Shown: positions 1-38,131 of the stretch, piece after piece
How positions within the stretch are numbered: position 1 is the stretch's first letter
How the letters are laid out: each line of letters starts with the position of its first letter
Virus record (IMG/VR): IMGVR_UViG_3300045988_093404
Span: 1-38,131 of that record
DNA from: a virus
Strand: one strand, 5' to 3'
DNA length: 38,131 nucleotides
Notes under the pieces: model-generated
What the model was told of the DNA's origin: nothing
The model's input: only the letters and a program-made list of their open reading frames with translations
Database searches by the model: none
Position numbers and translations under genes: made by a program

Positions 1-119
1 GGACATCAACAGAATCGCAATGGAAATCACCGGCGAGGCTCGCGGACTGAATGAAAAGTTCGCGGCGGGAGCTGAAATCATCGGCTCCAAGGCAGATATC
101 GAGATGATGGCAACCATCC
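1..119. repeat. Left copy of the 119-nt terminal overlap
   Basis: Read directly: identical to 38013-38131. Confidence 0.95.
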
Positions 120-274
120 GGACGCTCCGTATGCTCGGTATCAAGTGTGAGCTGGAGTGCGATGTGTTCGCCGCTGTAACTGGCGGGGACGCATATTACA
201 CCCGACTCACCGTGAACGGACAGACCGCAGACATTCAGGATTTTGCGGACTGCGCAGAAAAGTTCAGATTTTAA
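1..274 (+). CDS. Small hypothetical protein, 3' part. The ORF starts at ATG 37996 and crosses the window junction (96 aa once the overlap is collapsed).
   Basis: Frame is open from the window edge to TAA 272-274 and is the same frame as the 37996 ATG. The in-window ATG at 20 is internal. Confidence 0.6.
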   Translation, partial: DINRIAMEITGEARGLNEKFAAGAEIIGSKADIEMMATIRTLRMLGIKCELECDVFAAVTGGDAYYTRLTVNGQTADIQDFADCAEKFRF

Positions 275-287
275 GGAGGTGGCGAAA

Positions 288-566
288 ATGGAAACCATCA
301 TCTACGCCAATTACGGAGTGCTCGCCCATGAGAAGCGGACGGTGTACACTACCGCTCCCGCCTCTGATGTTTACGAACGGCTGAAAGTTGAGATCCCCGC
401 CGAGTTGAATCCGTTCCGAAATCCAACCGACGAGATCGTTGTGGAGATCAACGGTGATCGGTACCTCTTTTCGCAGGTGCTCTGCGGAGACGAGTTCCCG
501 CATATCGCTGTGCCGGGAGTCAAGTCCCGGTACATCATGCTCCGCGTACTGGATTATAATGCCTAA
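288..566 (+). CDS. Hypothetical protein (92 aa)
   Basis: ATG 288 preceded by AAGGAGG (273-279). ORF-track 243..566 trimmed to this start. No recognisable domain. Confidence 0.65.
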   Translation: METIIYANYGVLAHEKRTVYTTAPASDVYERLKVEIPAELNPFRNPTDEIVVEINGDRYLFSQVLCGDEFPHIAVPGVKSRYIMLRVLDYNA

Positions 567-588
567 GAGGGACTGAGATCCCAGCAAG

Positions 589-615
589 CCCGCCCCGGAG
601 GTAACGAGGGCAGAA
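589..615 (+). repeat. 27-nt intergenic motif CCCGCCCCGGAGGTAACGAGGGCAGAA, copy 1
   Basis: 26/27 identical to 37959-37985. Both copies lie between a stop codon and the start of a small gene. Confidence 0.9.
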
Positions 616-631
616 CTGTGATGGAGAAAAT

Positions 632-799
632 ATGATCGCAGAAATCCGAAAGCGCACAGGGCTTAGTCAATCGGCATTTGCGGAGCGCTATCACATCCCG
701 CTTGCAACGCTGCGGAACTGGGAGCAGGATAGGCGAGAACCGCCCGATTATCTGATTTATATGCTCGACAGGCTTACGAGGATAGACTTCCCAGAATAA
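632..799 (+). CDS. Small XRE-type helix-turn-helix regulator (55 aa)
   Basis: Below the ORF-track size cutoff. Translates to MIAEIRKRTGLSQSAFAERYHIPLATLRNWEQDRREPPDYLIYMLDRLTRIDFPE. Classic HTH with the NWEQ-R-P signature of HigA/MqsA-like regulators. A terminator follows. Confidence 0.75.
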   Translation: MIAEIRKRTGLSQSAFAERYHIPLATLRNWEQDRREPPDYLIYMLDRLTRIDFPE

Positions 800-850
800 A
801 GTTTGCACCCCAGAGCCTTAAAAAAGATATATAATGCCAACATGAGAAAA

Positions 851-876
851 GCAGAGGTAAACGCCTCTGCTTTTTT
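851..876 (+). terminator. Rho-independent terminator
   Basis: GCAGAGG (851-857) / CCTCTGC (864-870), 6-nt loop, then TTTTTT 871-876. Confidence 0.8.
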
Positions 877-915
877 CTTTGTGGTGTTTCGCTCATAGTG
901 ATTCCTCTTTTTTAT

Positions 916-991
916 GGTGCTGTAGCTCAACAGGCAGAGCGACCGCCTTGTAAGCGGTAGGTTGCGGGTTCGATTCCTGCCAGTTCCTCCA
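916..991 (+). tRNA. tRNA-Thr (anticodon UGU) with encoded CCA
   Basis: 76-nt cloverleaf folded by hand: acceptor GGTGCTG/CAGTTCC (one U-U mismatch, one G-U pair), D arm GCTC/GAGC, anticodon arm ACCGC-CTTGTAA-GCGGT, T arm GCGGG-TTCGATT-CCTGC, discriminator T, CCA. Confidence 0.8.
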
Positions 992-1201
992 ATGATCCGC
1001 TTTGGCGGCGGGATATAAAATGCATCGGTTTATAGTGGGTCAACTGGCGTTGAGGGGTGGGACAACGCCAACAATACGGAGGCTGCGATGATTCAGAGAG
1101 TCAAAAACAACATAAAAATAACCTGTGAATGCGTTGATTTCAGCATCGGCAGAGATGATTGACCGCATGGAAGAAATCCTTGTGACTTTTTGAGGTGAGC
1201 T

Positions 1202-2260
1202 ATGGCTATTGACATTTCCGTCAAGCGCAAATGCGTGGAGCTTGCCCGCAGCGGCAAGACCACACGCGAAGTATACACCGAATACTTTCTCCCGATCCAT
1301 GACGCGATGTCTTTCCCGACATTCAAGCGAAAACTCATGGAGTGGAAAAAGAAAAAGTTCGCCGATGAGACTACACTTGAGAGCGGCACCTTCGCTGGGT
1401 TCATCGCCCACGGCGCGACTGTGCAAGTGGATGGAGCGGGGAAAGTTACACAGGCGTGGATAAAGCAGACTGCCGCAGAAGCCGACCTCTCCGAGCTGAT
1501 TGAAGCAATCCACGAGGGCATTCTCCCGCTGGAAATCCCGGTGGGAGAACCCGCCGAGCAGCCGATGATGCTTGAAGTGCCGCTGTTTGATATGCATTTT
1601 CCCCTTTCAGACCACGCCGAAACGCTGACGGAGCTGGTGCAAGTCATTCGGGAGCGGCGTTGGAGCTGTATCAATCTCATCATAGGGCAGGATATGCTCC
1701 ACAATGATGACTTCATGGGCAGGACTTCCAGCGGCAGACCGATTGAAAAGGTAGACATGGTTCACGCATGGCGGCTCGCAATGGGCTTTTGGCAGACAGT
1801 CATTATTGAGAGTCTAAAAAACTCCGATTCCGTGCGAGTGATTTACAGCAAAGGCAACCATGACATTTCCATGAGCTGGGCTTTTGTGCAAGCTCTCAAG
1901 GAGAGATTCCCACAGGTGGAAGTTGATGACAGCTTGAAGCCCCGGAAATGCATCTGCTGGGAGAAATGCTTTATCGGCATAACCCACGGCAACGGCACTA
2001 AATCTCAGAACGCCGATATGCGCGGGCAGTTTACGATTGAATACCCTGTACAATTCGCAGAAAGCACGGTGAGAGAGATTCACGCGGGGCATTTGCACCA
2101 TGAGAGCGAGGCAGACATCTACGGTGTGATGATCCGCAGACTGTGCCGAAACGGAGCAACGGACGAGTGGAGCGAGGGCGAGGGATTTGTGGGAGCGCAC
2201 AAGCGGTTCATGCTGTTTGAGTGGGTACCCGGCAGACTGAGCGCTATTCGTTACATATGA
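1202..2260 (+). CDS. Calcineurin-like metallophosphoesterase with an N-terminal HTH-like segment
   Basis: Ordered motifs DMH, GQD..HND, GNHD, THG and GHLHH. RBS GAGGTGA upstream of ATG 1202. Confidence 0.75.
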   Translation: MAIDISVKRKCVELARSGKTTREVYTEYFLPIHDAMSFPTFKRKLMEWKKKKFADETTLESGTFAGFIAHGATVQVDGAGKVTQAWIKQTAAEADLSELIEAIHEGILPLEIPVGEPAEQPMMLEVPLFDMHFPLSDHAETLTELVQVIRERRWSCINLIIGQDMLHNDDFMGRTSSGRPIEKVDMVHAWRLAMGFWQTVIIESLKNSDSVRVIYSKGNHDISMSWAFVQALKERFPQVEVDDSLKPRKCICWEKCFIGITHGNGTKSQNADMRGQFTIEYPVQFAESTVREIHAGHLHHESEADIYGVMIRRLCRNGATDEWSEGEGFVGAHKRFMLFEWVPGRLSAIRYI

Positions 2261-3318
2261 GGTTTGGAATGGTCTATAAAGATCTTGCAATAATTTATAA
2301 AGACATAGACGAGTTGAAGCCGTTTCCGCGCAATCCGAAAGAACACCCGGATACGCAGATAAGAAACATAGCTAAAAGTATTGAAAAGTACGGGTGGAGA
2401 AGTCCTCTGCTGGTCAATTTCGATACTGGGGATATTATTGCAGGTCACGGTCGAGTGCTGGCAGCCAACCGGCTGGGCATTGACCGAGTTCCATGTATTG
2501 ACGGCTCCGACATGACCGAGGAGCAGATAAACGAATATCGCTACCTTGACAACAAACTAAATGAATCCGATTGGGATATGGGCATTCTGTCCGAGGACTG
2601 GCCGGATTTGGACTTCTCCGATTTTGACCTTGAATGGAATATCGAAGAGGACGAGGAAGAAGAGGACGAGGAATACTACGGCGCGGCACGGGAACGGACG
2701 GCGAACGCATATAACTTGCATGAGTATGACGCGGACGAGACGGAAGGCGCTTTTGAAATGCCGAGAATCAAACCGTGCTTAATAAAGCCGTGTGACCTGA
2801 TTGGGTTTAACTATGCGCTTTCCAGCAAGCGGAATAACTGCGGTATTCACTTTTACATTGACGATTACCAGTTTGAAAGAGTATGGAATCAGCCCGGTGC
2901 ATATATTGACAAGCTCAAAGAGTATGAGTGCGTTCTAACGCCGGACTTTTCACTATATACAGACATGCCGATAGCCATGCAGATCTGGAATGTATACAGA
3001 TCAAGGCTTATTGGCCAGCTCTTCCAGAGAGCGGGAATGCAGGTCATTCCGACAGTATCGTGGTGCAGAGAAGCATCTTTTGCGTTCTGCTTTGATGGTC
3101 TGCCAAGAAACGCTACATTGTCCATATCCACAATCGGCGTGAAGCGCGACAAGGAAGCTTTCGCGATCTGGACGGCTGGAATGGACGAGATGATAAAGAG
3201 ATTACACCCGAAAACGCTGCTGATTTACGGCGGCGAGGTCGAGTATGAGTACGGCAACATTGAAACGGTTTATTACAAGAACCATGTAACCGAGGAGTGG
3301 AAAGGAGAATCGGAATGA
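2257..3318 (+). CDS. ParB-like nuclease N-terminal domain fused to a DUF4417-like C-terminal domain
   Basis: N-terminus KPFPRNPKEH...IIAGHGRVLAA (ParB boxes). C-terminus IHFYIDDYQFERVWNQP...PDFSLY...VIPTVSW resembles DUF4417. ATG 2257 overlaps the upstream stop (ATGA). Confidence 0.7.
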   Translation: MRFGMVYKDLAIIYKDIDELKPFPRNPKEHPDTQIRNIAKSIEKYGWRSPLLVNFDTGDIIAGHGRVLAANRLGIDRVPCIDGSDMTEEQINEYRYLDNKLNESDWDMGILSEDWPDLDFSDFDLEWNIEEDEEEEDEEYYGAARERTANAYNLHEYDADETEGAFEMPRIKPCLIKPCDLIGFNYALSSKRNNCGIHFYIDDYQFERVWNQPGAYIDKLKEYECVLTPDFSLYTDMPIAMQIWNVYRSRLIGQLFQRAGMQVIPTVSWCREASFAFCFDGLPRNATLSISTIGVKRDKEAFAIWTAGMDEMIKRLHPKTLLIYGGEVEYEYGNIETVYYKNHVTEEWKGESE

Positions 3319-4085
3319 GAATTGAACATTTCCGATTTTGCTTGAATCAGGTTGAAGCGTTTTATCTGACAAAAGAAATTATGTGCTTCCGCAAGCCTCT
3401 TGAACTGTGGGATGAAAAGACCGGGGAATCTGTTAGGTTCAAAAGCGTTGATCAGATGCTTTCTCATGTCATCGGAGGCAGAACAGTAAAAGATATTATC
3501 CTTGGCATGGAGTCTATTACTCTTCCTTCTCCGAACGGTGGTAGAGGAGCAGGGAGCGGCGGGGATAACAAAACATTCAAGTTTGGCCATGCACAAGATA
3601 GAGGAAAAGGAAGCAACGGGAAACGGCTTCTACCTGCGGCTGCGAATGTCCGAATAAAGGTAAAGAGCCTTGAATCAGCAATGGAAGAGTTCCAGAAGAA
3701 ATTCAAGGATTCTGACCATGAGTGGGCGTATGAGGTCGATTCTCAGGGCTTTGTACACCAGTATGTCGAGGGCGGCAGTTCGAGCGTATCTATTGGCAGC
3801 AGCACAAGGGATACGATGATTCTGCATAATCACCCGAGCGGCGGCGCTTTTTCTGATTCAGATCTTCTCAGTACATCTATGGACAGACGCGCAAAGGGCA
3901 TTGTGGCCAGCGGAAGAAACTACGATTATGTCTTTCAGAAGGGAACGCACTTTAAGGCAAGCGAGTTTATCAAGGCTGTAAAAACAGCAAGGATGACAGG
4001 CAAGGACTACGATACAGCCGTTGATGCGTGGCTGACAAGAAATCAGCGGAAGTACGGATACAAGTATTACAGAAAGAAGAACTGA
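3315..4085 (+). CDS. JAB/MPN (RadC-like) metalloprotease-motif protein with Gly-rich linker
   Basis: MILHNHPSGGAFSDSDL approximates the JAMM motif H-x-H-P-x6/7-S-x2-D, with an upstream Glu in AYEVD. ATGA overlap with the upstream gene. Confidence 0.5.
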   Translation: MRIEHFRFCLNQVEAFYLTKEIMCFRKPLELWDEKTGESVRFKSVDQMLSHVIGGRTVKDIILGMESITLPSPNGGRGAGSGGDNKTFKFGHAQDRGKGSNGKRLLPAAANVRIKVKSLESAMEEFQKKFKDSDHEWAYEVDSQGFVHQYVEGGSSSVSIGSSTRDTMILHNHPSGGAFSDSDLLSTSMDRRAKGIVASGRNYDYVFQKGTHFKASEFIKAVKTARMTGKDYDTAVDAWLTRNQRKYGYKYYRKKN

Positions 4086-4087
4086 GC

Positions 4088-4534
4088 ATGGGCGGTATAG
4101 GAGCGAGCTTTGAGATAAGCAACTTAGAATGGGGATGTATAACAATGGGTGGACGAGGAGCAAGTTACAGAGGCGGATGGAGAAGCCCCATGAGTGGGTC
4201 ATTTGAATTGCCTGAACTCAGCGGAAGCGTAAAGCAGGTAAAGTGGGCTAGCGACATTAGACAAGGTGCAGTCGATGCGTTGGAAAGCATGAAAGCCTAC
4301 AACGAAAAAATGAGGATGCAGGGTCTGCCCCTGTACTATAATGAAAAATCGCTAGAAGCGCTGTTCGCAGAACTCAAGACAGCGACAAGCACAGTTACAG
4401 ATGCTAGTAAATGGATAGACAGGAGAAGCAGGTTTACCTTTACCGCATTGGAAATAAGACTGAAAAAAATCGAGCACTTTGGCGTGCAGAAGAAACTTGT
4501 GGATGAATGGCGAAATCTGAGGAAAAAGCGGTAA
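4088..4534 (+). CDS. Hypothetical protein in the small-terminase position (148 aa)
   Basis: Sits directly upstream of terL. Start is ambiguous (4088 or 4145). Has two MGG(I/R)GAS motifs. No recognisable DNA-binding fold. Confidence 0.5.
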   Translation: MGGIGASFEISNLEWGCITMGGRGASYRGGWRSPMSGSFELPELSGSVKQVKWASDIRQGAVDALESMKAYNEKMRMQGLPLYYNEKSLEALFAELKTATSTVTDASKWIDRRSRFTFTALEIRLKKIEHFGVQKKLVDEWRNLRKKR

Positions 4535-4554
4535 GCAAATAGGGCGGTGAATAT

Positions 4555-6153
4555 GTGGCAAACGAGCAAAATTTAACACCTATTTCTTCGCGTCAAAGCC
4601 ACGAAGAAGCCATGAGAAATGGCAGAAAAGGTGGAATTGCTTCTGGAGAGGCGAAACGCAGAAAAAAAAGCGTCTCAGAGCTTGCCGCTACACTCATTCA
4701 CGGCACGCTCTCCGGGAAAGACGCGGACGCGGTAAAGAAGAAGTTCCCGGAACTGAATACCGATGATGCGACCATGGCGGCAGCGCTCATGGCTGCACAA
4801 ATCAAGTCCGCGATGGACGGCAATTCCAGAGCGTTTGAGAATGTCATGAACCTTGCCAAAGAGGGCGAGGAAAGAGAAGCAAAAGCAGAGGCGGCGCGAA
4901 AAGCTGCGCTGTCCTCTACCTACCATATAGACCTTGACGATGTTCCCGATGTTTATCACCCGGCAATCAGAGATATCCGGGGGAATAAGCACCGGGAATA
5001 TGTATTTGACGGCGGTCGAGGATCCGCAAAGTCCTCCACGGTCGGAATGATAATCCCTGAGCTGCTGCGGAACAATCACGATATACACGCATTGGTCTGC
5101 CGAAAGGTCGGGAACACGCTAAAGGATTCCGTATACGCCAAAATTAAATGGGCGATACGCAAACAGGGGTTGCAGGACGATTTTACATTCCACAAGTCCC
5201 CTCTGGAAATCACCTATAACCCGACAGGGCAAAAGATATACTTCCGAGGAGCTGATGAACCCGAAAAGATAAAGTCAATCTCCCCGGAGTTCGGCTACAT
5301 CGGCGTACTGTGGTTTGAGGAGTTAGACCAGTACAACGGGGATGAAGAAATCCGAAACATTACGCAGTCCGCTATCCGAGGCGGTGAAAATGCGTGGGTT
5401 TTTAAGAGCTTTAACCCTCCGAAAACGGTAAATAGCTGGGCAAACAGATATGTACAGACCCCGAAGGATGGGCGCTTAGTCCTCCATACAACATATCACG
5501 ATGTGCCGGAGGAATGGCTTGGCACTCCGTTCTTGGAAGAAGCGGAACACCTGAAAGCGGTTAATCCGTCCGCGTATGAGCATGAGTATGAGGGCGTACC
5601 TAACGGAGCGGGCGGCGCGGTATTTGAGTATGTTGAAGCGCGGGAAATCACGGACGAGGAAATCAACCGCTTTGACAGAATATATCAAGGCGTTGACTTC
5701 GGATGGTACCCGGATCAGTTTGCTTTCCTTCGGACATACTACGATGCAGCGCATGAGACTATCTTTCTCATGGACGAGCTGTATGTAAACAAGCAGTCGA
5801 ATGAGCAGACAGGCAAATGGATACTGGACAAGGGCTATGATGATTACATGATCATCTGCGATAGCGCGGAGCCTAAGAGCGTAGCGGATTATCGGAATAT
5901 GGGTCTACCGGCAAAGGGCGCGGTAAAAGGCGCTGGGTCTGTGGAGTACGGCTTTAAGTGGCTTCAGCGGCGAAAGATAGTTATTGACCCGAAGCGCACA
6001 CCAAACGCCTATAAGGAGATAATCAGCTACGAATACGCCCGAGACAAAAACGATGAAGTGATAAGCGGATATCCTGACGGGAACGATCACGCTATCTCGG
6101 CTCTCCGATATGCATACGAGCCGGTATTCAACAGGCGGGGTAACAGTGCATGA
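4555..6153 (+). CDS. terL: Terminase large subunit (PBSX-like) with a ~120-aa N-terminal basic extension
   Basis: Walker A FDGGRGSAKSS, Walker B GVLWFEELD, 532 aa. GTG start at 4555 after AGGGCGGTG. The portal gene follows with an ATGA overlap. Confidence 0.9.
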   Translation: MANEQNLTPISSRQSHEEAMRNGRKGGIASGEAKRRKKSVSELAATLIHGTLSGKDADAVKKKFPELNTDDATMAAALMAAQIKSAMDGNSRAFENVMNLAKEGEEREAKAEAARKAALSSTYHIDLDDVPDVYHPAIRDIRGNKHREYVFDGGRGSAKSSTVGMIIPELLRNNHDIHALVCRKVGNTLKDSVYAKIKWAIRKQGLQDDFTFHKSPLEITYNPTGQKIYFRGADEPEKIKSISPEFGYIGVLWFEELDQYNGDEEIRNITQSAIRGGENAWVFKSFNPPKTVNSWANRYVQTPKDGRLVLHTTYHDVPEEWLGTPFLEEAEHLKAVNPSAYEHEYEGVPNGAGGAVFEYVEAREITDEEINRFDRIYQGVDFGWYPDQFAFLRTYYDAAHETIFLMDELYVNKQSNEQTGKWILDKGYDDYMIICDSAEPKSVADYRNMGLPAKGAVKGAGSVEYGFKWLQRRKIVIDPKRTPNAYKEIISYEYARDKNDEVISGYPDGNDHAISALRYAYEPVFNRRGNSA

Positions 6154-7547
6154 GCATTTTTTCAAGGTTTAAGGAGTGGCGAACAATGATAAAGAGAGGC
6201 CGCGTTAAAGACGAATTCGGAGTATATCCGAGGTCTACGGAGCGGGTGGACAGCTTCACGCAGCTATGCGGACAGATTTACGCGGGTGTGCCGCCTTGGG
6301 TGGACGCGGACGCTGGTATCAAGACCGTAAACTTTGCAAAGGCTATCTGTGCCGAGGTTGCCAGACTTTCCACGCTGGAAGCGGAAATTACCGTTGACGG
6401 CAGCGCAAGGGCAAAGTGGTTGCAGGAACAGATCGATGATGTAAAGGCAGACCTCCGGCACTGGGTAGAGGTTGCTGCTGCATACGGTATTGTGCTGCTT
6501 GTGCCAAATGGCGAAAGTGTGGACTTTTACACGCCAGACCGATTCATCATAACAGACTATCAGAACGGCAGAATTACCGGGGCTGTGCTCTGCAATCAGG
6601 AATACGATCCGAAGCGCGAGAAGTGGTACACCCGATATGAGTATCACCGCATGGAGAACGGGCGTTATGTCATAACAAACAAGTGCTATGAGGGCAAAGC
6701 CCAGCACGATGACGGAGACCCGATTGATATTGAAAAATCGCCTTGGGCTGGTCTTGATGATGAGGTCGAGGCCGAAGGCGTGGACAGAATGCTTTTCGGC
6801 GTTCTGCGGATGCCGGACGCAAACAACATAGACATCAATTCTCCTGTGGGTCTGCCTATCTTTGGCGAAGCAATCGAAGAGCTGAAAGATCTTGATATAG
6901 CATACAGCCGTAACGCTGAGGAAATCATGGACAGCGCACGGACGGTACTGCTTGACAGTGACAGGCTTTTACCCAGCGGCGGGAAAATCTCCCTTGGCAA
7001 TGCAGAACGGCTGCGGGAAAGCATGGGACTGCCGAAGTACATCCGCACGGTAGAGGGTGACGGCAACAGCGATATCTATCACGAAATCAACCCGTCCCTG
7101 AACACTGAGCAGCGGCAGCACGGCATTGATGCGCTCCTCTCTCAGATCGGATTCAAGTGCGGATTCTCCAACGGATATTTTGTATTCAATTCAAAGACTG
7201 GCATGGTCACGGCTACACAGGTGGAGAGCGATGACCGCCGGACGATCCAGCTTATCCGGGATGTCCGCGCAAGGCTACAGGTTGCCATTGACGGCCTGTT
7301 GTATGCGCTCGACAAGTACGCAGACGCATACGGCCTTGCCCCGCGAGGGACATACGATGTTGCATATGACTTTGAGGACATCACGCTCAATGTCGAAGAA
7401 GATCGGGCGAGATGGTGGGGCTATGTGATTTCTGGCGTTGTGCCTAAGTGGAAATTCTTTGTCATGTTTGAAGGCATGACCGAGGACGAAGCGAAGGAAA
7501 TGGTTGAAGAAGCACAGGCAGCAGAACCTTTTACCGAGGAAGAATAA
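6150..7547 (+). CDS. Portal protein (SPP1 gp6-like)
   Basis: 465 aa immediately after terL with start/stop overlap. Acidic C-terminus. Confidence 0.85.
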   Translation: MSIFSRFKEWRTMIKRGRVKDEFGVYPRSTERVDSFTQLCGQIYAGVPPWVDADAGIKTVNFAKAICAEVARLSTLEAEITVDGSARAKWLQEQIDDVKADLRHWVEVAAAYGIVLLVPNGESVDFYTPDRFIITDYQNGRITGAVLCNQEYDPKREKWYTRYEYHRMENGRYVITNKCYEGKAQHDDGDPIDIEKSPWAGLDDEVEAEGVDRMLFGVLRMPDANNIDINSPVGLPIFGEAIEELKDLDIAYSRNAEEIMDSARTVLLDSDRLLPSGGKISLGNAERLRESMGLPKYIRTVEGDGNSDIYHEINPSLNTEQRQHGIDALLSQIGFKCGFSNGYFVFNSKTGMVTATQVESDDRRTIQLIRDVRARLQVAIDGLLYALDKYADAYGLAPRGTYDVAYDFEDITLNVEEDRARWWGYVISGVVPKWKFFVMFEGMTEDEAKEMVEEAQAAEPFTEEE

Positions 7548-7562
7548 ATAGGAGGAATAGAT

Positions 7563-7769
7563 ATGCTCTATGTTTTTGAAATCGCCGAGGGCGATGCAAA
7601 GATTTCCGGCGCGGCTGTGGCAAAGTTTGAGACAGAAAACGAAGCTGTTGCGTCTTTTCACTCGCGCCTCTCTACGGCCATGAAGTCCGAACTGTATACA
7701 GGTGATATGTGCATGGTAATCACGGAAGAGGGCGCTGTGCTGCGGAGAGAAAAATTCACTCGTGCTTGA
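7563..7769 (+). CDS. Hypothetical protein (68 aa)
   Basis: RBS AGGAGGAA upstream. Located between the portal and head-morphogenesis genes. Confidence 0.6.
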   Translation: MLYVFEIAEGDAKISGAAVAKFETENEAVASFHSRLSTAMKSELYTGDMCMVITEEGAVLRREKFTRA

Positions 7770-8949
7770 CCCGGAATATATCCTGAGAGTTTCGGAGGGC
7801 GCGGAGGACATAGCCGAACAGCTCCACAATGTCATTATCCGCGAGATTGTGGAGCGTATCATGATTCGTTTGGGGCGTGGGGATGATTACATTCTCACGC
7901 CCCGCGATAAGTGGCAGCTGGAAGTATTGCAGGATGCCGGGTATATCTTGACAGACTTGCAAGCGGAGATAGCCAAAAAGACAAAGTTGCAGCGCTCCGA
8001 GGTCAAGGCAGCGTTTGAGGATGCGGACATAAAGAGCCGCGCCTTTGACGATGCAATTTATCAACAGGCCGGACTTCCAAAGTCCAGACGATCACCGGCT
8101 ATGGTTCGGACGATGGCACGGATGTATGAGGCCACATTGGGCGAATGGTCGAATTACTGCCGAACCACGGCAGAGGCCGCACAGCAGCTCTTTATCAGAG
8201 AGTGCGACAAAGCGTACAGCCTTGTTGTGTCGGGCGCTATGGGCTATACAGAGGCCGTTAAAAGGGCTGTGGAGACGATAGCGGGAGACGGGGTGAGGAT
8301 TACATACCCGTCCGGCAAAACCGACAGCATCGAGACGGCAACGCTTCGCTGCGTAAGGACAGGAGTCAGTCAGACCGCCGCACAGATCACATTACAGAGA
8401 GCGCAGGAAAACGGCGTGGAGCTGGTGGTTACTTCCTCACACTTGGGAGCGAGACCAGAGCATGAGCCGTGGCAGGGAAAAGTATTCCATGTTGATTTCG
8501 GTGGCAAGCCCGGAGACGGGAAGTATCCCGACTTTGTGGAATCGACCCGGTACGGCTTTGTAGATGGCCTGTGTGGTGCAAACTGCCGCCATTCTTTTTA
8601 CCCATATATCGAGGGCGTATCCCATAACCCGTTTGAGCAGTTCGACAGCGAGGAAAACCGAAGGCGGTACGAAGCCGAACAGAAGCAACGGCGTATGGAA
8701 AACGCAATACGAAAAAGCAAGCGAAAATGTGAGGGCTTGAAAACTGCCGTTGACAATGCGGACGATGCTACACGCCCAGCGTTGCAGGAATCATACGGGA
8801 AAGCAGCCGCAAAGCTCCGAGCGCAGAACGCGGAATACAGACAGTTCTGCGAGGAGAACGGCTTAAAGACCCGGCAGGACAGATTGACCATAGCCGGGTG
8901 GAACAGACAACAGGCGCAACAGGCGAGAGCCGCTGCCGATAAATTGTAA
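7762..8949 (+). CDS. Head morphogenesis / minor capsid protein (SPP1 gp7 / Mu F-like, Minor_capsid_2 type)
   Basis: N-terminus MLDPEYILRVSEGAEDIAEQL and the GLCGANCRHSFYPY motif. GTG 7762 overlaps the upstream stop. Confidence 0.75.
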   Translation: MLDPEYILRVSEGAEDIAEQLHNVIIREIVERIMIRLGRGDDYILTPRDKWQLEVLQDAGYILTDLQAEIAKKTKLQRSEVKAAFEDADIKSRAFDDAIYQQAGLPKSRRSPAMVRTMARMYEATLGEWSNYCRTTAEAAQQLFIRECDKAYSLVVSGAMGYTEAVKRAVETIAGDGVRITYPSGKTDSIETATLRCVRTGVSQTAAQITLQRAQENGVELVVTSSHLGARPEHEPWQGKVFHVDFGGKPGDGKYPDFVESTRYGFVDGLCGANCRHSFYPYIEGVSHNPFEQFDSEENRRRYEAEQKQRRMENAIRKSKRKCEGLKTAVDNADDATRPALQESYGKAAAKLRAQNAEYRQFCEENGLKTRQDRLTIAGWNRQQAQQARAAADKL

Positions 8950-9026
8950 ACTACCCTGCCCGGGTTTACAGGGCTTAATCCATTACCGCCGCCGGGCGGT
9001 TAATAAATACGGTTATGGAGGATTTT

Positions 9027-9653
9027 ATGAAGAATATCAACACGATTCTGGAAGAGCTGGGCATTGAAGTCCCAGAGGACAAGGTGACCGAGCTGAACAA
9101 GGCAGTTGCCGAGAACTACAAGACCACGGCTGAATTTGATAAGAAGGTTGCCAAGGTCGAAGCAGAGCGCGACAACTGGAAGGAACAGGCCGAGACCGCA
9201 GCGGAAACGCTCAAGGGCTTTGACGGCGTGGATGTGAACAAGCTGAATGCCGACATTGCCGAGTGGAAAACCAAAGCGGAGAACGCCGAGAAGGACTATC
9301 AGAAGAAGATTGCTGACCGTGATTTTGAGGACGCTTTGAAAGCGGAGATGGAGGGCTACAAGTTTTCTTCCGCTTCTGCAAAGAATGCCGTCATGTCTGA
9401 AATCCGGGCTAAGGGTCTGAAATACTCTGATGGTAAAATCCTCGGTCTGAGTGATGCTATCTCGCAGATCAAGGAAAAAGACGCGGATGCCTTTGTGGAT
9501 GAAGAAAACCCGCCCGCTAAGTTTACCTCTCGCAAGAGTGCGGAGGGCGGCGGCAAGGTCTATTCGTCTAAGGCAGAAATCATGAAAATCAAAGATGCGA
9601 CAGAGCGACAGGCCGCTATTGCCGCGAACATGAATCTTTTTGGAGGGAATTAA
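9027..9653 (+). CDS. Scaffolding protein (GP20-like)
   Basis: Acidic coiled-coil protein directly before the capsid gene. GGAGG 9017-9021 favours ATG 9027 over 9015. Confidence 0.75.
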   Translation: MKNINTILEELGIEVPEDKVTELNKAVAENYKTTAEFDKKVAKVEAERDNWKEQAETAAETLKGFDGVDVNKLNADIAEWKTKAENAEKDYQKKIADRDFEDALKAEMEGYKFSSASAKNAVMSEIRAKGLKYSDGKILGLSDAISQIKEKDADAFVDEENPPAKFTSRKSAEGGGKVYSSKAEIMKIKDATERQAAIAANMNLFGGN

Positions 9654-9656
9654 TTT

Positions 9657-10544
9657 ATGGCTAAGGATAGACTGACTAAGGGAGCTAACATCAACGCGAC
9701 CCCCCGCGAGATTGACTTCGTCACTCGCTTCAATGACAACTGGGAGCACCTGCGCGAGATCATGGGCATTATGCGCCCGATCAAGAAGGCTCCCGGTACT
9801 ATGCTCAAGAGCAAGAGAGCCACCGTCACTCTCCAGAACGGCGCGGTTGCCGAGGGCAACGAGATCCCCTACTCTCAGGCCACAGTCACCGAGACCCCCT
9901 ATGAGGAGCTGACCATTGAGAAGTACGCCAAGGCTGTCTCTATTGAGGCTATCAACTCTTACGGCTATGATGTGGCCGTTCAGATGACCGATGACGAATT
10001 CCTGAACGAGCTTCAGAATGTTGTCACCGGCCGTTTCTACGATTACATCCTTGACGGCACTCTCACCGGCGATGAGGAAACTTTCCAGATGGCTCTTTCT
10101 ATGGCAAAGGGCAAGGTTGTTAACAAGTGGAAGTCCATGCACAAGACCTCTACCGGCGTTGTGGCGTTCGTCAATGTCCTTGATGTTTACGAATATCTGG
10201 GCGCTGCCAACATCACCGTGCAGAACGAGTTCGGCTTTGAGTACATGAAGAACTTCATGGGCTTCAACACCGTGTTCCTGCTGTCCAGCGAGGAAATCCC
10301 CCGTGGCACTGTGGTTGCTACACCCGTGGAAAACATCGTCCTGTACTATGTTGACCCCGGCGATTCCGACTTTGCCCGCGCTGGTCTTGAGTACACCACC
10401 GATGGCGAGACAAACCTCATCGGCTTCCACACTCAGGGTCGCTATGAGACTGCTGTCTCCGAGAGCTTTGCTATCATGGGCATGACCCTGTTTGCCGAGT
10501 ATGTGGACGGCATCGCCGTTATCGCTATCGGTGATCAGGTCTGA
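9657..10544 (+). CDS. Major capsid protein
   Basis: 295 aa, directly after the scaffold gene. Strongly biased codon use. The open antisense frame is typical of a highly expressed gene. Confidence 0.8.
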   Translation: MAKDRLTKGANINATPREIDFVTRFNDNWEHLREIMGIMRPIKKAPGTMLKSKRATVTLQNGAVAEGNEIPYSQATVTETPYEELTIEKYAKAVSIEAINSYGYDVAVQMTDDEFLNELQNVVTGRFYDYILDGTLTGDEETFQMALSMAKGKVVNKWKSMHKTSTGVVAFVNVLDVYEYLGAANITVQNEFGFEYMKNFMGFNTVFLLSSEEIPRGTVVATPVENIVLYYVDPGDSDFARAGLEYTTDGETNLIGFHTQGRYETAVSESFAIMGMTLFAEYVDGIAVIAIGDQV

Positions 10545-11017
10545 TGGCATACGCTGACTATACATACTTCTCCAGTCTGTATAGCGGCGTAACGGAAGCG
10601 GACTTTAACCGCATGGCGTGGGATGCGTCCAAGCTCATGGACTACCATACAACCGGCGTTGATGGGTTCGCAAAGCTGCGGACGCATTTCCCCACGGACG
10701 AATATGATATCGAGGCTGTCAAGCGGTGCTGCTGCGCTCTTGTCAGCCTCCTCCTGAAGATAGAGGCGGCAGAGAACGCAAGCGGACTGATTACCAGAGA
10801 GGATGGCACAGTCAGCGGGAAGGTTGTTTCCTCCGTCTCCTCCGGGAGCGAGAGCATATCCTATTCGGTCAGCGGGAATACCGCTTTTGATAAGGCCGTA
10901 TCAGACAGGGAGCAGAGAAGTGTTCTTTTTGCAACCGAGATCCGGCACTATCTCTCCGGGGTAAAGGATGCAAACGGCGTGAATCTGCTGTTTATGGGGG
11001 TCTATCCGCGTGTATAA
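10544..11017 (+). CDS. Head-tail connector/adaptor (putative)
   Basis: Position after the capsid gene. Start overlaps the capsid stop by 1 nt (TGATG). Confidence 0.5.
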   Translation: MAYADYTYFSSLYSGVTEADFNRMAWDASKLMDYHTTGVDGFAKLRTHFPTDEYDIEAVKRCCCALVSLLLKIEAAENASGLITREDGTVSGKVVSSVSSGSESISYSVSGNTAFDKAVSDREQRSVLFATEIRHYLSGVKDANGVNLLFMGVYPRV

Positions 11018-11435
11018 GGATACCGTTACGATCTTCAACCGATACCGATTTCCGACCGGGGATGTGTGGTATCCTACCGTGCTGCACGGCGTAGACCTTA
11101 ACATTGACCACGCGGCAATTACAGCCAAATACGGCGAAAATTCCCGTGACAATGCAAAGCTACACATCAAAGTAGACGGCGGCACGGTCGGCGGCAAAAC
11201 CTATGTACAGCCGAAAGAGTATCAAGCGCTGCTCTCCACGAATGGATATATCACATTCGCCGCCGGGGAGGAGTTCGATTTCTTCTTTGCCGGTGAGTGG
11301 GCTGGAGCAGTCCGTGACGCTGATTATCTGGACGGCTTTTACAACTACATGAACACGCGGTTTGATAATGTATTTGCTATTTCTTCCGTGGCACAGTACA
11401 TCGTCATCCCACACTTTGAGATTATGGGGCGGTAA
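11010..11435 (+). CDS. Head closure / head-tail joining protein (putative)
   Basis: Position only. GTG start overlaps the upstream gene by 8 nt. Confidence 0.45.
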   Translation: MYKDTVTIFNRYRFPTGDVWYPTVLHGVDLNIDHAAITAKYGENSRDNAKLHIKVDGGTVGGKTYVQPKEYQALLSTNGYITFAAGEEFDFFFAGEWAGAVRDADYLDGFYNYMNTRFDNVFAISSVAQYIVIPHFEIMGR

Positions 11436-11436
11436 T

Positions 11437-11844
11437 ATGCTGGAGATAAACGCGGCGCTCGATACAGGACGCATAGAACGGAATATTACAAAAGCGCAAT
11501 ACTGGCTTGATAGTCAGGTAATGACGGATATGGTTCCGCTCATGCCTCATGTGACTGGAACATTTGTCAATGATACAGCCGCTTGGAGCGCCGCACTTGC
11601 TGGCACAGGCGAGGTTATCGCGGGTGTGCCGCCTATGGGGCGCTTTCTATATGAGGGTAAGGTCATGATTGACCCTGTTACATTCTCGCCGTGGGCGCGA
11701 AAAGGTGCAAAGAAAATCGTCACAGACAGAGATTTGCAATTTTCAAATCCCGGAGCTGTTGCGCATTGGTTCGATGCCGCCAAAGAGCTGCACGGAAAAG
11801 AATGGGTCAACGGCGTTCAGAAAATCGCAGGAGGCAACGGATGA
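11437..11844 (+). CDS. Tail-completion / minor capsid protein 1-like (HK97 gp10-like position)
   Basis: ATG 11437 follows stop 11433-11435. ORF-track 11362 start rejected because it overlaps the upstream gene. Confidence 0.5.
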   Translation: MLEINAALDTGRIERNITKAQYWLDSQVMTDMVPLMPHVTGTFVNDTAAWSAALAGTGEVIAGVPPMGRFLYEGKVMIDPVTFSPWARKGAKKIVTDRDLQFSNPGAVAHWFDAAKELHGKEWVNGVQKIAGGNG

Positions 11845-12341
11845 ACGAAAACAACACATACGATGTTGACAGCTATGATGTTGTCACCACGGCAATTTTA
11901 GAGCTGATAAACGAATATCCCGGACTGCCGACAGGCGATGAGATCGCATTTAATACGCTCTCTGCGGACGCTGGAAAAGCTATGTTTCCAGGCGTTGGCG
12001 CTATCGTGGTAGCGGAGCGCCATTACATCACCGGGCAGACGCAGCAGACCTGCTCTTACCCGTTCTATGTGATTTACAGAGGCTCGGGGCTTTCTCAGTC
12101 CCGCCGGGCAGCTGTAAAGGAATGGCTGGACAATCTCGGGCGGTGGCTGGGCAAACAGCCGATAACCGTCAATGGCACGGTGCATCAGCTTAGAGAATGG
12201 CCGCGCCTGTCCGGCAAGCGCGAGTTTATCGGATTCCAGATTCAAACGCCCGGGCATCAGGACAACATACAGGAAAACATGGCAGAAGATTGGAGCATTC
12301 TGATCTCTGCCCGCTACACTAACGAATTTACGGAGGTCTAA
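11841..12341 (+). CDS. Tail terminator / minor capsid protein 3-like (putative)
   Basis: ATG 11841 after AGGAGG, ATGA overlap. The Arg-rich extension from ORF-track start 11691 looks non-coding. Confidence 0.5.
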   Translation: MNENNTYDVDSYDVVTTAILELINEYPGLPTGDEIAFNTLSADAGKAMFPGVGAIVVAERHYITGQTQQTCSYPFYVIYRGSGLSQSRRAAVKEWLDNLGRWLGKQPITVNGTVHQLREWPRLSGKREFIGFQIQTPGHQDNIQENMAEDWSILISARYTNEFTEV

Positions 12342-12343
12342 AA

Positions 12344-12946
12344 ATGGCGGCTGAAACTGCTGTACAGGATTTTAACCTTGCGAATGTCGGTGACAGCGCA
12401 AAGAGAGAGGCGCTGTCTATCTGGTACAACTGCCGTGTATCCCACGATGGAAGTGCCGCCGGTACGCTGGCATCTCCCGTGTGGGAGCTTGTCGGCTATA
12501 AGCTGACAGGAGGCGATGTGTCCGTTGACTATGAAACGGATGAAACCAAGAAGGACATTCTCGGAAACACTTTTGTTTCTCTCTCCGGCGCTAAGCGCTC
12601 TATTGATCTGTCCGGCTGGGACACTATCAAGGGTTCTCATCTTCAGGTGGACATCATGAACGCCATGAGATATGAAAACAACGGCGGCATGGCTTACCTT
12701 GAGAGCGGCGGCGATTTCTGCCTTGTGCATCACTACGCCGGTTCTTCCGGGGCTATGCTCGCGGAGCGTTGGAGCGGCTGCGGCATCAAGCCCACCAGAC
12801 AGGGCGGCGATGGCGGTGGCAATCTCACTCTTGATGCTACCGTTACTTTCTCCGGCGAAAAGACCATCGGCACGGCTGCTATCAACGGCAGCACGATGAC
12901 CTTCACGGAGACCGAAGCGCCCGCTTGGCCGGGTAACATTTCCTGA
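12344..12946 (+). CDS. Major tail protein (putative)
   Basis: 200 aa, located before the chaperone pair and tape measure. Followed by a hairpin terminator/attenuator. Confidence 0.65.
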   Translation: MAAETAVQDFNLANVGDSAKREALSIWYNCRVSHDGSAAGTLASPVWELVGYKLTGGDVSVDYETDETKKDILGNTFVSLSGAKRSIDLSGWDTIKGSHLQVDIMNAMRYENNGGMAYLESGGDFCLVHHYAGSSGAMLAERWSGCGIKPTRQGGDGGGNLTLDATVTFSGEKTIGTAAINGSTMTFTETEAPAWPGNIS

Positions 12947-12948
12947 GA

Positions 12949-12978
12949 GGGGCGGGATTACTCCCGCTCCTTTCCTTT
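12949..12978 (+). terminator. Hairpin terminator/attenuator after the major tail gene
   Basis: GGGGCGGGA / TCCCGC(T)CC stem, 4-nt loop, then TTTCCTTT. Confidence 0.55.
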
Positions 12979-12992
12979 GAGAGGAGACAAAT

Positions 12993-13385
12993 ATGGGCTT
13001 TAGAACCAGTGCAAAGACACTCAGAATTGATGTGAACGATGACGGCGATATTGTCGAGATCCCCATCAATGACAGCGAATGGATGCAGAAATACTGCGAC
13101 TATCTCGACATGGCCGACAGAAAGAGCAAGGAACACGCCGCCGCTGTGCAGACAGAGGAGGATAACATTCTTCACTCCGTCCTTTTCGACAGGGAAATGC
13201 GGGACGGCTTCAATGATGTTTTCGGCGAGGATGCGTATACAAAGGTTTTCGGCGCTTCTCTTGTCGGCGTGGAGTACATCGTTGAATTCCTTGAATACCT
13301 TGAACCCTTTATCGAAGAACGGGTACAGCGAAAGAAAAATATCATGAACAAGTATTCCGCTGACCGCGTTGGCGGGGCGCGATGA
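12993..13385 (+). CDS. Tail assembly chaperone (gpG position)
   Basis: 130-aa acidic protein between the major tail and tape measure genes. Confidence 0.55.
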   Translation: MGFRTSAKTLRIDVNDDGDIVEIPINDSEWMQKYCDYLDMADRKSKEHAAAVQTEEDNILHSVLFDREMRDGFNDVFGEDAYTKVFGASLVGVEYIVEFLEYLEPFIEERVQRKKNIMNKYSADRVGGAR

Positions 13386-13963
13386 GCTTTAACATCTGCC
13401 TTGATACCCTCCCGGCAGAATACGAAGGGTATCTCATCCGAACGGATTTTAGAATCGGAATGCAGATATCTCTTGCCATGTCAGATCCTGACCTTGACCA
13501 GCAGGAACAGCTTCAAACGGCTATTTCCCTGCTCTACGGCAGAGGCATTCCCGACTTGAAAACGGCCTTAGAGGGGCTTTCGTGGTTTATGCGCTGCGGG
13601 CAGGATGTACGCAAAGATCTACCGAAAGACGATAAACAGGTAGTGTTCTATGATTTCGATTCGGGTCGGATATGGGCATCTTTCAAGGCTACATTCGGCA
13701 TTGACCTTTACCGGGAGAAAATGCACTGGTTTGAGTTCTGCCACCTTCTTTCCTGCTGCGGTGAGGATACATCGATATCCAATGCAATGAAGATCAGACA
13801 GTACAGCACCAAGGGATTAAAGGGCGAAGAGCTTAGTAAACTGGCAGCCGCCAAAAGGGCTTTGCAGCCTCCCGAACGGCTGTCAGAGCAGCAGAAAGAG
13901 CAGGATAATGACTTTATCAGTCAAATGAAACAAATAGGGGAGGTGCAACATGGCACAGGCTGA
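13382..13963 (+). CDS. Phage Gp15-like protein (second chaperone position)
   Basis: MSFNICLDTLPAEYEGYLIRTDFRIGMQISL resembles the Gp15 family. ATGA overlap with the upstream gene. Confidence 0.55.
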   Translation: MSFNICLDTLPAEYEGYLIRTDFRIGMQISLAMSDPDLDQQEQLQTAISLLYGRGIPDLKTALEGLSWFMRCGQDVRKDLPKDDKQVVFYDFDSGRIWASFKATFGIDLYREKMHWFEFCHLLSCCGEDTSISNAMKIRQYSTKGLKGEELSKLAAAKRALQPPERLSEQQKEQDNDFISQMKQIGEVQHGTG

Positions 13964-15923
13964 CGGCTATGTACGCATTGTAACCAAAATAGATGACGCG
14001 GCGGCCTTGAAGAAACTGGACGGACTTGCCGATAAGGTAAACCGTACTGTTTCCTCTGTACAGGCTCAGAGCAGGAAAATTGACGAGCTTACCGCCGCAT
14101 ATGAGCGGCTGGGAGAGGCGGGTAGGACTTTCACAGAGGGCTACGAAAACGGGGCTTCTGAGGAGTATCTTGATTCCATTCTTGCCCAGCTTGAAAAGGA
14201 GCTGTCTGCGCTCGGGATGACCAAAGAGCAGATAGAGGGTTTCAAGACAGAAATGGTCTCCGGGACTGCTGTACAGGATACGGAGGCCATGCAGAGGGTG
14301 GCCGCGTCTATCTCCACCGCAAAGGAAAAGATGGACGAGCTTACCGCCGCTGCTCAGAACGCCCGGACAGCCTTTGATGCACAAGCACAGCAGTCCGAGA
14401 GAATCCCGGAATCCGTTGATAGGTCTGCATCGGCGATCAACAGATTTACCCAGCGTGTCGGCAGGATGGCAAAGACAGCTCTTGTGTTCTACGGATTCCG
14501 CAGACTGTTTACAGGAATTCGGAATACCATGATGAGCCTGTCCGGCATGAGTTCTATTGGCAGCGTGTTTTCCGACTTCAACGGATATGTGCAGAAAGCC
14601 TTAGAGGGAAATGAGCAGTTTTCGGCGGCTCTTGCAAAGCTCAGAGGGGCTTTGTATACAGCCTTTGAGCCTATCATGTCCTTTATCGTACCGGCTATTT
14701 CTACGCTCTGCAACTGGCTGTCCACGGCTATTTCCTACATCGCCGCGTTCTTCTCGGGACTGTCGGGCAAAAGCCTTTCGGATAGCGCAAAGGGCGCGGA
14801 GAAGCTGGCAAAGGGCTATGACAAGGTTGGAGGGTCTGCCGGTAATGCCGCAAAACAGCTTGCATCTTTCGACAAACTGAACAACCTGAATTCCTCCGGC
14901 GGTGGTGGAGGAAGCGGCGGCAGTGCCGCGGACTTTGGCTTTGACCCCGAAAAATTCAAAGGCGCTGAGGCGTTCGGCGATAAGATTGCAGAGATTGTTG
15001 CAAAAATCAAAAAGCACATCTTTGAGCTTGAAACGCTGGCCGCTGTATCTCTTGCCGCAATCGGTCTTATTCTGATTGCCACGGGAAATATCCCGCTCGG
15101 TATCGGCGCTCTGCTCGGTTCTGGTCTGCTGTTCCGACAGGTTGCCGCAGACTGGGACTTTACAACAGCGCAGACGCGGAAAAAGGTCGGTGAGCTTATG
15201 GCCATTGTTGGAACGGCAATGGTAGCCCTTGGCCTTGTTCTTGTGTTGTCCGGGGCTAACATCCCGCTTGGTATCGGTATGCTGCTTGGCGGTCTGACTG
15301 CCTACGGCACAGGCGTAGCGGTAAACTGGGACGCGATAACTGACAAGGTAAAGAGCATTAAGGACAAGCTCAAAGGTCTGTGGGAAGATATCCGCAAGGA
15401 CTTTTTCGACCTCAAGGAGCATTTCTGGTATTACATCGATCAGATCAAGATGAAGTTTGATGAGATGAAATCAAAGATTTCTTCCATTCTCACAAGCATC
15501 AAGGCGTGGTTCAAGGACAAATTCCAGTTCCCGCATATCGCCCTGCCGCATTTCACTTGGTCTGAGGAGCCTGTATCCTCCAACTTTATGAGGATGCTTG
15601 GCATTACTGCTATTCCCCGCCTGTCCGTGTCCTATTACGCAAAGGGCGGTTTCCCGGATGTCGGCAGTATGTTCGTAGCGGGTGAGGCTGGCCCCGAGCT
15701 GGTCGGCTCTTTCGGCGGCCACAGTAACGCCGTGGTGAATGAAGCCCAGCTTGTACAGGCATTTCAGGCGGCTACATCGCAGCAGACGGCGCTTTTACAG
15801 CAGCAGAATGCACTCTTACAGGCTATCCTTGAAAAAAGCGGAGAGGTTACTTTCCGTCCCTCTGTGAGTGCCGGACGGGCATTCTCGCAGAGCATCAATA
15901 TGTACGCAAGGAGTATGGGCTAA
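13950..15923 (+). CDS. Tail tape measure protein
   Basis: 657 aa. Coiled-coil N-terminus, Gly run SSGGGGGSGGS, several hydrophobic helices. Canonical position. Confidence 0.85.
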   Translation: MAQADGYVRIVTKIDDAAALKKLDGLADKVNRTVSSVQAQSRKIDELTAAYERLGEAGRTFTEGYENGASEEYLDSILAQLEKELSALGMTKEQIEGFKTEMVSGTAVQDTEAMQRVAASISTAKEKMDELTAAAQNARTAFDAQAQQSERIPESVDRSASAINRFTQRVGRMAKTALVFYGFRRLFTGIRNTMMSLSGMSSIGSVFSDFNGYVQKALEGNEQFSAALAKLRGALYTAFEPIMSFIVPAISTLCNWLSTAISYIAAFFSGLSGKSLSDSAKGAEKLAKGYDKVGGSAGNAAKQLASFDKLNNLNSSGGGGGSGGSAADFGFDPEKFKGAEAFGDKIAEIVAKIKKHIFELETLAAVSLAAIGLILIATGNIPLGIGALLGSGLLFRQVAADWDFTTAQTRKKVGELMAIVGTAMVALGLVLVLSGANIPLGIGMLLGGLTAYGTGVAVNWDAITDKVKSIKDKLKGLWEDIRKDFFDLKEHFWYYIDQIKMKFDEMKSKISSILTSIKAWFKDKFQFPHIALPHFTWSEEPVSSNFMRMLGITAIPRLSVSYYAKGGFPDVGSMFVAGEAGPELVGSFGGHSNAVVNEAQLVQAFQAATSQQTALLQQQNALLQAILEKSGEVTFRPSVSAGRAFSQSINMYARSMG

Positions 15924-16339
15924 TGTTTAATGGCTATTTACTCAAGGGCGGCGTAACGGGTACGATGTTCCCGGAGCAGTATATAGAATTTGGCAGCTAT
16001 GAAAGTTCCCCAAACCAGCGGCAGGACAAGGACAGCACCCGCGACATGAACGGCATTCTCCGAAGGAATGTTGTCCTTGCAATGCCCACATCCATCAAGT
16101 TTACCACGCGGGATGTGCTTCCTATGGACGGTAAACAGGCCATTCAGGCGTTTTTCAATGCAAACATGGTCAATTCCGCAGAGAGAAAGGTATACATTGA
16201 ATACTGGAATGATGAAAACAACACCTATGAAACCGGCTATTTCTATCTTCCCGATATTCGATTTCCTGTTCTGTGGCATTCGGCTACAACGATCTACTAC
16301 GGCAGCATAGAGATTGAGCTGATAGGGTACGGTGAGTAA
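15923..16339 (+). CDS. Tail component in the distal-tail-protein position
   Basis: Start overlaps the tape measure stop (TAATG). 138 aa. Confidence 0.5.
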   Translation: MFNGYLLKGGVTGTMFPEQYIEFGSYESSPNQRQDKDSTRDMNGILRRNVVLAMPTSIKFTTRDVLPMDGKQAIQAFFNANMVNSAERKVYIEYWNDENNTYETGYFYLPDIRFPVLWHSATTIYYGSIEIELIGYGE

Positions 16340-16993
16340 ATGCAGGATGTATCAAACAACTACAAAACAATCGTAGCCGGGGAGCATTGGTTTGAAGCGA
16401 GGGCAAAAATCGGAGAAACTGTCATCCAGCAGGACGGCATGGGTTCTTTGTCCGTAACGCATGACCTTTTTTCCGAGGAACGGCCTATGATCGGCTGCGC
16501 TTGCTCTGCCGAATGCACGGTGAAATTTTTCAACCCTGTAAACATTCCCCGGATGGCGAAATTTTCCCTTGAAGTCCGCGCCAAAAATGGCAGTCTGACA
16601 AGTGAGTGGATACCGAAGGGCAGCTTTTATGTTGACACGCGGACGGTATCCACCAGTTTTACAGAGGTTCACGGATTCGATGCGATGATGCTTGCCGAGA
16701 AGCCGTATCCGACCACAGAAACGGATATGACCGCCGCACAGGCTGCCGCGAGGATAGCGGAGGAAATTGGCGTAGTGCTTGACCCGCGAACCTATTTACC
16801 TGGCGTTGTTATTCCGTCTCTTGTTGGATACACTTGCCGCGAAGCTCTTCGGGGCATTGCTACACTTGCGGGAGGGAACTGGACGATTACAGACGCTGAA
16901 ACGCTTCTGCTTGTGCCTCTCAATACCGGGTATCTTGTGGACGAAAACGGCGCTGTCATCGTATTTGCGGACGGAACGAGGATCTTGCTATGA
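16340..16993 (+). CDS. Tail/baseplate component
   Basis: Abuts the upstream stop. 217 aa. Assigned by position in the tail-tip module. Confidence 0.5.
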   Translation: MQDVSNNYKTIVAGEHWFEARAKIGETVIQQDGMGSLSVTHDLFSEERPMIGCACSAECTVKFFNPVNIPRMAKFSLEVRAKNGSLTSEWIPKGSFYVDTRTVSTSFTEVHGFDAMMLAEKPYPTTETDMTAAQAAARIAEEIGVVLDPRTYLPGVVIPSLVGYTCREALRGIATLAGGNWTITDAETLLLVPLNTGYLVDENGAVIVFADGTRILL

Positions 16994-18114
16994 CATATGC
17001 AAAAAACCTTACAACGGGTGAACAGAGGCCGCCTGTAACCGGGGTGCGCTGTTGGGTCGGCGGTCAAACTTACATTGAATCGGGCGATGATACCGGGACA
17101 GTGTTTGAATGCGAATCGCCGTGGGCAACGCAGGAAAACATTGACGCACTGCTCTTGCAGCTTCTCGGCTTTATCTATGCTCCGTTCACCGCTGAAAAGG
17201 CGAGACTTGATCCTGCTGTCGAAATCGGGGACAGCGTGGAGATTTACGGCGTTCACAGCAACGCCTATTCCATTAGCACGGACTTTTCCGGGGCTATGCT
17301 ATCTGATGTTGCCGCCCCGGAGAATACCGAGGTTGACCACGAGTATTTATTTGAAACGCCGCAGGAGCGGGAGTATAAGCGGCAGGTTTCCGCGCTATCA
17401 GCGTCTATCAAGGTTAATGCCGATTCTATTCTTTCCGAGGTAGAAGAGCGCACAGCGGAAAATGTGCTGCTTGCTTCTCAAATTGAGCAGATGGCCGATT
17501 CCATTACGGCTAAAGTGTCCTCCAGCGGTGGAGGCAGTTCTTTTTCGTGGGAACTGACAGCAGACAAGTGGGAATTGAAGTCCGGCAACACAACTGTGCT
17601 GAAAGCAACCTCTGATGGAATCGAAGTACAGGGCGTTATCAAGGCTACATCCGGGCGAATCGGCGCTTGGAGCATCGGAGAGGGTGACGGCGCTCTTCGT
17701 TACCTTGACGGCGAGAACGGCGGGCTTTACCTTGGGAGCGGCGGTATTATCGGTTCAGCTGGTGAGCCTGTCGGCGGTGTGAATCAGTGGAAGTTTGTAC
17801 TCAGCTCCTCTGGTGATCTGATCTGTCAGAGAGCAATCTTGACAGATGACGGGTCTAATTACTCCTCCGTTTTTTCGCAGGGGTCTACCGCTGTAACAGG
17901 CGGTCTAAGCGGCGGTTGGTCTGCGAGCAACTGGTTTGCAGGACAGCAAGCCGGGTTTATCGGCGTTGGAGGCAAGGCGGCGTATCTGTCTAAACTGACA
18001 GCAACCGACCTTGTGGCGGGGTCTGTAAGCTCTGATTGGCTGTATCTGGCCGAGGGCATGACTTTTGCGGGGCGGAATGTTTACATTCAGAATGGTTATT
18101 TGAGGGTGCAATGA
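16990..18114 (+). CDS. Tail-tip / fibre-like structural protein with central coiled coil
   Basis: 374 aa, ATGA overlap. Heptad-like segment SALSASIKVNADSILSEVEERTAENVLLASQIEQMADSITAKV. Confidence 0.55.
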   Translation: MTYAKNLTTGEQRPPVTGVRCWVGGQTYIESGDDTGTVFECESPWATQENIDALLLQLLGFIYAPFTAEKARLDPAVEIGDSVEIYGVHSNAYSISTDFSGAMLSDVAAPENTEVDHEYLFETPQEREYKRQVSALSASIKVNADSILSEVEERTAENVLLASQIEQMADSITAKVSSSGGGSSFSWELTADKWELKSGNTTVLKATSDGIEVQGVIKATSGRIGAWSIGEGDGALRYLDGENGGLYLGSGGIIGSAGEPVGGVNQWKFVLSSSGDLICQRAILTDDGSNYSSVFSQGSTAVTGGLSGGWSASNWFAGQQAGFIGVGGKAAYLSKLTATDLVAGSVSSDWLYLAEGMTFAGRNVYIQNGYLRVQ

Positions 18115-18362
18115 CTGATATCACTTTTGCAGACGGCAGCACGGCTCCTGCCTATATGTTTCTAACAAATGACGCTCTCGGCATGGCTCATATTGGCCTT
18201 GCCGGGGTGTCTATGACCGAAGCAATGCTCATTATGGCAGACGCAAGCAAGACGGCACAGATGAGCTGTGACGGGTCTACGGCGATAGGTTACACACAAA
18301 TCCAGCTTTTGAGCCTTGAGCGTGACGGCGTTCGGGTTCAGATGGGGAGGGCGTATGACTAA
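18111..18362 (+). CDS. Hypothetical protein (83 aa)
   Basis: ATG 18111 overlaps the upstream stop (ATGA). Lies in the tail module. Confidence 0.5.
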   Translation: MTDITFADGSTAPAYMFLTNDALGMAHIGLAGVSMTEAMLIMADASKTAQMSCDGSTAIGYTQIQLLSLERDGVRVQMGRAYD

Positions 18363-18519
18363 CGAAAATCTTATCCCGGCAATTCGGGCAACGCTTGAAA
18401 AAATAGAGGTTCACGGGCGTGAAAACCTCGATATGCTGCTCGGTGTTTTTATCGCGCTGGACAAACTGGAAAAGGAGGTAGCAAATGGACAGACGGATAG
18501 ACCAGCTTCCGCAGGCTGA
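18355..18519 (+). CDS. Hypothetical small protein (54 aa)
   Basis: ATG 18355 after GGGAGGG. Overlaps both neighbouring genes. Confidence 0.4.
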   Translation: MTNENLIPAIRATLEKIEVHGRENLDMLLGVFIALDKLEKEVANGQTDRPASAG

Positions 18520-19885
18520 AAGCCTCGGCGGCGATGACCTCCTCATTGTGCAGCAGGGGGGTGTGTCAAAAAAGGCGAACGCCTCTACTGTGCTTCCGGG
18601 AGCCGGTACAATCACAATTCGGCAGGGTACGGCTATAAAAGGCTCTTTTTCCACCAACGAAAAGGAAAACAAGGTCATCACTCTTGATGCTACAACTAAC
18701 TTCAATGCGCTCACGAATCGCCCGAAATACAAGGGTACTATGATGACAAGCAGCACAGACATTGAACCTGCTTACGCATTTTCCGTTAAGGACTACGGAG
18801 CGGTAGGAGACGGAACCACAGACGATACAACGGCTATTCAGTCGGCCTTTAATGCAGCCTATGCCGCAGATGGGACAGTATATTTCCCCGCTGGTCGGTA
18901 TCGCATTACCTCTCCCGTCTCTCTTACCGGGAACGCCCACAAAATAGCTATCAAGGGTGAAAGCTCTGCAACCTCCGAAATCTTTTACGATGGCAATAAC
19001 TCTATTGCGCTCCAGCTCCAGTCAAGCACAATGGCATACGGCAGAACAATATCTGACCTCGCTATCGTGTGCAGCGGGAATAACGCTGCCGGTCTTTATC
19101 TTATGGGGCAGGGGCAGTGCAGCCTGTCAAACCTTTTTGTTTATAACAGCGCAAATGGCGGCGTGGGCATTTATCTTTACAGTTCCTCTCAGGTGTTCAT
19201 GACAAATGTTCAGGTGCAGGGGTTTGGCAAGGGGCTTTCCGTCAATGGTGGAGACGAATACGGAGATGTTTACCTCACAAACTGCCGCTTTGACGGAAAC
19301 TCATCTGTTGGCGTTGAGATAGTGGATGCACAGGGGATTTTTGCAAACAATGTAACTTGCTACGAAAACCGACAGGCATTGACTATAAGCGGCACGAAAA
19401 ATTCCTTGTTTACAAACTGCGTGTTCGACTCCTCAAAGTTGGAAAATGCAACGATCTCAGATTCCGAACGGCTCAAATTTTCATGTTGCTGGTTTTCTGA
19501 CAACATTACATTTATGGTCGGTAACGGCAGTAACAATGTTTCCATGAGCTATGTCAATCGCTCCGAGTTCAACGGTTGCTCTGTCAACCGAGGAGCAAAG
19601 CAGGGAATTTATGCAGAGGGTTGCAGCGGCCTCCTCGTGAACGGTTGCCGGTTTGAGGATAATGATTATGTGATGTCCTATGTACCGGCGCTTCGTTTTG
19701 CATATTCTGACCATTGCATGGCCACAGCAAACCAGTTTTCAAACCCTGACGGAAAACAGCAGATTTGCATTGGCACATACGAAGCAGACTACATTGTAAT
19801 CACAGGAAATGACCTGTCCTCTGCTGCTATCCCGCTTGATGTAAATGTCGTAAATTTCGTTGTTGAAAGCAACCTTGGAGGCTAA
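18485..19885 (+). CDS. Tail spike / receptor-binding protein with a pectate-lyase-type right-handed beta-helix
   Basis: N-terminus IDQLPQAESLGGDDLLIVQQGG (fibre anchor). VKDYGAVGDGTTDDTTAIQSAFNAA...VYFPAGRYRI is the pectate_lyase_3 signature. Strong RBS AAGGAGGT. Confidence 0.8.
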   Translation: MDRRIDQLPQAESLGGDDLLIVQQGGVSKKANASTVLPGAGTITIRQGTAIKGSFSTNEKENKVITLDATTNFNALTNRPKYKGTMMTSSTDIEPAYAFSVKDYGAVGDGTTDDTTAIQSAFNAAYAADGTVYFPAGRYRITSPVSLTGNAHKIAIKGESSATSEIFYDGNNSIALQLQSSTMAYGRTISDLAIVCSGNNAAGLYLMGQGQCSLSNLFVYNSANGGVGIYLYSSSQVFMTNVQVQGFGKGLSVNGGDEYGDVYLTNCRFDGNSSVGVEIVDAQGIFANNVTCYENRQALTISGTKNSLFTNCVFDSSKLENATISDSERLKFSCCWFSDNITFMVGNGSNNVSMSYVNRSEFNGCSVNRGAKQGIYAEGCSGLLVNGCRFEDNDYVMSYVPALRFAYSDHCMATANQFSNPDGKQQICIGTYEADYIVITGNDLSSAAIPLDVNVVNFVVESNLGG

Positions 19886-19886
19886 A

Positions 19887-20678
19887 ATGAGTAAAATCAC
19901 AGAAGCAATCGAAGTGGCCAAACGCTGGGCAGCCGACCCGGCTCACGGCTACGACCAGACGCACAGATGGGGGCCGGATTACGACTGCTCCTCTTTCCTC
20001 ATCTCCGTTTGGGAAGAAGTCGGCGTACCAGTTAAAAGTCTCGGAGCAAGCTGGACGGGCAACATGAGAGGCGCTTTCATCCGTGCCGGGTTTGTCGATG
20101 TTACCGCCTCCTGCGAGCTGAATATGGGCGCAGGACTGGAAGCGGGTGACATCCTGCTGAACGAGAGCTATCACACGGAGATGTACCTCGGAGACGGAAC
20201 ACTGGTCGGAGCATCTTCCAACGAGTTCGGCGGCATCACAGGCGGTCAGCCGGGTGATCAGACCGGGAACGAAATCCGGGTGCGGCCTTGGTATCGCTAT
20301 TCTCGCGGCTGGGACTGCGTTCTGAGATACGCGGGAGAGCAGGAGGTCGATGTTACGCCTCTGCCGTTTGACGAGCCTGCCACGCCTCCCGATCCGCTTG
20401 TGACCGACACAAATGTCGGCGGCAACACCTATGTCATCAAGCAGGGTGATAGCTGGTGGCGAATCGCTGACCAGCAGCTTGGGGACGGGCTTCTGTGGGA
20501 GCAGCTCATGAAGCTGAACGGATACACAAGCCCCGATGAGCCTATCTACCCCGGAATGGCTATTAGGCTGTGGGATGACGGCTGTGAATCCTGCACGCTG
20601 GAGAGCGACAGCACCCGACAGTTGAAAGAATACCTTGAGGCCGAGGTAAAGAAACTCGGCGGCAAAATCATTTGGTGA
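19887..20678 (+). CDS. Endolysin: cysteine peptidoglycan hydrolase (Amidase_5 / NlpC-P60-like) with a C-terminal LysM domain
   Basis: GYDQTHRWGPDYDCSSF ... HTEMYLG (Cys/His pair). YVIKQGDSWWRIADQ...LNG...IYPGMAIRL is LysM. ATG 19887 after GGAGG. Confidence 0.8.
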   Translation: MSKITEAIEVAKRWAADPAHGYDQTHRWGPDYDCSSFLISVWEEVGVPVKSLGASWTGNMRGAFIRAGFVDVTASCELNMGAGLEAGDILLNESYHTEMYLGDGTLVGASSNEFGGITGGQPGDQTGNEIRVRPWYRYSRGWDCVLRYAGEQEVDVTPLPFDEPATPPDPLVTDTNVGGNTYVIKQGDSWWRIADQQLGDGLLWEQLMKLNGYTSPDEPIYPGMAIRLWDDGCESCTLESDSTRQLKEYLEAEVKKLGGKIIW

Positions 20679-20694
20679 GAGGTTAAAAAGAGAG

Positions 20695-21117
20695 ATGAGT
20701 GTGAAAGATATGTGGGATACCATCCGCGTTTTTGCCGCTGTGGTCGGCGGCTTTTTATCTCAGTTTCTGGGAGGGTTTGACGGAATGGTCATGGCTCTGA
20801 TTTGGTTTGCCGTGATTGACTATATCACGGGAATCATTGCCGCTATCATCGAGAAGAAACTAGACAGCTCCATCGGCTGGAAAGGTATCCTCAAAAAGGC
20901 CGTAATGTTTATGATCGTTGGCATCTGCCATATTGTGGACGCGGATGTACTGGGCGGCGGTTCTGCGCTGCGGACGATGGCGATTATTTTCTACATCAGT
21001 AACGAAGGGATTTCCGTGGTCGAGAATGTCAGCCGAGCCGGACTTCCTGTGCCGAACAAATTGAAAGAGGTTCTCGCCCAGCTCAAAGAGGATAGCGAAA
21101 AAGATTCCACCCTTTAA
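20695..21117 (+). CDS. Holin (Phage_holin_4_1 / TcdE-like family)
   Basis: IDYITGIIAAIIEKKLDSSIGWKGILKKAVMFMIV plus three hydrophobic helices. Adjacent to the endolysin. Confidence 0.85.
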   Translation: MSVKDMWDTIRVFAAVVGGFLSQFLGGFDGMVMALIWFAVIDYITGIIAAIIEKKLDSSIGWKGILKKAVMFMIVGICHIVDADVLGGGSALRTMAIIFYISNEGISVVENVSRAGLPVPNKLKEVLAQLKEDSEKDSTL

Positions 21118-21157
21118 TTTTTCATCGTTTGTCCGATGATCCGAAGGGGGTGTGTCT

Positions 21158-21352
21158 ATGCCTAAGTATAGATATACCACAGCGGAATTGCAGTCTATGT
21201 GTAACAATCCGTGGCTCACTGACCGAGAGCGGATAACCTTCGAGCTATATCACAGGCGAGGATGGGCTATAGAGGATGTTGCAGCCGAACTGGATGTTTC
21301 CAGACGGACGGTTGATAATATCCTTCGGTCAATCCGCGACAAATCCATATAA
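21158..21352 (+). CDS. Sigma-70 region-4-only / LuxR-type HTH protein (64 aa)
   Basis: LTDRERITFELYHRRGWAIEDVAAELDVSRRTVDNILRSIRDK. ATG 21158 after GAAGGGGG. Confidence 0.7.
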   Translation: MPKYRYTTAELQSMCNNPWLTDRERITFELYHRRGWAIEDVAAELDVSRRTVDNILRSIRDKSI

Positions 21353-21363
21353 TGCATTAAATT

Positions 21364-21409
21364 TGCTCTCCATTTGCGTATGTTCTGCGCAGGTGGAGAG
21401 CATTTTTTT
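21364..21409 (+). terminator. Rho-independent terminator ending the late operon
   Basis: Perfect 9-bp stem TGCTCTCCA/TGGAGAGCA, 21-nt loop, T7 tract 21403-21409. Confidence 0.7.
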
Positions 21410-21417
21410 GTTATAAT
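21409..21417 (+). promoter_or_regulatory. Extended -10 promoter TGTTATAAT for the accessory operon
   Basis: TGnTATAAT read at 21409-21417. No good -35. First ORF starts 25 nt downstream. Confidence 0.5.
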
Positions 21418-21441
21418 CTGGGCAGAAAGTGAGTGGTACAG

Positions 21442-21816
21442 ATGTGGATAAACTATAATCCAAACCCAGAACACGCGAGAGTAGGAGATTGCGCTATCCG
21501 GGCTGTTGCGAAAGCCACAGATACCGACTGGGAACACGCCTTTGCAGGTCTGTCCGTGATGGGCTATATGATGGGAGATCTCCCCTCAGCAAATCATGTA
21601 TGGGGAGCGTACCTCAAACGGCACGGCTACAAAAGAGAAATTATACCGAACTCCTGCCCAGATTGCTACACGGTGGCAGACTTCTGCCGGGAACATCCGC
21701 AGGGGAAATATGTCCTTGCGTTATCCGGCCATACGGTAGCGGTTGAGGGCGGGAATTGGTTTGATTCATGGGACAGCGGAGCGGAAGTGCCGCTGTACTA
21801 CTACAAGGAGGAATGA
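21442..21816 (+). CDS. Small Cys/His hydrolase-like protein (papain-fold signature), unknown function
   Basis: VGDCAIRAVAKA ... SGHTVAVEGGNWFDSWDSG. Order Cys...His...Asp as in small amidases/peptidases. No family assigned. Confidence 0.45.
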   Translation: MWINYNPNPEHARVGDCAIRAVAKATDTDWEHAFAGLSVMGYMMGDLPSANHVWGAYLKRHGYKREIIPNSCPDCYTVADFCREHPQGKYVLALSGHTVAVEGGNWFDSWDSGAEVPLYYYKEE

Positions 21817-21818
21817 TA

Positions 21819-22193
21819 ATGGCATACGGGAATTACAGCTATAACCCCTATATGAATCCATACGCAAGCCCGTACAGCGTACAGCAGCAGATGCCTACCC
21901 AAATTCCGCAGAGCGTCCAGCAGCCTCAGAATGGCTTTGTGTGGGTCGATGGAATAGACGAGGCGAATGCCTTTTATGTTGCCCCCAATAACGCGGTGCA
22001 GCTGTGGGATAAAAACTCACCCACGATCTACAAAAAGTCAGCAGACAGCACAGGCAGACCCACAATGCAGATTTTCGACCTTGTAGAAAGACAGCCCGTG
22101 CCTAAAGCCGCAGAAAATCCCGATTTTGTGCTACGGTCTGAATTTGAGGAGCTGAAAGCCCGGATTGAAAAGATGGAGGGCAATAATGAGTAA
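21819..22193 (+). CDS. Hypothetical protein with Q/P/Y-rich N-terminus (124 aa)
   Basis: ATG 21819 after AAGGAGG. Low-complexity YNPYMNPYASPYSVQQQMPTQIPQSVQQPQ followed by a globular part. Confidence 0.6.
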   Translation: MAYGNYSYNPYMNPYASPYSVQQQMPTQIPQSVQQPQNGFVWVDGIDEANAFYVAPNNAVQLWDKNSPTIYKKSADSTGRPTMQIFDLVERQPVPKAAENPDFVLRSEFEELKARIEKMEGNNE

Positions 22194-22392
22194 TCCTTTT
22201 TACACCCAAGACAACCCGATGCAGGGATTTGTGGATTTCATGCAGTCCATGAGGGGGAAAGACCCTAACAAGATTCTGAATGACCTTGTAATGAGCGGAA
22301 AAGTCAGCCAACAGCAGCTTAATATAGCCCAGCAGAGGGCAAAGCAGATGAGCGGAGCCTTTGAAAGTTTCCGATCTATGTTTGGATTCTGA
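22186..22392 (+). CDS. Hypothetical helical protein (68 aa)
   Basis: ATG 22186 after GGAGGG. Overlaps the upstream stop by 8 nt. Confidence 0.55.
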   Translation: MSNPFYTQDNPMQGFVDFMQSMRGKDPNKILNDLVMSGKVSQQQLNIAQQRAKQMSGAFESFRSMFGF

Positions 22393-22443
22393 CCGTGGTG
22401 CACAACGGTTTAGATATATTTTTAAGAAAGGGGACGATGAAAA

Positions 22444-23199
22444 ATGTCTCTTAATACCGAGGGTCTTTCTGCCGCTGATATTGCGGCTGTGACCGGGAAC
22501 AACAATTCCGCATGGGGCGGCGATTTCGGGAGCTGGATTATCCTGTTTCTGATTTTCGGCCTTTTTGGCGGCTGGGGTGGCCGTGGCTTCGGCGGCTCTG
22601 CGGGCGCGGCTGAAAACTATGTCCTTGCCTCTGACTTCTCTCAGCTCTCCCGTCAGATTGACAGCGGCTTTGCCGGAGTTGAGCGCAGGACGGACAGCAT
22701 CATCAACGGCCTGTGCGATGGATTCTACACGCAGGCGCAGCTTATCAACGGAACTAACACAGCTATCATGCAGGGCAACAACGCTATTTCCGCCCAGCTT
22801 GCGCAGTGCTGCTGTGATATCCGCGAGGGCATTTCCGGCGTGAACTACAACATGGCTATGAACGCCAACGCCACCCAGCGAGCTATTGAGAACGGCTTTG
22901 CGCAGACCAACTATAACATGGCTACGCAGAACTGCGCTACCCTGACCGCCATTGACAAGGTGGGAGATCGTGTTATTGACTATCTCGCCAATAAGGAAAT
23001 GGCCGCTCTCCAGCGTGAGAATGATTCCCTCCGTCTGGCCGCCTCTCAGGCCAAGCAGAACGAATATCTTGTGTCTCAGCTCGGCTATCAGTGTCCTAAA
23101 CCCGCATATGTTGTGCAGCCCCCTCAGCAGGTGACTTTCCCGACCAACTGCGGCGGCGTGGCCAGTTATGGCAACTTCGGCGGCTGCGGCTGCGGTTAA
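22444..23199 (+). CDS. Membrane-anchored coiled-coil, Cys-containing protein (251 aa)
   Basis: One hydrophobic, Gly-rich helix WIILFLIFGLFGGWGG. Motifs QCCCDI and GLCDGFY. C-terminus NCGGVASYGNFGGCGCG. Confidence 0.6.
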   Translation: MSLNTEGLSAADIAAVTGNNNSAWGGDFGSWIILFLIFGLFGGWGGRGFGGSAGAAENYVLASDFSQLSRQIDSGFAGVERRTDSIINGLCDGFYTQAQLINGTNTAIMQGNNAISAQLAQCCCDIREGISGVNYNMAMNANATQRAIENGFAQTNYNMATQNCATLTAIDKVGDRVIDYLANKEMAALQRENDSLRLAASQAKQNEYLVSQLGYQCPKPAYVVQPPQQVTFPTNCGGVASYGNFGGCGCG

Positions 23200-23210
23200 G
23201 GCGGTGAAAC

Positions 23211-23657
23211 ATGGCTGTTGAACTTACTGCTGTTCTGCCGCAGACCGTAGCATATGGGCAGAGTGTGCTTTTTACCGAAACGCCTGTCAGGTGTAACAAG
23301 GGCTATGTAGTTCACAGGGACGGAGCGGGCATCGTAACGCTGCGAGGTATCACAAACGGGAATTGCTTTGCCCGGTATCAGGTGAGCTTCGGCGGGAATA
23401 TCGCAATCGCCACGGGCGCTGTTGTGCCGATCAGCGTAGCACTTTCTATTGACGGAGAGGCTTTGCCGTCCACTACAATGACGGTAACGCCCGCAGCCGT
23501 TGGAGATTTTTTCAATGTTTCTAACACCACTTTTGTGGATGTTCCGCGTGGTTGCTGCGTTACGATTTCCGTCGAAAATGTAAGCGTTACCGATGCAGGT
23601 GCAACAATTCCTGTTGATGTGGCAAACGCAAATCTTATCATTGAGCGCGTAGCGTAA
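23211..23657 (+). CDS. Stand-alone BclA C-terminal-like (C1q/TNF-like jelly-roll) protein
   Basis: All-beta 148 aa ending NLIIERVA, as I recall the exosporium BclA C-terminus (IIIEKVA). Pattern Q.V..G..V.F...G.Y.V.F...IDGE.LP. Confidence 0.5.
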   Translation: MAVELTAVLPQTVAYGQSVLFTETPVRCNKGYVVHRDGAGIVTLRGITNGNCFARYQVSFGGNIAIATGAVVPISVALSIDGEALPSTTMTVTPAAVGDFFNVSNTTFVDVPRGCCVTISVENVSVTDAGATIPVDVANANLIIERVA

Positions 23658-23670
23658 AGGAGGTGAGCGC

Positions 23671-24033
23671 ATGGACGAATTAACAGGGCTGAAATATATG
23701 CTCATGGACGAACTGAAAGAGCTTGCCAAAGGCGGCAAGCTGAATGCCGGTGATGTGGATGTAATCTATAAGCTGGTCTGCGCTACAAATGGCCTTGATC
23801 AGATGGAGATGGGCGAGAGTCACAACAGCTACCGCCGCGACAGCAGAGGCAGATACTCCCGCCGTGACGGAGGATACAGCCGTGAGGACGGCTATTCCGG
23901 CAACCGCTACAGTATGGACTATTCCCGCGCTGGCGATGACATGGCAAACCGTCTCCGCTCCCTCATGGGTGAGGCTGAAACCGAGGAAGAGCGCAGAGCC
24001 ATTAAAAAGGCCATTGAAATGATGGAACGGTAA
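23671..24033 (+). CDS. Hypothetical protein with an RD/RY/SG-rich centre (120 aa)
   Basis: Strong RBS AAGGAGGTG. SYRRDSRGRYSRRDGGYSREDGYSGNRYS flanked by helices. Confidence 0.6.
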   Translation: MDELTGLKYMLMDELKELAKGGKLNAGDVDVIYKLVCATNGLDQMEMGESHNSYRRDSRGRYSRRDGGYSREDGYSGNRYSMDYSRAGDDMANRLRSLMGEAETEEERRAIKKAIEMMER

Positions 24034-24244
24034 GGGGGCGGTTGCCCTGATTACCGAAAGGGATATTCTTGAAGCAATTGAAGAGTGCCAAGCCACGCCA
24101 AACCCCAACGCGAACACCTGCATACGCCTCGCGGCTTTTTATACGATCCTCGACCACCTACACGCGGATAGCGTAGACAGACAAAGCTATTCCTATTCCA
24201 CCGGGGAATTTACGGAGCAGACTGCGGATGAATGGGTCGATAGG

Positions 24245-24508
24245 ATGGATAATACCGATGGAACGATGGGTGCGCACTGGAACAAGCAGCAGGTACAGAG
24301 CATCATGCGGCAGCGGAACAGCACACTACCCGTTGCAGATATGTATGCCGTCATCAACAGCCTTTACAGCGACTATTACAAGGTCGCAAGAAAGCACGGA
24401 GTAAACACGCTTGAATTTTTCTATGATCTTGCTGATGCATGGCTAAAGGACGATGACGCAGTATCTGACAAGGCACAAGCATACTTTGAGAACATTGTAA
24501 AGCACTAA
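24245..24508 (+). CDS. Hypothetical protein. This is the minimal ATG-initiated version; the frame is open from 24023 (see finding).
   Basis: First canonical start is ATG 24245. The 74 upstream in-frame sense codons read like protein sequence. Confidence 0.55.
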   Translation: MDNTDGTMGAHWNKQQVQSIMRQRNSTLPVADMYAVINSLYSDYYKVARKHGVNTLEFFYDLADAWLKDDDAVSDKAQAYFENIVKH

Positions 24509-24535
24509 GAGCCGGGATTTCCCGGCTCTTTTTTT
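24508..24535 (+). terminator. Rho-independent terminator ending the accessory operon
   Basis: AGAGCCGGG / CCCGGCTCT stem, loop ATTT, T tract to 24535. Confidence 0.85.
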
Positions 24536-24536
24536 G

Positions 24537-24582
24537 TTAGCCATATAACAACCTGCCAATCGGTTACTTGCTATATGGCTAA
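24537..24582. other. Candidate attP for the serine integrase
   Basis: Perfect 11-bp inverted arms TTAGCCATATA (24537-24547) / TATATGGCTAA (24572-24582). About 17/23 symmetry per half-site. The right arm overlaps the integrase stop codon. Confidence 0.5.
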
Positions 24583-25901
24583 ATATTTAATTCCACGCCT
24601 GTAACTGTATCGTTGTCAACATATATTCTCTTTATGAGCCATGACCAAAAGGCTTTTTTCGCCGCCCGAGACATGGATTCGTAGGCAGACAGAGGGTCAA
24701 GTATTTCCTCTATGTCTGGTTCTTCGATGGGCGTTTCCTGCTGACTGAGTAATTGCGTCAGCTCCGCATACTGTGCTTTGTAGGAGTCCATATCTATCAG
24801 CTCATTAATGTAAAGTTCCTGCAATCTTGCAATCTTGCGCTTTATCTCCGGGGTCTTGTCACGGACGGCGGCCTTTTTCTCCTCTCTCGCCGTTATCTCG
24901 CCCTCAAAGATAGATACAATGTTATCGAGTAGGTATTTTTCAATCTGCTTTTCGTTATATTTTCGCGTGAGAGAGCAATTCCCCCACTGTTCGGCAGACT
25001 GACATTTGTAGTAGACATAGCCGTAAACCGGATAGGTTTTCATTCTTCGCCCGCACTCAGCGCAGAATAAAAGCCCTGTAAACAGGTATACCCGGTCTGT
25101 TCTCCCGAACCCGGCGTTTCGTTGAGACCGAACGCTCAATATCTCCTGCGCTGTGCTAAATGTTTTCTCATCAATCAGAGCCGGAGAGAATCCTTTTACA
25201 CCAAACCATGTTCCTGTGTACCGCTCATTGCCGATCAGACAACGAACCATAGTTGTTGATATCTTCATTCCCTTTTCTACAGCTAACCAACGCTGCACCT
25301 CACGGATTGAACGGTTTGCTATGTAATGCTGGAATATCTCCACCGCCAGCGGCGCGGTTTCCGGGTCGATAACAGGCTTTTTGTTTTCGATTTTGTATCC
25401 CAAGGGGACTTTCCCGGAGATTACTTCGCCGTTCTTTATCTTCTCATCAAATACAAACTTTATTCGCTCTGCCGTTCTGTCTGCCTCGTCCTGCGCGATT
25501 GACAACTTGATGTTGAGGCTCAAACGCCCGTTCGCTGTGGTTGTATCGTAGTCCTCCATTATGGCGATCCAGCGCACTTTATGGGCATCAAGTATCTGCT
25601 GCACCTCGTAATAATCCGCGATGTTGCGAAACCACCTATCCAGCTTGATAAAAAGGATAATGTCTATCTCATCCCGCTTTACTGCGTCTATCAGCGAGAC
25701 AAACGCAGGGCGGGATTTCCATTTTTTCCGGGCAGAAAATCCTCCGTCCCGAAATTCCCCAACAATGCGGAGCTTGTTTTCCTTTGCATACTCCACCAGC
25801 CTTTCCCTCTGAGCATCAAGCGATATGCCGAACTTTTCCTGTTCCTCGCTGCTGACGCGGTAGTACAAAGCCGCTCTTTCGCCCGGTTCTACTCTTTTCA
25901 T
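24579..25901 (-). CDS. int: Large serine recombinase (integrase)
   Basis: N-terminus ALYYRVSSEEQ (resolvase catalytic Ser), recombinase domain, Cys cluster CAECG...YYKC, coiled-coil C-terminus. RBS AGGAGG. Confidence 0.9.
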   Translation of the reverse strand: MKRVEPGERAALYYRVSSEEQEKFGISLDAQRERLVEYAKENKLRIVGEFRDGGFSARKKWKSRPAFVSLIDAVKRDEIDIILFIKLDRWFRNIADYYEVQQILDAHKVRWIAIMEDYDTTTANGRLSLNIKLSIAQDEADRTAERIKFVFDEKIKNGEVISGKVPLGYKIENKKPVIDPETAPLAVEIFQHYIANRSIREVQRWLAVEKGMKISTTMVRCLIGNERYTGTWFGVKGFSPALIDEKTFSTAQEILSVRSQRNAGFGRTDRVYLFTGLLFCAECGRRMKTYPVYGYVYYKCQSAEQWGNCSLTRKYNEKQIEKYLLDNIVSIFEGEITAREEKKAAVRDKTPEIKRKIARLQELYINELIDMDSYKAQYAELTQLLSQQETPIEEPDIEEILDPLSAYESMSRAAKKAFWSWLIKRIYVDNDTVTGVELNI

Positions 25902-25954
25902 GTGATTCCTCCTATGAGAAGCCCCACCTGCAAAAAGACAGATGGGGCTACACT

Positions 25955-32246: not shown

Positions 32247-32921
32247 ATGGCAAAGTATCTGAAAGTCTATACAGAGTTTGCGGACTGCCTTGAGCCACTT
32301 TCCGATGCGGAGATCGGGCGGTTGTTCCTTGCGATGCTTCACTACGCGGAGGACGGAATAACTCCCGACTTCAAGGGGAATGAGAGGTTCATCTGGCCGA
32401 GCGCAAAGCAGAAGATAGATGTACAGGCAGAAATCTATCAGCGGAAGATTGAAACCGCAGAAAAAAACAGGAGTCAGAGAAGTTCTAATATTAATGTGAA
32501 AAGTTCTAATATTAGAAATTCTGACTCTAATATTAACATGATATCAGCGCAAGACAAAGACAAAGACAAAGACAAAGACAAAGACAAAAAGAAAGTATCC
32601 CCCCCTCCCCCCATAGGGGGGCGGGATGCGGCTTTAGAGAAATTCAAAGCTCACCGTAAAGCTATGAAGAAGCCAATGACAGCCGATGCTGTTGCGCTCA
32701 CTATTCGGGAGTTGGAGAAACTCGCTCCCGGCGATGAGGAAACGCAGATTGCAATCATTGAGCAGTCTATTCAACGAGGATGGCAGGGCGTGTTCCCTCT
32801 AAAGACAGAACCGAAGCAGAAAACGGGAACTTTCGGCAAAGACTCAAGATGGGGAACGGAAGCCGACTCTCAGGGCTTTGATGATTTGGAAGCAGCAGAA
32901 AGAATGGTAAAAATCAAATGA
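32247..32921 (+). CDS. Replisome organiser / DnaD-like replication initiation protein (putative)
   Basis: N-terminus LSDAEIGRLFLAMLHYAEDG (DUF1376-like). C-terminus KAHRKAMKKPMTADAVALTIRELEKL...IIEQSIQRGWQG (DnaD-like). Internal repeat/linker block. Confidence 0.55.
   Translation: MAKYLKVYTEFADCLEPLSDAEIGRLFLAMLHYAEDGITPDFKGNERFIWPSAKQKIDVQAEIYQRKIETAEKNRSQRSSNINVKSSNIRNSDSNINMISAQDKDKDKDKDKDKKKVSPPPPIGGRDAALEKFKAHRKAMKKPMTADAVALTIRELEKLAPGDEETQIAIIEQSIQRGWQGVFPLKTEPKQKTGTFGKDSRWGTEADSQGFDDLEAAERMVKIK
32481..32626. other. Candidate origin of replication inside the replisome-organiser gene
   Basis: TCTAATATTA at 32484, 32505 and 32526 (exact 21-nt phasing, AT-rich). (GACAAA)x6 at 32553-32588. 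GC hairpin CCCTCCCCCC-ATA-GGGGGGCGGG at 32604-32626. Confidence 0.5.
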
Positions 32922-33199
32922 AAAGGAGAATGAAAATGACAAAGGGAAAGAAAGTCCTGCTCGGAATGGTATTCGGGCAGGTCACGGAATTTACGGTTAT
33001 CGGCCTTGCTATCAAGGCCAACATGGGCAAGCCGCTGCTATTCGGCGTGTTCGCCGGGATCTTCATCACGGTGGCGGTGGTGCTGGGCATGGCGGCGTGC
33101 GGAGTGGATGCCGCCGAGGAAGAGCAGAGGGAGCGGAGAGCGAAAGAAGTCGCGCTGCTCCGCGCACAGGTTGACAGTCTGAAAAGGGGTGCGAAATGA
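32918..33199 (+). CDS. Small membrane protein (93 aa)
   Basis: Two hydrophobic helices then a charged coil. ATGA overlap with the upstream gene. Confidence 0.55.
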   Translation: MKRRMKMTKGKKVLLGMVFGQVTEFTVIGLAIKANMGKPLLFGVFAGIFITVAVVLGMAACGVDAAEEEQRERRAKEVALLRAQVDSLKRGAK

Positions 33200-33708
33200 A
33201 AACGATTGTTGAAGCGCTCAGATGCTGCGCAAGTGTACCGCCAAAGGGTTGCGATTTGAGCTGCCCTTGGCTCGTTAAGGAAGAAGTCGATCCCGATTTC
33301 CCGATTAAGCCAGATACGGTTATTGACGGGGTTGCATACTGGGTTAGCTGCGATTGTGACAGAATGGCACTTGATGACGCCAGTGAACTGGAAAAGGCAC
33401 AGACCATGCTTGACTATCAGAATCTCGCCATGCGGACGGCAGGGAACGGCGCGAGCATCATCAATGCTGCGCTGGGTCTCTGCGGCGAAGCGGGCGAGGT
33501 TGCAGACATCGTGAAAAAGGCCACATTTCAAGGGCATGAGCTGGACAAAGAGAGAATCTGTGAGGAACTCGGCGATGTGCTGTGGTATGTCGCACTGGCG
33601 GCCGAAGCGATGGAAACCACGGTGGAGGAGCTGATGCGGCAGAACATCGAGAAGCTGAAGAAGAGATACCCGGACGGCTTTGACCCGGAAAGGAGTATTC
33701 ACAGGTGA
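33196..33708 (+). CDS. mazG: MazG-like nucleotide pyrophosphohydrolase with a Cys-rich N-terminal domain
   Basis: LGLCGEAGEVADIVKK...EELGDVLWYVA...NIEKLKKRYPDGF. N-terminus EALRCCASVPPKGCDLSCPW. Confidence 0.85.
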   Translation: MKTIVEALRCCASVPPKGCDLSCPWLVKEEVDPDFPIKPDTVIDGVAYWVSCDCDRMALDDASELEKAQTMLDYQNLAMRTAGNGASIINAALGLCGEAGEVADIVKKATFQGHELDKERICEELGDVLWYVALAAEAMETTVEELMRQNIEKLKKRYPDGFDPERSIHR

Positions 33709-34868
33709 GCATGAAGATACTAAGCCTTTTTGACGGCATGGCTTGCGGTATGATCGCCATGAAGTTGGCAGGGGTAGATGTCGAAAGCTACGATGCTTAC
33801 GAAATCGACAAGTACGCGGTAAAGACCGCACAGCACAACTTTCCGATGATACGGGAGCATGGAGATGTGTTCACGGCTGATTTCACGCAGTATGAGGGGG
33901 TTGACTTTCTTGTTGGCGGTAGTCCTTGTACATACTGGAGCATCGCGCAGACCAAGAACAGGGAAACCGTTGCCAGCGGTATGGGATGGGAATTGTTCAG
34001 TCAGTATGTCCGGGCATTGCGCGAGGCGAAGCCGAAGTATTTCATTTATGAAAACAACAAATCGATGTCCAAACAGATCAGGGCAAGCATCGGCGAGGCT
34101 TTTGGATTTGAGGCGGTGCTAATCAACTCCGCATTGGTATCCGCACAGAACAGACAGCGGTTGTACTGGGTCGGCAAGCGGAATGCTGACGGCACATACA
34201 GCAAAGTCAATGTGGAACAGCCGGAGGACAGAGGCATCCTGCTGAAAGATGTGTTGGATAGTGCGGTTGCTATGCGTGAAAAAGGACACGCTGTGATTGC
34301 AAGTGCTGGCAGAACTACGGAACGCGAATATTTCACGAAAAATCAAGGCAATATGGTTGCCGAGCCTATCAACTGCACCGCAGACAGAAAAGCAAAGACG
34401 GTATCAGCGAGTTATGCCTACAAGGGTGACGGAGAGGGGAGCTTAAAGAGCGAATTATTCCCCGACAACCCCATTAAGCAGACAAGCAATTATGTTGGTT
34501 ATGCAATCGAGTTTGACGAGAACGGCAAGCCAATCAAAGCCATTGGCAAAGATGGCAAGCAAATCACCGTGTACGAAGTCAGCAACGGACAAATCACCAT
34601 AAAAGGCAAGCAGTATTCAATCAAACTGAAAGACGGCTACTACATCATTCGCAAGCTGACAGTTACCGAATGCAAGCGGTTGCAGACCGTGCCGGAGTGG
34701 TATGACTTCTCCTGCGTATCCAATAGTCAGGCGTACAAAATGCTTGGCAACGGCTGGACTTGTGAGGTGATCGCGCATCTGATTAGAGCTTGCATCTGTC
34801 CGGCAGAAGAAAAGCTGAAACGGAAATACCCGGATGGATTCGACCCGGAAAGGAGCAGGAACAGATGA
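33705..34868 (+). CDS. dcm: DNA (cytosine-5)-methyltransferase
   Basis: Motif I LSLFDGMACG, IV GGSPCTYWS, VI FIYENN, VIII QNRQRLYW, X GNGW. GTG 33705 (GTGA overlap), or alternatively ATG 33711. Confidence 0.9.
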   Translation: MSMKILSLFDGMACGMIAMKLAGVDVESYDAYEIDKYAVKTAQHNFPMIREHGDVFTADFTQYEGVDFLVGGSPCTYWSIAQTKNRETVASGMGWELFSQYVRALREAKPKYFIYENNKSMSKQIRASIGEAFGFEAVLINSALVSAQNRQRLYWVGKRNADGTYSKVNVEQPEDRGILLKDVLDSAVAMREKGHAVIASAGRTTEREYFTKNQGNMVAEPINCTADRKAKTVSASYAYKGDGEGSLKSELFPDNPIKQTSNYVGYAIEFDENGKPIKAIGKDGKQITVYEVSNGQITIKGKQYSIKLKDGYYIIRKLTVTECKRLQTVPEWYDFSCVSNSQAYKMLGNGWTCEVIAHLIRACICPAEEKLKRKYPDGFDPERSRNR

Positions 34869-34954
34869 AACCCTGCTATGGTAAATGCAGCCGCTGCGTC
34901 TGGCGATATAACGGCGGCTGCTCAGAATGGAGGAAGAATGATGGATCTAATTAA
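34865..34954 (+). CDS. Possible 29-aa Cys-rich peptide MKPCYGKCSRCVWRYNGGCSEWRKNDGSN
   Basis: ATG overlaps the dcm stop (ATGA), 9 nt after GGAG. Same junction context as the MazG/dcm boundary. Confidence 0.3.
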   Translation: MKPCYGKCSRCVWRYNGGCSEWRKNDGSN

Positions 34955-35396
34955 CCGTGATGAACTTCTGCAACACCTTGAAGAGGAAAGCCGAACCGCT
35001 CCAAACTCAATAGCTCTGAATGCGTTTGTTGAAATTAAGGGCTACGTAAATCGGATGCCGACCGTGGATGCCGTTCCTATCAGCGTGATAGAGAGCTGGC
35101 TTTACGAAATCGAAAGGAATAACTCGCGCAATTATCTTTCGGATGCCTGCGTTGAGATTATCTCGCGGCTTGGTGGCCTCAAGAGATATTATGAAGAAAA
35201 GTTCTGCACTGAGCAGATGCCGAGAGTGGATGCCGTGCCTGTAAGGCATGGGCATTGGAAACATGATGAAACTGGTGCAAATTTCTGCTCCGTGTGTAAC
35301 GAGTTTCCTTATGATGATGGAGAGTATCATCTTGTGTGGCACAAAGACTACTGCCCCTACTGTGGTGCGAAGATGGATGAGGAGGAAACCGAATGA
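34938..35396 (+). CDS. Hypothetical protein of the DLI-R-EL / VDAVPV family with a C-terminal zinc ribbon
   Basis: ATG 34938 after GGAGGAAG. The Ala-rich extension from ORF-track start 34878 is rejected. CSVC...CPYCG. Confidence 0.6.
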   Translation: MMDLINRDELLQHLEEESRTAPNSIALNAFVEIKGYVNRMPTVDAVPISVIESWLYEIERNNSRNYLSDACVEIISRLGGLKRYYEEKFCTEQMPRVDAVPVRHGHWKHDETGANFCSVCNEFPYDDGEYHLVWHKDYCPYCGAKMDEEETE

Positions 35397-36022
35397 ACGA
35401 GCTGAACCTAATGAGCATCGCAGAAATGCGCGAGCATGAATGGGATGTTCCGTGGAGCGGCGGAAAAGATTCAACTGCTACAATCCTTCTTATGCTGGAG
35501 CTTGGGATACCTATCCGACAAGTGAATCATGTCCGCATGATGTGGGATGACGAGATTCCTGCGACGCTTCCAGTCATGTATCAGTTTGTGGATGAGTGCG
35601 TAGAGCGATTTCGAAAAATGGGTTTGACCGTAAATGTGGTCAAGTCAAAGAAAACTGCTGTTGATCTATGCACAAAGGTTTACACAAGGTCAAAGCGCAA
35701 AGAGAATAACGGAAAAATGTATGGTATTACAGCGTTTTCGCGAGAAATGTGTATATTTTCCGCAGTAAAGACAGAAACAGGTAAAGCTCAGCAACAAAAA
35801 GAAGGATACTGTATGCTTGGGTACGCTGCGGACGAAGCGAAAAGATTGATCAGACTTAACGACCGCAACCAAAGCATTTTAGCATCGCTTGGAGTAAACG
35901 AAACTGAATGTTATGAGATTTGCAGGAAAGAAGGGATGCTTTCGCCACATTATAGCAGTGGCATTATTAGAGATGGATGTTGGTTTTGCCCGAATGCTAC
36001 AGAACACGAGCGGAAAGTCTAA
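35393..36022 (+). CDS. PAPS-reductase-like PP-loop ATPase (DndC/IbrA-like), apparently truncated
   Basis: PP-loop WSGGKDST and terminal DGCWFCPN motif. The frame stops 9 codons after CWFCPN. Confidence 0.7.
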   Translation: MNELNLMSIAEMREHEWDVPWSGGKDSTATILLMLELGIPIRQVNHVRMMWDDEIPATLPVMYQFVDECVERFRKMGLTVNVVKSKKTAVDLCTKVYTRSKRKENNGKMYGITAFSREMCIFSAVKTETGKAQQQKEGYCMLGYAADEAKRLIRLNDRNQSILASLGVNETECYEICRKEGMLSPHYSSGIIRDGCWFCPNATEHERKV

Positions 36023-36225
36023 GAAAAAATTTCCCACAACTTGTTGAGAAAATCGAATGGATGATAGGATTGACAGATTTTAAAGTTGACGGATTGATAG
36101 ACCGAAACAAATGGCTAACAGAGTACGCCAAAGCGCATCCAGACGATTGGAGATGGAAAGATAGTAAGTACGCTCATACAAAGGACTGGATTCCCGGACA
36201 AATTGAAATGGAGGAAATCGAATGA
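35977..36225 (+). pseudogene. Probable displaced C-terminal part of the PAPS-reductase-like gene (-1 frame)
   Basis: SLRKNFPQLVEKIEWM... is the expected continuation after CWFCPN. One extra A in AAA 36014-36016 would fuse the frames. Confidence 0.5.
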
Positions 36226-36446
36226 GTGATTTAATCAGCAAGGGAGAACTTTTCAACGCCCTTGCAACCGCAAAAGATAAAGCGGACTGCTTCGCTGCGA
36301 TTCAGGCTGCACCGACTGTGGATGCCGCCCCGGTTATCCGCTGCAAGGACTGCAAGTGGAGAGCAACGGGTTACTGCCCTATGCGCATCGCTGATGCACC
36401 AACAAATGACTTTTGCTCTTATGGGGAAAAAGATATGGAGGACTGA
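36222..36446 (+). CDS. Hypothetical Cys-containing protein, paralogue family DLIS-GEL / PTVDAAPV-CKDCK
   Basis: ATGA overlap with the upstream ORF. MSDLISKGELFNAL...APTVDAAPVIRCKDCKW. Confidence 0.6.
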   Translation: MSDLISKGELFNALATAKDKADCFAAIQAAPTVDAAPVIRCKDCKWRATGYCPMRIADAPTNDFCSYGEKDMED

Positions 36447-36448
36447 CT

Positions 36449-36562
36449 ATGTGGTATGTATACACGATCTTAGTGCTACACATTTTCGCCGACACATCTC
36501 TCCCCGGTCTGCTGCTGGACATCGCTGCGATATGCGTACTGGCGGCAAGGAAGGACAAATGA
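36449..36562 (+). CDS. Small hydrophobic peptide (37 aa)
   Basis: ATG 6 nt after GGAGGA. MWYVYTILVLHIFADTSLPGLLLDIAAICVLAARKDK. Stop overlaps the rusA start (ATGA). Confidence 0.45.
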   Translation: MWYVYTILVLHIFADTSLPGLLLDIAAICVLAARKDK

Positions 36563-36948
36563 CCTACACGCTCAGAATCCCATACCCACCAGACAAAAAG
36601 GCAAGAGCGAAATGGAACAGAGACTACTCCATGAACGCCTACTACAGCGGGAAGCACTGGACGCAGCGAAAGAAAGACGCTGACCTGTGGCATATGCTTA
36701 CGGTCGGCGCATTGAACAGACTGGGAAGCTACCAGATGCTCACAGAGGCAAGCGTGGTGTTCTACTGGTCTGACGGCCTCGACATCGATAACCACGCCGT
36801 CATGGGCAAGATGATCGTGGATGCTCTCAAAGGCAGGATGCTGGCCGATGACAACAAAAAGCACTTGCGAGAGGTCTGCCACAGGTTCGGCGAGGACAAA
36901 GAAAACATAGTGATTGAAATCACTGGAAAGGAACTTAACGATGTATAG
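36559..36948 (+). CDS. rusA: RusA-like Holliday junction resolvase
   Basis: GLDIDNHAVMGKMIVDALKGRMLADDN is the RusA D-x-DN...D-A-L...DD signature. ATG 36559 after AAGGAAGGA. The ORF-track 36262 start is rejected. Confidence 0.8.
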   Translation: MTYTLRIPYPPDKKARAKWNRDYSMNAYYSGKHWTQRKKDADLWHMLTVGALNRLGSYQMLTEASVVFYWSDGLDIDNHAVMGKMIVDALKGRMLADDNKKHLREVCHRFGEDKENIVIEITGKELNDV

Positions 36949-37210
36949 ACAATGCCCGGTATGCGGAACTTTCTTCCAGCTCCCGATGAAGTACAGGGGA
37001 TGCAGTAAGGAATGCTGCGATGCTATCAAGTACGGCGAGAGCCTGACGAAGCTGGTGGAGCAGAACGGAACGCTTAAAGAGGTTGACAATGCCATCACCC
37101 GGCGAAAGAGAAGCCGAAAGAAACCAATCATGACGATCACCAAGGTCATCGAGCTTGCCCGCTCCGAGGGAATCAGCTATGGCCAGTATGTGGCAAAGTA
37201 TCATGTTTGA
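36941..37210 (+). CDS. Zinc-ribbon plus C-terminal HTH-like small protein (89 aa)
   Basis: CPVCG...CSKECC, then TITKVIELARSEGISYGQYVAK. Confidence 0.55.
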   Translation: MYRQCPVCGTFFQLPMKYRGCSKECCDAIKYGESLTKLVEQNGTLKEVDNAITRRKRSRKKPIMTITKVIELARSEGISYGQYVAKYHV

Positions 37211-37219
37211 GGAGGGAAG

Positions 37220-37624
37220 ATGAGCAGGAATAAGCATGGCTGGTGGCAGTACGCCAAGTACATGATCCGCGCTTACCCGGAACATTGCTCTGAATTGATT
37301 GCGATACATGAGCAGAGCACAACGGCGGCGTACAGCGGTATGCCCGGCTCACACAGCGCACAGCGCACGGTAGAGGACATATCCATACGGGAGCTACCCC
37401 GGAACGCACAGCGCGAATACGATGCCGTAAAACGGGCTATAGAAAGCACATCCAGAAAAGCGGACGGAGCGGAGCGGCTGCGGCTGATTGATATGGTCTT
37501 TTGGCGGCAGACGCACACGATCAACGGCGCGGCGCTTGTCCTCCACATATCCGAGCGCACGGCACGGGAATGGCACAGGATGTTTATATGGGCAGTGGCC
37601 GAGAATTACGGCCTTGCAGACTGA
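37220..37624 (+). CDS. RinA/ArpU-like late transcriptional activator (putative)
   Basis: 134 aa. ERLRLIDMVFWRQTHTINGAALVLHISERTAREWHRMFIWAVAENYG (region-4-like HTH). Last gene before the packaging/late region. Confidence 0.6.
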   Translation: MSRNKHGWWQYAKYMIRAYPEHCSELIAIHEQSTTAAYSGMPGSHSAQRTVEDISIRELPRNAQREYDAVKRAIESTSRKADGAERLRLIDMVFWRQTHTINGAALVLHISERTAREWHRMFIWAVAENYGLAD

Positions 37625-37655
37625 GAGCGGACAACAGCCCGCTCTCTCTTTATAT
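37623..37655 (+). terminator. Hairpin terminator after the early operon
   Basis: GAGAGCGG / CCGCTCTC perfect 8-bp stem, 8-nt loop, then TCTTTATAT. Confidence 0.6.
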
Positions 37656-37710
37656 ACGCCATTGGCTTATTGCACAAATCAGAGAGCGATACTTTGGGCA
37701 ATATTCCATC

Positions 37711-37739
37711 TTGCAATATGTACGCCATTGGCGTATAAT
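37711..37739 (+). promoter_or_regulatory. Promoter TTGCAA-17-TATAAT heading the late/packaging direction
   Basis: -35 at 37711-37716, -10 at 37734-37739. Palindrome ACGCCA-T-TGGCGT sits in the spacer. Confidence 0.65.
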
Positions 37740-37792
37740 ACAATCAGAAAGAGGAAATACAGAGCCGAAAGGCAGAAAAGGAGAGCAAGACA

Positions 37793-37945
37793 ATGACGAA
37801 CGAAAAATTTTTTGAGATGTTTCTGAACGCAGCGAAGACCGCTTACATTAGCGTTTGCGGCGTTGAAAAGTGGAACAGCCTGTCTGACAAAGAGAAACAC
37901 GATGTAACAATGATTCTTGCAAAGGATCTGCTTAACAAACTGTAA
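37793..37945 (+). CDS. Hypothetical small protein (50 aa)
   Basis: ATG after AAAAGGAGAG. MTNEKFFEMFLNAAKTAYISVCGVEKWNSLSDKEKHDVTMILAKDLLNKL. Below the ORF-track cutoff. Confidence 0.5.
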   Translation: MTNEKFFEMFLNAAKTAYISVCGVEKWNSLSDKEKHDVTMILAKDLLNKL

Positions 37946-37958
37946 AAGAAAAACGAGT

Positions 37959-37985
37959 CCCGCCCCGGAGGTTACGAGGGCAGAA
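37959..37985 (+). repeat. 27-nt intergenic motif CCCGCCCCGGAGGTTACGAGGGCAGAA, copy 2
   Basis: 26/27 identical to 589-615. Confidence 0.9.
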
Positions 37986-37995
37986 AGGACAAAAC

Positions 37996-38131
37996 ATGGA
38001 AATCAAGATCGAGGACATCAACAGAATCGCAATGGAAATCACCGGCGAGGCTCGCGGACTGAATGAAAAGTTCGCGGCGGGAGCTGAAATCATCGGCTCC
38101 AAGGCAGATATCGAGATGATGGCAACCATCC
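37996..38131 (+). CDS. 5' part of the junction-spanning small ORF (continues as 1-274)
   Basis: ATG 37996 after AAAGGA. MEIKIEDINRIAMEITGEARG..., same frame as the left-end ORF. Confidence 0.6.
   Translation, partial: MEIKIEDINRIAMEITGEARGLNEKFAAGAEIIGSKADIEMMATI
38013..38131. repeat. Right copy of the 119-nt terminal overlap
   Basis: Read directly: identical to 1-119. Confidence 0.95.

Follow-up and report, generated by a model that had tools for sequence, protein, structure and literature searches.

What are the small genes that follow the lysis genes in the 38,131-nucleotide viral sequence analyzed here (the window), and do they form a functional unit or only a chance run of reading frames? 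The initial annotation described this block as a self-contained accessory operon of eight open reading frames (ORFs) in the classic moron position, and proposed a lysogenic-conversion role in building or decorating a cell- or spore-surface layer, with defence or exclusion as an alternative. The two strong terminators, the extended -10 promoter element, and the tightly packed + strand ORFs that it reported are all present (Table 1), and they identify the block as an insulated, self-contained accessory unit. The ORF count was wrong, since both our analysis and the list within that annotation give seven.

Table 1. Features of the seven-gene block, with the number of loci, among 151, at which each gene occurs
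Feature	Position	Strand	Description	Family or remark	Loci
Upstream terminator	21364..21409	+	Rho-independent; hairpin 21364-21402, 17-bp stem, T7 tract	Ends late/lysis operon	
Candidate promoter	21409..21417	+	Extended -10 element TGTTATAAT	Abuts terminator T-tract directly	
p1	21442..21816	+	124 aa; putative stand-alone papain-like Cys-His-Asp hydrolase	phrog_3754	108
p2	21819..22193	+	124 aa; Q/P/Y-rich N-terminus, small conserved domain, C-terminal helix	phrog_21718	133
p3	22186..22392	+	68 aa; Q-rich, apparently helical (by inspection)	phrog_22984	101
p4	22444..23199	+	251 aa; anchored Cys-rich coiled coil (predicted)	phrog_16490	146
p5	23211..23657	+	148 aa; stand-alone TNF/C1q-like jelly roll (predicted)	phrog_20016	139
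p6	23671..24033	+	120 aa; N-terminal helix, R/D/Y/S-rich low-complexity core, C-terminal helix		109
p7	24047..24508	+	153 aa; CTG start, N-terminal domain and C-terminal DUF7841	PF25223, E = 3.6e-27	73
Downstream terminator	24507..24540	+	Rho-independent; hairpin 24507-24530 and T-run	Closes cassette, overlaps p7 stop codon	

The upstream terminator folds at -28.7 kcal/mol (z = -8.0, with 0 of 200 shuffled sequences as good) and the downstream one at -19.1 kcal/mol (z = -4.9). The promoter is a candidate by its match to the consensus, TGTTATAAT being 1 of only 3 perfect TGNTATAAT matches on both strands of the 38-kb window (0.76 expected); it has no separate -35 element, and the terminator hairpin fills that position. 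A T-tract followed by TG-n-TAnnAT recurs 5' of the cassette in other phages, and this junction is enriched at cassettes (19/69 vs 99/1183, p = 7e-6). In addition, terminator-like hairpins were found upstream of 73 of the 124 non-redundant cassette loci, compared with 48 of 400 control genes, and downstream of 61 of 118 cassette loci.

At 151 loci, the seven genes are collinear on a single strand and co-occur whatever the backbone of the phage, with the full order (1234567) at no fewer than 57 loci and a minimal form (p2, p4, and p5; i.e., "245") at no fewer than 20. Since every one of the seven proteins either belongs to a PHROG or Pfam family or has homologues numbering in the hundreds to thousands, and since the gene order is kept in dozens of unrelated backbones, the block is more than a chance arrangement. 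It is a genuine self-contained cassette that travels as a unit across hundreds of gut phages, and it is essentially phage-restricted (only two plasmid records match, one of them a prophage).

The insertion sites vary: in phages that share a head type, the cassette can be found either in the stretch from the lysis genes to the integrase or between minor-head and scaffold genes. The latter site accounts for 24 loci, and at 25 loci the cassette is immediately 5' of a serine recombinase. Elsewhere it comes after a holin or endolysin (directly so in the window, Dulem virus 33, bajarodcaudo virus 5, Ceridwen, and Vescimonas), lies in early or recombination regions (C3_41T2LP, Dulem virus 39, and CPD1), or occupies a prophage end (Vescimonas). 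Flavonifractor phage Chenonceau carries 0 of the 7 genes, though its MCP is 58.5% identical to that of the window; at least one viable relative, an isolated phage, thus does without the cassette, which is dispensable. Many of the hosts are Lachnospiraceae or Oscillospiraceae, and Bacteroidota phages carry a reduced form: in at least 6 records of crAss-like phages, p4 adjoins DUF7841, and the pair lies where the genome is TAG-recoded.

These properties resemble those of the lambdoid and HK97-type morons, which are autonomous promoter-gene-terminator units. Like them, the cassette separates genes that are direct neighbours in relatives, is dispensable and terminator-flanked with a host-type -10 element ahead, and uses the classic hot spots (after lysis genes and before int, or between head genes). 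Unlike them, it holds seven co-linear genes, not one or two, occurs in virulent phages as well, and matches its host phage in base composition, its GC content showing no difference from the rest of the phage.

Homology pointed to no function for any of the seven proteins, and no PADLOC model matched the cassette. No N-terminal signal peptide was evident when the sequences were inspected by eye, and p4 is the only protein with a hydrophobic anchor. The p4 alignment (>7,600 homologues; at least 592 IMG/VR loci) begins with a short acidic peptide, a G/N-rich linker, and an anchor of ~15 residues, followed by helical repeats that each bear a CCC motif, a leucine-zipper segment, and a Pro-rich and Cys/Gly-rich C-terminus; the QCCCDI motif and GCGCG terminus noticed initially both belong to this protein. 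Among 123 unique homologues, all contain CCC and 122 have at least two cysteines within the last 14 residues (median of 11 cysteines), while the N-terminal flank of the anchor has a median of 0 K/R and 3 D/E. About half of the p4 N-termini read L-S-x-A-D-I-A-A-V-T-G-(N/G), the other type being TMPVAP. The former match the double-glycine leader consensus (LSxxELxxIxGG) at -12, -11, -8, -7, -4, and -2, and are followed by a G/W-rich hydrophobic stretch like that of class IIb bacteriocins.

The AF2 model of p5 (pLDDT 85.7, pTM 0.81) matched the F-BclA CTD (9h38), BxpB (8d02), ExsFA (7r5i), BclA (1wck), 4-1BBL, EDA, and C1q in a Foldseek search of the PDB (E = 1e-7 to 1e-5, TM ~0.7). The initial description of p5 as BclA-C-like is therefore borne out at the level of the predicted fold, the closest structures being the four exosporium proteins; Pfam gave no match. 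Like BxpB/ExsFA, p5 (>3,600 homologues) would be a stand-alone domain of ~148 aa, and its gene lies beside those of a Cys-rich partner and of a partner whose N-terminus bears a short conserved peptide, as in exosporium anchor/nap proteins. However, p5 is only 15-18% identical to these Bacillus cereus group proteins (ExsFA/BxpB, the BclA CTD, and F-BclA of F-ENA), has no collagen-like stalk, and is phage-borne, including in phages of non-sporulating hosts. Its cysteines C28, C115, and C116 are invariant, and its variable positions cluster in short discrete stretches.

As initially proposed, p1 appears to be a Cys/His hydrolase: D16-C17, C72, C75, H97, and D108 are invariant in 48 homologues, and the AF2 model (pLDDT 95) is papain-like. 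Its best Foldseek matches, though weak (E ~0.1, TM 0.48), were C39 double-glycine peptidase domains (of PCAT1, LahT, and ComA), Josephin-2, and Tae4. With C39 domains p1 would share the papain-like fold, the size (~125-150 aa), and the layout of the catalytic residues, with Cys (C17) at the start of the first helix and both His (H97) and Asp (D108) in C-terminal strands. It differs from them in matching no Pfam C39 model, in having neither a fused ABC transporter nor a Gln six residues before the Cys, and in a presence that does not co-vary with a GG-type substrate. Among the remaining proteins, p2 has the conserved pattern WV.GE..A..Y.VAPN..V.LWD....YLK.ADASG.P and matched nothing in Pfam or the PDB, and p6, whose homologues bear YSR[DE] repeats in the low-complexity core, weakly matched phrog_28802.

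The cassette looks like a kit for a membrane-anchored, cysteine-rich protein assembly, not a spore-surface module. We tentatively propose, while recognizing that the odds are against the proposal as a whole, that the block is one copy of a multi-gene moron that is widespread among gut Bacillota phages, moves horizontally, and is insulated in its transcription, and that its products form a cytoplasmic-membrane assembly, possibly one that excludes superinfection. Because the cassette has no NTPase and its sole enzyme is small, the products would form one physical assembly rather than a pathway. The hydrophobic segment would hold p4 in the membrane, its acidic N-terminus probably facing outward and its Cys-rich coiled coil the cytoplasm, as the charge bias suggests. 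The soluble p2, p3, p5, p6, and p7 would dock on p4, with p5 as a putative TNF-like trimer resembling the exosporium anchor ExsFA/BxpB, and p1 may be a loosely attached maturation or effector enzyme. Given that p4 is conserved across phages of both Gram-positive and Gram-negative hosts whose virions are unrelated, the target common to them is most likely the cell's cytoplasmic membrane, during infection or lysogeny, rather than the virion or cell wall. Such a complex might act as a membrane-level barrier or modifier (e.g., by blocking the DNA of superinfecting phages). In lysogens, a host-type promoter belonging to the cassette might drive its expression, and virulent phages might express it either early or late.

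Our confidence in this function, a virion-independent membrane complex that possibly mediates superinfection exclusion, is low. Like the cassette, the known exclusion proteins (Sie2009, Ltp, T4 Imm/Sp, and HK97 gp15) are phage-restricted, dispensable, membrane-anchored, and moron-like, and occur in both temperate and virulent phages. Unlike it, they are single small membrane proteins rather than seven-gene sets, show no homology to the cassette, and have no TNF-like or low-complexity partner.

In bacteria and phages, TNF/C1q-like domains usually bind ligands from an exposed position, at the tip of a fibre or on the surface of a spore, so a released or virion-borne structure would suit p5 better than a cytoplasmic one. 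It is possible, though unlikely, that the cassette encodes an optional virion appendage, dispensable but useful for gut adhesion. In it, a p4 stalk and p5 knob would form a head or tail fibre (cf. the adenovirus fibre/knob, PRD1 P5, and the Sf6 needle knob); p2, p3, p6, and p7 would serve as adaptors or chaperones, and p1 would be a protease acting in maturation. A late, structural role would indeed also fit the loci between minor-head and scaffold genes and the crAss-like copies among tail and structural genes, as in cr52_1, where the block adjoins tail genes in the TAG-recoded region. The confinement of p5 variability to short stretches and the missing signal peptides are likewise consistent with it, as is the labeling of p4 homologues by depositors as "spike" or "viral fiber", but these labels probably reflect coiled-coil similarity only. 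Against an appendage, the cassette is common to unrelated virions (crAss-like phages vs siphoviruses), also occupies the non-structural sites listed above, is bracketed by terminators with its own promoter-like element, and is absent from Chenonceau, while p4 has a strongly hydrophobic, membrane-type segment.

The frequent position right after holin or endolysin genes raises a role in lysis or egress, which we consider improbable. Here p4 would be a membrane-active coiled coil with a bacteriocin- or fusion-peptide-like G/W-rich segment that aids the holin-endolysin system (in timing or membrane disruption), the other proteins being regulators. Its architecture recalls a class I fusion protein or an i-spanin (Rz-type) in its N-terminal anchor, extended coiled coil, and conserved cysteines, and in cr52_1 the block follows a TM-plus-coiled-coil protein annotated as LysB/FtsL-like. 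However, p4 has no sequence similarity to i-spanins, and the acidic residues before its anchor suggest that it is oriented the other way in the membrane. Among the listed ORFs, none was noticed as a lipoprotein partner of the o-spanin type; most hosts are monoderm, and Gram-positive hosts have no outer membrane. Moreover, a terminator separates the lysis genes from the cassette in the window and at many other loci, many loci are far from lysis genes, and seven genes make a large set for such a role.

The lysogenic-conversion module proposed initially is very unlikely. It would resemble an exosporium, in which p5 would serve as an anchor like ExsFA/BxpB, p4 would form a Cys-rich lattice, and p6 and p2 would supply a Tyr/Arg/Gln-rich matrix. 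Spore-coat proteins likewise have no signal peptides, and the nearest structures to p5, the cysteines of p4, the YSR[DE] repeats of p6, the candidate autonomous promoter, the prophage-end position, and the many Lachnospiraceae and Oscillospiraceae hosts would all agree with it. However, the genus Butyrivibrio is non-sporulating, and Vescimonas fastidiosa, whose prophage carries the cassette, is described as a non-spore-forming species. The full cassette is present in Ceridwen, a phage of Butyrivibrio fibrisolvens regarded as virulent by its authors (PMC7372960). A partial one (p2, p3-like, p4, and p7N-like) occurs in C. perfringens phage CPD1, and p4 with DUF7841 extends to the crAss-like phages of Bacteroidota; CPD1 and the crAss-like phages are likewise counted as virulent or non-temperate. 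In addition, the cassette proteins matched no Pfam/NCBIfam spore family, and only p4 is anchored.

A bacteriocin-like or secreted effector, in which the C39-like p1 would cut a double-glycine-type leader off p4 to release or activate a membrane-active Cys-rich product, is suggested by the p4 N-termini and the structural neighbours of p1 but is highly improbable, because "245" loci without p1 have the leader-like type whereas many p1-bearing loci have TMPVAP, the C39 matches are weak, the cassette has no ABC transporter, p1 stands alone in unrelated phages (Tsamsa-like Bacillus phages, GBK2, and Lak phages), and a 250-aa coiled coil is atypical for a bacteriocin.

The last gene was correctly described as lacking a canonical start, as there is no ATG, GTG, or TTG ahead of the DUF7841 domain. 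Alignment with homologues that open with M-[IL]-T-E-[RK] places the start of p7 at the CTG, 8 nt after an AAGGGGG Shine-Dalgarno site, and the sequence of this region is identical in an independent assembly. The N-terminal domain of p7 also occurs in the ~105-aa product that gene 7 of the cassette usually encodes. DUF7841 (1,379 cluster representatives) is typically preceded by a disordered R/E/Y/G-rich region of 100-200 aa, and cr52_1 gp22 combines DUF7841 with an RDY-rich tail, which suggests that p6 and p7 are linked by fusion.

The comparison set was built from GenBank phages together with 60 genome loci and 80 viral loci for which p5 (the fifth gene of the cassette) and p4, respectively, served as seeds; profile searches followed. 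Across 151 loci, p4 was present in 146, p5 in 139, p2 in 133, p6 in 109, p1 in 108, p3 in 101, and p7 in 73, and the cassette genes lay on one strand in all cases. The complete order p1 to p7 (1234567) was the most common, occurring at 57 or more loci, and a minimal form consisting of p2, p4, and p5 (245) was found at 20 or more. The initial annotation had proposed a co-occurrence check for these genes, and they do travel together while the phage backbone varies. All of the ORFs it listed are present, in tight register and with good ribosome-binding sites, but they number seven rather than eight. Homologous protein clusters exceed 7600 for p4 and 3600 for p5, and p4 is found on at least 592 IMG/VR contigs. 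At loci L124, L126, L111, L048, and many others, an extra small ORF (MYERLLALGFTEQMA..., roughly 60-70 aa) lies between the terminator/promoter junction and p1; it would be an eighth cassette member, and the window contains none of this type.

The window looks like a complete 38-kb siphovirus of the Clostridia type, in which genes for the large terminase, portal, minor head protein, scaffold, major head protein, tape measure, tail proteins, and a pectate-lyase-type tail spike follow in that order (see the table for coordinates). In 24 loci whose MCP is 53-72% identical to that of the window, the cassette is located between the minor-head and scaffold genes (both flanks were identified in 16), whereas the window carries its own cassette after the holin. 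A position just upstream of a serine recombinase was seen in 25 loci. PHROG scans of the downstream flank gave integrases in roughly one-quarter to one-third of loci, and those of the upstream flank gave minor head proteins, holins, endolysins, regulators, and many HNH endonucleases. Sites in the early/recombination region were found in Bacteroides phage C3_41T2LP, Dulem virus 39, and Clostridium perfringens phage CPD1, and in Vescimonas fastidiosa the cassette is at the very end of the prophage. A scan for relatives of the window's serine recombinase returned 2 loci, too few for a rate of empty junctions. Plasmid carriage was rejected, as the matches were only a prophage on a Vescimonas megaplasmid and one 2.4-kb fragment; MT839484 and MT839772 were likewise rejected as complete mini-elements, since both are linear scaffold fragments, unverified, with an MCP encoded on them as well. 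The cassette is not a plasmid or chromosomal system.

Positions of the cassette and of neighboring features in the window
Feature	Coordinates	Strand	Remark
tRNA-Thr gene	916-991		anticodon TGT; near the phage left end
Minor-head gene	7762-8949		adjacent to scaffold gene
Scaffold gene	9015-9650		
Endolysin	19860-20678		ELLD+LysM
Holin	20695-21117		Phage_holin_4_1
Sigma-70-region-4/HTH protein	21152-21352		66 aa, no other domain; last gene of lysis operon, right before cassette terminator
Upstream hairpin	21364-21402		followed by T7 tract; -28.7 kcal/mol, z = -8.0
Extended -10 element TGTTATAAT	21409-21417		
p1	21442-21816	+	
p2	21819-22193	+	
p3	22186-22392	+	
p4	22444-23199	+	
p5	23211-23657	+	
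p6	23671-24033	+	
p7	24047-24508	+	
Downstream hairpin	24507-24530		followed by T-run; -19.1 kcal/mol, z = -4.9
Serine recombinase	24579-25901	-	directly after the block
Zinc-ribbon protein	25955-26518	-	187 aa, two zinc-ribbon motifs, C-terminal hydrophobic segment; adjoins integrase
Extended -10 element TGCTATAAT	27477-27485		second perfect match
Hairpin and T-run	27510-27545		13-bp stem; ~25 nt past TGCTATAAT

Some loci carry foreign genes within the cassette. A C5 DNA methyltransferase (L038 6819-7934) separates p4 from p5 in a group of Lachnospiraceae prophages, and an HNH-like ORF (L157 5065-5688) separates p3 from p4 in phage CPD1. Genes directly beside the cassette also often encode HNH endonucleases, which may be related to its mobility.

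The flanking terminators and the extended -10 promoter element that had been described at the outset are present in the window, where TGTTATAAT is one of three perfect TGNTATAAT sites (0.76 expected). Among non-redundant loci, the 250 nt preceding the first cassette gene contained a terminator-like hairpin in 73 of 124, compared with 48 of 400 control genes (12%), and a downstream one was found in 61 of 118. At many loci, as in the window, a TG-n-TAnnAT element directly abuts the T-tract of the terminator, and this junction is enriched at the cassette (19/69 vs 99/1183 control T-runs, Fisher p = 7e-6). Insulation of the cassette is a family property. The architecture is that of a moron: the cassette is placed between genes that are adjacent in relatives, it is insulated from the upstream operon and has its own downstream terminator both in the window and family-wide, and the perfect extended -10 match is a candidate for its own promoter. 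Its base composition, however, is not distinct (GC of 0.50-0.55 in the block vs 0.47-0.55 elsewhere). An Rfam search of the block returned no RNA family.

Searches of Pfam, NCBIfam, and PADLOC with all seven proteins identified DUF7841 alone, in p7; p1 to p6 had no match in these collections and all fall into PHROGs of unknown function. PADLOC matches were at noise level (E >= 0.01; p4 and p7), as were those from Pfam scans of each member of the p2 and p4 alignments (e.g., Baculo_PEP_C, E = 0.013), and PDB sequence or profile searches with p1, p2, p4, p5, and p7 gave nothing relevant. Among the 123 unique p4 homologues, a CCC motif is present in all and a Cys-rich C-terminus in almost all. The protein begins with an acidic peptide of ~30 residues without K/R, followed by a hydrophobic segment of ~15 residues. 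It also contains a conserved leucine-zipper segment and helical repeats that bear the CCC motif and vary in number.

The confident AF2 model of p5 (pLDDT 85.7) predicts a TNF/C1q jelly roll that can be superposed on solved structures, with 117 Foldseek matches in the PDB at E <= 1e-3. The best solved neighbors are the F-BclA CTD (9h38), BxpB (8d02), ExsFA (7r5i), and BclA (1wck), followed by 4-1BBL, EDA, and C1q, which bears out at the fold level the BclA-C-like domain first suggested for p5. No Pfam or NCBIfam family matched p5 at E <= 0.1, its viral neighbors are uncharacterised, and, unlike BclA with its collagen-like stalk, the 148-aa protein has no visible GXY repeats. The gene that follows p4 in crAss-like, Bacteroides, and bajarodcaudo phages was rejected as a p5 homologue (hhalign probability <2%, no Pfam match), but it may be a structural analogue. 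CPD1 has, where p5 would be expected, an unrelated protein of 125 aa, CPD1_040 (L157 6397-6774), which looks beta-rich by inspection and has no Pfam match; its Cys-rich N-terminus (MTCNRRCNCCNRR) recalls the N-terminal connectors of endospore-appendage subunits.

For p1, the AF2 model (pLDDT 95) predicts a minimal papain-like fold, and C17, H97, and D108 are invariant in the alignment, consistent with the Cys/His/Asp triad of peptidase C39 and with the hydrolase-like character originally ascribed to p1. The nearest structures by Foldseek, all weak (E = 0.08-0.2, TM 0.43-0.48), are C39 double-glycine peptidase domains at the top, Josephin-2, and Tae4; neither Pfam nor the PDB profile search linked p1 to C39. 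The cassette encodes no ABC transporter. Stand-alone p1, with the rest of the cassette absent, occurs in Tsamsa-like Bacillus phages, Geobacillus phage GBK2, and Prevotella Lak megaphages, and p1 is therefore a loosely attached member. In Bacillus phage Izhevsk (L152 3968-4363), it is labelled "putative peptidase" and lies beside a Ser/Thr kinase and an Ocr-like anti-restriction gene, neighbors that hint at a host-directed role.

In p2, a Q/P/Y-rich N-terminus precedes a conserved domain of small size, and the C-terminus is helical; p6 has a low-complexity core of the YSR[DE] type. In p7, DUF7841 (PF25223; residues 49-150, 95.3 bits against a gathering threshold of 25.2, E = 3.6e-27) is joined to an N-terminal domain that belongs to the seventh gene in its usual form of ~105 aa. 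The final ORF had been noted as lacking a canonical start, and indeed its frame contains no ATG, GTG, or TTG ahead of the DUF7841 domain. From homologue alignment, p7 appears to start at the CTG at 24047-24049, which is 8 nt past an AAGGGGG Shine-Dalgarno sequence and aligns with the homologues' ATG (M-[IL]-T-E-[RK]-[DE]-L-L); the region is identical in an independently assembled contig (L070), which argues against an assembly error. Elsewhere, DUF7841 is normally preceded by a disordered R/E/Y/G-rich region of 100-200 aa, and the version in cr52_1, a crAss-like phage, is a fusion with an RDY-rich tail resembling that of p6, so that p6 and p7 are functionally linked.

The isolated Flavonifractor phage Chenonceau, whose MCP is 58.5% identical to that of the window, has none of the seven genes, and its minor-head/scaffold hot spot is occupied by different cargo; the cassette is therefore not an essential virion structure. 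Butyrivibrio phage Ceridwen, seen in the lytic cycle only and considered virulent by the authors who described it (PMC7372960), has the whole cassette. p4 and DUF7841 are present in Crassvirales and a Bacteroides phage, and at least six crAss-like records have the two side by side. Neither Butyrivibrio nor Vescimonas is known to sporulate. With the cassette in Ceridwen and the Vescimonas prophage, and p4 and DUF7841 in the Crassvirales and the Bacteroides phage, it is not spore-specific, nor is it restricted to lysogens. In cr52_1 (L004), p4 and its neighbors contain in-frame TAG codons, and the p4 block is thus part of a TAG-recoded genome section; TAG is read as a sense codon in many genes of this phage. 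A diversity-generating retroelement (reverse transcriptase and target tail protein; L004 166-2697, 2787-6676) lies immediately upstream of its DUF7841/p4 block.

Beyond the anatomy, linkage, and mobility of the cassette, which are direct observations, we infer a single selected function, since the fixed seven-gene order survives transfer between unrelated phage backbones; this function is probably a physical complex. The cassette encodes no NTPase and one small enzyme. Its products, which are rich in coiled coil and cysteine and include a TNF-like domain and disordered segments with much Tyr, Arg, and Gln, look like a self-assembling complex. A membrane-type segment occurs in p4 only, and by inspection no cassette protein has an evident signal peptide. 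Because p4, the sole membrane-type member, is conserved in phages whose virions are unrelated and whose hosts include both monoderms and diderms, we tentatively favor a virion-independent complex that would be nucleated at the cytoplasmic membrane, in infected or lysogenic cells. Superinfection exclusion would be its most plausible use, given a distribution that is phage-restricted, dispensable, moron-like, and shared by temperate and virulent phages; we hold this reading as a possibility rather than a probability. More speculatively, the cassette might represent an undescribed class of phage-borne, self-assembling, exosporium-like kit, in which a TNF trimer of the ExsF type, a coiled-coil lattice or anchor rich in Cys, and a disordered matrix rich in Tyr, Arg, and Gln are combined. 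Carried as a mobile unit by Bacillota and Bacteroidota phages, such a kit would serve to build, at the host membrane or out from it, a cross-linked structure such as a superinfection barrier or one that coats or tethers progeny and cell debris.

The TNF fold of p5, together with the head-cluster and crAss locations of the cassette, would also suit an optional stalk-and-knob appendage of the virion, which we consider unlikely. A role as a lysis accessory is less likely still; for p4 as a member of a spanin pair, inspection of the seven ORFs revealed no small lipoprotein that could be the o-spanin partner, and cassette hosts are mainly Clostridia rather than diderms. The spore or cell surface module of lysogenic conversion put forward in the initial annotation is improbable, as it conflicts with the occurrence of the cassette in Ceridwen, a phage regarded as virulent, and of p4 and DUF7841 in Crassvirales and a Bacteroides phage. 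Least probable is a bacteriocin-like effector processed by p1: the type-A N-terminus of p4, LSxADIAAxTG(N/G), resembles the LSxxELxxIxGG consensus of GG-type leaders, but this leader-like p4 type and p1 fail to co-occur.

Phage morons and accessory cassettes are a known kind of element, but the seven-gene content described here is without a characterised counterpart. We found no paper describing the cassette in literature full text, and the copies seen in annotated records are all labelled hypothetical. Its function, once identified, would annotate thousands of gut-phage genes at once and would reveal whether gut phages carry a new membrane-level exclusion device, a virion accessory, or an exosporium-like assembly. 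Cultured material is available in Ceridwen, CPD1, the prophage of V. fastidiosa MM35, and Lachnospiraceae strain JLR.KK009 (CP143549).

Around the cassette, the sigma-70-region-4/HTH gene shows no general linkage to it; the same layout is found in the close relative L070, and L052 gave a weak tblastn match (32% identity). The layout of the zinc-ribbon protein gene is also the same in L070. In the lysogeny-switch region, TGCTATAAT and the hairpin that follows it could give rise to a very short transcript.
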